This document shows positions 1 through 64,000 of a stretch of 64,000 nt of DNA, in pieces. The DNA comes from an uncultured Verrucomicrobiae bacterium (GTDB taxonomy: Bacteria; Verrucomicrobiota; Verrucomicrobiia; Limisphaerales; Palsa-1400), in contig CAVXRD010000002.1 of assembly GCA_963764165.1 (NCBI GenBank), positions 1,696,001-1,760,000 of the forward strand. The letters are read 5' to 3'. The notes beneath the pieces were generated by a model. The model was not told the origin of the DNA, did not search any database, and saw only the letters and a list, made by a program, of their open reading frames with translations. Each line of letters opens with the position of its first letter. Positions within the stretch are counted from its first letter, which is position 1. Position numbers and translations under genes: made by a program.

Positions 1-1
1 A

Positions 2-475
2 TGGGGCGCGCTCGCGGCCACTGTTTTTGTCGCGTTCAGTTTGATCGGCACAGGATTTCTCCAAGGTTCACCTGCGGCTCCTCCTGCAGCGGCCGCTGCT
101 CCTTCGGGTGGCAAGCCTTTGCCGACGAATGCATTGGCCAAAGCATCAAGCCCGACCAACGCCGCTCCAAAAGTCGCAGGCACGAACTCTCCCGTCGGCA
201 AACCCGCCGTGGCTGGCGCGCCGACCGCTCCAGTGAAGCCGAAAGAGGACATCATTTGGAAAATTGGCGATGGCAAAGGCGCAATTACCGTCCTCTCCCG
301 CGCGCCGATTGGTGACGTCCGTTTTCTCGGTGGCTACATGACCGTCGTCCCAATGGTGATCGGCTCCATTCTCTGCGTCATCATTTTCTCGCTCTTGAGC
401 AAGCCGCCGAGCCAGGCGACCATCGCAAAATATTTCGACGAAAATCCAACGCCAACCGCAACCGCCAAATTGTAA
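2..475 (+). CDS. C-terminal part of a membrane transporter, probably a sodium:solute symporter (partial, runs off the window start)
   Basis: Open frame from base 2 (WGALAATVFVAFSLIG...). Hydrophobic helices end in 'VIIFSLLSKPPSQATIAKYF', typical of SSS-family C-termini. Stop lies 5 nt before the next gene. Confidence 0.6.
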   Translation, partial: WGALAATVFVAFSLIGTGFLQGSPAAPPAAAAAPSGGKPLPTNALAKASSPTNAAPKVAGTNSPVGKPAVAGAPTAPVKPKEDIIWKIGDGKGAITVLSRAPIGDVRFLGGYMTVVPMVIGSILCVIIFSLLSKPPSQATIAKYFDENPTPTATAKL

Positions 476-480
476 TTGTA

Positions 481-1560
481 ATGTCAGAAATTGATTTATC
501 CGCCGTGGCCGCCGCCCGGCAAAAGCTGGACGCGCATGTTCGCGAAATTGTGCAATGGCATTTTTCGCCGGAAACCGGTTCGCCATTCTGGCTCGACTGG
601 GCCAAAAAAGCCGGCTGGAATCCCGCCACGGAAGTGAAGTGCTTCGGCTGCCTCGAAAAATTTCCGCATTTTCAGGACGAATGGCTGCGCGACATGCAGC
701 CGGAAGTTTGGGTGCCGCAAAAATTCAAGGGGCGCCCCTTCAACATTTTTGAAACCGGCGGCACAACCGGAATGCCAAAGCAGCGAATCGGCTGGGATGA
801 TTACAAAGTGGATTACGAGGAATTTTCCGGCAAACTTTCCGACGGGCATTTCCCCAAAGGCGGCGCGTGGCTGATGGTCGGCCCGACCGGTCCGCGGCGT
901 TTGCGCCTCGCCATCGAGCACCTCGCCAATTTTCGCGGCAGCTCGTGCTATTTCATCGATCTCGACCCGCGCTGGGTCAAGCGGGTCATTTCCGCCAAGC
1001 AGCCTGAAGTGGCGCGGGATTACATGGATCACGTCGTTCACCAAGCCGTGACGATTTTGAAGAACCGCAAAATCAGCGCCCTCTTCACGACACCTAAATT
1101 GCTGGAAGCCCTCGGCGAGAAAATCGATTTGTGGGAGGCCGGCATTCGCGGCGTGTTCTGCGGCGGCACGACGATGGCCCCGCAATACGTGCGTTACATC
1201 GTGGAAGAAGTTTTGGAGGGGCGCATTGGTTTCTATCCCACTTACGGCAACACTTTGATGGGCCTTGCCGCCAGTGTCCCGTTGCGCCCTGAGGACCAGT
1301 TCTCGATCACCTATTTCGCGCCGCAACCCCGCGCCGTCCTGCGCGTGGTCAATTCAAACAAAACCACCGAACTCGTCGAGTACGGAAAATGGGGCCGTGT
1401 CGAATTGACGACATTGACGAAGGAATTTTTCATGCCCCGCTTTCTGGAGCGCGACGAAGCCATCCGCCGCGAACCGCGCGGCCCCTATGCCTGGGACGGC
1501 GTCGCCGAAGTCCGCCCCTTCGGAGCAATGGAAAAGAACATCGTCGAAGGCGTCTATTAA
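481..1560 (+). CDS. Truncated ANL/adenylate-forming protein, GriC/EhpF-like (N-terminal domain only)
   Basis: Motifs ETGGTTGMPK (A3 loop), YGNTLMG (A5-like) and FLERD; N-terminal WHFSPETGSPFW; 359 aa with no C-terminal subdomain. Confidence 0.7.
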   Translation: MSEIDLSAVAAARQKLDAHVREIVQWHFSPETGSPFWLDWAKKAGWNPATEVKCFGCLEKFPHFQDEWLRDMQPEVWVPQKFKGRPFNIFETGGTTGMPKQRIGWDDYKVDYEEFSGKLSDGHFPKGGAWLMVGPTGPRRLRLAIEHLANFRGSSCYFIDLDPRWVKRVISAKQPEVARDYMDHVVHQAVTILKNRKISALFTTPKLLEALGEKIDLWEAGIRGVFCGGTTMAPQYVRYIVEEVLEGRIGFYPTYGNTLMGLAASVPLRPEDQFSITYFAPQPRAVLRVVNSNKTTELVEYGKWGRVELTTLTKEFFMPRFLERDEAIRREPRGPYAWDGVAEVRPFGAMEKNIVEGVY

Positions 1561-1711
1561 ACGGATTTCGCCAGCTTCAATCGTAGCCTCTGCCGATCTG
1601 GGGCTCCGTCACGGAAATTGGTCAGTCTGGGCAAGACATCCATTCTTGATTAGCGCAGGTGGATTGCCGACAATGGTTACGCAATCAATGGCCTGACGGC
1701 CCAAGCGTGGA

Positions 1712-1918
1712 TTGAACGAGCTAATATTTCTTGTCGAAGATGCGCCAGACGGAGGTTTTACCGCTCGCGCTCTAGGTCAATCGATCTTTACGGAAGCAGA
1801 CTCGCTGGATGAGCTTCGCACCAATGTGCGTGACGCTGTCCAGTGTCATTTTAATGAAGGCAAAGCCCCAAAAGTGATCCGTTTGCATTTTGTCCGCGAG
1901 GAAGTGCTGGCGAATTGA
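1712..1918 (+). CDS. Small HicB-like antitoxin protein
   Basis: 68 aa; 'IFLVEDAPDGGFTARALGQSIFTEADSLDELRTNVRDAV' fits the HicB partial RNase H fold; TTG start. Confidence 0.7.
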   Translation: MNELIFLVEDAPDGGFTARALGQSIFTEADSLDELRTNVRDAVQCHFNEGKAPKVIRLHFVREEVLAN

Positions 1919-1964
1919 TCGGTCGGCCTTTTACAAATAAGAGAGTCCTTGATGCCGCAACAGC

Positions 1965-2168
1965 TTATCGCGAGCCGCTGCGTTCGACCTTTACTGCTTT
2001 CAAAGGCGCTTCACCGAGATTGCCAGAACACTCCGACCGACCGCGAATCGCGAGCTGCCGTTCCCGCAGGGCATCAAGCAGCTTCAGCTTTTCCGCCACG
2101 GGCAGCGCCGCAAGCTTTTGCCGCATGGCGCGCTTGCTTTCCAAAATCTTCCACATCTCAAAGCTCAT
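1965..2168 (-). CDS. Small basic helical hypothetical protein, coupled to the upstream nucleotidyltransferase
   Basis: 67 aa ORF; its ATG overlaps the upstream TGA (ATGA). Confidence 0.6.
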   Translation of the reverse strand: MSFEMWKILESKRAMRQKLAALPVAEKLKLLDALRERQLAIRGRSECSGNLGEAPLKAVKVERSGSR

Positions 2169-2692
2169 CGGGAATCGCTCAGATACTGTCGCTCAAATTT
2201 GCTCCATGCGTCAAGGAGACCGTGCCGGCCCAGGATAGCTTGAAATCGGCACGCGTCAATTGTTCCAGTTTCGATAAACTGGAGGAGCCGAGCTTTGTCT
2301 TTGGCCCGCCCGGTTTGGAGCGCGATGGCGGCTAAATGCTCCGCTGTGAAGACCTGCGCCGGTGTCTCTTCTACGTCTTTGCGGAAGGATTCCCGCAATG
2401 CCTCCTCGACCAACGGATTTCCCGCCGGGAGAAACTGAACGGGCCATCCGCCTATCATCACATACTCGCCCTCCATCGCGCACCCCCTCGCCTTGAGGTA
2501 ATCAAAAATCGGCTGCGGGTTGACGATCAAACTTCCTTGTTCGGGCCTGAATGCGACAAAAATATCCACATCCAGAGTGGCGATGGGTTCCAGATAAAAT
2601 GTCGCTCCAACCGCTCCGCCGATCGCATAACGATCAAAGACTCCGTCGGCTTGCATTTGGTTAATTGTCTGGATGGCTTCTTTGACGCTCAT
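2165..2692 (-). CDS. Pol-beta-superfamily nucleotidyltransferase-like protein
   Basis: 'YAIGGAVGA...IATLDVDIF' (GG...DxD motif) and C-terminal 'GRAKD'; ATG at 2692 preferred over 2728. Confidence 0.7.
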   Translation of the reverse strand: MSVKEAIQTINQMQADGVFDRYAIGGAVGATFYLEPIATLDVDIFVAFRPEQGSLIVNPQPIFDYLKARGCAMEGEYVMIGGWPVQFLPAGNPLVEEALRESFRKDVEETPAQVFTAEHLAAIALQTGRAKDKARLLQFIETGTIDACRFQAILGRHGLLDAWSKFERQYLSDSR

Positions 2693-2837
2693 TTTCGCCT
2701 TGTGCGAATCTAAGCGAAATTTCTTCACCTGACCACAAACTTTGACCCACTTTTCCTGAGTTCGGGCGGTCCAGATTCAATTTTTCCTGGAAAATTGAAC
2801 ATTGAAGTTTCCGCAAGTCAGAGTACTTAGAGTTACG

Positions 2838-3896
2838 ATGCGTTTTATTGGTCGGATCATCGAAAAGCTCCAGCGGCATCCCAAACGGGTGGTTTTCCCG
2901 GAGGGGACCGAGCCGCGCGTGCTGCAGGCGGCGCGGCAGTTTTATTCGCTGCGCCTGGGCGCGCCCATTTTGCTGGGCGACAGGACGAAAGTGAAACAGG
3001 CGGCGGCCGAATTGAATGTTTCGCTGGAGGGTGTCCGCATCATCAATCCCGCCGAGAGCGAGGATTTGCCTGCTTTCGTCAAGCGCTACGAATTGCTGCG
3101 CCGTTTCAAGGGAATCGAGGAAAAGGAAGCTCACGAGACGATGCTCAACCCGAATTATTACGGCGCGATGATGCTGGCCATGCATCAAGTCGACGGCTTT
3201 ATTTCCGGCGCGAATCAAAGCTCCGGCAGCGTGCTGCGCCCGCTCTTCCAAATCGTCAAGGTCGCCCCGGCGGCGGCGACGGCTTCCAGTTGCATGGTGA
3301 TGGAAGTGGAGGATACGAGATTTGGGCAGGAAGGCGTTTTGTTCATGGGGGATTGCGGCGTCATTCCCGAGCCGACCGTTCAGCAATTGGCGGAAATCGC
3401 GGTGTCGACGGCACAATTGAGCCATCAGCTTCTCGGCATTCGTCCGCGGGTGGCGCTGCTTTCGTATTCGACAAAAGGGAGCGCGACGCATCCGTCCATC
3501 GGCAAGGTTCAAGCGGCCACTGCCTTAGCGCAAAAGATTGCGCACGATACCGGATTTGAGGCGGATTTCGACGGCGAACTGCAAGTGGACGCGGCGCTCG
3601 TCCCGGAAATTGCCGCCCGCAAATTGCCGGACAGCCATGTCGCCGGGCGCGCGAATGTTTTGATTTTTCCCGACCTCAATTCCGGCAATATCGCCAGCAA
3701 GTTGATCCAGCACGTCGCCAAGGCGCACGCTTACGGCCAAATCCTGCTTGGCTTGGATCGCCCGGCGGCGGACGTCTCGCGCGGCGCCAATGCGCATGAT
3801 GTCCTCGGCGTGGCCGCGATTGTCGGCCTCCAATCCATCGCCTACAAAGATTTGTATCCGCCGGATCTGGATCAAATTCACCTCCAATTAAAATAA
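2838..3896 (+). CDS. pta: Phosphate acetyltransferase (short, catalytic PTA_PTB domain only)
   Basis: VVFPEG, MGDCGVIPEP, LLSYSTKGS, DGELQVDAAL, IFPDLNSGNI, DVSRG motifs. Confidence 0.9.
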   Translation: MRFIGRIIEKLQRHPKRVVFPEGTEPRVLQAARQFYSLRLGAPILLGDRTKVKQAAAELNVSLEGVRIINPAESEDLPAFVKRYELLRRFKGIEEKEAHETMLNPNYYGAMMLAMHQVDGFISGANQSSGSVLRPLFQIVKVAPAAATASSCMVMEVEDTRFGQEGVLFMGDCGVIPEPTVQQLAEIAVSTAQLSHQLLGIRPRVALLSYSTKGSATHPSIGKVQAATALAQKIAHDTGFEADFDGELQVDAALVPEIAARKLPDSHVAGRANVLIFPDLNSGNIASKLIQHVAKAHAYGQILLGLDRPAADVSRGANAHDVLGVAAIVGLQSIAYKDLYPPDLDQIHLQLK

Positions 3897-3914
3897 GCCC
3901 GGCCCGCAGGCTTA

Positions 3915-5012
3915 ATGAGCACCATGAACACAGTCACGCCGCGCATCTTCATCGCCGCCACCCGGCAGAATGAAGGCAAAACAACCACGTCCCTCGGCTT
4001 GCTCTCCGCCCTGCAGCAATTTTATCCGCGCATCGGCTACATCAAGCCGGTCGGCCAGCGGTTCGTCGAAATCGAGGAGCAGAAAATTGACGAGGACACG
4101 GTGTTGATGGACCAGGTTTACCGGCTGAACTGCCCGCTGCCTGACATGAGCCCGATTGCGGTCGAGCCGGATTTCACGCGGAAATATCTGCAATCCTCCA
4201 ACAACGAAGCGCTCGTCAAGAAGATTATCAAGGCCTTTGACCGCGTGGCGTGGGAAAAGGATTTCGTGCTGTGCGAAGGATCGGGCCACGCGGGTGTTGG
4301 TTCCGTGTTCGATCTTTCCAACGCGCAGGTGGCGAAAATCCTCGATGCGAAAGTCATCATCATCAGCCAGGGCGGCATCGGCAAGCCGATTGACGAAGTG
4401 TATTTGAACCAGGCCGTGTTCGAGCGCGAAGGCGTCGAGGTCATCGGTGTCATCCTCAACAAAGTCACGCCGGACAAAATCGATTACATCAGCGAGTTTG
4501 CCCGGCGCGGACTTCGGCGGAAAGGATTGGAATTGCTCGGCGTGCTGCCGCATCACCACATTTTGTCGCGTCCGACGCTGGCGGCGATCCAGGTCGAATT
4601 GAACGCGCAGCCGCTCAACCGATCCCCGCATGTCAACAACATGGTTGCCAGCGTGGTCGTCGGCGCCATGAGCGCGCCGAACGCGGAAAGCCATTTCAAG
4701 CGCGGATCGCTGATCATCACGCCGGGGGACCGCGAAGACATTATCACGACAGCCCTGACCGAGCCGGTGCGGCAATTGGCGGGCATGGTGCTGACGGACA
4801 AAATCAAGCCAGCCAACGGCGTTCTGCGCATGATTGAAAACGCGCCCTTCCCGGTCCTGCTCGCCGACGAGGACAGCTACGAAGTTGCCTCCAGCGTCCA
4901 CAATCTCACTGTGAAAACGCGCGCGGCGGACACGGAAAAGATCACCCTCATCCGCGACCTCATCGCCGAAAACGTCGATGTCGCCAAAATTCTGCGCTCC
5001 CTCAAATTGTGA
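3915..5012 (+). CDS. BioD-like P-loop + DRTGG domain protein (stand-alone Pta N-terminal module)
   Basis: NEGKTT P-loop, YIKPVG, LCEGSG, IITPGDREDI (DRTGG). Confidence 0.85.
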   Translation: MSTMNTVTPRIFIAATRQNEGKTTTSLGLLSALQQFYPRIGYIKPVGQRFVEIEEQKIDEDTVLMDQVYRLNCPLPDMSPIAVEPDFTRKYLQSSNNEALVKKIIKAFDRVAWEKDFVLCEGSGHAGVGSVFDLSNAQVAKILDAKVIIISQGGIGKPIDEVYLNQAVFEREGVEVIGVILNKVTPDKIDYISEFARRGLRRKGLELLGVLPHHHILSRPTLAAIQVELNAQPLNRSPHVNNMVASVVVGAMSAPNAESHFKRGSLIITPGDREDIITTALTEPVRQLAGMVLTDKIKPANGVLRMIENAPFPVLLADEDSYEVASSVHNLTVKTRAADTEKITLIRDLIAENVDVAKILRSLKL

Positions 5013-6130
5013 AACTCCCGTTTTCCTTGAATCCGGCGCTGGAGCGGTTGCCGGTCTATCAGCCCGGCCGCCCCGTCGAGGAAGTGGCCCGCGAACTTGG
5101 CTTGCCCGTGCGAGGCGTCATTAAATTGGCGTCGAATGAAAATCCGCTCGGCCCGTCTCCCAAAGCCCTGGCGGCGATGCGCAAGGCTTTGCCCAATCTC
5201 CACATGTATCCGGACGGCAGCGCGTTCTATTTGAAGCAAAAGCTGGCCGCGAAACTGGGCGTGACCCCGGCACACCTGGTGCTCGGCAACGGCTCCAACG
5301 ACATCATTGAATTTTTGGGCCACGCGCTGCTCGGGCACGGCGATGAAATGGTTGTGTCGCAGTATTGCTTTGCGATTTATCCCATCGTGGCCAAATTGCT
5401 CGGCGCGCAAGTTGTCACCGTGCCGGCAAAGAATTACGGCCACGATTTGCCCGCCATGTTGAAAGCGGTGACGGCGCGGACGAAACTCATGTTCGTCGCC
5501 AACCCCAATAATCCGACCGGCACGATCGCCCCGGCGGAGGACGTGCGCAAATTGGTGAACGAATTGCCGGGGAACGTCGTGCTGGCAATGGATGAGGCTT
5601 ACATCGAATTTCTCGACAAGCCGGTCGATTTGCTCGCGGAGATCAAGTCGGGGCGGAAACCCAATATTATATTGCTGCGCACGTTTTCCAAGATTTATGG
5701 CCTGGCCGGATTGCGTCTCGGCTACGGCATTGCGCATCCGGAATTCATTGCGGCGCTGGAAAAAATCCGGCAGCCGTTCAATGTCAATTCGCTCGCCCAG
5801 GCCGCCGCGATGGCCGCGATGGATGACACAACGCATGTCCGAAAGACGCAGCAGAACAACATCAAGGGCCGGAAATTTCTGGAAAAGGAATTGTCCGCCA
5901 TGGGCATTGAAGTTGTTCCGACTGCGGCAAATTTTATTCTGGCAAAAGTCGGCGCGGGCCGCGAAGTCTTTGAGCAGCTTCAGCGGGCAGGGATCATTAC
6001 GCGCCCGATGGGCGGCTATCAATTGCCGGAATTCATCCGCATCTCAATAGGCGCGCCGGCGGAAAATCAGCGCTGTGTGAAAGCGTTGAAAAAAATCCTG
6101 CCGCGGAATAAACATCTTAAGAAATTGTGA
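5009..6130 (+). CDS. hisC: Histidinol-phosphate aminotransferase
   Basis: KLASNENP, NPNNPTG, DEAY, RTFSKIYGLAGLRLGY (PLP lysine). Confidence 0.95.
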   Translation: MKLPFSLNPALERLPVYQPGRPVEEVARELGLPVRGVIKLASNENPLGPSPKALAAMRKALPNLHMYPDGSAFYLKQKLAAKLGVTPAHLVLGNGSNDIIEFLGHALLGHGDEMVVSQYCFAIYPIVAKLLGAQVVTVPAKNYGHDLPAMLKAVTARTKLMFVANPNNPTGTIAPAEDVRKLVNELPGNVVLAMDEAYIEFLDKPVDLLAEIKSGRKPNIILLRTFSKIYGLAGLRLGYGIAHPEFIAALEKIRQPFNVNSLAQAAAMAAMDDTTHVRKTQQNNIKGRKFLEKELSAMGIEVVPTAANFILAKVGAGREVFEQLQRAGIITRPMGGYQLPEFIRISIGAPAENQRCVKALKKILPRNKHLKKL

Positions 6131-7410
6131 AACCTACGGATCTGCGAGGCATTCTGCAGTACATCCCGCGCTTCAGGGAAAAGATTTTTGTCATCAGCGT
6201 GGATGGAGCGATCGTGACCAGCGAGAATTTTGCCAACATTCTTCTCGACGTCGCGGTGCTGCGCTCGCTGAGCATCAAGGTGCTGCTTGTTCACGGCGCG
6301 GCCGCGCAGATCGAGATTCTGGCCCGCGAGCAAAACGTCGTTCCCTCGAACCTCGACGGCAGCGGCATCACCGATGAGGCCACCTTGAAATTAGCGTTGA
6401 CAGCAGCAAACCGCCTGACCCACGAAATTCTGGAGGGGCTGAGCGCCAACGATCTTCGCGCGGCGTCGTGCAACGCGATCATCGCGCACCCGATGGGAAT
6501 CATCCACGGGCAGGACCAATTGTTCACCGGGAAAGTCGAGCGCATCGACGCGGAAATGCTGCAGAGCCTTCTCGCGCAGGGCATTGTGCCGGTGGTGCCG
6601 CCGCTTGGGTTTGACGGCGATGGAAAAACCTACCGCGTGAATTCGGATTCCGTGGCGGTGGAATTGGCCAAGGCGCTCAGCGCCAACAAGCTCATTTACA
6701 TCACGACGATCGACGGCATTGTTTATCAGGGGAACTTGATCCAGCAGATGCTGGTGGCGGACCTGGCCAATTTGCTCTCGCACCACAAGGCCAATTTTTC
6801 GCCGGACGGCTTGTCCAAGGCGCATTTCTCGACGGTCGCCTGCCAGGCGGGCGTCCCCCGGGTTCATATCATCAACGGCCGCGTGGACGAGGCGCTGCTG
6901 GCCGAGGTGTTTTCCAACGAGGGCGTCGGAACGCTCGTTTACGCCAACGAATACCAGCAGATCCGCCGCGCGCTCAAGAAGGACATCCGCGCCATCATGT
7001 TGTTGACAAAAAATTCCGTCGCCAACGAAGAGCTTGTCAAGCGAACACGCGCCACCATCGAAAAATCAATTGGCGATTTTTACATTTTCGAGACGGACAA
7101 AAACCCCGTTGCGTGCGTGGCGCTGCATCAATTGGACACCGCCAAGGCCGAACTGGCGTGCCTCTACGTGAGCCCGTCGCACGAGAACCAGGGGATCGGC
7201 CGCAAGCTCGTGGCGTTCGCGGAATCGAAGGCGCGCGAGCTGGGCATGACGGAATTGATCACGCTCTCGACCCAGGCCTTCACGTATTTTCAATCGAAGG
7301 CGGGATTCGTCGAAGGCGCGCCGGAGGATTTGCCGCCGGCCCGCCGCGAGAAATATGAGCAGAGCGCCCGAAATTCCAAAATCCTGGTCAAGAAACTCGC
7401 GCCGAAATGA
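6127..7410 (+). CDS. argA: Amino-acid N-acetyltransferase (N-acetylglutamate synthase; AAK + GNAT domains)
   Basis: LVHGA, NSD, EVFSNEGVGT, AELACLYV...QGIG, C-terminal RNSKI; GTG overlaps the hisC stop. Confidence 0.9.
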   Translation: MKPTDLRGILQYIPRFREKIFVISVDGAIVTSENFANILLDVAVLRSLSIKVLLVHGAAAQIEILAREQNVVPSNLDGSGITDEATLKLALTAANRLTHEILEGLSANDLRAASCNAIIAHPMGIIHGQDQLFTGKVERIDAEMLQSLLAQGIVPVVPPLGFDGDGKTYRVNSDSVAVELAKALSANKLIYITTIDGIVYQGNLIQQMLVADLANLLSHHKANFSPDGLSKAHFSTVACQAGVPRVHIINGRVDEALLAEVFSNEGVGTLVYANEYQQIRRALKKDIRAIMLLTKNSVANEELVKRTRATIEKSIGDFYIFETDKNPVACVALHQLDTAKAELACLYVSPSHENQGIGRKLVAFAESKARELGMTELITLSTQAFTYFQSKAGFVEGAPEDLPPARREKYEQSARNSKILVKKLAPK

Positions 7411-7949
7411 TCGGTGTTCCCAAAGTGCTCGCGAGCGCCATTCGGGCGTGCTCGCGGCTCGGCCACCGGCCCACGCGCTACATGCTTTCCGTCACCATCT
7501 CGCGGCAGACGACGGCGCTTTTTGAGCGCGGGGCTGGCGGTTACGCGCTGAGAAAAACCTACCGCTGTTCGACGTCGAAATTCGGCATCGGCGAACAAGC
7601 AGGGTCGAACATGACGCCGCGCGGATTGCATCGCGTCGCGCGAAAAATCGGCGGCGGATGGCCCGTGGGAACGGTGTTCAAAGCGCGGCAAGTTGTCGGA
7701 TTCACCTGGCAGGGTTTGCCCGCGGCGTCGATCACGAACCGCATCATGTGGCTGGAAGGATTGGAGCCCGGCTTCAATCGCGGCGGCTCGGTGGATACTT
7801 TTCAGCGTTATGTATACATCCACGGGACGGGAAATGAAACCACGCTGGGCCGGCCCGACTCCCACGGCTGCGTTCATTTGTCCGGCTCGGATTTGCTCCC
7901 GCTCTACGACAAGCTGCCCGAAGGCACGCTCGTTTGGATCGCCGTTTGA
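7407..7949 (+). CDS. L,D-transpeptidase (YkuD) family protein
   Basis: YIHGT...SHGCVHL catalytic motif; TPRG. Confidence 0.9.
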   Translation: MIGVPKVLASAIRACSRLGHRPTRYMLSVTISRQTTALFERGAGGYALRKTYRCSTSKFGIGEQAGSNMTPRGLHRVARKIGGGWPVGTVFKARQVVGFTWQGLPAASITNRIMWLEGLEPGFNRGGSVDTFQRYVYIHGTGNETTLGRPDSHGCVHLSGSDLLPLYDKLPEGTLVWIAV

Positions 7950-7981
7950 CAACCCGCCATAAAGGGCTTTAGTTGGACATT

Positions 7982-8521
7982 ATGAAAACGATTCAAAAAC
8001 TTTGCCTCGGCATCGCCATCGCCGCGCTCTCGCTGCCGCTGATGGCCAATCCGCCTCTCAAAGTCGGCGATGCGGCGCCGATGTTCAGCGGCTTTGACCA
8101 GGACGGCAACAAATGGTCGCTGGCGGAGCAAGTCGGCAAAAGCATGGTGCTGCTTTACTTCTATCCGAAGGACAACACGCCCGGCTGCACGGCGGAAGCC
8201 TGTTCGATCCGCGATAAAATGGCCGACTTCAAACAAGCGGGCGTCGAGGTGGTCGGCGTAAGCTTCGATGACAAGGACAGCCACAAGGATTTCATTTTCA
8301 AATACAATTTGGATTTCCCGCTGCTGACGGACACCAACGGCGTCATCTCAGATGCTTACGGTGCGCGCATGGCGGGTGATCGGAAATTGGATCGGCGGGT
8401 GACTTTTCTCATCGGGCTGAACGGGAAGATTCTGCACATCACAGACTCTCCGGATCCGACGGTTCACTTAAAGGAACTTGCGGCGGCGCTGGCGGATGCC
8501 AGCACAAAGCCAACACAGTAA
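7982..8521 (+). CDS. bcp: Peroxiredoxin (Bcp/PrxQ type) with signal peptide
   Basis: YFYPKDNTPGCTAEAC motif. Confidence 0.85.
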   Translation: MKTIQKLCLGIAIAALSLPLMANPPLKVGDAAPMFSGFDQDGNKWSLAEQVGKSMVLLYFYPKDNTPGCTAEACSIRDKMADFKQAGVEVVGVSFDDKDSHKDFIFKYNLDFPLLTDTNGVISDAYGARMAGDRKLDRRVTFLIGLNGKILHITDSPDPTVHLKELAAALADASTKPTQ

Positions 8522-8532
8522 TTGGCGCGCGC

Positions 8533-8653
8533 GGCAGGGCGAAGCTCCCGCTGAGCCGTCCTATTATTCCCATCAGTCCCATTATTCCCATTTTCATGGG
8601 AGGATTCGAGTTATGGGACTCATGCGACGGCTCAGCGGGATCCCCACCCTACC
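8533..8653. repeat. REP-like family B inverted pair enclosing 9-bp-periodic family D sequence
   Basis: ggcagggcgaagctcccgctgagccgtc ... gacggctcagcgggatccccaccctacc around cccat/atggga repeats; lies between convergent genes. Confidence 0.75.
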
Positions 8654-8663
8654 GAGCCCAACG

Positions 8664-9755
8664 CTATTTGTGAGCGGTTATCCAGCCGCCGCCGAGCACC
8701 AAATCACCATCGTAAAATACGCAGGCTTGCCCCGGCGTGATGGCGCGTTGCGGAACATCGAGCGCGACGCTGGCGCGACCGTTCGCCAACGGACGAACCG
8801 TCGCACTTGTGCCGGGATGATTGTAACGAATCTTGGCCGAAGCCCGCATTTCCCCGGGCGGCTCGTCGAAGGGAATCCAATTGCAGCGCTCGACTTCAAA
8901 TGACGCGCGGTCAAGGGCCGAATCGTCGCCCACGATGACGCGATTACGCGCCGCATCCAAATCGATCACGTAAAGCGGGCGTGGTGAGGAAATCTTCAAG
9001 CCCTTCCGCTGTCCGATGGTGAAAAATTCGATCCCGTCGTGATGGCCGAGGACTTTTCCCTGCATGTCAACAATCTCGCCGCGATGCGGCTGCACCAGAT
9101 TCGCCATCGCCAGGAATTTCCCGTAATCGTTGTCGGGCACGAAGCAAATCTCCATGCTCTCCTCTTTGTCGGCGGTCTTTAATTGACACTCGCGCGCCAC
9201 TTCGCGGGTGTCTTTTTTTGTCATTTCGCCGAGCGGAAAGAGCGAGCGCTCCAGTTGGTTCTGGCGGAGCGAGAACAAGAAATAGCTTTGATCCTTGCGC
9301 GGATCATGGCCCTTGCGCAAAAGCGTGCGCGAACCATCGGCGCTTTTTTCGAGGCGCGCAAAGTGGCCGGTGGCGACGCGGTCGGCCCCCAACTGGCGGG
9401 CGCGGTCGAGCAGCGCGCCGAACTTCAGCTTCTCGTTGCACATCACGCAAGGGTTGGGCGTGCGCCCCGCCTTATATTCTTCCGCGAAATAGCCGATAAC
9501 CTGTTTGTGGAAGGCTTCCGCTTCGTCAATCAGGTAGTACGGAATGCCCAGCTTATGGCAGACTGCGCGCGCATCCATCACGGCTTGCGGCCCGCAGCAT
9601 TTGTCCTCGGCTCGGGAGACGCAGTCCTGCGGCCACAATTTCAGCGTGATGCCGACGACGTCATATCCCTGCTCCAGCAGCAAGGCCGCCGCCGCGGACG
9701 AATCCACGCCGCCGCTCATCCCGATGACCACCCGAGTTTTTTTAACATCCGACAC
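8664..9755 (-). CDS. mnmA: tRNA 2-thiouridine(34) synthase
   Basis: GMSGGVDS, GRTPNPCVMCN, ATGHF, KDQSYFL, ESMEICF, TPGQ; probable GTG start at 9755. Confidence 0.95.
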   Translation of the reverse strand: MSDVKKTRVVIGMSGGVDSSAAAALLLEQGYDVVGITLKLWPQDCVSRAEDKCCGPQAVMDARAVCHKLGIPYYLIDEAEAFHKQVIGYFAEEYKAGRTPNPCVMCNEKLKFGALLDRARQLGADRVATGHFARLEKSADGSRTLLRKGHDPRKDQSYFLFSLRQNQLERSLFPLGEMTKKDTREVARECQLKTADKEESMEICFVPDNDYGKFLAMANLVQPHRGEIVDMQGKVLGHHDGIEFFTIGQRKGLKISSPRPLYVIDLDAARNRVIVGDDSALDRASFEVERCNWIPFDEPPGEMRASAKIRYNHPGTSATVRPLANGRASVALDVPQRAITPGQACVFYDGDLVLGGGWITAHK

Positions 9756-9868
9756 GCCGGTCAAGATACCGGGAAAGACGCCAAGTGGCAATCGCAGGCC
9801 CAAACCAAATAATTGAAGTTTGCACAACGACCAATCTGTGTTTTGTTGAACTATGCAATGCGAGAGAC

Positions 9869-10342
9869 ATGAAATTGAGCACGAAACTGAGCATCGAGGA
9901 ATGTAGAAATCGAATCATAAAGGCAGCCGAGCCACCGCAGTTCATCCTGGGCGAATTCAGGGGTAATTCGTTCCGATTGCGCACCAGGAAGTTTTACATG
10001 AACTCGTTTGCGCCGCTCTTTTACGGAAAATTCTCCGGGCGCGCCGGGGGCTCCACACTGGAAGGAGAGTTCCGCATGCACACGCTGGTGCGGCTGTTCA
10101 TGGTCTTTTGGTATTCCTTCCTGGCGCTTTTTGCCGTCGCGTTAGTGGTTGTTCCAGCGCGGATTCCCCTCTACCGGGAGAGAGATCGTTGGATGCTGCT
10201 GGCCGCACTGGGCGGGCTGGCCTTGTTTGGGTTCCTTTTCATCACCATCGGCAGGTGGCTGGCGCGAGATGAAAAAACCGTCATCCACAACTTCCTAAAG
10301 ACCACGCTGGAAGCCGAGGACGAGCCGGGCGCGAAAACCTAA
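9869..10342 (+). CDS. Hypothetical membrane protein (2 TM helices)
   Basis: ORF with ATG at 9869 and two hydrophobic segments. Confidence 0.6.
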   Translation: MKLSTKLSIEECRNRIIKAAEPPQFILGEFRGNSFRLRTRKFYMNSFAPLFYGKFSGRAGGSTLEGEFRMHTLVRLFMVFWYSFLALFAVALVVVPARIPLYRERDRWMLLAALGGLALFGFLFITIGRWLARDEKTVIHNFLKTTLEAEDEPGAKT

Positions 10343-10409
10343 AAGAAACTTCCCACCGCTTTCGTGCGGTGGTAAGAATGAGAGGATACGCCCCGGCCGG
10401 CGCAAGGAA

Positions 10410-12410
10410 ATGGCTACAAAAACAATCAATCTTTTGCTTGTCGAGGACGACCTCGACGATCTGCATTTTTTGCGGATGATGCTGCAGAAGGCGACTGGCG
10501 TCCGTTTCCAGCTTGAGCCGGCCAAAAACCTCACCGAAGCGCTCGCCCGCCTGGCCAAGGGAGGCATCGAGGTAATTCTGCTCGATTTGAAACTGCCGGA
10601 AACCACCGGCATGGATACGTTCCAAGCCGTCAAGGAACGCGCCCACGAAGTCCCGATCATTGTCCTCAGCGGCTTCGACGACGAATCCTTGGCGCTCTCG
10701 GCCGTCCATGCGGGCGCGGAGGATTACCTGGTCAAGGGGCGGGTGGACAGCCAATTGCTGACACGCGCGGTCGTTTACGCCATTGAGCGCAGCGAATCGC
10801 GCAAGGCGCTGCTGAAGGCGGAAGAACGTTACCGCGGAATCTTCGAGCACTCGGTGGCCGGCATTTTTCAAACGTCGCCCGAGGGCACCTACTTGGACGT
10901 CAATCCCGCCCTGACCCGCATTTACGGATACAACACCCGCGAGGAAATGATGTCCAAAATCAGCGACATCGCCCGCCTGCTTTACGTGGACCCCACGCGC
11001 CGCTCCGAGTTCATCCGGCAGATGAAAGAGCACGACGTGGTGCAGAATTTCGAGGCCCAGATTTACCGCAAGGACGGCACCATCATTTGGATTTCCGAAA
11101 ACGCCCGCGCCGTCAAGGACGCGCAAGGGAACATCGTTTTCTACGAAGGCATGGTGGAGGACATCACCGCCCGCAAGGAAGCCGAGGAGAAGCTGAAATT
11201 CTCGGAGATGCGTTTTCGCTCCATCTGGCAAAAATCGTTTGAAGGAATGCGTTTGACAGACGAGCACGGGACGATGCTGGCGGTCAACCCGGCCTTTTGC
11301 CAGATCGTCGGCATGCCGCAGGAGGAATTGGTGGGCCGGCCCTACACCGTCATTTACGCGCAAACCGAGGACACGGCGGAAATGATGCAGCGCTACCAAA
11401 AGCGCTTCGCGGAGAGAAAGATTGAAACGCTCCTCGAGCGCCACGTTTCTTTCCGGTCCGGCAAAGTGGTGGATGTTGAACTTTCCAATTCCTACGTCGA
11501 AATGGAGGAAGGGCGCTCCTTGCTGCTGAGCCTCGTGCGCGACGTGACCCTGCGCAAGCAGGCCGAGGAGCGCGAGCGCAAGGCGGCGGCGGAGCTGGCC
11601 CGCAGCCAGGCGGAATTGCGCAAGAAAAACATCATTCTCGAAGACGATTTAAAAATGGCGCGGGACATCCAGGAAGCCATCCTGCCGCAGCAGTACCCCA
11701 CCTTTCCGCCGGGCGCGGACAGCGAATCGAGCCTCTTGAAATTTTGCCACCGCTACCATCCGAGTGGACAGGTGGGCGGCGATTTCTTCAATGTCCTCGC
11801 GCTTTCGGATACGCAGGCGGGATTATTTTTGTGCGACGTCATGGGGCACGGCGTGCGTTCCGCGCTGGTCACCGCCATGGTGCGCGGCTTGGTTGAGGAA
11901 TTGCGCCCGATGGCCCTCGATCCGGGCCAATTGTTGACACGTCTCAATTCCGACCTTCGCGCCATTCTGCAGCAAACCGGCAGCCCCCTTTTCACCACGG
12001 CGTTCTACCTGGTGGCGGATCTGGCCCGGCGCCAGATTTTTTTCGCCAATGCCGGGCACCCGAAGCCTTTTCTGGTGCATCGGCCCAGCGGCGAGGTCGA
12101 GGTGCTCAAGTACGAAAACGGCAAGGCCCGCCCGGCCCTCGGACTTTTTGCCAACTCCACCTATCCGACCGTCTCCGCTCCGCTCCTGCCTGGCGACATG
12201 CTGATGCTGTTCACGGACGGACTTTACGAAGTGGAAGGCCCGGGCGACCAACCCTACAGCCAGGAACTTCTGCTTGACGCAGTCCGCCGCCATTCTTCGA
12301 TGAAGTGTCCCGACATGTTCGCGGCCATCCTGGCGGAAATTCAGCAATTTACCGGCAGCCAGGAATTCTCCGATGACGTCTGCCTGGTCGGGATGGAAGT
12401 GGCCGGATAG
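10410..12410 (+). CDS. REC-PAS-PAS-SpoIIE (PP2C, RsbU-like) signalling phosphatase
   Basis: Receiver domain (VEDD, LLDLKLP), two PAS domains, GGDFF, DVMGHG, FTDG, DDV. Confidence 0.9.
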   Translation: MATKTINLLLVEDDLDDLHFLRMMLQKATGVRFQLEPAKNLTEALARLAKGGIEVILLDLKLPETTGMDTFQAVKERAHEVPIIVLSGFDDESLALSAVHAGAEDYLVKGRVDSQLLTRAVVYAIERSESRKALLKAEERYRGIFEHSVAGIFQTSPEGTYLDVNPALTRIYGYNTREEMMSKISDIARLLYVDPTRRSEFIRQMKEHDVVQNFEAQIYRKDGTIIWISENARAVKDAQGNIVFYEGMVEDITARKEAEEKLKFSEMRFRSIWQKSFEGMRLTDEHGTMLAVNPAFCQIVGMPQEELVGRPYTVIYAQTEDTAEMMQRYQKRFAERKIETLLERHVSFRSGKVVDVELSNSYVEMEEGRSLLLSLVRDVTLRKQAEERERKAAAELARSQAELRKKNIILEDDLKMARDIQEAILPQQYPTFPPGADSESSLLKFCHRYHPSGQVGGDFFNVLALSDTQAGLFLCDVMGHGVRSALVTAMVRGLVEELRPMALDPGQLLTRLNSDLRAILQQTGSPLFTTAFYLVADLARRQIFFANAGHPKPFLVHRPSGEVEVLKYENGKARPALGLFANSTYPTVSAPLLPGDMLMLFTDGLYEVEGPGDQPYSQELLLDAVRRHSSMKCPDMFAAILAEIQQFTGSQEFSDDVCLVGMEVAG

Positions 12411-12528
12411 TTCTCGCGCCATTATAGAGACTGCGGGCCACGATTTTGAGCAGAGCCCATTAGAATCCTTTTGCATTGGTTTTCGAGAGAGAAGAGTTTA
12501 TTTTGCAGTCAATCAAGGGAAGCCTTTT

Positions 12529-12735
12529 ATGAAAGCTGTGGCAAAGATATTAGTTATCACCATTGGATTGCCGTTGATAACCACGGGCTGCGCTTATTTC
12601 CGGCCACCAGACGTTGACCCGCATTTAGCGGATATGCAAAAAGCTCAGCAGGAGGGAATTGCCCAATCTGGAAACGGATTGTCTTCGTTGATTGAAGGGC
12701 TCTGGACGCTTCCTAATGGGATAAGGATACATTAA
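12529..12735 (+). CDS. Small putative lipoprotein
   Basis: MKAVAKILVITIGLPLITTGC signal peptide/lipobox; lower-GC segment. Confidence 0.5.
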   Translation: MKAVAKILVITIGLPLITTGCAYFRPPDVDPHLADMQKAQQEGIAQSGNGLSSLIEGLWTLPNGIRIH

Positions 12736-12813
12736 CACGGTGCGGCGTTAAGTCTTCGTCTCCACGGCACCCGATTTTGTGGCAATTTTGCTTCTGCCGC
12801 GTTAGCCTTCGTC

Positions 12814-14271
12814 ATGCGACGCATTGCTTCGATGCTTTTCGTAGGTTGGCTGGGCCTCGTGTCTTTTTCGAGCCTGGCGCAGGTGCCGAATCCACCGGCG
12901 CAGCGGTCGTCCGATTTAGCCACGCCGACGCAGTTTAAGGGTGACTTGACGCCCGGCCGCGTGCTCCAACAGTCCACCGATTTGCTTGAGCAGACCAATA
13001 TCTTCCCAGCGAAACGTCCGCCGACAGCACCCGACCCTGCAATCCAACGGATTGTCTCGGAAATTTCTGAGGAGCGCGTGGCGGCCATCATGCGGCGGCT
13101 GGGCGAATTTGGGACGCGCAATACCGCTTCGGATCCGTCCCAAACCAATCGCGGCGTTGGCGCGGCGCGGCAATGGATCTTCGACCAGTTTCAAAGTTAC
13201 AGCCCGCGCTTGAAAGTTAGTTTTGACACTTACACCATCCCGAAAACCAACCGCCTCTACAAACCGACGGAGCTTCGAAACGTGCTGGCCATCCTTCCCG
13301 GCGCCGCGCCCGACGCTTCGAATCGATGGATTCTGGTTTCCGGCCATTACGATTCCATCAATTTCAAAGACGCGACTGGTTTGCAGCCCGCCGAGGCCGC
13401 GGAATTGCCCGCCCCCGGCGTCAGCGATGACGCCAGCGGCACGGCTTGCGCCATGGAGTGCGCGCGGGTGCTGAGTCAATACGAATTCAAGGCGACCCTG
13501 GTTTTCGTGGCCTTTGCGGGCGAGGAGCAGGGGCTTTATGGCTCGCAATCGCTGGCCCGCCGGTTGCGCGCGGAAGGCCAGGGCGTCGAGGCCATTTTGA
13601 ACAACGACATTATCGGCACCGAACTTGGGGGAGCGGGAGCGAACGACAAGAATCGCGTGCTGGTGTTTTCCGAAGACCCGAACGATTCCCCTTCACGGCA
13701 ACTGGCGCGCTTCGTCCATGCGACGGCGGGGAAATATTGTCCGGGCATGATGGCGGAAATGATCTTTCGCTACGACCGCTTTGGCCGTGGCGGCGATCAC
13801 ATACCGTTCAATCAGCAGGGTTACGCCGGCGTGCGATTCACGACGCCGAATGAGAATTATTCGCAGCAGCATTCCGCGCTCGACACCTTTTCCAACGCTT
13901 CACCCGCCTACGCCACGCGCGTGGTTCGCATCAACGCCGCTGCTGCCGCCGCTTTGGCTTGGGCGCCCGCGCCGCCGATCACGTCCGGAGGCGGTGGCGG
14001 GTCAACGAACCGTCCGGGATTGTCGCGCGGCGCGGGTTACGATGCGGAACTCCGCTGGAGCGAGCCGCCCGGCCAAACGAACATCGCCGGCTTCGTGGTG
14101 GTGACGCGCTCCACGACATCGCCCGATTGGGAAAAAGAAATTTGGGTTGGCAACGGGCATCATTATATTTTGCCGTATACGCCGATTGATCAAATTGTCC
14201 TCGGCGTGAAAGCGGTGGATGACGCCGGGCACGAAAGTCCGGTGTCCGCCTACGTGAATCCGCCGCGGTAA
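12814..14271 (+). CDS. Secreted M28 family metallopeptidase with C-terminal Fn3-like domain
   Basis: Signal peptide; GHYDS, DDASG, GEEQG, GDH zinc-ligand motifs. Confidence 0.88.
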   Translation: MRRIASMLFVGWLGLVSFSSLAQVPNPPAQRSSDLATPTQFKGDLTPGRVLQQSTDLLEQTNIFPAKRPPTAPDPAIQRIVSEISEERVAAIMRRLGEFGTRNTASDPSQTNRGVGAARQWIFDQFQSYSPRLKVSFDTYTIPKTNRLYKPTELRNVLAILPGAAPDASNRWILVSGHYDSINFKDATGLQPAEAAELPAPGVSDDASGTACAMECARVLSQYEFKATLVFVAFAGEEQGLYGSQSLARRLRAEGQGVEAILNNDIIGTELGGAGANDKNRVLVFSEDPNDSPSRQLARFVHATAGKYCPGMMAEMIFRYDRFGRGGDHIPFNQQGYAGVRFTTPNENYSQQHSALDTFSNASPAYATRVVRINAAAAAALAWAPAPPITSGGGGGSTNRPGLSRGAGYDAELRWSEPPGQTNIAGFVVVTRSTTSPDWEKEIWVGNGHHYILPYTPIDQIVLGVKAVDDAGHESPVSAYVNPPR

Positions 14272-14374
14272 ATTTTTTTGCGCAAATATTACGGGAAGTT
14301 TTGCCGCAAAAACGATATTTCCCTTGCCAGTCCAAAACCGCGGCCATACGATGGCTCCGTTGTTCAGCAGAACG

Positions 14375-15040
14375 ATGATTGAACTCATCCAGTTTCCGTG
14401 GAGTCCATTCTGCCTCGTGCAGAAACGCATCTTGGATTATTCGGGCGTTCGTTACAAGACCACCAATATCCCAAACCCGGACCGCACACTTGTCTGGCGT
14501 TTGACCCGGCAGCGCTATTACGGCGTTCCCGTCATTCGCGACGGCAAAACGGTGGTTTTCGAGACGGACGATGATTCGCAAATTATTGCGAAATATATCG
14601 ATGGCAAATATCAGCTTGGGCTTTTTCCCAGGGAATTTCGCGGAGTGGATCGCATCCTCTGGAAGTTCATCGAGGACCAGATTGAAGGCGCGTGTTTCCG
14701 GCTCAATGACATCCATTGGAAGGAACTGGTTCCGAAGTCGGACCAGATGGCGTTTATCCGCCACAAGGAGCGGAAATTCGGGCGCGGCTGCCTGGATCAA
14801 TGGCGCGCGCAGGAAGATCATTGGCTGGCGGAGCTGATCCAAAAGCTGGTGCCGTTCGAATGCATGCTCGCTGACCGCCCGTTTCTGCTGAAATCAGAGC
14901 CGCACTTTATTGATTTCGATCTTTGGGGAATGCTCTCATGCTTTCTCTATTCAGGCCACTACGAGATGCCGGCTGTTCACACTTGCTTGGTGGAGTGGCA
15001 CAGGCGCATGTCGAAATTAAAGAAAACGAGACGTCCCTAG
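14375..15040 (+). CDS. Glutathione S-transferase family protein
   Basis: WSPFC, GVPV, DSQIIAKYID; C-terminal helical domain. Confidence 0.8.
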   Translation: MIELIQFPWSPFCLVQKRILDYSGVRYKTTNIPNPDRTLVWRLTRQRYYGVPVIRDGKTVVFETDDDSQIIAKYIDGKYQLGLFPREFRGVDRILWKFIEDQIEGACFRLNDIHWKELVPKSDQMAFIRHKERKFGRGCLDQWRAQEDHWLAELIQKLVPFECMLADRPFLLKSEPHFIDFDLWGMLSCFLYSGHYEMPAVHTCLVEWHRRMSKLKKTRRP

Positions 15041-16353
15041 TGAAAAATTACATACTTGACACAAATGTCCTGCTGCACGACCCGAATTCCATCCAGGCCT
15101 TCAAAGGCAACAATGTCCTGATTCCCATCGAGGTGATCGAGGAAATCGATCGCTTCAAGCGCGAGTCCTCCGAGCTGGGCCAGAATGCCCGCACGGTTTC
15201 GCGCGCCTTGGACTCTCTCCGGGGCAAAGGCCATTTGAACAAAGGCGTGAAGCTCGAAAACGGCGGGATGCTTCGGATCATTTTCCACGAGCACAACGGG
15301 AACGGCGGCAACGGCTCGCCCTTCGGCAACAATACGGTTGACAGCCGCATCGTCGGGCTCGCCCTCGGCGTGTCCAAAGCCGAACCCAAAATGCCGGCCA
15401 TCCTCGTCACCAAAGACATCAATCTCCGCATCAAGGCCGACACGCTCGGCTTGGCGGCGGAGGATTATGAAACGGATCGCGTCTTGTTGACGGAACTTTA
15501 CACAGGAATGATTGAATTGACCGTGTCGCCGGAAAAAATGTCCCGCTTCCGCGCCGATGGCGAATTTGATTTGAACGGTTACGGCACGTATTTCCCCAAT
15601 GAATATTGCACGCTGACGGAGGAGACAAACACGAAGCGCACGGCGCTTGGCAAAGTCGACGCCACCGGCAAAAAGCTGGTGCCGATCCTGGATTGCAAGG
15701 AAGGCGTGTGGGGCATCAAGCCGCGCAATCGCGAGCAGCACTTTGCCTTCGACGCCCTGCTCGACGACCGCATTAAATTGGTCACGCTGATGGGCAAAGC
15801 CGGCACTGGCAAGACGCTGATGGCAATGGCGGCTGGCTTGAAGCGCACCGTCCTTGACCGCGAATTCCGCCGCCTGGTGGTGGCGCGCCCGACTGTTTCG
15901 ATGGGCCGCGAACTCGGATTTCTCCCCGGCTCGCTCGAGGAAAAACTGAACCCGTGGATGCAGCCGATTCATGATGCCCTGGAGCTGCTGAGCGATTTGA
16001 ACATGGGCACGGATCATCGCCGCAGCGCGGATTTGATGCGCTCGGGAAACTTGGTGGTCGAGGCGCTGAGCTACATTCGCGGCCGCAGCATCGCGCACCA
16101 ATTCATGGTCATCGACGAGGCGCAGAACCTCACCCCCATTGAGGTCAAGACGATCATCACCCGCGTCGGACAGGGGACAAAAATTATCTTTACAGGCGAT
16201 CCGTATCAAATCGACAATCCGTACGTCGATTCCTCATCGAACGGCTTCAATTACATCATCAGCAAATTCCGCGACCAGCCGATTGCGGCGCATATTGAAT
16301 TGCAAAAGGGCGAACGCTCGGAGCTGGCGGAACTGGCGGCGAATATTTTGTAG
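15040..16353 (+). CDS. PhoH2-type PIN + PhoH ATPase protein
   Basis: ILDTNVLLHD (PIN), GKAGTGKT, LGFLPG, YIRGRS, IDEAQN, GDPYQID, ERS. Confidence 0.92.
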   Translation: MKNYILDTNVLLHDPNSIQAFKGNNVLIPIEVIEEIDRFKRESSELGQNARTVSRALDSLRGKGHLNKGVKLENGGMLRIIFHEHNGNGGNGSPFGNNTVDSRIVGLALGVSKAEPKMPAILVTKDINLRIKADTLGLAAEDYETDRVLLTELYTGMIELTVSPEKMSRFRADGEFDLNGYGTYFPNEYCTLTEETNTKRTALGKVDATGKKLVPILDCKEGVWGIKPRNREQHFAFDALLDDRIKLVTLMGKAGTGKTLMAMAAGLKRTVLDREFRRLVVARPTVSMGRELGFLPGSLEEKLNPWMQPIHDALELLSDLNMGTDHRRSADLMRSGNLVVEALSYIRGRSIAHQFMVIDEAQNLTPIEVKTIITRVGQGTKIIFTGDPYQIDNPYVDSSSNGFNYIISKFRDQPIAAHIELQKGERSELAELAANIL

Positions 16354-16359
16354 GCGCAA

Positions 16360-16563
16360 TTATTTCGCCGCTTCCCAATCTTCCCCGGCGACGGGCGCAA
16401 ACGGTTGTTCATGCTTCAAGACAGACCCCTCTAGGGATTGCTTCGCAACCGGCCTCGCGGATGAAACAAACACACGAACCGCCTCCCCTTCGGAAAACGG
16501 CACATGATCCAGGTAAAGCTTGCCATCTTTTTCAACGACGGTTTCCGCATGAAAGATTCGCAT
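16360..16563 (-). CDS. Small antitoxin-like hypothetical protein
   Basis: 67 aa; beta-rich N-terminus and a 'PFAPVAGEDWEA' tail; sits in the TA cluster. Confidence 0.55.
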   Translation of the reverse strand: MRIFHAETVVEKDGKLYLDHVPFSEGEAVRVFVSSARPVAKQSLEGSVLKHEQPFAPVAGEDWEAAK

Positions 16564-16604
16564 GACACAGAGATGCTAGGCCACGTTCTTTGGATCAATT
16601 GCTT

Positions 16605-16865
16605 TCATTTGCTTCGCTGATAGCCCTCTGGCAGCCGATCCCAGTCCGGGGGCTCCGTCCCTGAAACCTGAGCCAAAAACTCGTCCAAGCCTTTGCCGGT
16701 CGCGCGGGCAGCCCGCTCTTCCAGAAGCGGCTCCGCAAGCAATCGCGACAGGCTTTGGCTTAGGGCAATGGTCACCAGCGCGTCCATCGAGATATTCTTT
16801 GAAGCGGCCACCTCGCGGGCCTTTGCATGCAGATTGTCCGGCAGATCTACAGTTAATGCGGTCAT
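16605..16865 (-). CDS. Ribbon-helix-helix antitoxin
   Basis: MTALTVDLPDNLHAKAREVAASKNISMDAL; starts 1 nt after the PIN gene stop. Confidence 0.8.
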   Translation of the reverse strand: MTALTVDLPDNLHAKAREVAASKNISMDALVTIALSQSLSRLLAEPLLEERAARATGKGLDEFLAQVSGTEPPDWDRLPEGYQRSK

Positions 16866-16866
16866 A

Positions 16867-17286
16867 TTAAAGGATTCTCAAAAACTCGCCCGGCGTTAAC
16901 ACCCCCACGCCGAATCGTCCAGCTTCCCTGAAGTCACCCCCGTTATGCGTTACAATGTAGCTCGAAGCCGACGCCAAGGCCAGTTCCAAAATCAACTCAT
17001 CGTCTGGATCAGCCAAAAAGGGACGAATCAGATAGAAGATCGCGTGGCGATTGGCGCCGGCTGCCAAGTCATCAAGAGCCCTGTCCACCGCCGTCAGCGA
17101 GCGCCCTTGGCGATGCTGTTCGCGCTTGAGCACGGCTTCGTACTCGACGAGCAAGGCGGTGGAAATGTTCCATTGCCAACGGGAGTCCCTGACCGAGAAC
17201 AATCGCAGAATTTCGAACGAAGCGCCCGCATTGGACCTCGCGGCGGCGACCAGCACATTGGTATCAATGACGACTTGAATGGGCAT
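16867..17286 (-). CDS. PIN-domain (VapC-like) toxin
   Basis: VVIDTNVLV, EYE, DPDDE, IVTHN..DF. Confidence 0.88.
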   Translation of the reverse strand: MPIQVVIDTNVLVAAARSNAGASFEILRLFSVRDSRWQWNISTALLVEYEAVLKREQHRQGRSLTAVDRALDDLAAGANRHAIFYLIRPFLADPDDELILELALASASSYIVTHNGGDFREAGRFGVGVLTPGEFLRIL

Positions 17287-17477
17287 TGCAATTGTGCGGC
17301 ACGATATGCGGGCAGCCTTGTTTCAACCAGATTTTTCCGGCCAAATCAACCTCGATGGGGCCGCGCGGCTCATCCTGCCATAGCCTTGCGCGACGGCGGA
17401 ACCTGAGCGCGCAGAAGCAACCGACTCGGCCAGCGTGCCCGGTGGATTTTGGGCGCGGCGGACTGCGGCGAGTATTG

Positions 17478-17547
17478 TACGCAGCTCTCAATTCAGCGCC
17501 TGGCGAATAACATGGCGCAAATCGTGGCGGGCTAAGTGAGTAATGCC
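17478..17547 (-). pseudogene. Decayed tyrosine recombinase/integrase fragment (box II)
   Basis: Minus strand reads GITHLARHDLRH, then a +1 frameshift at 17511, then LFARR*IESCV. Confidence 0.6.
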
Positions 17548-17743
17548 AGCCCTTTTCCCCTTCCATGCCCTCTTGCCGCCGGGCTGCGGCGAGGGAAGCA
17601 GCGAGACGCGTCTGGTTTTTTGACTGCAATAGTTGAGGCGTGCCAGATTGCGGCATTAAATCCGCTTGAATTGAAATCGCTCAGACGCCAGCATCGTTTT
17701 GCCGCGAGCGCGCTGGTGCGCCCGCCTGATTGACGAACGAATC

Positions 17744-18112
17744 ATGAAGAAATTTTTAAGCCTGCTATTGCTGTCGGTCGTATTGACTGGCTGCACCACC
17801 ATCTCGAATCTCACTCCCTCTCATTACAAGCGCGATCCATCGGGCTTTTATCGAGTGGAGGCGCAATGGTACAGCGACCGGGAAGCCGTGCGCGCCGGCT
17901 CATTCAAGCCGTTGGTTCTCATAGGGATGACCAATTCCTATCCCATGACGCCGTCTCAAATGGGCGCGGACCGCTGGGAAGCCCTCATCCCCGTTCCGCC
18001 CGATCAAGATACGGTCATCTACCGCTACAAATTTGATTTCCTCGACAACACCCTGCGCGGCCCCATCCCGAATAGCATGATGTCGAAGGATTTCGAGCTG
18101 AAGATCAAGTAA
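17744..18112 (+). CDS. Putative lipoprotein
   Basis: MKKFLSLLLLSVVLTGC lipobox. Confidence 0.75.
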   Translation: MKKFLSLLLLSVVLTGCTTISNLTPSHYKRDPSGFYRVEAQWYSDREAVRAGSFKPLVLIGMTNSYPMTPSQMGADRWEALIPVPPDQDTVIYRYKFDFLDNTLRGPIPNSMMSKDFELKIK

Positions 18113-18178
18113 GCAGGCCATTCCGAAGGAATTGGCGGATCGGCCTCTTTTCAAGTTCCACCAAAATCAGCGCGTATC

Positions 18179-19336
18179 TCACGCCCCGCGCTGTCCAAAC
18201 ACCTCTTCAAACAACCGCACAAAATCCCGCTCTGTAATCGAGCGTGGGTTGAATCCCGCCGTCCATTGCCGGGCTGCTTCGGCGGCGAGCGTGGGAATGG
18301 CGGATTCTTCCACGCCGCAATCCGCCAGAGAACGCGGCATGCCCGCGAGATTCAAGAAACTTTCCACTTTTGCCGCAAGTCCGGAGGATTTGGGTTCGCC
18401 GAGTTCATCATAAAGAGCCGCGAGGGCGGGATCAGCCGCATTAAAACGAATTACCGCCGGCAGCATCAATCCGACAGCCTGTCCGTGGACAATTTTGAAA
18501 TGCGCCGTCAACGGATTCGCCGCGGCGTGCGCCGCGCCGAGCATGCTGCTTTCAATGGCCAGCCCGGCCATGGCCGCGCCGAGAAGCATCCCCGCACGCG
18601 CCTCCAAATCCTTTCCATTCCGCAAGACGGCCGGAAACGATGATTGACAGAGCCGCCACGCTTCGCGCGAATAAGCCAGCGAAAGGGCGTTGCGCTTTTT
18701 GGTGACCGCCGTTTCGAGCGCGTGCGAAATCGCGTCAAGCCCTGTGCAGGCGGCCACGCGGGGCGGCTGGGAAATGGTCAGGGCCGGATCAAGCAGCGCG
18801 ATGCGAGCCGCCGCTTTCGGGTCGCCGCAGGCCATTTTGTTGTGCGTGGCCTCGTCGGCGATCAAGGCGAACGACTGGCATTCGCTTCCCGTTCCGGCGG
18901 TGGTCGGGATGGCGATGAGCGGAAGCATTGGAAGCTTCGCCTTGCCGACGCCCCAGTAATCCTGCATGCGTCCGCCGTTAGTCAATAAGAAATTGCAACC
19001 CTTCGCCGTGTCCATGCTGCTGCCGCCCCCCAATCCGACGATGCCATCAATCGAATTCTCCGTCGCGGCGGCGAGGCAGACGCCGACATCCGCCGTGGTG
19101 GGATTTTCGCGAACTTTGTCAAATAAAACCGTCGCCACCCCCGCCTTTTCCAGTCCGTCGCGCACACGCGCGGCATGTCCGGCGGCGACCACGCCGGGGT
19201 CAGTCACCAGAAGGACACGCTTTAGGCCAAGCTCGCGGGCCAGTTCGCCAGTCCGGTCGACTGAATCGACTCCGAAAATAATCCGGGTGCGCGGATGATG
19301 GTCAAAGCTCGGAACCGTCAGCGGCGAGAGGCTCAT
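18179..19336 (-). CDS. Iron-containing alcohol dehydrogenase
   Basis: GLGGGSSMD, IPTTAGTGSE, DAISHALE, AAHA..HG; its ATG overlaps the ALDH stop. Confidence 0.92.
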   Translation of the reverse strand: MSLSPLTVPSFDHHPRTRIIFGVDSVDRTGELARELGLKRVLLVTDPGVVAAGHAARVRDGLEKAGVATVLFDKVRENPTTADVGVCLAAATENSIDGIVGLGGGSSMDTAKGCNFLLTNGGRMQDYWGVGKAKLPMLPLIAIPTTAGTGSECQSFALIADEATHNKMACGDPKAAARIALLDPALTISQPPRVAACTGLDAISHALETAVTKKRNALSLAYSREAWRLCQSSFPAVLRNGKDLEARAGMLLGAAMAGLAIESSMLGAAHAAANPLTAHFKIVHGQAVGLMLPAVIRFNAADPALAALYDELGEPKSSGLAAKVESFLNLAGMPRSLADCGVEESAIPTLAAEAARQWTAGFNPRSITERDFVRLFEEVFGQRGA

Positions 19337-20751
19337 GAGGCGATTTCGAGGGCGCGGCGTTTGTAAAGAAACTCGAACATGTTGCCCTCGTGCGGCTGGT
19401 CCCACGAGACGGTCATGGTGGAAATCGGGCCAAGATTGAGCCGCTCGATCAGCGGCGTTTCCACCAATTGCGAAATAAATGACTCGTCGCGCGTGATGGC
19501 CGTGACCGCCAGCGAAGGCCCGATTTTTTCGAGCATCGCGGATTGCGGCACCGTCACGACGCTGGCGTAGGGGCAGAGAAATTCGCGATTGGCCAGCGGA
19601 TGTTCGATTGAATCGCACAGCACAATGGTGGGCCGCAGATAAAATCCGCCCTCGAATTGAACTTTGCGCGGCCCGTTGCGAAATTCAGCCGTGACGTCGC
19701 GCGCGCCGGGCGTTTTCAATCCGTCCTCGATGCTGCTGTCAATAAAATCCGCCATTTTGAGATTGGCGAATCCGGCCAGCCGCGCGTTCGGATCCGCCGC
19801 GGGCAATGGCGCTACGGGGCCCAATTTCCGAGACAGCGCCTCGGATATCTCTTTCGCGTATTTCGGCACGACAACAGCGGAGGCGTTGATGCAACTGCGC
19901 CCGCCGTTGTCCGAAATCGCCGAGACCAACAAATCAATAAATTCCGGCCAGCGCTCGATTTGATCATCGCCGATCAGGATTTTGCTGTAGCCCGGCCCGT
20001 GGATTTGAATGGCCGGATTGTTCGCGTAGGCGGAAGTCGTATTCTTGTCGCCGAAGATCAAAGCCCGTCCGCTGCCGCGCAAAATTTCGGCCGCGCCTTC
20101 GTGATCGGTCGGATAAAAGCCAAAGGCTTCGGCGGGGCAGCCGGCGGCGATGAAGGCTTGAATCAACCGAAACGGCGTCCACGGCTCCTCGCGCCCGGGC
20201 TTGATGACGACGGGAATTTTCAGCGGAATCGCGGGCAGCCACAGGGAATTCACCGCCGGAGAATTGCTAGGCATGACCAGTCCGAGGCAGCGGGCGGTTG
20301 GATAAAAACTGATGCGATCCGCAAAACCTTTGTCGAGCACTGTCAAATCAAGCCCACGCGTCAGGCCATTCAAAATGGCGGGCATGTTGGAGAGCGCGGC
20401 GTTGATTTTCGCCATGTTCCTCCGCACCATCACATGCGGCAATCCGCTGCTGGCCGAGAGCGATTCCAGATATTGAGCGGGCGACTGCGTGCCGCCTTCG
20501 CCAAGCGGCAATGTGCCTTCCAGAAAAAGCTTTCCCGCCTCGGCGCAAATATCGAGCAGCCGCGCGACGGGAATTTTTTTGAGGGACGCGCGCGCATCGC
20601 TCATGCGCGACAAATCCTTGCGCACGATTCCGCCATTGACCTGGCTGAGAGTGGCGAGAACAGCGCCGGTGCGGCAGTCGACGATGTTGCTGCGATCAAG
20701 GCTCTCGTAAGCCCGCCCGCGCCGCAAAGCTGGAATGTGAGAACTCGTCAT
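19333..20751 (-). CDS. Aldehyde dehydrogenase-fold protein, GriD/EhpG-like
   Basis: PSNSP, IKPG, HGPGYSK, GGRSCINAS (catalytic Cys), REFLCP; ATG at 20751. Confidence 0.8.
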   Translation of the reverse strand: MTSSHIPALRRGRAYESLDRSNIVDCRTGAVLATLSQVNGGIVRKDLSRMSDARASLKKIPVARLLDICAEAGKLFLEGTLPLGEGGTQSPAQYLESLSASSGLPHVMVRRNMAKINAALSNMPAILNGLTRGLDLTVLDKGFADRISFYPTARCLGLVMPSNSPAVNSLWLPAIPLKIPVVIKPGREEPWTPFRLIQAFIAAGCPAEAFGFYPTDHEGAAEILRGSGRALIFGDKNTTSAYANNPAIQIHGPGYSKILIGDDQIERWPEFIDLLVSAISDNGGRSCINASAVVVPKYAKEISEALSRKLGPVAPLPAADPNARLAGFANLKMADFIDSSIEDGLKTPGARDVTAEFRNGPRKVQFEGGFYLRPTIVLCDSIEHPLANREFLCPYASVVTVPQSAMLEKIGPSLAVTAITRDESFISQLVETPLIERLNLGPISTMTVSWDQPHEGNMFEFLYKRRALEIAS

Positions 20752-20814
20752 CGCAAATCCATTGCCTGCAAGATATAGTGAATGCCGCTCATTGCCAGTG
20801 AGTTTTTTTATCAA

Positions 20815-20909
20815 GCGCGGCTGTGTCGAAGACCAGCCGCAGCGCGTCGCAGCGTCGGGCGCGCCGGTCAATTCCACTTTGCTGCGGATGGTCTTCGACA
20901 CAGCCGCGC
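20815..20909. repeat. REP-like family F inverted pair
   Basis: Arms 20815-20843 and 20881-20909 are complementary at 28/29; a related copy is at 32575-32668. Confidence 0.85.
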
Positions 20910-21005
20910 GACGGAGACGCGGGCAAAGATTAAGCAAGGCACGGCGCCGCCCTACCGAGTTCATGGGTTCAATGCGCGAACATCGCTGGGGGGAATTCTC
21001 ACCCC

Positions 21006-21033
21006 GGACACCTCGGCGAGGCGTCCCTGCCTT
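21006..21033. repeat. REP family A, single copy
   Basis: ggacacctcggcgaggcgtccctgcctt. Confidence 0.8.
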
Positions 21034-22413
21034 TCAAGTGGCGGCTGAGAATTTCGGCAAAGACTTCTTCCATTCCAGCGCAGCGGCGCGCAACCGCTTA
21101 GTCAATTCCGGCTCTTTCTCGGCGAGATTTGTTGTTTCCTTTGGGTCGGCGTCCATGTCGTAAAGTTCGGTGGAGCTTCCGTCGGCGTTGACGAGCAATT
21201 TCCACTTGCCTTCGCGCACGGCGAGGTGCGGGCTGCGATCCTGCGGCGGGCCCGGATAATTGAAAAACTTCGATTCCCTCCCGTATTCCCAGAAAATCGT
21301 TTTGTTGTGCGGGCGCGAATCGGTGAACAGCGCCGCGCTCATGTCTTCGCCGTCGGGCGCGAGGCCGGTGGGAAGCGGGGCGCGGGCGATGCCGCACAAG
21401 GTCGGAAATAGGTCGACCGCCTCCAAGACCGTCTGCTCATCCACCCGCCCGGCTTTCGTGTGGCCGGGCCAGCGGACGATGAACGGCACGCGCACGCCGC
21501 CTTCGTAAAGACTCAATTTGCTGCCGCGCAAATTGCCCGTGCGCTCGCGCTTGAAGGAAGGCAGCGGGCCGTTGTCGCTCGTGAAAATCACCAGCGTGCC
21601 GTCTTCCAGGCCGAGTCTTTTCAAGCCGTCGAAAAGGCGGCCCATTTGAACGTCATATTCCGCCAGCACCTTGCAAAGGTCGCGCCGCTCGGCGGAATTT
21701 GGTTTTTCTTTTTGACGTTGCGCGTCCGGCACCCAAGGGGTGTGAACGTCGTCCGGCCAGAGTTCCACGTAGCACGGTTCGCTTTTATGGCGGCTCAGAA
21801 AATCGAGCGACTTGTCAACAAAGTAGCGCGTGCGCTCCCAGCGTTTGACGGGATCCTTGGGCGACCAAATCCAATCGGTGGCGGTGATGTTCGGATCGGG
21901 CTCGGGGCTTTCATAAGTGCCGGAGTGCTCATCGTAACCATAAGCGCTGAAAGGCGGCGCATTCTTGACATCGCGCCCGCCGCCCATGTGCCATTTGCCG
22001 AAATGGCCGGTGGCGTAACCGGCCGCTTTCATCACGCGCCCGAGCGCCGGGATATTGGTCGGGAGAAAATCCGTCTGCTCGCAATCGCGGTTTTTGGCGC
22101 GGGTGTCGAGGAAGGTCGTGAAATGGTTGCGCGCGGGAAATCTGCCGGTGATGAAGGCCGCCCGCGAAGGCGAACAAATCGGGGCATTGTCGTAGAAGTG
22201 CGTGAAACGAACGCCTTCTTTCGCGAGCCGGTCGATGTTGGGAGTCGGCGCAAGTTTCCCGCCGTAGCAGCTGGGATCGCTGTATCCCATGTCGTCTGTC
22301 AATATGAATACAATATTGGGGCGCCTGATGGCTCCGGGAGATTGGGCGCGGGCAATTCCAACGGCTGCGAACAACAAAACCAGCAGCAGATTCCAACTAC
22401 GGCTTTTCGTCAT
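21034..22413 (-). CDS. Formylglycine-dependent sulfatase (S1), secreted
   Basis: ILTDD, CSPSRAAFITG, GKWH, FTSDNG, YEGGVRVP. Confidence 0.93.
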   Translation of the reverse strand: MTKSRSWNLLLVLLFAAVGIARAQSPGAIRRPNIVFILTDDMGYSDPSCYGGKLAPTPNIDRLAKEGVRFTHFYDNAPICSPSRAAFITGRFPARNHFTTFLDTRAKNRDCEQTDFLPTNIPALGRVMKAAGYATGHFGKWHMGGGRDVKNAPPFSAYGYDEHSGTYESPEPDPNITATDWIWSPKDPVKRWERTRYFVDKSLDFLSRHKSEPCYVELWPDDVHTPWVPDAQRQKEKPNSAERRDLCKVLAEYDVQMGRLFDGLKRLGLEDGTLVIFTSDNGPLPSFKRERTGNLRGSKLSLYEGGVRVPFIVRWPGHTKAGRVDEQTVLEAVDLFPTLCGIARAPLPTGLAPDGEDMSAALFTDSRPHNKTIFWEYGRESKFFNYPGPPQDRSPHLAVREGKWKLLVNADGSSTELYDMDADPKETTNLAEKEPELTKRLRAAALEWKKSLPKFSAAT

Positions 22414-24856
22414 AACGAACAATGGTGAACGAGTTTGGAGGAAAGGTAATCTTGCCATCGGCAGTGAAATCGTCGGTCGACCAAGGCGTGTATTCGGGAT
22501 CGATGTGCGACGGTTCCGAGGCGGTGTTTACCGCGCCCAAATCGCCGAAAATCCGCGTTACCCGGGCAATTGGTTTTTGCGAAGAAATGCCCTGGAGGTG
22601 GACGCCGGATTGAATTGTGTCCGCAGTGGCATTGAGAACCTGCAGTACAAGGGTCTCCCCATTCTCGCTTCGGGTCGCGACGGCTTCAAAACCTGAATTC
22701 GCCCCCGAGACATCGCACTGGACGAGTTCCGGCTGGTAGTTATCCGATAGCATTTGCATGACGAATCCCGGCGGCTGCGCCCAAACTTTCGATGGATTCA
22801 AAAACAGGAGGCCTTGATCCCAGTCGTTGTCATTCTGGCCATCGGGCTGCAAGCCATTGGCGCTCGTGACGATGGGCAGGCGGCCGTCGCGCTCAATGGC
22901 CATGATGGCTTGGGCATTGGCCAGCGCGCGGCGCTGCGCGTGATTGCCGGCGTTCAACTCAAACACCACGACCTTGTGTTTCGCGCCGTCCGCCAGTTTG
23001 TCGAGCGCGTCGCAATACGAAAACATGCCCTCCATCGTATTGTTGCGGCTCCAAGGCTGCTCGGTGTTCACATGAATATCGAACCAGACTTCGCCATCAT
23101 GCTCTTTGGCAAATTTCAATATGCGCTGCTGTCCCGCAAGGGTCGTGAGGTGCGAATCCGCGCCCGTGAAATGGAATGGATCTTCAATCTTTCGCGTGTA
23201 AGCGAAATCGCCGACCACGAGAATCATATTCTTGTCCTTCGCCCAAATCGCCGAGGCGAGGGCCTCGAATTTTTCCGCGTATTCCATGTCCACACGCTCT
23301 TCGTTGCCGAGTTCCATGTAGCGCAAGCGGTAGGGTTCCGGATGTCCGTCATCGGCGCGGTGTCGGGCCCATTCCGAATTGGCCGAGCCTTTCGCGTAAT
23401 CGACGAAGTCGCCCATGTCCGACGGCTTCTCGCTAATATTGAAGTCCGGGATGTATTCAAAACCGGCGGCTTCCGCGAAATTCAGGAAATCCACAATGCC
23501 CCAGCCGTCGCTCGAATAAGGGTGCCAAAGCCCGGAGTAAGGTGGGCGCTGGGCGCGCGGGCCGATCATGTTTTTCCAGCGGTAGCTGTTGGTGTTGACC
23601 ATAGATCCGCCATAGCGCACGACCTTGGTGCCGAGCTTGATCAACCCGTCTGCGACGTCGCGCCGCACGGGCAATCCCTTGAACCGCCCCCAATCTCCCG
23701 GCTGCAGAAACGCGTGGCCGAGGGTCACGGATGATTTGGATTTCTTCAATGTGACAGTGAACCGCCCCGCCGGATCGGTTGCGTCAGGCGTCAAGACGAA
23801 ATCCAGCCTTTGCCAATCCCCCGCTTTCAATTTCAGCGGAGTTTCCGCGTAGATTGGCGAGCCGCTTTTGCTTTCCAGCGCGGCCGTCAATTCCGTGTCC
23901 GCGTCCGCGCGGGCGTAGAAATAGCCTTCGTACGGCTTGCCCGCTTCGAAACTCATTCCCCAACGATTCAAACCGCTGTTGGCAATTCCGACTCTGCCCT
24001 TGCCCGAATGAAACTCCACGAATTGCGCCGTGCTGCTGAACAGGCTGCTGGGCTTGATTTCAAATTTGCCGCGCGCCGTGCCAGATTCGACGGCGTCCCA
24101 CATGCCACTGACTTGCGGCGTGGCGAGCTGCGTGAAAGGAATCGAGGCGGCGGATGTTCCTTCGCCGGCCTTAAGATCGCGGTACATCACCGTGCCGCTC
24201 CAAGGCCGCAGCCCAAATCCGCCGGGTTCCAACGCATGGCCTTCATCGTCATGGCGGAGAATGCTTTTTCCATTTACCGAAATTTCCAGAACGCTTCCGT
24301 GCATGTCCACTTTGAGCTTTATCCACGATCGCAGCGGAACCGCGCACGGCACGTCCTTGATGGGTTCATAATTGTGGCGATGACGGGCCAGCCGCAGCGT
24401 CTGCGTGCGCGGGTCGAGCGAAACTTCGCAGCCGTCAAAAGCGTCCCCGCCATCTCCGGGATGGCTGGCGCGAACAATCAGCCCGCTGTATTCGGCATTC
24501 GCATCCGGGAAGAAAAGCTCCACCGCAATGACGCCGTCATGGATCAGGCTGTCGCAAAAAAGCTTTGGCCCGCCTGACGCGTGAACACGAACAACATGGT
24601 TTGACACGGCCCAATCTCCGCCGAAGGCCTTGAATCCCTGGATGCGCCCGGGCGGCGCGGGTTCCTGAAAGCTCTCGCCATAAATCATCTGGCTGTAAAG
24701 CCCGCCGTAAATCTCGTGATTCACGTCCTCGATGCAAACGCCTGTCAACAACGGGGCGATGGGATGGAGGACGCGGTCGGCGTGAACTTCAATCAGAGGC
24801 TGCCGGGCGTTTGCGGAAATGATTACGGAGAGAAAAGCCGCCCCAATTTTGAGCAA
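22397..24856 (-). CDS. GH51 alpha-L-arabinofuranosidase-like protein with an inserted beta-sandwich (DUF1080-like) domain
   Basis: EDVNHEIYGGLY, RYGG, YRWK, ELGNEE. The true start is probably TTG near 24856; the longer ORF reads through repeats. Confidence 0.8.
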   Translation of the reverse strand: MLKIGAAFLSVIISANARQPLIEVHADRVLHPIAPLLTGVCIEDVNHEIYGGLYSQMIYGESFQEPAPPGRIQGFKAFGGDWAVSNHVVRVHASGGPKLFCDSLIHDGVIAVELFFPDANAEYSGLIVRASHPGDGGDAFDGCEVSLDPRTQTLRLARHRHNYEPIKDVPCAVPLRSWIKLKVDMHGSVLEISVNGKSILRHDDEGHALEPGGFGLRPWSGTVMYRDLKAGEGTSAASIPFTQLATPQVSGMWDAVESGTARGKFEIKPSSLFSSTAQFVEFHSGKGRVGIANSGLNRWGMSFEAGKPYEGYFYARADADTELTAALESKSGSPIYAETPLKLKAGDWQRLDFVLTPDATDPAGRFTVTLKKSKSSVTLGHAFLQPGDWGRFKGLPVRRDVADGLIKLGTKVVRYGGSMVNTNSYRWKNMIGPRAQRPPYSGLWHPYSSDGWGIVDFLNFAEAAGFEYIPDFNISEKPSDMGDFVDYAKGSANSEWARHRADDGHPEPYRLRYMELGNEERVDMEYAEKFEALASAIWAKDKNMILVVGDFAYTRKIEDPFHFTGADSHLTTLAGQQRILKFAKEHDGEVWFDIHVNTEQPWSRNNTMEGMFSYCDALDKLADGAKHKVVVFELNAGNHAQRRALANAQAIMAIERDGRLPIVTSANGLQPDGQNDNDWDQGLLFLNPSKVWAQPPGFVMQMLSDNYQPELVQCDVSGANSGFEAVATRSENGETLVLQVLNATADTIQSGVHLQGISSQKPIARVTRIFGDLGAVNTASEPSHIDPEYTPWSTDDFTADGKITFPPNSFTIVRYDEKP

Positions 24857-24861
24857 ACCGC

Positions 24862-25040
24862 GGTAGGGCGAGGCTCCCGCCGAGCCATTTCCCAGACGTA
24901 GCGCAGGTTTCCAAACCTGCCGTATCGCGGATTTCCAAATCCGCTTGCCGCAACACCGCATGCAGGCTTGGAAGCCTGCGATACAGCAGGTTTGGAAACT
25001 TGCGCTACAAGACACGGCTCGGCGGGAGCCTCGCCCTGCC
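24862..25040. repeat. Nested palindromic repeat: family B arms enclosing a family C inverted pair
   Basis: Outer arms 24862-24886 and 25016-25040; inner arms 24898-24944 and 24962-25008 (gcaggtttccaaacctgc units). Confidence 0.85.
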
Positions 25041-25076
25041 GGGCGTGTCAACCATTTCACGATTCGTGTCAACATA

Positions 25077-25880
25077 TCAATAACCCCCGCGTCCTATCAC
25101 CGGATCGTTATTATCCAAAGGCGTCGTCGCAGCCGGTTTGTTTTCGGCGGCGGCGCGGCGGCGGTATTCATCGAGCATCGCGGCGGTGGCGGTCGCGCCG
25201 AGCCTGGTTGCGCCGAGATCGCGGACGAGAATCAAGCCATCCAAATCGCGCACGCCACCGGCGGCTTTCACTTGCACCTTGGGCGAGCAGGCGGCGCGCA
25301 TCAATTTCAAATCCTCCGCCGTCGCGCCACGATAGCTATATTTGCCGTCCGCGCCTTTGACGAAACCGTAGCCAGTAGAAGTCTTCACCCAATCCGCCCC
25401 GGCCCGCTCGCTGAGCTGGCACAACTTGCGTTTGAAATCGTCGCTGCTCAACCCTGCGCCGCCGACTGTCAAATAGTCGTTCTCGAAAATCACCTTCACC
25501 TTTGCGCCGTGCGAGTGCGCCTCATCGCAAACGGCTTTGATGTCGCGCTCCACGTAATCCCAATCGCCGCCCAGCGCTTTGCCAATGTTGATGACCATGT
25601 CGATTTCGCGCGCGCCGTCGCGGCAGGCCAATCCAGTTTCGTAACGCTTGGATTCCGTCCCGCTGCTGCCGTGCGGAAAACCAATCACTGCGCCGACCAG
25701 CACGTTCGTCCCCGCCAGCAACTCCACAGCGCGTTTGACGAAGTAGGGTTTAATGCAGACCGAGGCGACCGCGTATTTCGCCGCCAGCCGGCAGCCATCC
25801 TCCAATTCGCGATCCGTCATCGTCGGGTGCAGGAGCGAATGATCGATCATTCCCGCCAATTCTTCATAAGTGTATTTCAT
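25077..25880 (-). CDS. deoC: Deoxyribose-phosphate aldolase
   Basis: IDHSLL, GFPHG, EIDMVIN, KVIFE, VKTSTG, VKAAGGVR. Confidence 0.93.
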   Translation of the reverse strand: MKYTYEELAGMIDHSLLHPTMTDRELEDGCRLAAKYAVASVCIKPYFVKRAVELLAGTNVLVGAVIGFPHGSSGTESKRYETGLACRDGAREIDMVINIGKALGGDWDYVERDIKAVCDEAHSHGAKVKVIFENDYLTVGGAGLSSDDFKRKLCQLSERAGADWVKTSTGYGFVKGADGKYSYRGATAEDLKLMRAACSPKVQVKAAGGVRDLDGLILVRDLGATRLGATATAAMLDEYRRRAAAENKPAATTPLDNNDPVIGRGGY

Positions 25881-25892
25881 GCGGAGGGAATT

Positions 25893-26807
25893 TCAGACGA
25901 AGTAGGGAGCGAGGACATTTCGCGCCACTTTGATCGCGCGTTTGCGGCCTTCCAAATCTTTGCCAAACGTATCGTCCTCGACCTCGATGCAAACGGGCCC
26001 GGAATATCCGGTGGCCGTTACCGCCGCCAAAAAGCGCGGCCAATCGATCATGCCGTAACCCGGAATGCGCGGACGATGCCATTGCGACGGAAAGCCAAAC
26101 ACGCCGACCTCATTTAATTGATCCTGGAAAATTTCGACATCCTTCGCGTGCATGTGAAAGAGCTTGCCCGCAAATTCGCTCAGCGGCGAAATGGGATCCA
26201 TGAACATGAAGGCGAAGTGCGACGGGTCGTAATTCAGCCCCAGATTGGGCGAGGAAAGATCGCTGAAAAGCCGCCGCCAAATGACAGGCGAGGTCGCGAT
26301 ATTCTTTCCGCCCGGCCATTCGTTGCGCCCGAACATCATCGGACAGTTTTCGATGCCGATGCGCACGTCGTGATCTTCGGCGAACTTAATGAGCGGCTTC
26401 CAAACTTTGAGAAGGCGCGGCCAATTGTCGTCCACGGTCTTCGTCCAGTCGCGTCCTATAAAAGTATTGACAGTTGAAAGGCCAAGCATCGCCGCCGCCT
26501 CGATCACTTTCTTCAAATGCGCGGCGGTTCGTCTCGATACCGCATCGTCGGGATCGAGGAGATTTGGATAATATCCCAGCGCGCTAATATGGACGCCGTG
26601 CTTTTGAGTGAGCGAGAGGACGTCCTCGGCCTGACTCTTCGTGAATTTCTCGACGTCGATGTGCGTGACGCCCGCAAAGCGCCGCTCCGCCTTGCCGACG
26701 GGCCAGCACATCACTTCCACGGCGGCGAAATGCTGGGCTGCCGCGAAGGCCAGCACTTCCTCCAGCGACACCTCCGGCAAAATCGCCGAAACCAAACCAA
26801 GTTGCAT
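25893..26807 (-). CDS. Sugar phosphate isomerase/epimerase (AP endonuclease 2 TIM barrel)
   Basis: IENC, NYDPSH, HMHAKD, CIEVED. Confidence 0.88.
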   Translation of the reverse strand: MQLGLVSAILPEVSLEEVLAFAAAQHFAAVEVMCWPVGKAERRFAGVTHIDVEKFTKSQAEDVLSLTQKHGVHISALGYYPNLLDPDDAVSRRTAAHLKKVIEAAAMLGLSTVNTFIGRDWTKTVDDNWPRLLKVWKPLIKFAEDHDVRIGIENCPMMFGRNEWPGGKNIATSPVIWRRLFSDLSSPNLGLNYDPSHFAFMFMDPISPLSEFAGKLFHMHAKDVEIFQDQLNEVGVFGFPSQWHRPRIPGYGMIDWPRFLAAVTATGYSGPVCIEVEDDTFGKDLEGRKRAIKVARNVLAPYFV

Positions 26808-26880
26808 GAGGCGACAATAAATGCCGCGCGCGCGAATGGCCAGCTTGGACTCCGGGCGGCGAAATCGGGAAGAGGGGATA

Positions 26881-27050
26881 AATCTGGAACTCAGGAAATC
26901 AGGAAAAGAGACAGATATTGTTCGCTTGTCTGATTTATACGCTGCCGCCGGCTGTACTGACCGCTGGAGTAATTGTATCTAAATACATATTATCTCCCGT
27001 CGTGGGAAATTGACCCTGGCCTCTTTTCCTGATTTCCTGAGTTCCAGATT
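26881..27050. repeat. Perfect 30-bp inverted repeat enclosing 110 bp (family E, MITE/REPIN-like)
   Basis: aatctggaactcaggaaatcaggaaaagag (26881-26910) is the exact reverse complement of 27021-27050. Confidence 0.9.
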
Positions 27051-27112
27051 AAAATCCTCTTTCCCTGATTTTCTTGCCTGTTGGCGGGCGGCGTAGTAAT
27101 TTCTGCGCACTG

Positions 27113-27286
27113 ATGAATAAGTCTATGGATCGGAGCCGCGCGGAAATCGTCATGTTTGCGGCCGCCGCGTTTGGAATTTGGACGTTCGTTTGGTCGATTA
27201 TTCTCACCAATATATGGCTGGGAGCTTTCGCGTTTCTCATCATTTTGAGCGCGCTCATTGCTTTTGCCATTCGGAATGCGGATTAA
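27113..27286 (+). CDS. Small 2-TM membrane protein
   Basis: 57 aa hydrophobic ORF directly upstream of xylB. Confidence 0.45.
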   Translation: MNKSMDRSRAEIVMFAAAAFGIWTFVWSIILTNIWLGAFAFLIILSALIAFAIRNAD

Positions 27287-27307
27287 TCCATTCCGTCCGT
27301 CCCGCTC

Positions 27308-28846
27308 ATGCGCACCCTTGTCATAGGCGTCGATAGCGGCACACAATCCACCAAGGTTCTCGTCGTCAACACCCGCGACGGAGCCGTGGTCGGCGAGTCG
27401 TCGCGCGCTTACGGGCTAATCCCGAATCTTCCGCGCGGCGCGAAGGAACAGCATCCGCGCATCTGGCGCGAGGCCGCCAGCCAGGCGATCAAAGACGCGC
27501 TCAAGCAAGCCAAAGCCACCGCCGCCGAAGTTGCCGCCATCGGCGTCAGCGGCCAGCAGCATGGATTTGTCCCGCTGGATGCGGAAGGAAACGTCATCCG
27601 CCCCGCCAAACTTTGGTGCGACACCTCGACCGATTCCGAATGCAGCCTGATCACCAACAAGCTTGGCGGCGCGCGGGCTGTCATTGAGGAAACCGGCAAT
27701 GCCATCCTGCCCGGTTTCACCGCCTCGAAAATTCTGTGGCTCAAACGCAAGGAACCGAAAAATTATGCGCGCCTCGCCACCGTGCTTTTGCCGCACGACT
27801 ATTTGAATTTCTGGCTGACCGGAAATCGGGTGATGGAATTCGGTGATGCCAGCGGCACTGCTTTGCTGGACATCAAGAAACGACAATGGTCGAAAACGGT
27901 CATTCAGGCCATCGATCCGGAATTGGAGCGCGCGCTGCCAGCGGTCGGGCCAAGCGACCAGCCCGCTGGGACGCTGCAGGAATCCACCGCGCGCGAATTG
28001 GGCTTGAGCGAAAAAGTCCTCGTCAGCGCGGGCGGCGGCGACAACATGATGGGCGCCATCGGCACCGGCAATACGGTGGATGGCGTCGTGACGGCGAGCT
28101 TCGGGACCAGCGGAACCATTTACGCCTGCGCCGAACGGCCTGTCGTTGATCGCGAGGGGGAAATCGCCGGATTCTGCGATTCCACCAACCGCTGGCTCCC
28201 GTTGCTTTGCACGATGAACGTCACCGTCGCCACCGAGATGGTGCGGAATGATTTTGAAATGACGCACGACCGATTCGAAGCCGAAGCGGGCAAGGCTTCC
28301 GCAGGCTCGGATGGGCTGATGCTGCTGCCTTACCTCGAAGGTGAACGCACGCCGAACGTCCCGAACGGCACGGGCGTTTGGTTTGGCGCGAACCCGAAAA
28401 CATTCACCGCCGCCCATTTTGCGCGCGCGGCAATGGAAGGCGTGACGCTCGGGATGAATTATGGTTTGCGGCGATTGCGCCAGCTCGGCGTGAAACCGAA
28501 GCAAATCCGCGTCACCGGAGGCGGCGCGAAATCGAAATTATGGCGGCAGATCATGGCCGACATTTTCGAGGCGGAAGTGGTCACGGTCAAAGTCAGCGAA
28601 GGCGCGGCTTACGGCGCCGCGCTGCAAGCCTTCTGGTGCTGGCGGTTGAAACGCGGCGAGCGAGTCAAGATCAGCGACATCACCGGCCAGTTTGTGCGGC
28701 TTAACAAAAGCGAAACGGCGCGGCCGCGCAAAGAGGAAGCGACCATCTACCGCGAAATGCAGATTATGCAGGACGAGCTTTCGCAGGCATTGCGGCCGGT
28801 TTTCCAGCACCACCATCGCCTGCTCACGACGCGGCTGCGTAAATAG
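27308..28846 (+). CDS. xylB: Xylulokinase
   Basis: GVDSGTQ, SGQQHG, LWCD, GGGDN, GTSG, YLEGERTP, GGGAKS. Confidence 0.92.
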   Translation: MRTLVIGVDSGTQSTKVLVVNTRDGAVVGESSRAYGLIPNLPRGAKEQHPRIWREAASQAIKDALKQAKATAAEVAAIGVSGQQHGFVPLDAEGNVIRPAKLWCDTSTDSECSLITNKLGGARAVIEETGNAILPGFTASKILWLKRKEPKNYARLATVLLPHDYLNFWLTGNRVMEFGDASGTALLDIKKRQWSKTVIQAIDPELERALPAVGPSDQPAGTLQESTARELGLSEKVLVSAGGGDNMMGAIGTGNTVDGVVTASFGTSGTIYACAERPVVDREGEIAGFCDSTNRWLPLLCTMNVTVATEMVRNDFEMTHDRFEAEAGKASAGSDGLMLLPYLEGERTPNVPNGTGVWFGANPKTFTAAHFARAAMEGVTLGMNYGLRRLRQLGVKPKQIRVTGGGAKSKLWRQIMADIFEAEVVTVKVSEGAAYGAALQAFWCWRLKRGERVKISDITGQFVRLNKSETARPRKEEATIYREMQIMQDELSQALRPVFQHHHRLLTTRLRK

Positions 28847-28860
28847 CAGCCGGCGCCGTG

Positions 28861-28905
28861 ATAGGTCCTATAGGTCTTATACGGCTTATAGGTCCTATGG
28901 GACTA
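28861..28905. repeat. 9-bp tandem repeat x5 (family D, consensus ataggtcct)
   Basis: ataggtcct/ataggtctt/atacggctt/ataggtcct/atgggacta. Confidence 0.8.
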
Positions 28906-30105
28906 ATGCGAATGGGCCGGCTCGCGCTTGGCCGACTTTGCGGCCTTCTCCCTGGCTGGCTTTGATTTTCCGCCGGGGTGCATGATCACTTTCGTCCAGC
29001 CGTTTTCGCGGCAGTCGAAATGCTGATACGCATCCGGCGCTTCATTGAGCGAGATTTCGTGGGAAACGATCCATGACGGCTTGGCGTAGCCGTGGTGAAT
29101 GAGATTGCACAGATACCGATTGTAGGCTTTCACATTCGCCTGTCCCGTGCCGATGGAGAGGCCCTTCTGGAAGAATTTGCCAAAGTCGAACGCGATTTTC
29201 CCCTGCTTCGCCAGCTCGTCCGACGCTCCCGGATCCTCCGGCACAAAAACACCGACCACGCCGATGCCCGCCGTGGGGCGCACGGATTCAACGAGGTTGT
29301 TCATGGTCATGTTGGGGACTTCGTGGCCGGCGGGATCGTGGCATTGGTAGCCGACGCATTCGGCGCCGCGGTCCGCGCCCTCGCCGTTCGTCAATTCGAG
29401 AATCTGCTCGATGGGCGAGCCTTTGGAATCGTCGATTGCAATTGCGCCGATCTCCTCGGCCAGGCGCAGGCGGTCAGCCTGCCTGTCAACCACAATCACC
29501 TGGCTCGCGCCCTTGATCATGGCTGAATGCGCCGCCATCAGGCCCACTGGGCCGGAACCGTAAATCACAATCGATTCGCCGGGCTTCAATCCCGCAAGTT
29601 CCGTTGCGTGCCAGCCGGTCGGGAAAATGTCCGAGAGCATGACGTAGTCGGATTGTCGATCTCCGGCATCTTCCGGGAGCTTGAGGCAATTGAAATCGCC
29701 GTAGGGCACGCGAAGATATTCGGCCTGCCCTCCGCTGTAAGGACCCATGCCGGCGTAGCCGTAAGCCGCGCCCGCCACGCCGGGATTCGTTGTCAAACAA
29801 AAACCAGTCAGCCCGCGCTCGCAATTTTTGCACGAGCCGCAACTGATGTTGAATGGCAGGCAAACGAGATCGCCCACCTTGATTTGCCGGATGGCCGGGC
29901 CGACTTCGACGACCTCGCCCAAATTTTCGTGGCCGAGAACCTTGCCGGTTTCGACATCGGTGCGGCCTTCATACATGTGCAAGTCGGAGCCGCAAATGTT
30001 GGTCGTGGTAATTTTCACGATGACATCGCTTTGCTCTTCAATTTTCGGTTCTGGAACATCTTCGATGCGGACATTGCGGGGGCCTCTGTAAACGAGTGCT
30101 TTCAT
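28903..30105 (-). CDS. Glutathione-independent formaldehyde dehydrogenase-like zinc alcohol dehydrogenase
   Basis: ICGSDLH, GHE, CxxCxxC, GGQAEY, LSDIFPTG, GSGPVG. Confidence 0.88.
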   Translation of the reverse strand: MKALVYRGPRNVRIEDVPEPKIEEQSDVIVKITTTNICGSDLHMYEGRTDVETGKVLGHENLGEVVEVGPAIRQIKVGDLVCLPFNISCGSCKNCERGLTGFCLTTNPGVAGAAYGYAGMGPYSGGQAEYLRVPYGDFNCLKLPEDAGDRQSDYVMLSDIFPTGWHATELAGLKPGESIVIYGSGPVGLMAAHSAMIKGASQVIVVDRQADRLRLAEEIGAIAIDDSKGSPIEQILELTNGEGADRGAECVGYQCHDPAGHEVPNMTMNNLVESVRPTAGIGVVGVFVPEDPGASDELAKQGKIAFDFGKFFQKGLSIGTGQANVKAYNRYLCNLIHHGYAKPSWIVSHEISLNEAPDAYQHFDCRENGWTKVIMHPGGKSKPAREKAAKSAKREPAHSH

Positions 30106-30426
30106 AGGTAACTCAATTGCTTTCCTTGTTCGTGGTTAAATCATCCCTCTGGGGGCCTCGAGCATTTTAGCAGGAGATATGCCGCTGCATTCACCGAGGC
30201 GCAGAGGGGATCACCTATTGCGAAACGCACAAAGCAGAACGCAATTTGCCCGCGCAAACCCCGCCGCCTCAAAGACCAAAGCGGGAAGACGGCTGGCATA
30301 TTTCAAGCTCTGGTTTTGGTAACGATCCGTTATAGCGCGGAGCGCAAAAGGAATCTTTGGCAGGCAACGCTTGGCGCAACTTTGAAAACTTTTAGCTTTC
30401 GACCGTAAACACAAACTCTACTACTT

Positions 30427-31287
30427 ATGACAACAACTCTACCTGCGCCCTCACGACAAACTCAGGTTCCTCCCGGCTCTCAGGAAAAAATGCGGCCCCG
30501 GCCCATTGACGAAGACCAGGAATATATTCCGAGCGGAAAGCTGAAAGGCAAAGTCGCCATTGTCACCGGCGCGGACAGCGGCATCGGGCGCTCGGTGGCG
30601 ATTCTCTTCGCCAAGGAAGGAGCTGATGTTTGCGTCGTTTATCTGGATGAACACCAAGACGCCAAAGAAACGGTCTGTCGCATCAAGCAGCTCGGCGGGC
30701 GCGCGATTGCGTGCGATGGAGATCTGGGCGAGCCGGATTTTTGCAAAAAGACCGTCGAACAGACCATTGAAGCGTTTGGCAAAATCGACATTCTCATCAA
30801 CAATGCGGGAACGCAGGATGAGGTTGCGGGAGTGGAGGATTTGGAGCCCGCGCACGTCGAACGCATTTTCAAAACGAACATTTTCGGCTTCTTTTATTTG
30901 ACAAAAGCGGCGCTGCCATTCTTGAACGAGGGCGCGTCGATCATCAACACGACCTCCGTTCAAGCTTACGATCCTTCGCCGCATTTGATGGATTACGCCT
31001 GCACCAAGGCAGCCATTTTGAACTTCACGCGCTCACTGGCGAAGGAACTGGCTCCGAGAAAAATTCGGGTCAACGCCGTCGCGCCCGGTCCTATATGGAC
31101 GCCGCTGATTCCGACGACGTTTTCACCGGATGATTTGCCGTCATTTGGGGAGAAGACGTTATTCAAGCGCCCTGGGCAGCCAGCGGAAGTCGCGCCGGCG
31201 TATTTGTTTTTAGCCACCAACGGCGATTCGTCCTTTGTCACCGGCCAGGTTCTTCACATCAACGGGGGACAATCGATGGTGAGCTGA
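30427..31287 (+). CDS. SDR oxidoreductase (general stress protein 39/YdaD-like)
   Basis: TGADSGIG, NNAG, YACTK, APGPIWTP, RPGQPAE. Confidence 0.9.
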   Translation: MTTTLPAPSRQTQVPPGSQEKMRPRPIDEDQEYIPSGKLKGKVAIVTGADSGIGRSVAILFAKEGADVCVVYLDEHQDAKETVCRIKQLGGRAIACDGDLGEPDFCKKTVEQTIEAFGKIDILINNAGTQDEVAGVEDLEPAHVERIFKTNIFGFFYLTKAALPFLNEGASIINTTSVQAYDPSPHLMDYACTKAAILNFTRSLAKELAPRKIRVNAVAPGPIWTPLIPTTFSPDDLPSFGEKTLFKRPGQPAEVAPAYLFLATNGDSSFVTGQVLHINGGQSMVS

Positions 31288-31300
31288 CATCTCTGAGAGA

Positions 31301-31431
31301 GGGACGCCTCGCCGAGGCGTCCGGGTTGTGGCGTTGCTATGCGCAGACCGTGGAATTTTTATCCCGCGCAACCGGACGCCTCCGCCCACCTTCGCGAAGC
31401 TTCGGCGCGGTAAACGAGGCGTCCCTGCCTT
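31301..31431. repeat. REP family A doublet with a 32-nt insert in the loop of the right arm
   Basis: gggacgcctcgccgaggcgtcc ... ggacgcctc[31383-31414]cgaggcgtccctgcctt. Confidence 0.85.
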
Positions 31432-31454
31432 CCACGAGCCTGCGCTCGTGGAAA

Positions 31455-32501
31455 TTATGCGTCTGTTCCAGCAGTCAAGGCTTTCAATTTTTTCTGCGCC
31501 GTGCCCGAATCGATCACCTCCGCCGCCACATCCCAACCTTCCGAAAGGCTGCGGCACTTCTCCGCCACGAACAGCGCGGCGGCGGCGTTGAAGAGAACGG
31601 CGTCGCGTTTAGGGCCGCGATCTTCTCCGCTCAAAATGCGCCGCACGATCTCCGCGTTCTGTTCGCGAGAGCCGCCGGCCAGATCGGCGAGAGTGGCGGG
31701 TTGCATGGGAAAATTCAGAGTTTGCAAAACCGAGGAAGTTAATCCGCGAGGCTGATAAAATTCCGCCACTGTCGTTTCGCCAAGGGTCGAAAGCTCATCA
31801 AGCCAGCCGCCGGGGACTTGCCCGCATACGACCATCGCGCGACGCGAGCCGAGCGTTTGCAAGACGCCCGCCAGCGGCAGGCAGAGATCGGGCCGCGGCA
31901 CGCCGGCCAATTGCAGGGCGGGGCGCGCCGGATTGAGCAGAGGGCCGAGGTAATTGAAAATCGTTTTCTGCCCGCGTTCGCCGCAAAATTTCCGCGCCGG
32001 GCCTATTTGCTGAAAAACTGGATGGTAACGCGGCGCGAAGAAGAATGCAAAATTGTGCTCGCGCAGCGACCGCGCCGCCTGCTCGGGTGTCAAATTTATT
32101 TTAATTCCGAGCGCCTCCAGCACATCGGCGCTGCCGGATTGGGAAGTGACGGCGCGATTGCCGTGCTTGGCCACTGGGACGCCCGCTGCCGCCACCACCA
32201 GCGCCACCGTGGTGGAAATGTTAAACGTGTTCAAGCGGTCGCCGCCGGTGCCGCAGACATCGATGATTTGCCGCGCGCGAGTTTCGCTGTCGATGGGCGG
32301 GACCACCGCAAGCTCGCGCAACTCCCGGGCGAAGCCGGCGATTTCCTCCGGCGTTTCGCCTTTCAGCGCGAGCGCGGTGAGAAATGCCGCCTTGATTTCG
32401 ACGGTTGGAGCCGATCCCGCGAGAGCAGCCACGGCATCGCGCACCTGTTGATTGGTCAAAGGTTCGCGGCGCGAAAGTTGTTCAGCCAGGATATCGAGCA
32501 C
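31455..32501 (-). CDS. trpD: Anthranilate phosphoribosyltransferase
   Basis: DVCGTGGD, FNIST, AKHGN, SGSAD, GPLLNPA, LDE. Confidence 0.95.
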   Translation of the reverse strand: MLDILAEQLSRREPLTNQQVRDAVAALAGSAPTVEIKAAFLTALALKGETPEEIAGFARELRELAVVPPIDSETRARQIIDVCGTGGDRLNTFNISTTVALVVAAAGVPVAKHGNRAVTSQSGSADVLEALGIKINLTPEQAARSLREHNFAFFFAPRYHPVFQQIGPARKFCGERGQKTIFNYLGPLLNPARPALQLAGVPRPDLCLPLAGVLQTLGSRRAMVVCGQVPGGWLDELSTLGETTVAEFYQPRGLTSSVLQTLNFPMQPATLADLAGGSREQNAEIVRRILSGEDRGPKRDAVLFNAAAALFVAEKCRSLSEGWDVAAEVIDSGTAQKKLKALTAGTDA

Positions 32502-32574
32502 ACTGGAATTGTAGGAAGAGAACAGGGATTTTGCCAGTGTCTTGAGCGTGGAGAGGCGCAGGGTCTCCGGCGGA

Positions 32575-32668
32575 GCGCGACTGTGTCGAAGACCAGTCGC
32601 AGCACGTTGAACGGAAGGCGCCCGCGTTGATCGCAGCGCTGCGGCTGATTCTTCGTCGCTTCGCTCCC
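32575..32668. repeat. REP-like family F pair (degenerate right arm)
   Basis: gcgcgactgtgtcgaagaccagtcgcagc matches the arm at 20815. Confidence 0.7.
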
Positions 32669-32714
32669 GCGAACACAGGTACCTCCGTTCAAGGTATATC
32701 CGCTACCGCCACCA

Positions 32715-35700
32715 CTACCGCGCCGCGCGCGCGTGGCGCATGTCAAACGTGAACACCATTTCCCGATTTTTCTCCGGCGTGCGCAATTTCATCGCCCCGG
32801 GTGTGTGGCCCTGGCGGAAGAATCGGGACAATCGGCGGCTCTCGGCTTCGTAGGCGTTGACGGGAAACGTGGTGTAACTGCGCCCGCCGGGGTGCATCAC
32901 GTGGTAAGTGCAGCCTCCGATGCTGCGCTGGTTCCATTTATCGTAAATGTCGAATACCAAAGGCGTGTTCACACCGACTGTCGGGTGCAGGCAATTGGGC
33001 GGCTGCCATGCGCGATAACGGACGCCGCTGACGAACTCGCCGTTGGCCCCGGTCGGATGCAGCGGAATGGCCCAGCCTCCGACGGAGATAATGTGGCGCC
33101 CACCGGTCAATCCCTGCGCCTTGATTTGCAACCGTTCGGTCGAGGAATCCACGTAGCGCACGGTGCCGCCGGGGCCGGGTTCCTCGCCCAGGACATTCCA
33201 TGGCTCCAGCGCCTGGCGCAGCTCCAAATGAATATTGCTGACGTCGAGATCGCCGAATTGCGGGAAGCGGAATTCCATGTGCGGCCCGAACCATTCGGAG
33301 CGCATCGGGTAGCCGAACTCACGCAATTCCGCCAGCACCTCGCAAAAATCGTTCCAGACGAAATGCGGCAGCATCCAGCGGTCATGAATATCCGCCCCCC
33401 AGCGGACGAGCGATTGCGTGTAGGGCTTCTGCCAAAAACGGGAGACCAGCGCGCGCAGAAGAAGCTGCTGGGCCAGGCTCATGCGCGCGTGCGGCGGCAT
33501 TTCGAAGGAGCGCATTTCCAGCAAGCCGAGCCGACCGCTGGCGCTTTCCGGCGGATAGAGCTTGTCGATGGAAAATTCGGCGCGATGCGTGTTGCCGGTG
33601 GCGTCAATAAGAAGATTGCGGAACAGACGGTCGGTCAGCCACGGCGGAATGTATTTTCTGGCCGGCACCTGCTCAAAGGCCGCTTCCAATTCGTAAAGCG
33701 AATCATTGCGCGCCTCATCAACCCGCGGGCTTTGACTGGTCGGGCCGATGAACATGCCGCTGAACAAAAACGAGAGCGACGGATGATTCTGCCAATACGA
33801 CAAAAGCGAGCGCAGCAAATCCGGCCGGCGCAGCAATGGCGAATCCGCGGGAGTGGGTCCGCCGAGAACGATGTGGTTGCCGCCGCCCGTTCCCGCGTGA
33901 CGTCCGTCCTGCAAGAATTTCTCCGAGCCGAGGCGCGTTTGGAAGGCTTCTTCGTAAAGCGCCTCGGTGGTTTGCACCATTTCGTCCCAGGTGTTGAGCG
34001 GGTGCAGATTGACTTCAATCACGCCCGGGTCAGGCGTCACCTTGAGGACATTCAGGCGATGATCGCGCGGCGGCGTGTAGCCTTCGATGACTACTGGCGT
34101 GTCGAGTTGCTTCGCAGTTTCTTCGACGGCGGCAACGCACTCCAGATAATCCTCCAGCGCATGCACCGGCGGCATGAAAACGTGCAGGCGTCCCTCGCGC
34201 GGCTCGACGCACAGGGCCGTCCGCACCAGCCACCACGCCGATTGCCCCGGCGCGGGGGCGATGGTGGTGTCCGGCGGCGTAAAACGCGTCAACAATTGGC
34301 GGCGCGGCAGTTCTTTCTGCGGGGGGCGCGGCATTTGCGGTTGAAAATCCGGCTTCGGGCGAGTCGGAAGCTCCCCTCGTTCCTCCATCGGATCCTGCTC
34401 GTAAAGATACGGAAAATCGCCCGCCTTCGCCCACGGCAATGAATCGAGCGGCAAACGCAATCCCAACGGCGAATCGCCAGGAATGAGGAAGCAGCGTTCC
34501 GTGCGCAAAAACCACGGGCCAGTCGTCCAGCCGGATTTCTGGCCAGTCCAGCCGCGCTGCAAAGGAAGGACGTAGCCGACAACCTTATCCAATCCCTCCT
34601 CGAAAATGCGGGCCATGCGCGCCCGTTCCTCGGGATCCTTGAGATCGGATTTGAAGGGATCGACATTGGCCGGGAGGCGGCGCTCTTTCCACAGATAATA
34701 CCAAGTGTCCTCAAATGCCGGAAGGACGTGCTTGCCGCCGCAGCCAAGGCGCTGCGCCAGCGTCTGTATAAATTGCTCGGCTTCTTTTGCGCCGCGGCCA
34801 TAATTCTTTGCCTCGAGCGCGAACAATTCCTCATTCGCCCAAATCGGCTTGCCGTCTTTTCGCCAATACGCGGCAAAGGCCCAGCGCGGGAGAGGCTCGC
34901 CCGGATACCATTTCCCCTGGCCGTAATGCAGCAGCGCGCCCTTGGTGAAACGATTTTTCAGGCGGCGCATCAAATCGTCGGCCAGCTTTCGCTTGGTCGG
35001 GCCTTGCGCTGTCGTGTTCCATTCCGCGCCTTCGCGATCCGTCGTTGACACGAACGTCGGTTCGCCACCCATGGTAAGACGGCAATCGTGTTTGATTAAA
35101 TCCGCATCGACCTTGTGGCCTACCGTGACAATCTCGGCCCACTGCTCCTCGGTGTAAGGCTTCGTCACGCGCGGCGATTCGAACAGCCGCTTCACGGTCA
35201 TCTCAAATTTCAACTCACACTTGCTTTCATCAACCGCGCCGCTGATTGGCGCCGCGCTTTGCGGATCGGGAGTGGCCGCGAGGGGAATGTGACCTTCGCC
35301 AGCCATCAAGCCGGAGGTCGGATCGAGTCCGATCCAGCCCGCGCCGGGCAAATACGCTTCGCACCACGCGTGAAGATCAGTGAAATCAACTTGCGTCCCG
35401 CTGGGCCCGTCGAGCGCTTTGACATCCGGAGCCAATTGAATCAAATAGCCGCTGACAAAGCGCGATGCCAAACCGCAGTGCCGCAGCAATTGCGCCAGCA
35501 GCCATGCCGTATCACGGCACGAGCCGCTGCCTTTTTCGAGCGTTTCCGCCGGCGTCTGCACCCCCGGCTCGAGGCGGATGACGTATTTGATTTCGCGGCA
35601 AAGCTGCTGGTTGGCGGCGACTAAAAAATCAATCGTGCGTGGGCGATTTTCACCGGTGCGGCCTCCGATGATGCCGTTCATCCGATCGAGCGCGGCCTTG

Positions 35701-36080
35701 AACTTCGGCGTCAATTCGCACTTCAAATGGAACGGCTCCAATTCGTGCTTTAGCGAATCCGCATATTGAAATGGCATCCGTTCCGCTTCCGGCTCGAGGA
35801 AGAAATCGAACGGATTGAAGACCGCCATCTCCGCGACCACATCGACTTCGACTTCGAACTTGTCGGTTTTTTCCGGGAAGACGAGGCGAGCCAAATAGTT
35901 TGACTGCGGATCCTGCTGCCAGTTGATGAAATGTTTTTCGGGAAGGACGCGCAGCGAGTAGCTCAAGATCCGCGCGCGCGCATGCGGCGCGGGCCGCAGC
36001 CGCACCGTCTGCGGGCCGAGGTTCACCAGCCGGTCGTAGGTGTAGGTGGTGCGGTGGTGGATGGCAGCATGAATTGGCAT
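32715..36080 (-). CDS. Transglutaminase-like domain + DUF2126 putative amidoligase fusion
   Basis: GSCRD / DLHAWCE / LDPT triad; MGGEPTF, TPDPGVIEVN, GTGGGNH. Confidence 0.9.
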   Translation of the reverse strand: MPIHAAIHHRTTYTYDRLVNLGPQTVRLRPAPHARARILSYSLRVLPEKHFINWQQDPQSNYLARLVFPEKTDKFEVEVDVVAEMAVFNPFDFFLEPEAERMPFQYADSLKHELEPFHLKCELTPKFKAALDRMNGIIGGRTGENRPRTIDFLVAANQQLCREIKYVIRLEPGVQTPAETLEKGSGSCRDTAWLLAQLLRHCGLASRFVSGYLIQLAPDVKALDGPSGTQVDFTDLHAWCEAYLPGAGWIGLDPTSGLMAGEGHIPLAATPDPQSAAPISGAVDESKCELKFEMTVKRLFESPRVTKPYTEEQWAEIVTVGHKVDADLIKHDCRLTMGGEPTFVSTTDREGAEWNTTAQGPTKRKLADDLMRRLKNRFTKGALLHYGQGKWYPGEPLPRWAFAAYWRKDGKPIWANEELFALEAKNYGRGAKEAEQFIQTLAQRLGCGGKHVLPAFEDTWYYLWKERRLPANVDPFKSDLKDPEERARMARIFEEGLDKVVGYVLPLQRGWTGQKSGWTTGPWFLRTERCFLIPGDSPLGLRLPLDSLPWAKAGDFPYLYEQDPMEERGELPTRPKPDFQPQMPRPPQKELPRRQLLTRFTPPDTTIAPAPGQSAWWLVRTALCVEPREGRLHVFMPPVHALEDYLECVAAVEETAKQLDTPVVIEGYTPPRDHRLNVLKVTPDPGVIEVNLHPLNTWDEMVQTTEALYEEAFQTRLGSEKFLQDGRHAGTGGGNHIVLGGPTPADSPLLRRPDLLRSLLSYWQNHPSLSFLFSGMFIGPTSQSPRVDEARNDSLYELEAAFEQVPARKYIPPWLTDRLFRNLLIDATGNTHRAEFSIDKLYPPESASGRLGLLEMRSFEMPPHARMSLAQQLLLRALVSRFWQKPYTQSLVRWGADIHDRWMLPHFVWNDFCEVLAELREFGYPMRSEWFGPHMEFRFPQFGDLDVSNIHLELRQALEPWNVLGEEPGPGGTVRYVDSSTERLQIKAQGLTGGRHIISVGGWAIPLHPTGANGEFVSGVRYRAWQPPNCLHPTVGVNTPLVFDIYDKWNQRSIGGCTYHVMHPGGRSYTTFPVNAYEAESRRLSRFFRQGHTPGAMKLRTPEKNREMVFTFDMRHARAAR

Positions 36081-36089
36081 GATGAGAGG

Positions 36090-37217
36090 TTACAAAGGTA
36101 GGGACGCCTCGCCGAGGCGTCCGGTTGCGTGTGTGTTCGCCCGCAGGTTGCGCATAATTGACGCCTCACCCCGGACGCCTCGGCGAGGCGTCCCTACCTT
36201 AATTTGCTGCTGCTGTTCTTCCTGTTGAATCATGATTTCGCCCGTGATGTTCGTGAAATCCTGGAAGATGTAAGCGTTGAAAGCCGCCTCGCCAATGGCG
36301 TTGAGCTTGCTTTGAAATTGATCGAGATAGGTGTGCAGACCGAGATCGAAAATTTCCTCGATGGTGCTGAATTGCAATTCGGCTTCCAACCGGCCTGCGA
36401 GTTTTTCGGCGTCGTTGCAAAATCTCCCGCTCGGCACGCCAGATATTTGGCGCAAAGCGCCGTTCAATTCCGCCACGCAAAAACGCGCCGACCGCGGGAA
36501 ATCCTCGTTGAAAAGCAAGAATTCCGCAACGTGCCTGGGATGAACATCCGCGCCGTGAATGGATTTGTATGCGTCCCACGCGCTGCACGAGCGCAACACC
36601 GCGGACCACCCCAGCGCCTCCGCCTGGCTCACGCTTTCCGGCAATCCTCGCTCCGGCAGGCTTTGATAGCGGACGTCAAGTATGCGGGACGTTTTGTCCG
36701 CCCGCTCAAGATATTGGCCGGCCATCGAAAACCACCAGCCTTCATTTCGCAAAATGGTGGCCCGGCCCAATCCGACCAGCAGCAATGAAGCGGATTTGAT
36801 TTGCTGAAAAAATTCGCTCGGGCTTTGCCGCCAGACTTTCCGCGCCTCATTCGAGCGAACGAAAAGATAGAGGCGGTTTAATTCCTCCCAGAATTCGATG
36901 GAAATCTGGTCGCGCACCATGCGGGCATTTTCGCGCGCCTGGCAGACGGAGGAGAAAATCGAATTCGCATTCTCCGGCTGGAAGACGAGAAATTCCGTCA
37001 CGGCATGGCCGGTCGCATTCTTGTGCAGCTCAAGGAACTGCTTTTCGTCACCCGTGCTCAGCAAAACAGGCATCCAGTATTGGGTCAGGCGCTCATCGTC
37101 CAGGCTGCGCATGTCCAGGATGAGTTGGAGATTCACATCGACGATGCGCGCGATGTTTTCGGCGCGCTCGATGTAGCGCGACATCCAGTAAAGGCAGTTG
37201 GCGACGCGGCTAAGCAT
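36090..37217 (-). CDS. Alpha-E domain protein (DUF403) with a Gln-rich tail and a REP-derived C-terminal extension
   Basis: MLSRVA..YWMSRYIERAEN, ARENAR, LERADKT.R, FPRS. Confidence 0.9.
   Translation of the reverse strand: MLSRVANCLYWMSRYIERAENIARIVDVNLQLILDMRSLDDERLTQYWMPVLLSTGDEKQFLELHKNATGHAVTEFLVFQPENANSIFSSVCQARENARMVRDQISIEFWEELNRLYLFVRSNEARKVWRQSPSEFFQQIKSASLLLVGLGRATILRNEGWWFSMAGQYLERADKTSRILDVRYQSLPERGLPESVSQAEALGWSAVLRSCSAWDAYKSIHGADVHPRHVAEFLLFNEDFPRSARFCVAELNGALRQISGVPSGRFCNDAEKLAGRLEAELQFSTIEEIFDLGLHTYLDQFQSKLNAIGEAAFNAYIFQDFTNITGEIMIQQEEQQQQIKVGTPRRGVRGEASIMRNLRANTHATGRLGEASLPL
36094..36200. repeat. REP family A doublet (intact), inside the 3' end of the alpha-E ORF
   Basis: aaaggtagggacgcctcgccgaggcgtcc ... 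ggacgcctcggcgaggcgtccctacctt. Confidence 0.9.
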
Positions 37218-37219
37218 GT

Positions 37220-38659
37220 CTATTCATCTCCATACAAAACCCAGGTGTCCTTGCTCCCGCCGCCTTGCGACGAATTCACCACCAGCGAGCCTGCCCGCAG
37301 CGCCACGCGCGTCAATCCACCCGGCACCACCGTCGTTTTTTCGCCGCAAATAATGTAAGGACGCAGATCGATATGCCTCCCCTGAAAACCAGTCCCGTCC
37401 ACCATTGTCGGATGGCGTGAAAGCGAAATCATCGGTTGCGCGATGTAATTTCGCGGGTCGGCCTGAACACGCGCGCGGAAGGCCTCGATTTCCTCCGCCG
37501 TCGATTTCGGCCCCATCAACATTCCGTAGCCGCCGGATTCATTGGCGGCCTTCACCACCAGGTTGGAGAGATTTTCGAGGATGTATTTGCGATCCTCTTC
37601 TTCACTGGCGAGATAAGTCGGCACATTCGGAATGATCGGGTCCTGGCCGAGATAATATTTGATCATCCGCGGCACGAAATAATACATGACCTTGTCATCG
37701 GCGATTCCGGTGCCGATGGAATTGGCCAGCGAAACGTGGCCTGAGCGATACGCGTTGACGAGACCAGGAACGCCCAGCATGGAATCGCGGCGAAACACCG
37801 TCGGATCGAGAAAATCGTCGTCTATGCGCCGGTAAATCACATGCACCGGCTGCAAGCCTTTGGTCGTGCGCATGAACACGCGCGAATCGGTCACCAGCAG
37901 GTCGCGTCCCTCCACAATCTCGATTCCCATCTGCCGAGCGAGGTATGTGTGCTCGAAATAAGCGCTGTTGCAAGCGCCCGGTGTCAACAGCACAACCGTA
38001 GGATCCGCCACGCCCCGCGGCGCGATGTGCTGCAGCATCTTTAGCAATTCCTGCGGGTAATGATCGACCGGCCGCACGCCAATGCGCTCGAACAAGTCCG
38101 GAAAGCTTCGCTTCATCGCGCGCCGATTTTCCAGGACATAACTGACGCCGCTTGGGCAGCGTCCATTGTCCTCCAGCACCATGTAAGCGCCGTCCGACCC
38201 GCGAATCAGGTCCGTGCCGCACACATGGATGTAAATGTCCTTCGGCACATCGAACCCGACAAATTCGCGCCGGAAATGTTTTCCGGACAAAACGTAAAAC
38301 GACGGAATGACACCATCCTTCACAATCTTCTGCTCGTGATAAATGTCGTGCAGAAAAAGATTCAGCGCCGTGATGCGCTGGATCAAACCGCGTTCGAGAA
38401 ATTCCCATTCTTTGGCGGGAATCACGCGCGGGACGAGATCGAACGGAAAGATCCGCTCGGTTCCCTGGGAATCGCCATAGACATTGAACGTGATGCCCTG
38501 CCGCAAAAACGCGAGGTCGATGGAGTGGCGCTTCTCGGCGAATTCCTCAGGGCCGAGGCCCTGGAAAAGCGAAAAGAAGTGCTTGTAATGCGGGCGGATG
38601 TTGCCATCCAGATCCAGCATCTCGTCAAAAAAACTATCGTGATTGTAGCCGCGCAGCAT
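37220..38659 (-). CDS. Circularly permuted type 2 ATP-grasp protein (DUF404/407)
   Basis: [16 protein letters not shown]...[36 protein letters not shown]. Confidence 0.93.
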
Positions 38660-38888
38660 CAGTCAAATAGTTCCAAATTAGCCAGCCTGCCCAATTTGCG
38701 CCTTATAAAAAGGTTCGCCATCGCGATGGAAAGATTAAACCTCCATCCCGTTTTCGCGCCAATCGCCTTGCGGGCAAGGGGGTTCCCCCAAGCTTTCGCC
38801 AATGCGGCACCGCACCGCATTTCCCGCATGGACATTGCATTGCCAGTATAGCAATCCCCTTGCCGAACTCTCGAATTCTGCCTCAGCT

Positions 38889-38994
38889 AGGTAGGGACGC
38901 CTCGCCGAGGCGTCCGGTTGCGCGGGATTAATTCCACGGTCTCCCGATAAACAACACCGCACCCCGGAACGCCTCGGCGAGGCGTCCCTGCCTT
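38889..38994. repeat. REP family A doublet
   Basis: aggtagggacgcctcgccgaggcgtcc ... gcctcggcgaggcgtccctgcctt. Confidence 0.88.
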
Positions 38995-38997
38995 GCT

Positions 38998-39858
38998 TCA
39001 TTTTTGATTGGCTTCAGGCGTTACTTTGTCGATGTTCGGCGTGACGTCCGCGTCCACCTGGCCGGTTGACCACTTCAATCCGCCGAGCAAAATCTGCTGA
39101 AACGTCGGATCCATCCAAACTTCAATGCGATGCCCCAAACTGGTGTAGAAGACGCGCCCTTTGCCGTACATTTGAGCCCAAGTGGAGGGATAATTTGGGC
39201 GGTTATATGGCCCAATTTTTCCCATCTTCGCAGTGTCGTGATAAAGCAAAACGTGGAGATTTGGCGAAAAATTCTTCATCGAATACCACTCTTCCTCCGG
39301 GCCGTAATCATCCGCGACAGAACTGAGGCCGGGAAAATTGCGATCAGCCACCACCAAATGCCCCGGCACCCAGTGCTCGTAGTGCGTTACGAACTCGCCG
39401 CCGATCATTTGAATGAATGGATCGACCGTGTTGCCCTTGCTGTGAAACGTGTCTGTTGCGCTGTGAATGCCAACAAATCCCTTGCCGCCGCGAATTGCCG
39501 CGAGAAAAGCCTCTTTGCCGCCTTTGGGCATCGGCGGGTCATGGTGTTCGCCGAGTTCTGTCAAATCACCAGTCGTGTAAAAACAGAACGCATCGAAACT
39601 GGCGATTTTTTCCGGCGTAAAAATCGAACCGTCCTTCGTGAAGGTGAACCGCAAATTATTTGGAGGCCCCAATTCAGCCAGGATGCGCTCGGCCTGGCTT
39701 GGCCCGCCATTTTCGGAGCGAATCATGTCGTGCTGATAGCCGGACGATTTGGAGAAAAAGAGAATTTTCTTTGGAGTATCGCCGGCGCGCGCCCGCGGGC
39801 AAATGATCACCGCCGCGGCAAAGACAGCGGAGCAAACGAAGCAGAGGAAGTTTTTCAT
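38998..39858 (-). CDS. ThuA-like domain protein (secreted)
   Basis: Signal peptide; FSKSSGYQH, GFVGIHSATD, EEWY, GRVFYTSLGH. Confidence 0.88.
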   Translation of the reverse strand: MKNFLCFVCSAVFAAAVIICPRARAGDTPKKILFFSKSSGYQHDMIRSENGGPSQAERILAELGPPNNLRFTFTKDGSIFTPEKIASFDAFCFYTTGDLTELGEHHDPPMPKGGKEAFLAAIRGGKGFVGIHSATDTFHSKGNTVDPFIQMIGGEFVTHYEHWVPGHLVVADRNFPGLSSVADDYGPEEEWYSMKNFSPNLHVLLYHDTAKMGKIGPYNRPNYPSTWAQMYGKGRVFYTSLGHRIEVWMDPTFQQILLGGLKWSTGQVDADVTPNIDKVTPEANQK

Positions 39859-39942
39859 TGGATCATCATTTTCTCCATCCAGTTAACCCGCTGCCACTCG
39901 CATTTGCCAACAAAAAGGCAGGAATGCATCGGCGCCTTCCCA

Positions 39943-39978
39943 ATACGTCTTATAAGTCCTATAGGTACTATAAGTCCC
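39943..39978. repeat. 9-bp tandem repeat x4 (family D)
   Basis: atacgtctt/ataagtcct/ataggtact/ataagtccc. Confidence 0.75.
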
Positions 39979-40047
39979 ATTCCCACTGGCCGGAAACCCT
40001 CGCATTTTGTGCTCGATTTCCCGCCCGGTTTGCGCCAGCCATTTCTG

Positions 40048-42936
40048 GTGAACACTATTCGAGGAACTCGTGCCGTGCTTTCCCTTGCGGCGATTTTATT
40101 CATCACCATTGCGCCCGCGCGCGCGGCGGATTCGCCGCCCCGCGAGAAACTGCTGCTGGATTTTGGGTGGAAATTTCACCTTGGCGATGACTGGGGCAAG
40201 AGCGAACGCCTCGACAAGGCGGGCGTGAATCCCGGCCCGGCTGGGCGCTCGTTTAACGACGCCCGGTGGCGCACTGTCAACCTGCCGCACGACTGGGTTC
40301 CCGAGCTTCCATTCGACCAGCACGCTGCCACGGACCACGGTTTCAAACCTGTCGGGCCGGGCTTTCCCTCGAATAGCATCGCGTGGTACCGCCGGACATT
40401 TTCGCTGCCCGCCGAGGACAAGGGCCGCCGCCTGATGTTGGAATTCGACGGCGTTTATCGCAATGCGCGCATTTACGTGAATGGCTATTTCCTCGGCCAT
40501 CATGAGAGCGGCTACATGGGATTCCGCTATGACATCACCGATTTGGCGCGATTCGGCAGTGACAACACTATTTCCGTCCGGGTGGATGCTTCGCAATTTG
40601 AAGGATGGTTTTATGAGGGCGCGGGAATTTACCGGCACGTCTGGCTCACCAAGACCAGCCCGCTGCACGTCGCGCCGGACGGAACTTTTGTTTACAGCCA
40701 GTTTCCGAAGAACATTCCCGAGGGCGCCGCGCTGATTCACGTCGAGACCAGCCTGCAAAACGACCAGGACGCCGGCCAGTCCGCCGCCGTCGAATGCGAA
40801 ATTCTCGATCCTGCCGGAAAAGCCGTGGCCCATTTTCAACAATCAGTGCCGGTCGAAGCGTGTTCCACTAAGACCCTGACGCAACTCGCGCCCGTCCAAT
40901 CCCCCGCGCTCTGGTCGCCTGAAACTCCGAACCTCTACAAGCTTATCACCAAGGTTTCGGTTGACAGTAAGGAAGTGGATCGCACGGAAACAGAATTCGG
41001 CATTCGCACCCTGGAATTCGATGCCAATCGCGGCTTTCTCTTGAACGGAAAATTCTGCGAGATCAAAGGCACCTGCAATCACCAGGACCACGCTGGCGTC
41101 GGATCCGCGCTGCCGGATCGATTGCAATTTTTCCGTGTGAGCCGGTTGAAGGATATGGGTGATAATGGCATCCGCACCTCGCACAACGCGCCGACGCCGG
41201 AGCTGCTGGACGCGTGCGACCATCTCGGCATGATGGTCATGGACGAAAATCGCCTGCTCGGCAGCGACGCGCAAAATTTGGATTACCTCGCCGCGCAAAT
41301 CCGGCGCGACCGCAATCATCCGAGCGTCATCATTTGGTCGCTTTTCAATGAGGAAGACACGCAAACCAGCCCCACCGCGCGAAACATCGCCGCCACCATG
41401 CAGAGGGTCGTCCATGAGTTGGACCCGACGCGCCTCTGCACCGCGGCTGGAAATGTCGGCAATGTTTATCAGGGCGTGAACAGCGTCCTGGACGTGCGCG
41501 GCTGGAATTATTATCCGGACTCCGTCGATGGCTACCATCGCGACCATCCGAACCAGCCGGAAATCGGCACCGAGCAGGCCAGCGCCCTGAGCACGCGCGG
41601 CATTTACGCCAACGACAAAACGCGCGGCTACATGAGCGCCTATGACACCAACGCGCCGCCGTGGGCCACCACCTCCGAGCATTGGTGGAAGATTTTTGCG
41701 GCGCGCCCGTGGCTCTCAGGCGGATTCGTATGGACGGGTTTCGACTATCGCGGCGAGCCGACGCCTTACACCTGGCCGTGCATCAATTCGCATTTCGGAG
41801 TGCTGGACACCTGCGGATTCGCCAAGGATAATTTCTACTATTATCAGGCGTGGTGGAGCGACCGCGTCGTGCTCCATATCTTGCCGCATTGGAATTGGGC
41901 TGGCAAGGAAGGGCAGGATATTGACGTGCGCTGCTACAGCAATTGCGAGGAGGTTGAAATGTTCCTGAACGGCCAGAGCCTTGGCCGCCAGACGATGTCC
42001 ACCAATTCGCACCTCAAATGGAATGTCAAATACACGCCCGGAACGCTGCTGGCGAAGGGATACAAGAATGGCCAGGTCGTCGCGGAGGACAAAGTCGAAA
42101 CCACCGGGGCTCCCGTCGCTGTCAAATTAACCGCGGACCGCACAACGATCGACGCAAACGGCGAAGACCTCTCCATTATCACGGTCGCAGTGACGGACGC
42201 CGAAGGCCGGATAGTGCCGCTGGCCAGCAATGAAATTCAATTCACGCTGCAAGGAAACCTCAAAGATCCAGCCATCTCGCCCGGAAAAATCCTCGGCGTC
42301 GGCAATGGCGACCCGAGCTGCCACGAGCCGGATGTGTATGTCCCGAGTCAGCCGAGCCATTCAGTGGGATTGCACGACTGGCGCTACAAACGCGGGCCGC
42401 ATTCCGAAGCCATGAAGGAAACCACCGAGAATTTCGATATCGGCGATTGGGTTTCGGTGGACACCAGCCGCGAGACCGGCCCTCTAAGTCCGAATACGGA
42501 CGCTGTGTTCCGCACCACGTTCGATGCCACTCCCGCGATGTTGAGCGCAACGGGCGTCAATCTGAATTTCGGCATGATCGATGACGAGGGACTGGTTTAT
42601 GTCAACGGCCACAAGGTCGGCGAATCGCACAATTGGGAGGAGCAGCCATCTTTTGCGGTCGGAAAATATCTGCACGAAGGTGTCAATACTATCGCCGTCA
42701 GCGTGCAAAATCACGAGGGCTCAGGCGGCGTCAACAAAGGCGTCTCGCTGGAAATCCTGGACCCGCCTAGGCCAACGGTGTGGAAGCGCAGCGTCTTCAA
42801 CGGCCTTGCCCAAGTTATTGTGCAATCCAGCAAGGTGCCGGGATTATTGTCACTCAACGCGACTTCGGATGGGCTGAAAACGGGGGGGCTGCTAATTACA
42901 GCAGCCAGTGCGACACCACGCCCAAGCGCGCCATGA
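40048..42936 (+). CDS. GH2 beta-galactosidase-like glycoside hydrolase
   Basis: LPHDW, FDGVY, EGAGIYR, GTCNHQD, IRTSHN, RNHPS..WSLFNEE, WTGFDYRGEP; probable GTG start at 40048 followed by a signal peptide. Confidence 0.92.
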   Translation: MNTIRGTRAVLSLAAILFITIAPARAADSPPREKLLLDFGWKFHLGDDWGKSERLDKAGVNPGPAGRSFNDARWRTVNLPHDWVPELPFDQHAATDHGFKPVGPGFPSNSIAWYRRTFSLPAEDKGRRLMLEFDGVYRNARIYVNGYFLGHHESGYMGFRYDITDLARFGSDNTISVRVDASQFEGWFYEGAGIYRHVWLTKTSPLHVAPDGTFVYSQFPKNIPEGAALIHVETSLQNDQDAGQSAAVECEILDPAGKAVAHFQQSVPVEACSTKTLTQLAPVQSPALWSPETPNLYKLITKVSVDSKEVDRTETEFGIRTLEFDANRGFLLNGKFCEIKGTCNHQDHAGVGSALPDRLQFFRVSRLKDMGDNGIRTSHNAPTPELLDACDHLGMMVMDENRLLGSDAQNLDYLAAQIRRDRNHPSVIIWSLFNEEDTQTSPTARNIAATMQRVVHELDPTRLCTAAGNVGNVYQGVNSVLDVRGWNYYPDSVDGYHRDHPNQPEIGTEQASALSTRGIYANDKTRGYMSAYDTNAPPWATTSEHWWKIFAARPWLSGGFVWTGFDYRGEPTPYTWPCINSHFGVLDTCGFAKDNFYYYQAWWSDRVVLHILPHWNWAGKEGQDIDVRCYSNCEEVEMFLNGQSLGRQTMSTNSHLKWNVKYTPGTLLAKGYKNGQVVAEDKVETTGAPVAVKLTADRTTIDANGEDLSIITVAVTDAEGRIVPLASNEIQFTLQGNLKDPAISPGKILGVGNGDPSCHEPDVYVPSQPSHSVGLHDWRYKRGPHSEAMKETTENFDIGDWVSVDTSRETGPLSPNTDAVFRTTFDATPAMLSATGVNLNFGMIDDEGLVYVNGHKVGESHNWEEQPSFAVGKYLHEGVNTIAVSVQNHEGSGGVNKGVSLEILDPPRPTVWKRSVFNGLAQVIVQSSKVPGLLSLNATSDGLKTGGLLITAASATPRPSAP

Positions 42937-42939
42937 GTT

Positions 42940-43042
42940 AAAGGTAGGGACGCCTCGCCGAGGCGTCCGGTTGCGCGTGAATAATGCAAGGGGTCCTCGC
43001 ATAAAGAGCGCCTCACCCCGGACGCCTCGGCGAGGCGTCCCT
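42940..43042. repeat. REP family A doublet whose right arm is interrupted by the IS110 element
   Basis: Left arm aaaggtagggacgcctcgccgaggcgtcc; the right arm stops at gcgtccCT and resumes as accttta at 44480. Confidence 0.92.
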
Positions 43043-43053
43043 GCTATGAATAT

Positions 43054-43059
43054 TGTCAA
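43054..43059 (-). promoter_or_regulatory. Outward-facing -35 hexamer TTGACA (putative circle-junction promoter half)
   Basis: Perfect TTGACA 11 nt inside the IS right end; the junction -10 (catggg at 17 nt spacing) is a poor match. Confidence 0.5.
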
Positions 43060-43119
43060 GTGACTAAACGGGTTCTACGTCATTTTCTTTTTTTGTTTAA
43101 ATGTTTTGATCTTATTTCG

Positions 43120-43310
43120 GAGCGTTTCCTCTTCTGGGTTCGACGGAATGCTTCCGTCGTCCAACCTGCTATCCGCACTTGTTTTTCACAGTGCCATATG
43201 ACGTTTTCGTGTCGGAAGAGGAACGAGCGCGCCCAATCTACCTTTCGGGTTCAGTTCAACTGACCCAAGGGACGGGCGGGCGCGCGCCGTTCCAAAATCT
43301 AATTTTGGGT
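43120..43310 (-). ncRNA. Bridge RNA / seekRNA of the IS110 element (ends approximate)
   Basis: 5' hairpin 43292-43308; target loop 43227-43285 with guides CGUCCCU and AAAGGUAG; donor loop 43123-43225 with AUAGCAG and GUCAUAU. Confidence 0.85.
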
Positions 43311-43350
43311 CTTCATTTTAAATGCTGTCTTTGGTCTTCCTTTCCCCGGC

Positions 43351-44430
43351 TCAGGCCAGGTGCAGCACGGCGGCGGTGGCCCGCCCGGTTTCCATCCGCC
43401 AAATGTCGATGGCCAGCTTGCGCGCGATGGCCACGATGGCTTTCTTGCGCGCGCCCCGGTTTTGGGTTTGGCCCAGCACCTCCCGCCATCGCACCACCGG
43501 CCCGTAGCTGGGCTGGTAGCGAATGACTCGCCATGCCAGTTCAATCAGCAGCCGCCGCAATCGGGGATTGCCGTGCTTGGTGATGGAGCCCGAGATGCTG
43601 TGGCTGCCGCTGGCCTGCACTCCCGGACACAGGCCCGTCAAGCTGGCGACCTGGCGGCGATTGGCGAACCGGTTCCAGTCGAAGACTTCGCGGCGCAGCG
43701 TTTCGCTGGTCAGCAGTCCGACTCCTTTGGGCTGGGGCTTGGCCTGGCTTTGGATCTTGATGGTCACTTCTTGCAGCAGCTTGTCGGCGCCGGCTGCCAG
43801 CGCGCGCAGGATTTCCAAAATGGAGGACAGCCAGGCGGGCAGTTTGGCTTTGTGCTTCACCCATGCCCCCTCCTTCCACCATTGCCCGCTGACCCGGTGG
43901 CCATTGTAAAGCAAGAGGCTGCGTCCTTGGGCCTCATGGGTTTGCCGGTCCTTTTGCAGCTGCTCGCGCAGGCGGGTTTGGGCCCGGACTTGTTCCTGCT
44001 CGGGGGTGGGCACGGTGATGACGGCCAGGGCCTTGCGGTTGCCCTGCACATAGCGGTCCAGCCGCTGAACCATGGCCAGGGCGTCGGTCTTGTCAGTCTT
44101 TACCCCGCGGCCCAACTCATCCCAGTTCTGGGGGCGGACAACGATGTTCTTGACGCCCATTTTCAGCAGCGCTCGATGCAGGGCGTAACCGAAGGCCCCG
44201 GCTTCGTAGCAACTATGCACTTCCCCGGCCAGAGTCAGTTGCTTGGCGGCGAACTTCAGGAAGTCCTCCGGTGTCATTTTCTGGGCCGGCTGAGGCGTGG
44301 CGTCATCGATCTGGCGCACGACTCGGTAACTGTCCGCGTGCACATCCACGCCCAGTTTTATCCGGGTGTATTTGCACGGTGTTTGTGTTTTATTGTTCGC
44401 GTGGGTATTGGTAACGGTGTTCTTTTTCAT
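43351..44430 (-). CDS. IS110-family DEDD recombinase/transposase
   Basis: LGVDVH, YEAG, KTDKTDA (DEDD); GLCPGVQASG (catalytic Ser loop); KHGNPRLRRLL; AIVAIARKL. Confidence 0.95.
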   Translation of the reverse strand: MKKNTVTNTHANNKTQTPCKYTRIKLGVDVHADSYRVVRQIDDATPQPAQKMTPEDFLKFAAKQLTLAGEVHSCYEAGAFGYALHRALLKMGVKNIVVRPQNWDELGRGVKTDKTDALAMVQRLDRYVQGNRKALAVITVPTPEQEQVRAQTRLREQLQKDRQTHEAQGRSLLLYNGHRVSGQWWKEGAWVKHKAKLPAWLSSILEILRALAAGADKLLQEVTIKIQSQAKPQPKGVGLLTSETLRREVFDWNRFANRRQVASLTGLCPGVQASGSHSISGSITKHGNPRLRRLLIELAWRVIRYQPSYGPVVRWREVLGQTQNRGARKKAIVAIARKLAIDIWRMETGRATAAVLHLA

Positions 44431-44491
44431 ACCTTGGTGTAGCACCCGTTGTGCTCACCTGCCAATACCCATGCCATCTACCTTTATCGCC

Positions 44492-45082
44492 CTAGTCCAG
44501 CACTCGGTAGTAGTAACTTGCCGCGCAAAAACCGCCGTCGGGGAATAACGCGAAATTCGGAACATCGCCCACCCGGACCCAGCCGAGTTTTTCGTAAAGC
44601 CGCGCGCCGTCGCTTCCCGTCACTGTGTCAAGTGTGAGCAGCGTCCGACCGCATTCGCGCGCGGTTTGCTCGGCCGCGCGCATCAGGGCCGCGCCCAATC
44701 CGCGCCGCCGCGCCCGGCGATGGACGAGCATTTTCATAATTTCGGCGCGGTGCTGCTGGTTCTCCGGGCTGGCCAGGCCAAGTTGCACTGTTCCACAAAT
44801 TCCCTGTTCGTCCTCAGCTACAAAAAGTATGCGCTCGCCGGACACGACGCCGCTCGCGACTTTTCGCCAAAAGTCGATGGCCCTTTCTCGTGAAACCGGG
44901 TTCATGAAATGCACGCTCGCGCCGCCCTGCACGCAGTCGACAAGAACGTCCGCCAACTGGAGAAGGTGGCGCTCCTCAACAGCATCCAATTTGCGCGGAA
45001 CCAATGAGCATGGAGACGCATCTGACACGACGGCGAGATACAACCATGCCGGCCTGCGCGTCAATTTCAAATCGACGCTCAT
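44492..45082 (-). CDS. GNAT acetyltransferase (start uncertain, possibly ~45028)
   Basis: GASVHF, HRAEIMKMLV, RRRGLG, LTLDT, LYEKLGW. Confidence 0.88.
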   Translation of the reverse strand: MSVDLKLTRRPAWLYLAVVSDASPCSLVPRKLDAVEERHLLQLADVLVDCVQGGASVHFMNPVSRERAIDFWRKVASGVVSGERILFVAEDEQGICGTVQLGLASPENQQHRAEIMKMLVHRRARRRGLGAALMRAAEQTARECGRTLLTLDTVTGSDGARLYEKLGWVRVGDVPNFALFPDGGFCAASYYYRVLD

Positions 45083-45100
45083 CCGGAATCACAAATATTA

Positions 45101-45189
45101 AACAGGAGGAAGACCGAGAGCGCAGAGAAAAATGCCCAATTCGCCAAACAATCATTTTTGGCCTCCGCGCCCTCGGTCTTTCTCCTGTT
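45101..45189. repeat. Imperfect 27-bp inverted repeat (family G)
   Basis: Arms 45101-45127 and 45163-45189 are complementary at 24/27. Confidence 0.75.
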
Positions 45190-45268
45190 CAAATTCTTAA
45201 TGGATGAACTTCGCTGCATTTATCGCATTGGCAAACGTCGCCTCGCAAGTTACAAAAAGGGGGCTTAA

Positions 45269-47827
45269 ATGAGCCAGACCGTCATCGAAACGGAGCCACC
45301 AATCTCTGCTGATTTGCTCGCGGATTATCCGCGCGGAGGAGGATTTGACGAGGCCTTTTCAACCGGCAAGGAATTGCTCCCCCACTATGCGCCGTTCATT
45401 GCGGCCGCGCAAAAACTGGGCGCGGCGGAATTGAAGCGGCGCCGCGAAACCTGCCGCCGCCTCCTGCACGAGCAAGGGATCACTTACAATATTTCCTCCG
45501 GCGCCAAGGAGCCGACGATGCAGCAGCCGTGGCAGCTTGATCCCGTTCCGCTGATCATCGCGCCGGACGAATGGCGCGCGCTGGAAGAGGCGCTGATCCA
45601 GCGGGCCACGCTTATCAATTCCGTGCTGGCCGATTGCTACGGGCCGCAGGAATTGATTCGCACCCGCCGCCTGCCGCCCGCGCTCGTTTTTGCCCAGCCG
45701 GATTTTCTGCGCCCCTGCCGCAACGTCCGCCCGCAGAATGATGCCTATCTCAATTTTTACGCGGCGGATTTGGGCCGCTCGCCTGATGGGCAATGGTGGG
45801 TCGTCTCGGACCGCACGCAAGTTCCCACCGGCGCCGGTTATGCCCTGGCGAATCGATTGGTGACCTCCCGTGCTTTGCCCGAGCCATTCCGAAGCTGTCA
45901 AGTGAATCGACTGGCGGGCTTCTTCCGCGACATGCAGATTTCGCTGGCCAGCCTCGCCCCGCGCCAATCGGATAATCCGCGCATCGTCTTCTTGACGCCC
46001 GGTCCTTACAGCGAGACGTATTGCGAGCAAAGCTATCTCGCGCGTTATCTCGGCTACATGCTCGTTGAGGGCCAGGATTTGACGGTGCGCGACGACAAGG
46101 TCTATCTGAAAACCCTGAGCGGCCTTGAGCAAGTCGATGTGATTTTTCGCCGGGTCGATGATGATTTTTGCGATCCGCTGGAATTGCGCAACGATTCCAT
46201 TCTCGGCGTGCCCGGATTGCTGGAAGCCTTGCGGGCGGGCAACGTCGCGGTGGCCAATTCGCTCGGGGCGGGCCTGCTGCAAAGTCCGGCGGTGATGGCC
46301 TTTTTGCCGGGGCTCTGCCAGCACCTGCTGGGAGAGGATTTGAAAATGCCCTCGGTGGCGACGTGGTGGTGCGGGCAGGAAGAGGCGCGAAAATACGTGC
46401 TGGAAAGCCTCGACCAGCTTCCCGTCCGTTCAGCCTTCCGGCTTGACGCTCCCGAGCGCGAGGGCCGATTGAAATTAAGCGCGGCCCAGCGCGAGGCGCT
46501 GAAGCGGCGCATCGAATTCCAGCCGCATCTTTTCGCCGCGCAAGAGGAATTGAAACTTTCGACTGCGCCGTCGTGGGTCTCGGGCGAAATTCTGCCGCGT
46601 CCCGTGTCCCTTCGCGTTTATTTGGTGGCCATCGGCGGCACTTACAAAATGATGGCCGGCGGCCTCACTCGCGTGGCGGCGGCGACGCAGTGGCACACGC
46701 TCTCGATGCATCACGGCGGCGTGAGCAAGGACACCTGGGTCTTGAGCCATCAACCCGTCGAAGCCGTCACGCTGCTTCACCCGGCCGAAGGAGCGATTGA
46801 ATTGCGGCGGGTGGGAAATAATTTGCCGTCGCGCCTGGCGGACAATTTCTTCTGGCTGGGCCGGTATGAGGAGCGGGCGGATGCGACGGCGCGTTTGCTG
46901 CGAAGCGCCTTCGCCCGGTTCGGCCCGGAAAATCTCGGCGGAGCGCAGCCGCAACTGTGGCCCATCTTGCAGGCGCTCAAATTGCCGCGCAGAACTAATG
47001 AACCCGAATCCGAAGCTGACGCGGAGGCGCCGCCACCCGTGACGGAATTGGATTTGTGGGCCTTGATTTTCGATCCCGGCATGCCCGGCAGCCTTCGCGA
47101 TACGGCGGCAAATTTGCAGCGCCTGGCCGTATTTCTGCGCGAGCGGACGTCCAACGATTTGTGGCAGGTGCTGAGCTCGCTGGCCGACCGGCTCGCCATG
47201 CCGGCGGGAACAATGGGTTCGCTGGCGGGGGATGCAGCCGGATTGCTGAGCCAGGTTCTCAGCAGCCTGGCGGCATTCCGCGGCCTGGCCCGCGAGAACA
47301 TGACACGCGCCCACGGCTGGCGTTTTCTTGACATGGGCCAGCGCATCGAGCGCGCGATTCATCTCTGCGCCTTTTTGGACCATGCTCTGGCTTCGCCCGA
47401 GGCGGACAATCCCAGCGTGCTCGAAGCGGTGCTGGAAGTGGCCGACAGTTCGATCACCTACCGCGGCCGCTACAATCTGCTGCCGAACATTGCGACGGTG
47501 TATGATTTAGTCTTGCTCGATGACACCAATCCGCGTTCGCTGTTGTTCCAATTGAACCAACTGGTCAAACATTTCGAGCGGCTGCCGGGCGAACGCGAGA
47601 GCGCGCTGCCCAGCGCGGGCAACCGCATTTTAATCGAATGTTTGACAGAAGTGCGCCTGCTGGACCCGCGCGATTTGAACAAGCTCAAGGGCGGCTGGCA
47701 GGAGAGCGCGGCCGGGCGCGTCATCCAGGATGTGCTGCGCCAGATGCCGCTGCTTTCGGATGCGATTGCGGCGAGTTATTTTGCGCACTCCGCGATTTCC
47801 CGCGCCGGCGGGAGCGACATGCGCTGA
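45269..47827 (+). CDS. Circularly permuted ATP-grasp + alpha-E fusion protein
   Basis: GITYN, LDPVP, FRRVDDDFCDPLEL, SKDTWV, then LPSRLADNFFWLGRYEERA, ENMTR..GWRF, NPRS. Confidence 0.92.
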   Translation: MSQTVIETEPPISADLLADYPRGGGFDEAFSTGKELLPHYAPFIAAAQKLGAAELKRRRETCRRLLHEQGITYNISSGAKEPTMQQPWQLDPVPLIIAPDEWRALEEALIQRATLINSVLADCYGPQELIRTRRLPPALVFAQPDFLRPCRNVRPQNDAYLNFYAADLGRSPDGQWWVVSDRTQVPTGAGYALANRLVTSRALPEPFRSCQVNRLAGFFRDMQISLASLAPRQSDNPRIVFLTPGPYSETYCEQSYLARYLGYMLVEGQDLTVRDDKVYLKTLSGLEQVDVIFRRVDDDFCDPLELRNDSILGVPGLLEALRAGNVAVANSLGAGLLQSPAVMAFLPGLCQHLLGEDLKMPSVATWWCGQEEARKYVLESLDQLPVRSAFRLDAPEREGRLKLSAAQREALKRRIEFQPHLFAAQEELKLSTAPSWVSGEILPRPVSLRVYLVAIGGTYKMMAGGLTRVAAATQWHTLSMHHGGVSKDTWVLSHQPVEAVTLLHPAEGAIELRRVGNNLPSRLADNFFWLGRYEERADATARLLRSAFARFGPENLGGAQPQLWPILQALKLPRRTNEPESEADAEAPPPVTELDLWALIFDPGMPGSLRDTAANLQRLAVFLRERTSNDLWQVLSSLADRLAMPAGTMGSLAGDAAGLLSQVLSSLAAFRGLARENMTRAHGWRFLDMGQRIERAIHLCAFLDHALASPEADNPSVLEAVLEVADSSITYRGRYNLLPNIATVYDLVLLDDTNPRSLLFQLNQLVKHFERLPGERESALPSAGNRILIECLTEVRLLDPRDLNKLKGGWQESAAGRVIQDVLRQMPLLSDAIAASYFAHSAISRAGGSDMR

Positions 47828-47833
47828 AGTGTT

Positions 47834-48706
47834 ATGACATTTGACGTCACCCATCGCACCACGTATCGCTACAGCCAGCCGGTGACGGTGTCGCAGCATG
47901 CGGCCCGCGTCGAGCCACGCGATTTTCCCGGGCAAATCCTGGAGAGTTTTTCGTTGAGCATCGATCCGCCGCCGCCCATCCGCAAAACGCGCAATGATTA
48001 CTTTGGCAACCACGTCTGTTTTTTCAGCATCCAGGAAGTCCATTCGGAATTGGAAATCGTGGCCCGCAGCCGGTTGACGGTGGCATCGGCCACCCAGCCC
48101 GCGCTGCTGCTTTCGCCGGCGTGGGAGCGCGTGGTGGGGCTGTTCACGGATCCCGTTTCGCCGGAGGTGGTCGAGCCTTATGAATTTGTATTTGACTCTC
48201 CCTTCGTACGCGCTTCGCCGGCCTTGGCGGCTTACGCGAAGGCGAGTTTTCCAGCGGGCGCGCCGCTGCTTTCCGCCGTGCTTGATTTGAATCGCCGCAT
48301 TTTCAGCGATTTCAAATACGACCAGATTGCGACCACCGTGGCAACTCCGCTGGAGGAGGTCATGGAAAAAAGGCGCGGCGTCTGCCAGGATTTCGCGCAT
48401 GTGGCGATTGCCTCGCTGCGCTCGCTGGGACTGGCGGCGCGATATGTCAGCGGCTATTTGCGCACGCGCCCGGCTGAGGGCAAACCGCAGCTCATCGGCG
48501 CCGACGCCTCGCATGCGTGGTTCTCGGTTTTCTGCCCCGATCTCGGATGGGTCGATTTCGATCCCACCAACAACGTCATGCCGGACACCGAACATCTGAC
48601 GCTCGCCTACGGGCGCGATTTCGGCGATGTCAGTCCCATCAGCGGCATCCTTACGGGAGGCGGCGCGCACGAAGTGAAAGTGGCAGTGACGGTGAGCGCA
48701 GTATGA
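47834..48706 (+). CDS. Transglutaminase family protein
   Basis: HRTTYRY, GVCQDFAH, RYVSGY, SHAW, FDPT, GRDF. Confidence 0.92.
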   Translation: MTFDVTHRTTYRYSQPVTVSQHAARVEPRDFPGQILESFSLSIDPPPPIRKTRNDYFGNHVCFFSIQEVHSELEIVARSRLTVASATQPALLLSPAWERVVGLFTDPVSPEVVEPYEFVFDSPFVRASPALAAYAKASFPAGAPLLSAVLDLNRRIFSDFKYDQIATTVATPLEEVMEKRRGVCQDFAHVAIASLRSLGLAARYVSGYLRTRPAEGKPQLIGADASHAWFSVFCPDLGWVDFDPTNNVMPDTEHLTLAYGRDFGDVSPISGILTGGGAHEVKVAVTVSAV

Positions 48707-49551
48707 ATGAAGTCCGCTGGCGGGTTCAACACCGCACCTCCTACCTCTACGCCGCCGCCGCCCGGGACAGTTTCAATGACGTCCGGCTTCGGCCGCCGAC
48801 CAACGAGCGGCAGTCCGTCGAATCCTTCGAGTTGATCGTGAAGCCGGAAGTTCCCGTCACGTTCTACCGCGATTTTTATTCCAACTGGGTGCATCATTTT
48901 GAACTTGCCGCGCCGCATGCCGAACTGACGATTGAAAGCCGCAGCGTTGTTCACGTTCATCCGCCACCGATGCTGTCGCCAGAGGCCGTTACCGCGCCGC
49001 TGACCGCGATGCCGGAGCTGATCAAAACAGTGGAATGCTTTGATTATCTTGGAGCGAGCCGGTTTGTGGAGATCGAGCCGGACATCTGGCGCATGGCTAT
49101 CGATGCGACCATGGGCGTCACCGACACATGGCAGGCGGCCCAGGCGATCATGCGCTTCGTGCATGGACATCTGGCTTATGCGCCCGAGTCAACGAATGTT
49201 CATACGCCGGTGCGGGACGTTCTGATTCAGCGAAGGGGTGTATGCCAGGATTTCGCGCATGTCATGGTGGGGCTTTGCCGCGCGATCCGAATTCCCGCGC
49301 GCTACGTCAGCGGTTATCTCGCGGTGCAGGAGGCCCGGGCGACTCACGCATGGGTGGAAATTTGGATTCCCCGCCGCGGATGGCTCGCGGTGGACCCGAC
49401 CCACAGCCGGCAGATAGACGAGACTTACATTAAAATCGCGGTGGGCCGCGATTATTCGGACGTGCCGCCAGTGGCCGGCACCTATCGGGGCTCAGTTGAT
49501 CGCAAGATGGAAATTGACGTTCAGATTGATCGTGTCAAGGCCGGTGAATGA
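48703..49551 (+). CDS. Transglutaminase family protein (second paralog)
   Basis: ATG at 48703 overlaps the upstream TGA; GVCQDFAH, THAW, VDPT, GRDY. Confidence 0.92.
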   Translation: MNEVRWRVQHRTSYLYAAAARDSFNDVRLRPPTNERQSVESFELIVKPEVPVTFYRDFYSNWVHHFELAAPHAELTIESRSVVHVHPPPMLSPEAVTAPLTAMPELIKTVECFDYLGASRFVEIEPDIWRMAIDATMGVTDTWQAAQAIMRFVHGHLAYAPESTNVHTPVRDVLIQRRGVCQDFAHVMVGLCRAIRIPARYVSGYLAVQEARATHAWVEIWIPRRGWLAVDPTHSRQIDETYIKIAVGRDYSDVPPVAGTYRGSVDRKMEIDVQIDRVKAGE

Positions 49552-49572
49552 CGAAGGAAAGGCCGAGCATTT

Positions 49573-49655
49573 CATATGTCCCATTAGTCCTCTAGGTCCC
49601 GTCTCATGCGACTGATAGGAATCATAGGACGGCTCGGCAGGAGCATCGCCCTGCC
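49573..49655. repeat. Family D periodic repeat plus a family B arm
   Basis: gtcccattagtcc...ataggaatcatagga followed by ggctcggcaggagcatcgccctgcc. Confidence 0.65.
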
Positions 49656-49793
49656 GCGCCTCACCGATGAATAAATTTTCCTCTTCAAAATTATTTGCTT
49701 GCATTAAATATTAAACGATAGTAAACGATAGTCAATGAATCCAAGCCCGCGAATGAAGAAACGCGCCGGGCTTGGCCAACAAAAGGAGAACGT

Positions 49794-51545
49794 ATGACTA
49801 TCGATTCTGGTTCGGATTCTGGTCCCATTCCAACTCCAACTCCACCTCCGCCTCCAAACACGCCGCTGCCTGAGATTCCGCCGGCGATTTTTGCCGCCAC
49901 TCCGCCGATTGATGATCCGCCGTTGAACTTCAGGTCGGATGTTTTGTCTCTGCTGCGCGCGCTGCTGGCCCGCAATCCATTTTACATCATCAGCGCCATG
50001 CTGCTGCTCTGGAGCATGCGCGAGCTTTCGCTTGATTCACGGATTTTTCCCGAGGAATTTCCGCAGCTTATTTTTAACTTTTCCGCCTTTCAGGTTTACG
50101 AGTGGCTTCTCGTGGGAACCGCCATGCTTCTCGCCCGGCGGAGGGTTTGGTACGATTCGGGGCTGCTGGTGGCCTTGGAGAATCTGTTTATTTGCGTGCC
50201 ATTTCTCCTCGTGAGCCAGGCGCTGCTGCTTGAAAACTCGGTGGCGGCCGCCTTTTGCATATCCGGCGGGGCGCTGGCGGCGGTGAGGGTCAGCGGCTTG
50301 CGGCGCCGATTGAAGGAAATGAACCTTTCTCGTACCTGGTTGTGGGCGGGTGGCGCGCTGCTCGCCCTGAATTTTGCCTGGCCGGTGCTCGTTCGAACTC
50401 TGCATAAGGAGGTCGATATCCCGATATGGGATAAGCGAGGGTTATTGTTGACGGCGGTGGAATGGAATTGGCTGGTTCCCGTGGCGGTTGTGTTTGCCGC
50501 GCTGCTGCCGATGCGCGAATTCACCTGCGGCTTGCGCGAGGGCGAAGAGCGGCCCTTTTACGCGTGGCGCATTTTTCCGGTCGTGGTGCTGCTGATGTGG
50601 ATCGCTGGAACTTCCGTGCATCTTTACAGCGTCAGTTACGTCTATGGATTGCCGTGGCGCTGGGCCTATCTTGCGCCGACCGTGTGGGTTCTCACATGGG
50701 TTGTGTGGCGGCGATGGAGTGAGTTGTTCCCCGAAAAATGGCGCGTGGCGGAGCGCTTCTTATTTCTTCAACCGGCGCTGGCAATCTTGCTTGACGCGCG
50801 GGCGGGCCGGCCGGCGATGTGTTTGACTTTGGCGTTGCTGAGCGCCGCTGTTTACGGAGTCATGGCTTTCGTTCGGCGCGACGCGCTGGCGAAGTATGCC
50901 GCCGCATTTTCAACTCTGGTTGCGATCTACTTTATGCCGCTCCATGCAGGAATTGGCCGTGGCTTGTCACTGGTCGAGTTCCTCGGGGGCGGCACGTTGA
51001 TTTTTCTGATGGGCTGGGCACTGATTTCCCGGCGGGCCGTTGTGGGATTGATGGGAGGGATTTGTCTTGGACTTGGAATGGCGGTTCTTCTGCCCTCCAC
51101 AGCCACAATGATGAACATCGCGGCGCAAGCGGGTTTGATCTTCGTCATGCTCCACAGCATGCGCTGGGATTTAGAGTCGGCGGAGGCCTCGAAGGCGCGC
51201 ATTTTCTGCGGCATTTGCTGGATTCTTCACACCGCAGTTTGGAACGTCTGCGGATCTGTTGAGTCGTCCCTCTGCACCACCGTTTTCGGTGTGTCGGTGT
51301 CGATGGTTCTCATCTGCGCGCGATTCATCACCGGGCGCTGGCCCTCCTTGACGATTGCGGTGTGCGCGGCGGTAGTTGGGTGGTTTGGCTATGTTTATTT
51401 CCTGCTTGAGCGTTTTGCGTATGCGCCGAGGGGATTGCAATCGTTGGTCGGCAGTTTCGCGCTGTTTGGCCTTGGCACGCTCGCGGCGCTGATGAAATCG
51501 AAATGGATGCTAAAACGCGCGGCGGAATCACCTCAGGCGCAATAG
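49794..51545 (+). CDS. Multi-pass membrane protein with Pro-rich N-terminus, function unknown
   Basis: aaggag RBS; many hydrophobic helices; NPFY motif. Confidence 0.8.
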   Translation: MTIDSGSDSGPIPTPTPPPPPNTPLPEIPPAIFAATPPIDDPPLNFRSDVLSLLRALLARNPFYIISAMLLLWSMRELSLDSRIFPEEFPQLIFNFSAFQVYEWLLVGTAMLLARRRVWYDSGLLVALENLFICVPFLLVSQALLLENSVAAAFCISGGALAAVRVSGLRRRLKEMNLSRTWLWAGGALLALNFAWPVLVRTLHKEVDIPIWDKRGLLLTAVEWNWLVPVAVVFAALLPMREFTCGLREGEERPFYAWRIFPVVVLLMWIAGTSVHLYSVSYVYGLPWRWAYLAPTVWVLTWVVWRRWSELFPEKWRVAERFLFLQPALAILLDARAGRPAMCLTLALLSAAVYGVMAFVRRDALAKYAAAFSTLVAIYFMPLHAGIGRGLSLVEFLGGGTLIFLMGWALISRRAVVGLMGGICLGLGMAVLLPSTATMMNIAAQAGLIFVMLHSMRWDLESAEASKARIFCGICWILHTAVWNVCGSVESSLCTTVFGVSVSMVLICARFITGRWPSLTIAVCAAVVGWFGYVYFLLERFAYAPRGLQSLVGSFALFGLGTLAALMKSKWMLKRAAESPQAQ

Positions 51546-51659
51546 CATGCGGCCAACGTGACTGTGAAGGCTTCTTTGACAGGATGAACCGGATTTACAG
51601 GATAAAGACAGATTTGCGAAGTGGAGATTGGGCGCGAAATCAATTCTGCTGAAATCACA

Positions 51660-51702
51660 AAACAAAAAGGCCCGCTCGATGCAACCAATCACCGAACGGG
51701 CC
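51660..51702 (-). terminator. Rho-independent terminator-like hairpin
   Basis: Minus strand: ggcccgttcg...cgagcgggcc followed by tttttgtttt. Confidence 0.6.
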
Positions 51703-51894
51703 ATTTATCCCCCAAACAACGATGTCAGCATACACGAAGTTTAAGAGCTGAACATCGGGGCAGTCCCCGGAAGTGGCATCGGAAAAGCCCCTATTCGATG
51801 TATGTTTTACTCAGGCCGAATCTCGGTGCGGGCGAGACTCTGTCGAGCCCATTATAGATTTCCAGCATTTGTAACCGTCGGCGCTAAAATCGAG

Positions 51895-52635
51895 TCACGG
51901 CTCGACGGAGTCGCGCCCCACCTCAGTGGACTCGGCGTCCGCAGCCGGGCGAAGCATCTTGAGCGCGGCAATAGCCGCCTCGCTTTCGGCGGCTTTTTTG
52001 CTTTTGCCGATGCCGCGGCCCAATTCGACGCCGAGATGGGAAACGACGCATTCAAAATCCCGATCATGGTCGGGGCCGGTCGCGCGAACCATTTCGTATT
52101 GAGGCGCCTCGGGAGATTTTGCCTGCAAGATTTCCTGCAGCTCGCCTTTGGGATTGTCGAGGGTGGGAATGTCCGTCAGCTCGCCGAAGGCGCGGCGGAA
52201 CGACCGCAGCACAAATCCCCGCGCTTCCTCAAATCCGCCGTCCAGAAAAACGGCGCCGATCAGCGCCTCGAAGCCATCGGCCAGCGCCGAGGCGCGATGG
52301 CGGCCCTCGTTTGCTTCCTCGCCGCGGCTGAGAATGAGATAATTTTGGAGCGAAATCTGGCGGGCCTGATCCGCCAGCGTGCGGCGGTTGATCATTTGCG
52401 CCCGCGCCTTGGTGAGCGGCCCTTCGCTCACGCCCGGGAATTTCTCATAAAGCTCCCGTGTCAGCACCAAGCCAAGCACGGCGTCGCCCAGAAATTCCAA
52501 TCGTTGATTGTGCTGCACGGCGCGCCCTTGCTCATGAGCGACAGACGGGTGCGTGAGGGCGAGAACCAACAGCGAAAGGTCCCGAAATTGATATTGGATT
52601 TCCGCTTGAAGAAGACTGTTGTCCGACGGGATCAT
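51895..52635 (-). CDS. rnc: Ribonuclease III
   Basis: ALTHPS, NQRLEFLGDAVL, ADGFEALIGA, dsRBD (NPKGELQE...GKSKKAAE). Confidence 0.96.
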   Translation of the reverse strand: MIPSDNSLLQAEIQYQFRDLSLLVLALTHPSVAHEQGRAVQHNQRLEFLGDAVLGLVLTRELYEKFPGVSEGPLTKARAQMINRRTLADQARQISLQNYLILSRGEEANEGRHRASALADGFEALIGAVFLDGGFEEARGFVLRSFRRAFGELTDIPTLDNPKGELQEILQAKSPEAPQYEMVRATGPDHDRDFECVVSHLGVELGRGIGKSKKAAESEAAIAALKMLRPAADAESTEVGRDSVEP

Positions 52636-53300
52636 GGCACTGTGGAAGTTGTGCCTGCCCCCGGCGCCGGAGCGGATTCTGGAGCCGGAACAGGCGCCGA
52701 TCCTGGCGCGAGCGAAGTTTCGGACGAGGGGGCGGCTGATTCAGGATTCGGCGCAGGAGGGGCGGGCGCCTCGCCACTCGGCGCGCCGGGATTCAATCCG
52801 TGCGCCAGCAAGTCAGCTGTGTTGCGCTGCACTTCCTCCAGCTGGTCCAATTGCAAGTCGGGATCGGCGATGGTGAATACGTCGCCAGATTTGGCGTGCT
52901 CATAAATAAAGACGCGTCCGTTAGGCCCTTTGATTTGTTCCTTCACCTTCAAGATGCGCTTGCGTTCGAGCATCACGGCAAGGATGTAACAAACCGGCCC
53001 GTATTTCGGATTGTTCGTCTCGATCAATTTGCGCAGCAGCGTCTCGGCGGATTCCTTTTGAATGGCCTCGGCCGGGGCGGCGGGCGGCGCGTGATAAACA
53101 CCCTGCCATTGGGAGATGAAACCTTTGCGATCGCTCGCCCCTTCGCGGTATTGGGCGTCCCAGCAAGGCTGGCAAATATCGAGGCGGCGGTACTCCTGTT
53201 TTTCCTCCAGGAGCACGGTGTGGTAAGGCTGCTTGTCGGCAAACGGCTTCTCGCACGCCTGGCAGCCGCGGGAGCGAGATTGAATATTCCAATCGATCAT
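52632..53300 (-). CDS. Hypothetical protein with CxxC...CxxC motif and a Pro/Ala tail
   Basis: CQAC and CQPC; its stop overlaps the rnc start. Confidence 0.8.
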   Translation of the reverse strand: MIDWNIQSRSRGCQACEKPFADKQPYHTVLLEEKQEYRRLDICQPCWDAQYREGASDRKGFISQWQGVYHAPPAAPAEAIQKESAETLLRKLIETNNPKYGPVCYILAVMLERKRILKVKEQIKGPNGRVFIYEHAKSGDVFTIADPDLQLDQLEEVQRNTADLLAHGLNPGAPSGEAPAPPAPNPESAAPSSETSLAPGSAPVPAPESAPAPGAGTTSTVP

Positions 53301-53434
53301 CAGTGCTTCCTTATTATTGCCGCCAACGCCTCAACTGCAATGGGAAAAGAAAATCCGGATCGTGGAAACCCTGAGTGTTGACTCTTTTGCCGGTTGCTCT
53401 TGCAGTTGACGCAGGACGCTTTTATTTTCGGAGC

Positions 53435-54145
53435 ATGAAACGAGTTTTCATCTTGACCGCCATTTCCGCTTTGCTTTCAACGAGCAGTTTCGCCGCACCC
53501 GATGCGTCCGGGCCAACGAACAGCGGCGCTGTCCTCACCGATCCCGCGCCGACGGCCGCCTCCATCGCCGCGCAGCAAGCCGCCGATGAGCGCTACAAGC
53601 GCATGACCGCCGACATCGAAGCGCTTCAAGCAGACAACGAATCCTTGAAAGCCAAAATCAACACGCTCGAACAAAAAATCGAGGAACTCCGCCAATTGCA
53701 AGCCGCCGCCGCTGCCAGCCAGAGTGGCGTGCAGGCGGATTTGAGACGCCTTGCGGAAAGCATTTCCGCCGTCGATAAGCGGCGCGAGGAAGACAAAGTT
53801 GCCATCTCCGAGCAGATTCGGTCGTCAATCGCGAATTTGGAGAAGGCGCTGGCCGCTGCGCCGCCGCCGCGCATTCATGAAGCGCCGCCGCCCAAGGTTC
53901 ATCAGGAGACAGACGGCGATGGGAATCTTGCTCCCGCCCCAGTGACCGCCGAAACGGGTTACACCTACACGGTGCTCGAGGGGCAGAATCTCTACACTAT
54001 CGTCAAAGCCTACAACGAGGAATTCAAAAACAAGGGATGGAAACCCATTACGCTCAAGCAGGCCATGGCGGCGAATCCGAAAGTGGATTTTAATCGGCTC
54101 ACGGTTGGGCAGAAGATCATTATTCCGAAGCCGGAGGCGCAGTAA
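53435..54145 (+). CDS. Secreted coiled-coil + LysM domain protein
   Basis: Signal peptide, heptad region, YTVLEGQNLYTI...ANP...LTVGQKIIIP. Confidence 0.85.
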   Translation: MKRVFILTAISALLSTSSFAAPDASGPTNSGAVLTDPAPTAASIAAQQAADERYKRMTADIEALQADNESLKAKINTLEQKIEELRQLQAAAAASQSGVQADLRRLAESISAVDKRREEDKVAISEQIRSSIANLEKALAAAPPPRIHEAPPPKVHQETDGDGNLAPAPVTAETGYTYTVLEGQNLYTIVKAYNEEFKNKGWKPITLKQAMAANPKVDFNRLTVGQKIIIPKPEAQ

Positions 54146-54217
54146 CGCCCATTTTCCATCACCGGTTAAGAACGTCGGCGAAAAGCTGTTTTAGAACCGT
54201 ATTCTGGCCAGGCTTCT

Positions 54218-57097
54218 ATGCAAAAAGATCCACCCGGCGGCGGGCGAAAACGGTTTGACGGCGGCTTCGCTCTGCTGTTGCTGCTGCTGGGAGGGACGCT
54301 GGCGGTTTTGTGCCGCGAGGGCTTTGCACCGTACCAGGTCTTTTGGGCCAACGATCTTCCGCTGGGCGTGCTGATGGGCGAGTCGCAGAAGCTGCCCAGC
54401 GCGCTGTTCGCCTGCTGGGCGGATTATTACTGGCTCGGCTCGCCGGGGGTGGTGTCCCTCAACCTCACCAATCTCGGCATGGCAGTATTCTCGCCTGAGA
54501 TTCAACTTAAGTTTTATCCGCCTGCGACGATGTTTTTCCTCGGTTTCGGCGCGTGGTTCTTCTTCCGGCAATTGCGGTTCTCGCGGGCCGTTTGCGCGCT
54601 CGGCGGGCTGGGCGCGGGCCTCAACATGCACTTTTTCTCCAACGCCTGCTGGGGGCTCGGCTGGTGGAATGTCTGCTGCGGAATGATTTTTATCGCGTTG
54701 GGAATTCTCGTCAGCCGGGACATCCGCCCGCTGTGGCTCAAGGCGGTGCTGGCGGGGTTCTCCACCGGCATGGCGGTGATGGAGGGCTTCGATGTCGGCG
54801 CGATCCTCAGCATTTATGTCGGAATATTTCTGGCCTATATATATTTGACGCAACCGGAGAAATTCACGGTGCGCGCGGGCAAAACGGCGCTCGCCGGCGC
54901 GCTGGTGGTCGGGGCGGCGGCATTTATTTCCCTGAGCACAATTTACACGCTCGTTTTCACGCAAATCAAAGGGACCTCTGCCGACGGCGCCGCCGCGCCC
55001 GTTGTTCAAACGGAGCAGGACAAACGGGACCGCTGGGAATTCACCACCCAATGGAGCATTCCGAAAGTGGAATCGTGGCGCGTCCTGATTCCAGGTTTAT
55101 TCGGCTACCGCATGCAGGAGTTCACGACTTCGACGAACAAGGCGGGATCGTATTGGGGCAGCATCGCGGAGGATCCGCACATCCAGGATTTGGAAAGCAG
55201 CGACGCTCAATTGCGCACGAATTCCGCGGCCGAACTTGGGATTCCGCAGCCAGTGCTGGAGGTGTTCGCGGGAAACGACATGATCGCGCGGAACGGCTAT
55301 TTGGGCTCCATCAAGAGCCAGTTGCAGCGACGCCACACCGGCAATGGCGAATATGCCGGGCTCCTGGTTTGTTTGCTGGCGGCGTTCGGGCTTGCCAACG
55401 CGGGGCGCAAGACCGATTCGCCTTTTTCCGCCGAAGAAAAACGCATCGTCTGGTTTTGGGGCGCGGCGGCGGTTTTCTCGCTGATGGCGGCGTGGGGGCG
55501 TTATGGATTTGTCTACCGGCTTATTTACCAACTGCCGTTTCTGACCAACATCCGGAGCCCGATGAAGTTCATGCACGCGCTGAATATCTGCCTGATCATT
55601 CTCTCGGGTTATGGGCTGGAAGTTCTGCATCGCTGCTATCTTGCGAAACCTTTCGACAAAGGGCGTTCTTTGTTCGGCAGGTGGTCTTCCTGGTGGAGGG
55701 GCGCCAGCGGGTTTGAAATGAAATGGGTCATCGGCTCGACGGCTGCATTCGTGGCGGCGCTGATCGCCTATTGGGCCATGGCCGGAAGCAAGCAGGACAT
55801 CGTGGAACACCTCAAGAGCAATGGCTTTGAGGATAAGGCATTGGCGTCGCAAATTGCCGATTTCTCCATCGGAGAAGTCGGATGGTTTGCGCTTTATTTA
55901 TTCATTTCGCTTGTGGTGCTTCACCTGGTCTTCAGCGGCTTCTGCGCCGGGAGGCGGGCCGCTTGGGGATGGGCGCTGCTGGCCGCCATCATGATCTGCG
56001 ATCTTTACCGGGCGGATGATCCTTGGGTGCGCTACTACAATTACCGCGAGAAAATGAGCCCCAACGCTATTATTGACATTCTGAAGGACAAGCCGTGGGA
56101 GCACCGCGTGGTGTCGCGGCTCTCCCCTATTGGCCCGTATGATCTGGGTGAGACGAATGTGAATTTCGGCGGCTTGAGCCATTGGTGGCTGGAGAACGAC
56201 TTCCCGCTCCACAACATTGAATCGCTCGAAATCGACCAGGCCCCACGCATGCCCGCGCTTGACAGCAATTATCTGGCGCGGTTTTCAGCTTCGGCCGCCA
56301 ACCCGGCTCCCGCCGCGCGCCTGTGGCAGTTGTCAAATACTCGATATATTTTCGCCCATCCAGATTGGGAGCAGCGCTTGAACGCCTTGGGATGGCCGCC
56401 CGGCAGCTTTCGAACTGTGGCGCGGGTGGATATTGCCCCCAAAACAGATTATTTGCATGTGCAGGACGCCGGGGACCTCACGGTGCAAACGAACGCGCAC
56501 GGCGCTTTAGCCCTGATCGAATTCACGCGCGCTCTGCCACGGGCGAAACTTTATTCCAACTGGAAGATGATGCAGGACACGAATGCATGGAACGAATTGA
56601 TGTCGCCCTCGTTCGATCCGGAGAAATCTGTGATCGTCGCCACCGACACGCCCATTTCAGACAAGCCCTCCGCGCCTGCCAGCGATCCAGGGGAGGTGCA
56701 AATTTCGCACTACGAATCCAAGCATCTTCTGCTGGATGCGGACGCAAAAACGCCCGCTGTGCTTCTTTTGAATGATCACACCGGCGACTATTGGAATGCC
56801 TGGATTGACCAAAAACCCGCCGCCATGCTCCGCTGCAATTACATCATGCGGGGAGTTTTTCTGCCTCCTGGCAAACACACGGTTGAATTCAAATACCAGC
56901 CGCCGCAAAAATTATTGCATGCGAGCCTGGCTGCGTTTGCGTTGGGCGTCCTGCTGGGTGGGTATGCCTTTGTCTCGCATTTCGCGCGCCAGCCGGAGGC
57001 AAGTCTGCCACCGGCCAGCGCGCCGAAATCAACTTCGCCGGATTCGCCAACTCCGGCCGCGCCCAAAGCCAGGCAAAAAAAGGGCCGGGCGCGATGA
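54218..57097 (+). CDS. YfhO-like large membrane protein (GT-C-type)
   Basis: Many TM helices; IRSPMKF, ALPRA, C-terminal WNAWID...NYIMRGV.LPPGKHTVEF. Confidence 0.75.
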   Translation: MQKDPPGGGRKRFDGGFALLLLLLGGTLAVLCREGFAPYQVFWANDLPLGVLMGESQKLPSALFACWADYYWLGSPGVVSLNLTNLGMAVFSPEIQLKFYPPATMFFLGFGAWFFFRQLRFSRAVCALGGLGAGLNMHFFSNACWGLGWWNVCCGMIFIALGILVSRDIRPLWLKAVLAGFSTGMAVMEGFDVGAILSIYVGIFLAYIYLTQPEKFTVRAGKTALAGALVVGAAAFISLSTIYTLVFTQIKGTSADGAAAPVVQTEQDKRDRWEFTTQWSIPKVESWRVLIPGLFGYRMQEFTTSTNKAGSYWGSIAEDPHIQDLESSDAQLRTNSAAELGIPQPVLEVFAGNDMIARNGYLGSIKSQLQRRHTGNGEYAGLLVCLLAAFGLANAGRKTDSPFSAEEKRIVWFWGAAAVFSLMAAWGRYGFVYRLIYQLPFLTNIRSPMKFMHALNICLIILSGYGLEVLHRCYLAKPFDKGRSLFGRWSSWWRGASGFEMKWVIGSTAAFVAALIAYWAMAGSKQDIVEHLKSNGFEDKALASQIADFSIGEVGWFALYLFISLVVLHLVFSGFCAGRRAAWGWALLAAIMICDLYRADDPWVRYYNYREKMSPNAIIDILKDKPWEHRVVSRLSPIGPYDLGETNVNFGGLSHWWLENDFPLHNIESLEIDQAPRMPALDSNYLARFSASAANPAPAARLWQLSNTRYIFAHPDWEQRLNALGWPPGSFRTVARVDIAPKTDYLHVQDAGDLTVQTNAHGALALIEFTRALPRAKLYSNWKMMQDTNAWNELMSPSFDPEKSVIVATDTPISDKPSAPASDPGEVQISHYESKHLLLDADAKTPAVLLLNDHTGDYWNAWIDQKPAAMLRCNYIMRGVFLPPGKHTVEFKYQPPQKLLHASLAAFALGVLLGGYAFVSHFARQPEASLPPASAPKSTSPDSPTPAAPKARQKKGRAR

Positions 57098-57104
57098 GGC
57101 GAAT

Positions 57105-57446
57105 TCAAGCCTTTGCGGCGGCGCGGGAACGGGCGCGGCGCGCGCTCCCAAGGCTCACTGTTCTGCCGCCGCGCTTGCGCGAGTGGCTCTGCTTTTCAAG
57201 CACGTAGCTCGCGGAATTGCGGAGACGGCGGCGATATTTCAATTTCTTCCTCATGCGCTCGCGGGCGGCGATGGTGTGTTTGAGGCAGTAAACGCCGATG
57301 GCCGGCTCACCGCATGTCAAACAAAGGCCTGCCGCTTTTTTCCGCAGCATGTGAATCTGCTGGCGCGACATGGGCGTTCCGTCCGCCTTCAGCGTGCCTG
57401 TAAATTCATCCGTAATTTTTTTTCTGCTCCATTTTTTTGCTTTCAT
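57105..57446 (-). CDS. Small, very basic protein with a CxxC-x8-CxxH putative zinc finger
   Basis: CLTCGEPAIGVYCLKH; Arg/Lys-rich; AT-rich upstream region. Confidence 0.65.
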   Translation of the reverse strand: MKAKKWSRKKITDEFTGTLKADGTPMSRQQIHMLRKKAAGLCLTCGEPAIGVYCLKHTIAARERMRKKLKYRRRLRNSASYVLEKQSHSRKRGGRTVSLGSARRARSRAAAKA

Positions 57447-57585
57447 AATTTTAAAATCTGATCTGTGTTTAGTATACACCTGTATTCACGTCAAAGCGAG
57501 GGGTGAGTCAATTATTTTCCCATTTTACCGAAAAATCAGGAAATCCCTCATGGGCACTGTCGCGTATTCAATTACGTTTTGTCAA

Positions 57586-58425
57586 TTACGTAGCGGGAAT
57601 GGAACGCTGGAGCAGCAGTGCGGCTGCGAACGCAGCGGGGAAAAACATGAGCCACGGGTCGGTGGTGCTCGCCACCGCCAGCAAATCCACCAGGGCAATT
57701 CCCGCCAGCAATCGCGAAACGGTGCATCCGATGTTCGGTTGGATCTGCGCAATGCTTCGGCTCAATGCCGCCAGCGCCCACGCGCCCAGGAGGATCGAGT
57801 ATAAAGCGGCGGGTTTCCAGGATGGGCCGTCATCGATGACTGCCGCAAAAACAACGGGTGCCGCCAGCAGAAGACTCGGCCAAAAATTAATCCGCACCCG
57901 CGCGCTCTCCTTGCGCGCGAGATAACTGATGCCGACGATATAGGCCGCCAGCGCAATTCCTTTCCAGACGATTTCTCCAGTGATTCCATCGCTCGCTGAA
58001 GCAGCCACGAAATAAACGCACAGCCGGCACGCCCCCATGACAAAGGGCGCAAACGGAACCCATTTGTGAATCGCGTTGTAAAGCAAAATGCATATGCATA
58101 ATGCAACGGCCCACCAGAGCACTTGGCCGCCAATCCACGCCACGACGGCGAGGCCCAAAATGAGCCAAAGGAAACCCCATCGCCACACTTCGGCCTCTTT
58201 GATCGCGCCGGAGGGAATCGGCCGGTCGCGACGGTGATGGCTGTCAAACACGCTGTCAAACGCATCGTTCAAAAACATGCCGCCCACATAGAGAAAGCTG
58301 CATGCCGCCATGACGCCCGCCAGCGCTGCGGGAGATCCGCGGCCGGCCAGGCACCACGCCGCAAGGCAATCCGTCCAGACCGTGGGCAGGTTCGAAACCC
58401 GCCCCAGGATCAGGAGGGTTCGCAT
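57586..58425 (-). CDS. UbiA-family prenyltransferase (EboC-like)
   Basis: RVSNLPT, GMFLNDAFD..D...RRDRPIPSG, MGACR. Confidence 0.85.
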   Translation of the reverse strand: MRTLLILGRVSNLPTVWTDCLAAWCLAGRGSPAALAGVMAACSFLYVGGMFLNDAFDSVFDSHHRRDRPIPSGAIKEAEVWRWGFLWLILGLAVVAWIGGQVLWWAVALCICILLYNAIHKWVPFAPFVMGACRLCVYFVAASASDGITGEIVWKGIALAAYIVGISYLARKESARVRINFWPSLLLAAPVVFAAVIDDGPSWKPAALYSILLGAWALAALSRSIAQIQPNIGCTVSRLLAGIALVDLLAVASTTDPWLMFFPAAFAAALLLQRSIPAT

Positions 58426-58494
58426 TTTGGTTGGGCGGTTTCCGAATTTCAAATCGTCCCGCAGTTTATGCGGCGCGGGACGGCTCGCAAACTT

Positions 58495-59616
58495 TTAACG
58501 CCGCGGCAAAGAGGAACCCGCCGTTTCCGCGGACAATTTCGCCAGCCATCGCGCCGCGCGGGCTTGGGCGTTCTTTTGACTGGTGAGATCCGTCAGCGCG
58601 CGGGCCTTGGTGAACAAACGGCTCTTCTTGACAGACGCATCCATCATTCCAGCGAAGCCCACACACGGGACGCCCTCTTTGCGGCAAAGCCGGGCGATTT
58701 GCCCGACGCCTTTGCCCATGCTTGTTTGCTGATCCATCGCGCCTTCCGCTGTGATGACCAAATCGGCCGCGCGAATGCGTTTCTGCAAGCGCGCATTTTT
58801 TGCGAAGAAATCGAAGCCGGACAAAATTTTGCCTCCGGCAAATGCGGCGATGCCGAATCCCAATCCGCCAGCGGCGCCGGCCCCCGGTTCCTTGGCGTTT
58901 CCGCGGTGAAGCTGCTTCCGCAGCACTTCCGCCAATCGAGCCAGGCACTTGTCCGCAAAATGAAAATCCTCTTGACGCAGGCCTTTTTGCGGGCCGTAGA
59001 TGCGGGAACATCCGTGCTTTCCAAGCAATGGATTGTAAACGTCCACCGCAATGACAATGGACATATCGAGCGGCGAAGGCGGCGGGAGAATCTCCGCAAG
59101 TTCAAAAAGCTGCCACCATTCCGCAAGTTCCGTCCCGCTTTTGCCGGTGAATTTCCAGCCCAGCGCCCGCGCCAGCCCGAAACCGCCGTCGTTGGTGGCG
59201 CTGCCGCCGACGCCGGTGATGCATTTGACAGCTCCCGCCCTGGCGGCGGCGCGGAGAACGTTCCCGAGGCCGAAGGTATCCAATTGAAACGGGTGGCGTT
59301 TTTTTCCGGCCATCATGGCAAGGCCGTTGACCCGGGCGGATTCGACGATGGCCACGCGAGTATTCGCGTTCCACCACCAGACACATGGAATCGGTTCATG
59401 CGCCGCGTTTACGGTGGTGATGCGGCGCGGCTGGGCTCCCATCAATCCGGCAAGAACACCGCCAAAACCGTCGCCGCCATCGCTCATGGGAAGAATGTCC
59501 AGATCGTCGCCGGGCCGCGATTTTCGCCAGCCGGACGCAATGGCTTCCGCCACCTCGGGAGCGGTGAGGCTCCCTTTGAATTTGTCCGGCACTATGAGAA
59601 CGCGAGCCGGCTGCAT
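58495..59616 (-). CDS. Glycerate kinase
   Basis: PDKFKGSL, SDGGDG, GGSATNDGG, YGPQKG, GAAGGLG, QTSMGK. Confidence 0.93.
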   Translation of the reverse strand: MQPARVLIVPDKFKGSLTAPEVAEAIASGWRKSRPGDDLDILPMSDGGDGFGGVLAGLMGAQPRRITTVNAAHEPIPCVWWWNANTRVAIVESARVNGLAMMAGKKRHPFQLDTFGLGNVLRAAARAGAVKCITGVGGSATNDGGFGLARALGWKFTGKSGTELAEWWQLFELAEILPPPSPLDMSIVIAVDVYNPLLGKHGCSRIYGPQKGLRQEDFHFADKCLARLAEVLRKQLHRGNAKEPGAGAAGGLGFGIAAFAGGKILSGFDFFAKNARLQKRIRAADLVITAEGAMDQQTSMGKGVGQIARLCRKEGVPCVGFAGMMDASVKKSRLFTKARALTDLTSQKNAQARAARWLAKLSAETAGSSLPRR

Positions 59617-59619
59617 CGA

Positions 59620-60690
59620 TCAGATTTTGACTTTGAATTCCTCGCCCTTCTTGAGCGAGCGCGCGAAGGCCGCCATCAAGACGGGAATCTGCGCGAGGTC
59701 TTTGAGATTCACCACTTCCACCGGAGAATGCATGTAGCGATTCGGAAGGCTGATCAGCGCGCTGGGGATGCCGCCGCGCGTCCAGAAAATGACATCCGTA
59801 TCCGTGCCGGTGTTGTTCGAAGTTGCTTCGTGCTGGAGCTTGATTTTTTGCGTTTTCGCAACAGCTTCCAGCCGCCCCACCACCTCGGGATGATTGCAGC
59901 CGCCGTGGGTCAGGCTCGGGCCTTTGCCGAGGCGGATATCCCCATGCTGGGTTTGACTCACAGTCGGATAATCAGTGGCATGCGTGACGTCCACCACGAG
60001 GGCAACGTCTGGCTTGAGAGTGTAGGCAATCTGCCGCGCCCCCAGCAACCCGACCTCCTCCATGATGTTCGACACCGCCAGAATTTCCGCGTTCAGCTTC
60101 TTGCGGTCCTCGCTCAATTGCCGCAGCGCCTCGGCCACCGCAAACGTGCCGACGCGATTGTCGAACGCCCTCGCCACGGCCAAATCGCCGCGCAGCAGAT
60201 CAAAAGAATTGCTCAAGGTGATGGGGTCGCCCACGCGAACGAGCTTCTCCGCCTCCTTGCGGCTGTCGACGCCGATGTCGATGAACAAGTCCTCCATCTT
60301 CGGCACTTTGCGCTCGCCCTCACTCTTGGTCAGGTGCGGGGCGACGTTGCCGACGACGCCCTTCACGGGGCCTTCCTTGGTGTGAACAATGACGCGCTGG
60401 GCTTTGGTGATGGCGGGGTCGACACCTCCCATTTTGCGAACGTAAATGTAGCCCTGCTTGTTAATATAATTGACGACCATCGAAATTTCGTCGGCGTGGG
60501 CGGCCAGCATGACGCGCGGGGAACCGCCTTTGTTCAACACGGCGACCGTGTTTCCGTAGGCATCGCTGAAAGTCTCATCCGCGAAGGGGCTGACGAAATC
60601 AAGCCAGACCCGCTGGCCTCGTGCTTCGTGGCCGGAAGGGCTTGGGGTGTTCACCAGTTTCTCCAGAAATTGGATCGATTCGTCGCGCAT
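59620..60690 (-). CDS. M42 family aminopeptidase
   Basis: SPSGHE, AHADE, AFDNR, MEEVG, GTD, RYMHSP. Confidence 0.93.
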   Translation of the reverse strand: MRDESIQFLEKLVNTPSPSGHEARGQRVWLDFVSPFADETFSDAYGNTVAVLNKGGSPRVMLAAHADEISMVVNYINKQGYIYVRKMGGVDPAITKAQRVIVHTKEGPVKGVVGNVAPHLTKSEGERKVPKMEDLFIDIGVDSRKEAEKLVRVGDPITLSNSFDLLRGDLAVARAFDNRVGTFAVAEALRQLSEDRKKLNAEILAVSNIMEEVGLLGARQIAYTLKPDVALVVDVTHATDYPTVSQTQHGDIRLGKGPSLTHGGCNHPEVVGRLEAVAKTQKIKLQHEATSNNTGTDTDVIFWTRGGIPSALISLPNRYMHSPVEVVNLKDLAQIPVLMAAFARSLKKGEEFKVKI

Positions 60691-60743
60691 GCTTCGAAAT
60701 TAACGACACGCCCCTCGCTTGTCGATACTTCTGGAGTGGCCCA

Positions 60744-60846
60744 AAGGCAGGGACGCCTCGCCGAGGCGTCCGGGGGCTCTCACAAGTCCGAACGCGTTCG
60801 AAAAACGCCACAGCCTCGGACGCCCCCGGCGAGGCGTCCCTGCCTT
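60744..60846. repeat. REP family A doublet
   Basis: aaggcagggacgcctcgccgaggcgtcc ... ggacgcccccggcgaggcgtccctgcctt. Confidence 0.88.
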
Positions 60847-60849
60847 GCT

Positions 60850-61062
60850 TCAGCAGCGGCAGCGTCTCCAACCGAGCAACCTCGCTGGCAGAAATAGAAT
60901 GGCGGAGATGAGCGCAAACATGGCGCGAATTGTCACAAAGAGAAGCCCGAACGGGAGCGAGACTAACAAGACGAACGGAGCCGCGATGAGCGCCGCAATC
61001 GCCAGCGGCCACGCCAGGACCAGAAGAACGCACCAAAGAAAAAATAATATGAGCACTTTCAT
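60850..61062 (-). CDS. Small hydrophobic membrane protein
   Basis: 70 aa, almost entirely hydrophobic; ggaaagg upstream. Confidence 0.7.
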   Translation of the reverse strand: MKVLILFFLWCVLLVLAWPLAIAALIAAPFVLLVSLPFGLLFVTIRAMFALISAILFLPARLLGWRRCRC

Positions 61063-61151
61063 ATTGCCTTTCCGACAACGCCGCCATCGGCTCCTTCAAT
61101 AAACCATCGGGGCTCATTGATGTCAATTACAGCCATAACAATCGCGTGTGC

Positions 61152-62615
61152 TTACGCGGGTTTTGCTGCCAGGGACCGCTCGCGCAGGAATGCGCTCAAG
61201 CTAAGGAGTGGACCGGTCATGCCGGTGGTCACCAGCGCCATAATAATGAGCATCGTAAAGATGCGCGCGGAGAGAATCCCAAGGTCGTAGCCGATGTTCA
61301 ACGCAATCAACTCCACCAATCCGCGCGTGTTCATCAAGGCGCCAAGCGCGAAGGAATCGATCCAGCTTACTCCCGTCATTTGCGCCGTCAGCATCGAGCC
61401 GCCCAATTTCCCGACCGTCGCGATGGCGATTAAAATGGCGCACAAAGCCCATCCGCCCGAATCGCTGACCAACCCGATTTGCGTCCTCAATCCTGTGAAT
61501 GCGAAAAACAGCGGCAGCAAAAATACCGAGCTGAAATTCTCCAGCCGCAGTTTGAGGAAGTCGCGCAATTCGCCTTGCGTGGGCATCATCGTGCCCGCCA
61601 AAAACGCGCCGAATAGCGCGTGAATCCCCATCACATCCGTCGCCAGCGCGGAGGCGAACACGAAAACAACGACGCCCGCCGTCACGCCTTTCCCCGGAGC
61701 GGAGCCGCCACGCGTGGCCGAACCAAGAATTCGCGGCAACAGCGGTTTGATCCAAAACAACATTACCAGGACGAAGGCCACCACCAATCCGATATTGAAA
61801 GCTGCGGATGCGATGTTGGCGGCTTTCGCGATGGCAACCACCAGCGCAAGAATGACCCAGGCCATCACGTCGTTGGTGGCCGCGCAAATCAGGGCCGTGC
61901 TGCCGAGGGGCGTCTTGGTCAGGCCGCGTTCCTCGAGAATGCGCGCCAGCACAGGAAAAGCCGTGATGCTCATTGAAATTCCCACAAACAGCGCGAACGC
62001 GGCGAACGTCGTGTGCGGCCCCGCCAGTGACGTGTAGAGAAAAAACGCGCTCACGACTCCCAGCGCGTAGGGAAACAAGATGCTCATCTGGCTGATCAGC
62101 ACCGCCCGCCCAGCCTGCTGTTTCAATTCAGCGACGTCCAGCTCCATTCCGACCACGAACATGAAAAGGCATACGCCGATTTGGCTCAGCAGCCGCAGCG
62201 GCCCGAGGGAAGGCGCGGAGAAAATGAGATTGAACAAGCTCGGCGACAGCCAGCCAAGCAGGGACGGCCCCAGCAAAATTCCCGCAATCATTTCGCCAAC
62301 GACGCTGGGCTGACCCGCCTTCGCCGCCAGCCAGCCGCAGGCTCGCGCCGCCATGACGATCAATATCAATTGAAGAAACAGGCGGGTGAGAGGATCTTTG
62401 AAATTCTCGCGCAGATTCGCCAGCAGGGACGTTGACTGCGTTGAAGCTGCCGCCGCCGCGCTATTGGAGCCGGCCGGCGAGACATTGGCAGCGCTCGCGG
62501 GCGCAGGCAGTTTGCGCCCCGCCTCCAGAGTGAGGGCGATGCAAAGGCCAAACAGAACCAGCCCAAGAAAACAAAGTGCCAGGCGCTTCATCCAAACGCT
62601 GCAAGTAGGCCACAT
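61152..62615 (-). CDS. Cation:proton antiporter (CPA2/Kef type)
   Basis: QPSVVGEMIAGILLGPS, SITAFPVLARIL, LPLFF..TGL, LMNTRGL.EL; start at 62615 or 62591. Confidence 0.9.
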   Translation of the reverse strand: MWPTCSVWMKRLALCFLGLVLFGLCIALTLEAGRKLPAPASAANVSPAGSNSAAAAASTQSTSLLANLRENFKDPLTRLFLQLILIVMAARACGWLAAKAGQPSVVGEMIAGILLGPSLLGWLSPSLFNLIFSAPSLGPLRLLSQIGVCLFMFVVGMELDVAELKQQAGRAVLISQMSILFPYALGVVSAFFLYTSLAGPHTTFAAFALFVGISMSITAFPVLARILEERGLTKTPLGSTALICAATNDVMAWVILALVVAIAKAANIASAAFNIGLVVAFVLVMLFWIKPLLPRILGSATRGGSAPGKGVTAGVVVFVFASALATDVMGIHALFGAFLAGTMMPTQGELRDFLKLRLENFSSVFLLPLFFAFTGLRTQIGLVSDSGGWALCAILIAIATVGKLGGSMLTAQMTGVSWIDSFALGALMNTRGLVELIALNIGYDLGILSARIFTMLIIMALVTTGMTGPLLSLSAFLRERSLAAKPA

Positions 62616-64000
62616 CAGGGCGCGGTTGTCACGGTTTGAGCCGTCGAAACCGGCTGGCCGTCGGCGGCTCGAAGCGAGCAGCCGTTTTGTGTCAACTGCA
62701 ACGTCAACGCCCCGGTGTCGCGCTCGAAAATGACGGCGGCGCCGCGTCGCCGCAGACGTTCGCGCAATTTCGGGGGGGCGCGCTTGGTGGCGGGAAATGC
62801 CGCATCCGCGATGATGATCATCTTCGGGCGAAGTTGATCGAGCAGCGGTTCGCACAAGGGCTCGTCGCGGGCGGGCAAACCTGCTATTACAATGTCCGCC
62901 CGCGCTTCCGGATGGCGGCGCATCAACGCGTCCTGGCCGTCCCGGCCCAGAGACGGGAGGAGCACAATGGATTGGCCGTTGAGCTCGCGCCTCAGCGCGA
63001 GGGCGTTGTCGTCGGCTTGGGCAAACTTTTCGTTCGCCCCAGGGTGAAGAACCGTCCAGCCGCCGATGATATCGCCGTCCGAAACGCCGCGCCAGCGGTC
63101 AGCCCGGCGCAAATCCGAAATCAGCGATTGATAAGCAGCCGAGCGGTTTGGAACCGCCGACGCAAATATTCCGTCGGCTGCAAAATCATTCAGGATGCGT
63201 TTCGCGCCGCCAAAATATTCCAGTCGCCCGACCGCGAGGCAGACGCCCGTCATGCGATTGACACCATGGGCGCACAGAAACGGTTTGACCAGATTGGCGG
63301 CGGATTCGTCATTGCCGCAGTCAACCAGAAATTTCCGTTCCAGCCCCGGCGGCGAAACCACGATGACCGGCGCGCCGCCAGCGGGAAGAATATCCAGGCG
63401 CGCGATGCGCCAGCTTAGAATCCAATGTGACGCGATGACGATGGCCGCGCTCGTCAGCGCCGCCGCGACCGGCCACTTGAATCGCGAACGAAAAATCAAG
63501 CCACTCACCACCACAAGAAGCAGGAGGTAAAGATAGATGCATGTCGAAGCGGAGGGTGCGGCAACGTTGGCGTGGCCCCCCGGCCAGCGCGAGGCGCATC
63601 CGCTGAACCAGATGATAAACTTCATCAGCAGCCAGGTGGAATTATTGAATAATTCGGCCAGGCTAGGAAACCAGCCGCCCGTCAAGAGACTGCCCGCTCC
63701 GCTCATGACCGCCAGCGCGACCGCAGGCACGACCACGCAATTCGCGGGGATGCTGGCCGGAGTGAACAAATGGAAGTAGTAGGCCGAAAGAGGAATTGAC
63801 CCAATCCATGCCGCAATGGACATCGCAACTGTGTCAATCAAGTAAATGGCGGCCGTGTAAAGCCATTCTGGCCAGCGTTTTTGCAGGGAATCAGGCAGGA
63901 ATGGGTCGCGCGCAAAAATCCATCCGCGCAATGCGGCCCGCACACGCGGCAGCACGAAGCCAATGCAGAGCGCGACGACAAAGGACAATTGAAAGCCGGG
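62615..64000 (-). CDS. comEC: ComEC/Rec2 competence protein, C-terminal part (partial)
   Basis: GFQLSFV, IPLSAYYF...IPAN, then a degenerate metallo-beta-lactamase domain (LVDCG). Confidence 0.8.
   Translation of the reverse strand, partial: PGFQLSFVVALCIGFVLPRVRAALRGWIFARDPFLPDSLQKRWPEWLYTAAIYLIDTVAMSIAAWIGSIPLSAYYFHLFTPASIPANCVVVPAVALAVMSGAGSLLTGGWFPSLAELFNNSTWLLMKFIIWFSGCASRWPGGHANVAAPSASTCIYLYLLLLVVVSGLIFRSRFKWPVAAALTSAAIVIASHWILSWRIARLDILPAGGAPVIVVSPPGLERKFLVDCGNDESAANLVKPFLCAHGVNRMTGVCLAVGRLEYFGGAKRILNDFAADGIFASAVPNRSAAYQSLISDLRRADRWRGVSDGDIIGGWTVLHPGANEKFAQADDNALALRRELNGQSIVLLPSLGRDGQDALMRRHPEARADIVIAGLPARDEPLCEPLLDQLRPKMIIIADAAFPATKRAPPKLRERLRRRGAAVIFERDTGALTLQLTQNGCSLRAADGQPVSTAQTVTTAP

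Follow-up and report, generated by a model that had tools for sequence, protein, structure and literature searches.

The window, the 64-kb stretch of DNA analysed here, contains a 1,437-bp insertion of the IS110 family that splits a GTAG-type REP at its CT/AG core and occurs once in the source genome (Table 1). Its recombinase gene is on the minus strand; on the element's own strand the insertion falls at the AG of GTAG. Genes for a GH2 glycosidase and a GNAT protein flank the element. These are surrounded by two clusters of open reading frames (32715-38659 and 45269-49551) that resemble circularly permuted ATP-grasp, alpha-E and transglutaminase-like genes.

Table 1. Features of the element and of the REP that it interrupts (window coordinates)
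Feature	Position	Strand	Remark
Intact partner REP arm: GTAG (42944-42947), then 21-nt palindrome (42948-42968)	42939..42970	+	
Palindrome of the interrupted REP arm; left target on the + strand	43018..43040	-	
CT core at one junction (AG of GTAG on the - strand)	43041..43042	+	
Insertion sequence, 1,437 bp including one core copy (44478-44479)	43043..44479	-	Single copy in source genome
Long 3' non-coding end, 308 nt	43043..43350	-	Folds with z = -3.3
Right subterminal inverted repeat, 3 nt from core; holds TTGACA (43054-43059, - strand)	43046..43063	+	
Predicted bridge RNA core: target-binding loop, then multi-branched donor-binding loop	43127..43293 (ends approximate)	-	
Right donor guide (43166-43173) and handshake GU (43164-43165)	43164..43173	-	Guide matches at 7/8
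Left donor guide	43196..43202	-	5/7 match and one G-U wobble; mismatch at first core base
Right target guide (43238-43245) and handshake AU (43236-43237)	43236..43245	-	Guide matches at 8/8
Left target guide	43268..43276	-	7/9 positions match REP, core included
Recombinase gene, 359 aa	43351..44430	-	D29, E76, D113, D116, S274-G275
Left subterminal inverted repeat, 7 nt from end including core	44455..44472	-	
Remainder of the interrupted REP arm; right target	44480..44486	+	

Deleting 43043-44479 in silico yields a perfect 32-nt arm, the reverse complement of 42939-42970. An earlier note on this DNA had recognised the complementary arm over 15 nt; the match is real and longer than claimed. Inspection of the sequence also bore out its reading of both junctions, at which nothing beyond the 2-bp core is duplicated and the target is scarless. 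The precision of the insertion at the REP core, likewise asserted there, is backed by the identical ends of relatives and by their insertion sites: among 23 distinct related sites (at least 57% identity, this one included), 21 have GT before the AG core and 21 have a hairpin behind it. The two REP palindromes start 72 nt apart, which is among the commonest spacings (71, 67, 48, 72 and 73) of 159 close REP pairs in the source genome.

The palindrome has 18 strand-matches at 9 sites of the window, against 0.00 in shuffles. Across the 7.0-Mb source genome, 453 loci match the 21-nt palindrome with no more than three mismatches, 239 of them headed by GGTAG and 117 by GGCAG. With this heading, its stem-loop and its many copies, the repeat fits the GTAG/GYAG REPs of PMC3733652, which are described there as a GTAG or GCAG tetranucleotide before a 9-bp stem, arranged in inverted dimers and found in hosts that include Verrucomicrobia; tetranucleotide, stem and inverted-dimer pairing are alike in both. 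We looked for a Y1/RAYT gene beside the repeat, and none of the ten PF01797 matches in the source genome (97% complete) has a copy within 700 nt. A REP family does not require a RAYT gene. Three similar Y1 transposase-like reading frames stand at intervals of about 2 kb at C4:238114-242381 of the source genome. One REP dimer of the window (36102-36193) falls within the 3' end of a 375-aa reading frame (36090-37217), whose translated tail it forms. At 45098-45192 there is an inverted repeat pair of another sequence, 30 nt long and 87% complementary, and its match at C1:273909-274008 of the source genome suggests a second repeat family.

Recombinase, ends and group of the element

The recombinase reading frame is open, as the earlier note stated, and encodes 364 aa from a GTG at 44445 or 359 aa from an ATG at 44430; that the insertion is recent does not follow from an open frame. 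Three profiles score above their cut-offs: PF01548 (30.5 against 29 bits), PF02371 (65.3 against 21.3) and NF033542 (166.8 against 140). In an alignment of 11 of the 120 listed homologues, D29, E76, D113 and D116 are invariant and S274 is at least 90% conserved. The protein has the DEDD RuvC domain and the Tnp domain with catalytic serine that mark the IS110 family, and its residues 266-275 carry the GL-P----S(t)G motif of IS1111 members. A structure prediction was weak (pLDDT 67.5, pTM 0.40); a fold search with this weak model returned the IS621 and ISCro4 recombinases as best matches, with an E-value of 1.6e-8 and a TM-score of about 0.3. These two proteins of solved structure are about 20% identical to the recombinase. 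A single-sequence search of the PDB gave 0 matches, a profile search reached IS621 and ISCro4 at E of about 0.01, and no IS1111-type chain was among the sequence, profile and fold matches.

Three sources supplied the relatives: a set of 101 genomes, 30 of which had a match, a genome scan that gave 4 loci and a metagenome scan that gave 35. Where the closest genomic relatives have a named host it belongs to the Limisphaerales, and the host here is probably a verrucomicrobium as well. In a midpoint-rooted tree of 37 rows, which has no named IS110-group outgroup, lacks ISPa11 and the relative L011, and has L085 and L092 among rows trimmed short, the recombinase falls in a branch of 16 relatives (99/99). 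This branch adjoins ISRel9 (94/91) and then ISSso6 and ISEc45 (91/83). At 359 aa, and by its placement, the recombinase is outside the tight core IS1111 clade of 330-350 aa proteins formed by ISEc11, IS4321, ISKpn2 and ISShdy1 (100/100). Its nearest named recombinases, those of ISRel9, ISSso6 and ISEc45, all appear as IS1111 family members in the PMC11187229 source data. We therefore place the element in the IS1111 group broadly defined and not in the tight ISEc11/IS4321 clade.

The ends point the same way. The IS1111-type layout proposed in the earlier note is supported by the family profiles and by close relatives that have both ends in common and differ in their flanks; multi-copy elements in two genomes (G013 and G018) independently give the same boundaries. 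Non-coding DNA extends over 308 nt downstream of the gene and 49 nt upstream, which is the IS1111 layout and not the IS621-like one of the IS110 group, where the bridge RNA precedes the gene. As described in PMC11187229, IS1111 elements have 7/3 extensions, a 3' non-coding region and a reversed guide order. Here the top-strand guide comes before the bottom-strand guide relative to the gene's strand, as in IS1111; CT is read on the strand opposite the gene, and this arrangement is the reversed order of PMC11187229.

The note's subterminal repeats were confirmed at 14 of 18 matching positions, 7 nt (with the core) and 3 nt from the ends. Its IS1111 end geometry holds for these offsets and less well for the repeats themselves, which match at 9 of 12 positions; the IS1111 definition has repeats of 11-13 bp, perfect or near-perfect, and those here are more degenerate. 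Across the 29 elements with both ends, the repeats match at 4-11 of 12 positions (mean 8.5), and of 121 offset pairs 7/3 gives the best agreement (8.5/12 against an average of 3.6). The ATG/CAT triplet matches in 29 of 29, a figure partly built in by end-finding patterns that contained it. The two repeats disagree at position 11 in 28 of the 29 elements and at position 14 in 27, and these two fixed differences create TTGACA in the right end only (43054-43059, as against 44455-44472). In the computed circle junction this perfect -35 box is followed, at a spacing of 17 nt, by a -10 hexamer that is poor but has an extended TG, and 24 of 29 junctions are alike. On this arrangement a junction promoter, with TTGACA as candidate -35, is plausible.

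The G013 and G018 relatives (L005, L006 and L031-L041; 50-53% identity) are multi-copy and have AAAG|GGGTCA as their target repeat; L031 contains two copies in tandem. Reading frames just downstream of many of these insertions resemble, when read by eye, Y1/RAYT transposases. The computed junction spacing in these relatives would yield a better -10 box. Relatives of 36-37% identity (L014, L045-L049, L015, L050, L012 and L016) have AG at the left junction and CG or GG at the right, and the cores are unequal in all 6 copies of genome G007, though the right donor guide spells AG.

Predicted bridge RNA and its guides

The 3' end of the element folds better than all 100 shuffles (z -3.27). A structured non-coding end with target and donor guides is a feature of the IS110 family and is present here on sequence evidence; multi-branched donor loops have been noted for IS1111 (PMC11208160). 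In an alignment of 31 of the 35 RNAs extracted (four near-copies of L005 were omitted), four helices are paired in 99.1% of cells, compared with 28-54% in slid controls. Both sides have changed in 10 of 34 pairs; many of these double changes stem from two divergent rows, and kinship inflates the shuffle test. A search of Rfam with the RNA found nothing at family level and one chance hairpin match (E 0.62).

Guides were compared with flanks in 69 rows, which reduce to 24 distinct guide sets per side (parsed loop and flank, this element included). At the right flank the mean match is 5.04 of 7 contiguous positions, against 2.48 ± 0.25 when shuffled, and at the left flank it is 3.92 of 6, against 2.78 ± 0.17; on either side 0 of 10,000 shuffles scored as high, with kinship uncorrected. 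The contiguous match breaks after two bases in 3 of the 24 sets. Relatives at unusual sites (L083, L072, L004 and L085) have guides altered to fit them. The earlier note would have taken non-REP flanks in other copies as evidence against its reading. A few relatives, L083 and L004, do lie off REPs, yet their guides have changed to match, and since they fit these non-REP sites the two relatives support the mechanism; the note's test was too strict. The source genome contains 57 occurrences of the 13-nt site spelled by the guides, where about 0.2 are expected with uniform bases, and 44 of the 57 lie within 30 nt of a counted palindrome.

The same comparison makes it highly improbable that protein contacts read the REP hairpin or the GTAG motif and that the RNA matches are incidental. 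The GT and the hairpin at 21 of 23 related sites each (counts that have no shuffle control) are what such contacts would predict, but the guides track the flank letter by letter, L083 and L004 included, and none of the 10,000 shuffles equalled them.

The donor side leaves more room for disagreement. An account of the seekRNA type accepts the same element and target guides and holds that a short target-loop RNA suffices, the protein reading the ends through the subterminal repeats and not through a donor loop. An 82-nt target-only seekRNA supported transposition of ISEc11 (PMC11187229), the left donor guide of our element and its relatives is imperfect in 30 of 30 rows, and the subterminal repeats are positionally conserved. 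We nevertheless judge this account unlikely, because the right donor guide, invariant in the 31 aligned RNAs, is altered together with the end in L011 and L095, the left donor guide tracks changed left ends of relatives, and both handshake dinucleotides, AU and GU, are those of IS621 (PMC13626964). The donor has AT at positions 6-7, as does wild-type IS621 with its AU/GU handshake (PMC13626964). Taken with the donor guides, the handshake bases suggest that the present IS1111 branch relies on the chemistry of IS621, a point relevant to the role, if any, of the donor loop in IS1111 elements.

Very probably, then, the element reached the CT core of the REP by bridge-RNA-guided recombination, the four guides of its predicted 3'-end RNA matching the REP and the joined ends. 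The case is built from sequence, namely from the element's ends, the REP restored by its removal, the catalytic residues, the matches of the guides and their covariation with flanks and ends in relatives. By analogy with IS621 and ISEc11, the element would be excised as a circle joined at CT, and a promoter at the junction would transcribe gene and RNA. A tetramer of the recombinase would bring the target loop into pairing with the REP, and the donor loop into pairing with the junction of the circle, and would cut and rejoin through Ser274. Counted as for IS621, the handshake bases would form one Watson-Crick pair before strand exchange and three after it, so that insertion may be favoured. 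Counting against this explanation are the core mismatch in the left donor guide, the poor -10 hexamer of the computed junction, and the single copy of the element despite 57 full-match target sites in the source genome.

Copy number and the mismatch at the core

The earlier note had proposed looking for other copies; blastn and tblastn found none in the source genome. PF02371 has four matches there, three of which are different elements. Two identical IS621-like copies with a 5' bridge RNA lie at C1:326799-328001 and C2:1263023-1264225. Both have entered copies of this REP at the identical CT bond, with matching guides and with the gene on the CT strand, opposite to the element here; the REP of one copy has lost its outer arm. 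Two distant lineages are therefore aimed at one bond. Another IS110-family gene of the source genome (L105, C1:192300-195000) has a long branch and is unrelated to both REP-targeting elements, and blastn of L105 against plasmids returned no named IS110-group reference.

Four relatives within the genus share parts of the region, and an empty allele with both flanks was found in none of them. Two public DNA runs of one study covered 7 of 30 bins of the locus, with no joint found. A contig from the public runs that continues through the REP core was considered as an empty allele and rejected, its upstream letters being different, which identifies it as another REP copy. A 217-nt contig 99% alike to the element's left end is present in two public runs of one study.

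It is possible to accept the architecture as genuine and to regard this copy as an old, inactive resident, disabled by the core mismatch in its left donor guide. The element is single-copy, and its mismatch is at core position 8, where only 1 of 30 close rows has a true mismatch. Several observations nonetheless make this reading quite improbable: the reading frame is open with all catalytic residues, a perfect guide at the core is found in no close relative, L011 (two genomic copies) and L095 are likewise mismatched at position 8, and the contig nearly identical to the left end recurs in the two public runs.

The mismatch itself follows a pattern. In 30 rows, which include this element and two near-duplicate pairs, the left donor guide is never fully matched at positions 7-9. 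It has A at position 9 in 21 rows, and the 9 rows that have U there all deviate at 7 or 8, in two cases through a wobble. For 28 distinct RNAs the mismatch table is 20/1/0/7 (Fisher p 7e-6, the rows not being independent). A core mismatch is also present in four distant relatives and in the IS621-like element of the source genome. When the mismatch labels are placed on the tree there are 5 changes, of which well-supported branches force only 1, so that repeated origin is not proven.

A core mismatch is not wholly new. The left donor guide of IS621 likewise stops short of full core pairing: as given in PMC11208158, it comprises A123-C130, and A131 is unpaired to DNA and pairs with U159. A thin check of the literature from 2025 on found no description of a mismatch that moves. 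In folding calculations over 64 triplets, the perfect guide has the second-highest tendency to zip onto the first bases of the right donor guide. Pairing by the natural triplet is weaker than by the perfect guide in 26 of 29 RNAs, but the commonest natural triplet still ranks fifth (2.35 against 2.93). Mis-pairing of a perfect left donor guide with the core or handshake of the target loop was also considered and was rejected, its probability being 0.00 in all 28 RNAs.

The moving mismatch is a lead. A tentative reading, to which we give appreciable weight while thinking it may well be wrong, is that the bridge RNAs of this lineage are selected never to match the donor fully at the core. The mismatch would shift to position 7 or 8 when position 9 matches (five spellings) and would stop the donor loop from zipping shut or damp excision, a built-in control beside the handshake; the IS1111-type and IS621-type elements at one bond would form a natural pair for testing the interchange of RNA and protein. 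If functional, the moving mismatch would be a design rule for bridge-RNA engineering.

Relation to known elements

The element is a clean new example of an RNA-guided kind already known; the system itself is not new in kind. Work of 2024-2026 had described and tested IS110/IS1111 elements that target REPs, together with their guide RNAs, and the present finding was therefore to be expected. Its value is as material: an intact, divergent recombinase, a fully readable RNA and naturally retargeted relatives.

ISRel9 has the same end pattern, with AG core, 5 nt and ATG at the left and TTGAC...CAT, 3 nt and AG at the right. ISRel9, ISSso6 and ISEc45 are 27-30% identical to the recombinase and, like it, have proteins longer than 350 aa. 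The element differs from ISRel9 in its target and in having its own branch of relatives (99/99), joined to ISRel9 at 94/91 only. ISPa11, ISEc11 and IS4321 are alike in their 3' non-coding guides, 7/3 extensions, reversed guide order and GL-P----SG motif, and ISPa11 is also REP-targeting, according to PMC11187229. ISEc11, IS4321, ISKpn2 and ISShdy1, whose clade is separate (100/100), are 23-33% identical to the recombinase in local alignments, and the subterminal repeats here (9/12) are degenerate compared with those of core IS1111 elements.

IS621 of E. coli, as described in PMC11208160, PMC11208158 and PMC13626964, resembles the element in its CT core, REP target, four guides and AU/GU handshake. 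Its RNA lies upstream of the gene and has a simple donor loop, whereas here the RNA is downstream and its predicted donor loop multi-branched; and with the CT strand antisense to the gene, gene and RNA face the other way from those of IS621 relative to the recombination site.

Follow-up and report, generated by a model that had tools for sequence, protein, structure and literature searches.

An IS110-family element inserted in a host REP of a Verrucomicrobiae bacterium, with a predicted two-loop bridge RNA at its right end

The window, that is, the whole 64,000-nt stretch of DNA analysed here, contains an IS110-family element with an IS1111-type layout, and the best explanation of its features is that a transcript of the element gives a two-loop bridge RNA guiding recognition of both target and donor. 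A probability of about 0.88 is assigned to this reading. It is built on the anatomy of the element, on the covariation of guides with flanks and of the RNA scaffold among relatives, and on DNA with joined ends in one relative, all of which are observed; its transcription, RNA ends, binding and chemistry we infer. The preliminary description of this DNA had proposed an RNA-guided recombinase naturally programmed against a host repetitive extragenic palindromic sequence (REP), and at the sequence level guide covariation, an intact enzyme and the genome-wide occurrence of the REP speak for that proposal. Judged in this way, the element adds a new member to a known class of RNA-guided recombination systems and brings no new mechanism. 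The novelty is limited because the mechanism, bridge RNAs at the right end and REP targeting are already in print.

The whole element lies on the minus strand at 43043-44479 and measures 1437 bp, including one copy of a 2-bp core; the conservation shared with relatives ends exactly there. The core is found once at each end of the element (43041-43042 and 44478-44479), and the right core was AG in all 99 loci of at least 42% identity whose right end was located. The recombinase gene (43351-44430, minus strand) encodes 359 amino acids, with the Pfam domains PF01548 and PF02371 and a score of 166.9 bits against NCBIfam NF033542 (cut-off 140). Residues D29, E76, D113 and D116 are invariant among 34 homologues, and S274, followed here by G275, is at least 90% conserved. 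The predicted protein model (pLDDT 81.6) finds its best matches in IS621 and ISCro4, at about 20% identity (Foldseek E 1e-10, TM 0.58). With an open frame, both domains, a score above the cut-off, the catalytic residues kept and a matching fold, the protein is a DEDD + Ser enzyme of the IS110 family, comprising a RuvC-like DEDD domain and a Tnp domain with the catalytic serine, and its gene is intact, as had been claimed.

The non-coding region 3' of the recombinase gene is 308 nt long (median 309 in 91 elements). Subterminal inverted repeats are located at 43046-43063 (right, plus strand, 3 nt from the core) and 44455-44472 (left, minus strand, 7 nt from the left end when the core is counted in); they are imperfect, matching at 14 of 18 positions here and at a mean of 12.5/18 in 73 elements. 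The 7.0-Mb genome has this one copy of the element, and no further copies, solo ends or solo RNAs of it were found there. A second, distant IS110-family gene of the genome (L175:778-1866 in G000:C1; 362 aa, 201 bits) has a C-terminus that looks atypical, and a search with the RNA model near this gene gave no match. The neighbouring genes, encoding a GH2 beta-galactosidase (39130-42936) and a GNAT acetyltransferase (44492-45082), converge on the REP pair; translation of the GH2 beta-galactosidase (NCBIfam GalA) probably begins around residue 310-340 of the frame as listed.

Excision of the element in silico reconstitutes a REP arm, which belongs to an inverted pair. The interrupted arm (43018-43042, plus strand) is composed of the palindrome and the core and contains the left target, and the rest of the REP continues past the element as the right target (44480-44485, plus strand). 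The insertion point is the AG of the REP's GTAG. The intact partner arm, in inverted orientation (42940-42970, plus strand), also reproduces the 13-bp target perfectly. In the genome, 57 occurrences of the reconstructed 13-bp empty site were counted, compared with 0.21 expected, and the shorter 10-bp target has 278 matches, 57 of which possess the three further bases. REP arm matches number 545, with 288 starting GTAG and 148 starting GCAG, and 151 arms are in convergent pairs (<200 bp). The target is a GTAG-type REP with hundreds of genomic copies, and the earlier identification of the REP as the target is borne out by this genome-wide distribution and by the excess of the 13-bp site. In the search for a cognate Y1 (RAYT) transposase, ten Y1_Tnp matches were found in the genome, none with this REP at a distance of up to 600 bp. 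A left-flank search in four genus relatives identified no orthologous empty junction, returning gene and REP matches only. Across the family, hairpins with z < -2 were found in 25 of 66 right flanks and 18 of 66 left flanks, an excess that hints weakly at a preference for structured targets.

The same REP also hosts a second, unrelated element of the IS1182 family (1673 bp, 486 aa, NCBIfam NF033551 346.7 bits; e.g., C1:66871-68544, L174). It is represented by 13 full copies, one of them 1866 bp long, and by 14 copies of a 130-bp miniature with the same ends. The insertion point of this element is the middle of the REP palindrome (30 sites in G000; apart from the full and miniature copies, these comprise three ends lacking a partner within 2.5 kb). 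Its transposase is a DDE enzyme.

The comparison with relatives started from 142 fetched loci, 141 with a recombinase match and 120 with an RNA anchor, reduced to 115 after five fetched twice were dropped; the covariation set comprised the 107 loci at or above 42% identity. Homologues are present in 8 of 31 genomes in the family search and in 48 of 401 in the order sample, own genome included, and the closest relatives with named genomes, 67-70% identical, belong to Limisphaerales assemblies. Among 1261 plasmid records no named close relative was found, the best match being 36% identical and without a name.

The left target guide (43268-43276, minus strand) has the 9-nt register of IS621, and its inner 7 nt match the flank 43036-43042. 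In 64 distinct guides of the family, it agrees with its own flank at 5.77 of 7 positions, compared with 3.34 after permutation (0/20,000), the best of three registers being taken on both sides. The control without reverse complement was also above permutation (3.71 vs 3.24, 2/20,000), because the targets are palindromic. With a fixed register and no register filter, the own flank prevailed over the swapped one in 28 of 33 tree-independent pairs, with 3 losses and 2 ties. A held-out test was provided by nine copies in genome G472, found after the model was built, and all nine match at 6/7. The right target guide (43238-43245, minus strand) matches 44478-44485, and in relatives it covaries over the core and about 4 nt only. 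Its inner 4 nt agree at 3.17 positions, compared with 1.39 after permutation (0/20,000; 36 distinct guides), with 17 wins, 5 losses and 2 ties over 24 independent pairs. Outward from the core, the match rates are 0.89, 0.92, 0.75, 0.61, 0.42 and 0.17, where 0.23-0.37 is expected, and the outer 2 nt are at chance (0.58 vs 0.47; 2711/20,000).

The two target segments had been described as covering 13 bp exactly. The letters are exact; as a measure of recognition the figure of 13 bp is overstated, since relatives show no covariation at the two outermost nucleotides of the 8-nt right guide, and about 11-12 bp is supported. As guide support falls outward in relatives, the 8/8 right match of this element represents the long end; once a REP site matches over 10 bp, the three bases beyond are present in 57 of 278 cases in any event. 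The covariation of guides with flanks in homologues, which the preliminary description had led one to expect, was found for both target guides (the right one over its inner 4 nt or so) and for the right donor guide.

Each of the matches is only 7-8 nt long and GC-rich, and singly the three exact guide matches recur in 171, 119 and 131 of 20,000 shuffled versions, with dinucleotides kept, of the 308-nt non-coding end (0.6-0.9%), as might be expected if they had arisen by chance or as a by-product of local sequence duplication. In the same shuffles two of the matches were found together five times and all three never, and in independent pairs the guides change together with the flanks on a scaffold that is retained. 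The covariation results refute such an origin, to which we give next to no credence. In the L008-L032 clade (G006, G007), a 53%-identical relative with eight matches per genome, the guide is one base out of register. Some right flanks in that clade run into what may, judging by a motif, be the starts of Y1/RAYT genes.

The right donor guide (43166-43172, minus strand) matches 43041-43047 at 7/7, and the left donor guide (43198-43202, minus strand; 5 nt) has four matches and one G-U pair to the left end 44473-44477. Six of the seven letters of the right donor guide were set by the search anchors, leaving one testable position, and this position agrees with the element end in 96 of 96 cases (87 C, 8 G, 1 T). 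The guide also agrees in three distant elements that have other letters (L147, L156, L149). The 21 loci without the anchor were re-read: seven are cut by a contig end, two are one interrupted copy, and two are truncated or mis-parsed. The right donor guide matches in seven of these 21, and three of the ten full-length anchor-less RNAs are exceptions or unsettled, with a mismatched right donor guide in L084, a deletion in L130 and an ambiguous reading in L131.

In the left donor guide the two core-facing letters vary freely, with 12 different dinucleotides in 98 elements, and the guide is therefore about 5 nt long. The donor pairing put forward earlier is thus upheld for the right guide, which matches fully and tracks the element end, and is shortened for the left guide, which had been given 7 nt. 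Position 2 of the left donor guide accepts C, T or A, and its sole co-change among close relatives belongs to one clade; sequence comparison speaks weakly for covariation of this guide. In the element studied, A stands opposite the core C (C in 49 of 98 elements).

The target-loop handshake dinucleotide AU (43236-43237, minus strand), complementary to donor positions 6-7, and the donor-loop dinucleotide GU (43164-43165, minus strand) are both those of wild-type IS621. The AU faces a donor AT in 63 of 77 elements, and the donor-loop pair is inconsistent across the family. With this donor and this target the number of Watson-Crick pairs rises from one before exchange to three afterwards; such asymmetry is reported in PMC13626964 as favouring insertion. 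The donor sequence is also represented by a 1829-bp contig of a 70%-identical relative (L045), which is terminally redundant over 127 bp and has the right end joined to the left across a single core. These joined ends confirm the donor sequence as DNA, the contig being an assembled circle or a tandem dimer; for the present copy no such junction was seen.

The predicted bridge RNA of about 190 nt (43111-43301, minus strand) is supported by folding and by a covariance model in which it is combined with 60 relatives. The 191-nt stretch 43310-43120 folds with -75.7 kcal/mol (z = -4.75), and none of 200 shuffles was as stable. All eleven segments named in the preliminary description are exact at their coordinates, and the stems that it gave appear in this fold. 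The stem closing the target loop (43227-43285, minus strand; 43285-43278 with 43234-43227) has 94% of cells paired and two-sided changes in 6 of 8 pairs, and the hairpin inside it (43247-43266, minus strand) has them in 5 of 7. The stem closing the donor loop (43126-43223, minus strand; 43223-43215 with 43134-43126) has 98% of cells paired and two-sided changes in 8 of 9 pairs. The donor loop contains an inner hairpin (43175-43194, minus strand) and a second, variable one (43141-43159, minus strand), which makes it a multiloop. Altogether, across 61 RNAs aligned by sequence only, two-sided changes are seen in 32 of 42 scaffold pairs, against 21.1 when shuffled and 13-22 when slid, with kinship among the aligned RNAs raising all pair-change counts. 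The search of Rfam gave nothing near a gathering score (three chance hits). In the 3' non-coding region of L001, about 60 nt spanning the 3' half of the donor loop are duplicated in tandem; the sister copy L003 lacks this duplication.

A proposed closing helix (43114-43298, minus strand; 43298-43288 with 43124-43114, 10 of 11 pairs) competes with the 5' hairpin at 43308-43292 that had been described. When ten more bases are included, the closing helix is the best fold (-76.7 vs -75.7 kcal/mol), the hairpin being best only if the sequence is cut at 43120. In the family, 8 of 11 pairs of the helix show two-sided changes, with only 75% of cells paired, and duplexes of own sequences gain modestly over permuted ones (-8.06 vs -7.17). 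None of the six pairs of the hairpin shows two-sided changes, in a region where the alignment began and where 33-57 of 61 rows have gaps. A weak hairpin of some kind can be folded on the 5' arm alone in 42 of 85 sequences. As a family feature the 5' hairpin is unsupported, not excluded: covariation does not favour it in what is a weak test at a gapped alignment start, and the closing helix fits better.

According to PMC11187229, a short 82-nt RNA sufficed for the movement of ISEc11, and in CazIS110-1 the target-loop-only RNA is given as 90.4% of bound transcripts (10.1101/2025.10.25.684509). By analogy with such seekRNA-type use, a processed RNA of about 80 nt bearing the target loop alone could guide insertion here, with the protein reading the ends at the subterminal repeats and the donor match being accessory. 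The existence of these repeats, the almost fixed donor sequence and the short left donor guide fit this alternative. It is nevertheless quite improbable, as the right donor guide follows changes of the right end in all 96 cases and in the three distant elements, the donor stem is the best-paired helix of the RNA, and truncated CazIS110-1 RNAs alone gave no product, again according to 10.1101/2025.10.25.684509. The alternative is compatible with the two-loop bridge RNA, and both RNA forms may exist.

In the preferred reading of a two-loop bridge RNA, a transcript that crosses the recombinase gene and continues into the right end would give the RNA of about 190 nt. The target loop would pair with both REP strands around the AG of GTAG, over 7 nt on the palindrome side and about 4 nt on the other, and the donor loop would pair with the excised circle where its ends are joined, over 5 nt to either side and, on one strand, the core as well. 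If the reaction follows that of IS621, two recombinase dimers would cut beside the shared 2-bp core via serine-linked intermediates and exchange strands, and the AU and GU handshake letters, gaining two Watson-Crick pairs by the exchange, would favour insertion. Cut-out versus copy-out transposition is disputed in print.

A strict promoter scan of the linear element found none. Within the right repeat, the minus strand reads as a perfect -35 hexamer at 43059-43054, and a perfect -35 with 17-bp spacing across the junction is present in 63 of 73 elements; the -10 hexamer is poor, and a junction promoter is not claimed. A conserved pattern in the left end (TTGGCA, 18 nt, TACACC; 44436-44465, minus strand) may serve as an alternative, internal promoter. 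The pattern, which was picked from the alignment, is found in 69 of 77 elements, and with 5 nt between its end and the start codon, a nearly leaderless mRNA would be implied. Left ends conserve a TACACC at 17-18 nt from a preceding -35-like hexamer, and this arrangement is also found upstream of an ISSso6-family gene (L145).

The copy may be recent, weak or inactive, since it is single despite 57 perfect and 278 10-bp targets. It is unlikely, if less so than the use of a target-loop RNA alone, that the RNA is real in the family and this particular copy is a passenger with little or no activity left. The single copy, the many empty targets, the mismatch that faces the core in the left donor guide, and the existence of broken relatives (L014, L130) would agree with such a state. 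Against it stand the open frame with all catalytic residues, two intact ends and the fit of all four guides to the present flanks, and the core-facing dinucleotide in question is shared by 12 of 98 elements.

With IS621 and ISCro4 (PMC11208160, PMC11208158, PMC13626964), the element shares the order of target loop and donor loop, the CT core and the AU and GU handshake, as well as similar scaffold letters around the target guides, a short right target guide, the DEDD + serine enzyme and its fold. In IS621, however, the RNA is upstream of the gene, whereas here it is downstream, with the CT frame opposite to the gene. The left donor guide of IS621 has 8 nt, compared with 5 nt here in a donor loop that is a multiloop; a 5' hairpin is present in IS621, whereas a closing helix is favoured here, and the proteins are only about 20% identical.

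With the IS1111 group (ISEc11, ISKpn4 and ISPa11 seekRNAs; PMC11187229), the element shares a non-coding region 3' of the gene, the placing of subterminal repeats at 7 and 3 nt from the ends, and the rule that the top-strand match precedes the bottom-strand match in the RNA. The IS1111 repeats are usually 11-13 bp and near perfect, whereas here they are longer and imperfect. Donor guides in a multiloop are also known in IS1111 elements, and a REP target in ISPa11; the donor multiloop was noted for many IS1111 orthologues, and bridge RNAs, mostly at the right end, were predicted for 93% of the IS1111 elements in ISfinder (PMC11208160). Predictions in the same paper include ISCARN28, ISAzs32 and ISPa11. 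Enzymes of the ISKpn4 and ISKpn2 families are 23-25% identical to the 359-aa recombinase, and in the IS1111-group loci no hit of the RNA model was stronger than E 0.18.

The nearest named relative tested is an ISRel9-family element (RefSeq, L149), which has the same end layout and core, an RNA downstream of the gene and a sister-group position in the tree. The RNA model matches it with 14.6 bits (E 1.6e-4), and all four guides fit its flanks and ends; the protein identity, however, is only 30% over 307 aa, and the donor and target letters differ. In a tree with six reference proteins, a midpoint root and no IS110-group reference, the recombinase and the ISRel9 family form one group (bootstrap 99), to which ISKpn2 and ISKpn4 do not belong. 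The layout is IS1111-like; by protein sequence the recombinase may or may not belong to the IS1111 group. In supplementary table 1 of PMC11208160, ISRel9 clusters with ISAzs35 and ISMno20, and the representative of the present clade is row 633, from Verrucomicrobia and without an ISfinder name.

REP targeting is known for ISPa11, ISPpu9 and ISPpu10 (PMC11187229, PMC12288879). The latter two, from Pseudomonas putida (PMC12288879, 10.64898/2026.03.19.712850), insert at an AG core in REPs or paired REPs, as here, and the target-side stem-loop reported for ISPpu10 is likewise present at this site. Unlike the element studied, they belong to the IS110 group without subterminal inverted repeats, and the likeness is by description only. 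Targeted literature searches found no paper on the present clade, which the 86 models of a 2026 preprint predicting 32,190 bridge RNAs (10.64898/2026.10.21.760802) may already include. These searches gave no paper on IS110 in Verrucomicrobia with repetitive extragenic palindromic sequences, none on ISRel9 in full texts and none on a three-way-junction bridge RNA of IS110.

It is possible, at somewhat less than even odds, that this clade and ISRel9-like elements form an uncharacterised widespread subfamily combining IS1111-type ends and polarity with an IS621-like scaffold, in which donor recognition is split between a short guide and repeats read by the protein. A closed three-way junction, as opposed to a 5' hairpin with two free arms, is part of this tentative reading. 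If it is true, the subfamily offers direct natural evidence that downstream-encoded RNAs need the donor loop, on which the seekRNA and bridge RNA papers differ (PMC11187229, PMC11208160), and also dozens of naturally reprogrammed target guides. Elements of this family, with the RNA downstream, keep a co-evolving donor loop, which bears on the question of target-only versus bispecific RNAs. The recombinase is a candidate bridge recombinase about 20% identical to enzymes with solved structures, and its guides, core, handshake and ends have been mapped by natural covariation. An orthologue screen sampled the broader IS621-like clade, according to 10.1101/2025.05.14.653916, and this branch may be new to testing. 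The guides are short (about 11-12 target and 12 donor positions), and no gain of specificity over IS621 would be expected.

A distant clade of 36-38% identity (L012, L015, L019, L022, L025, L028, L141, L142) has CG or GG instead of AG after the right end, and the core therefore differs between its two ends.
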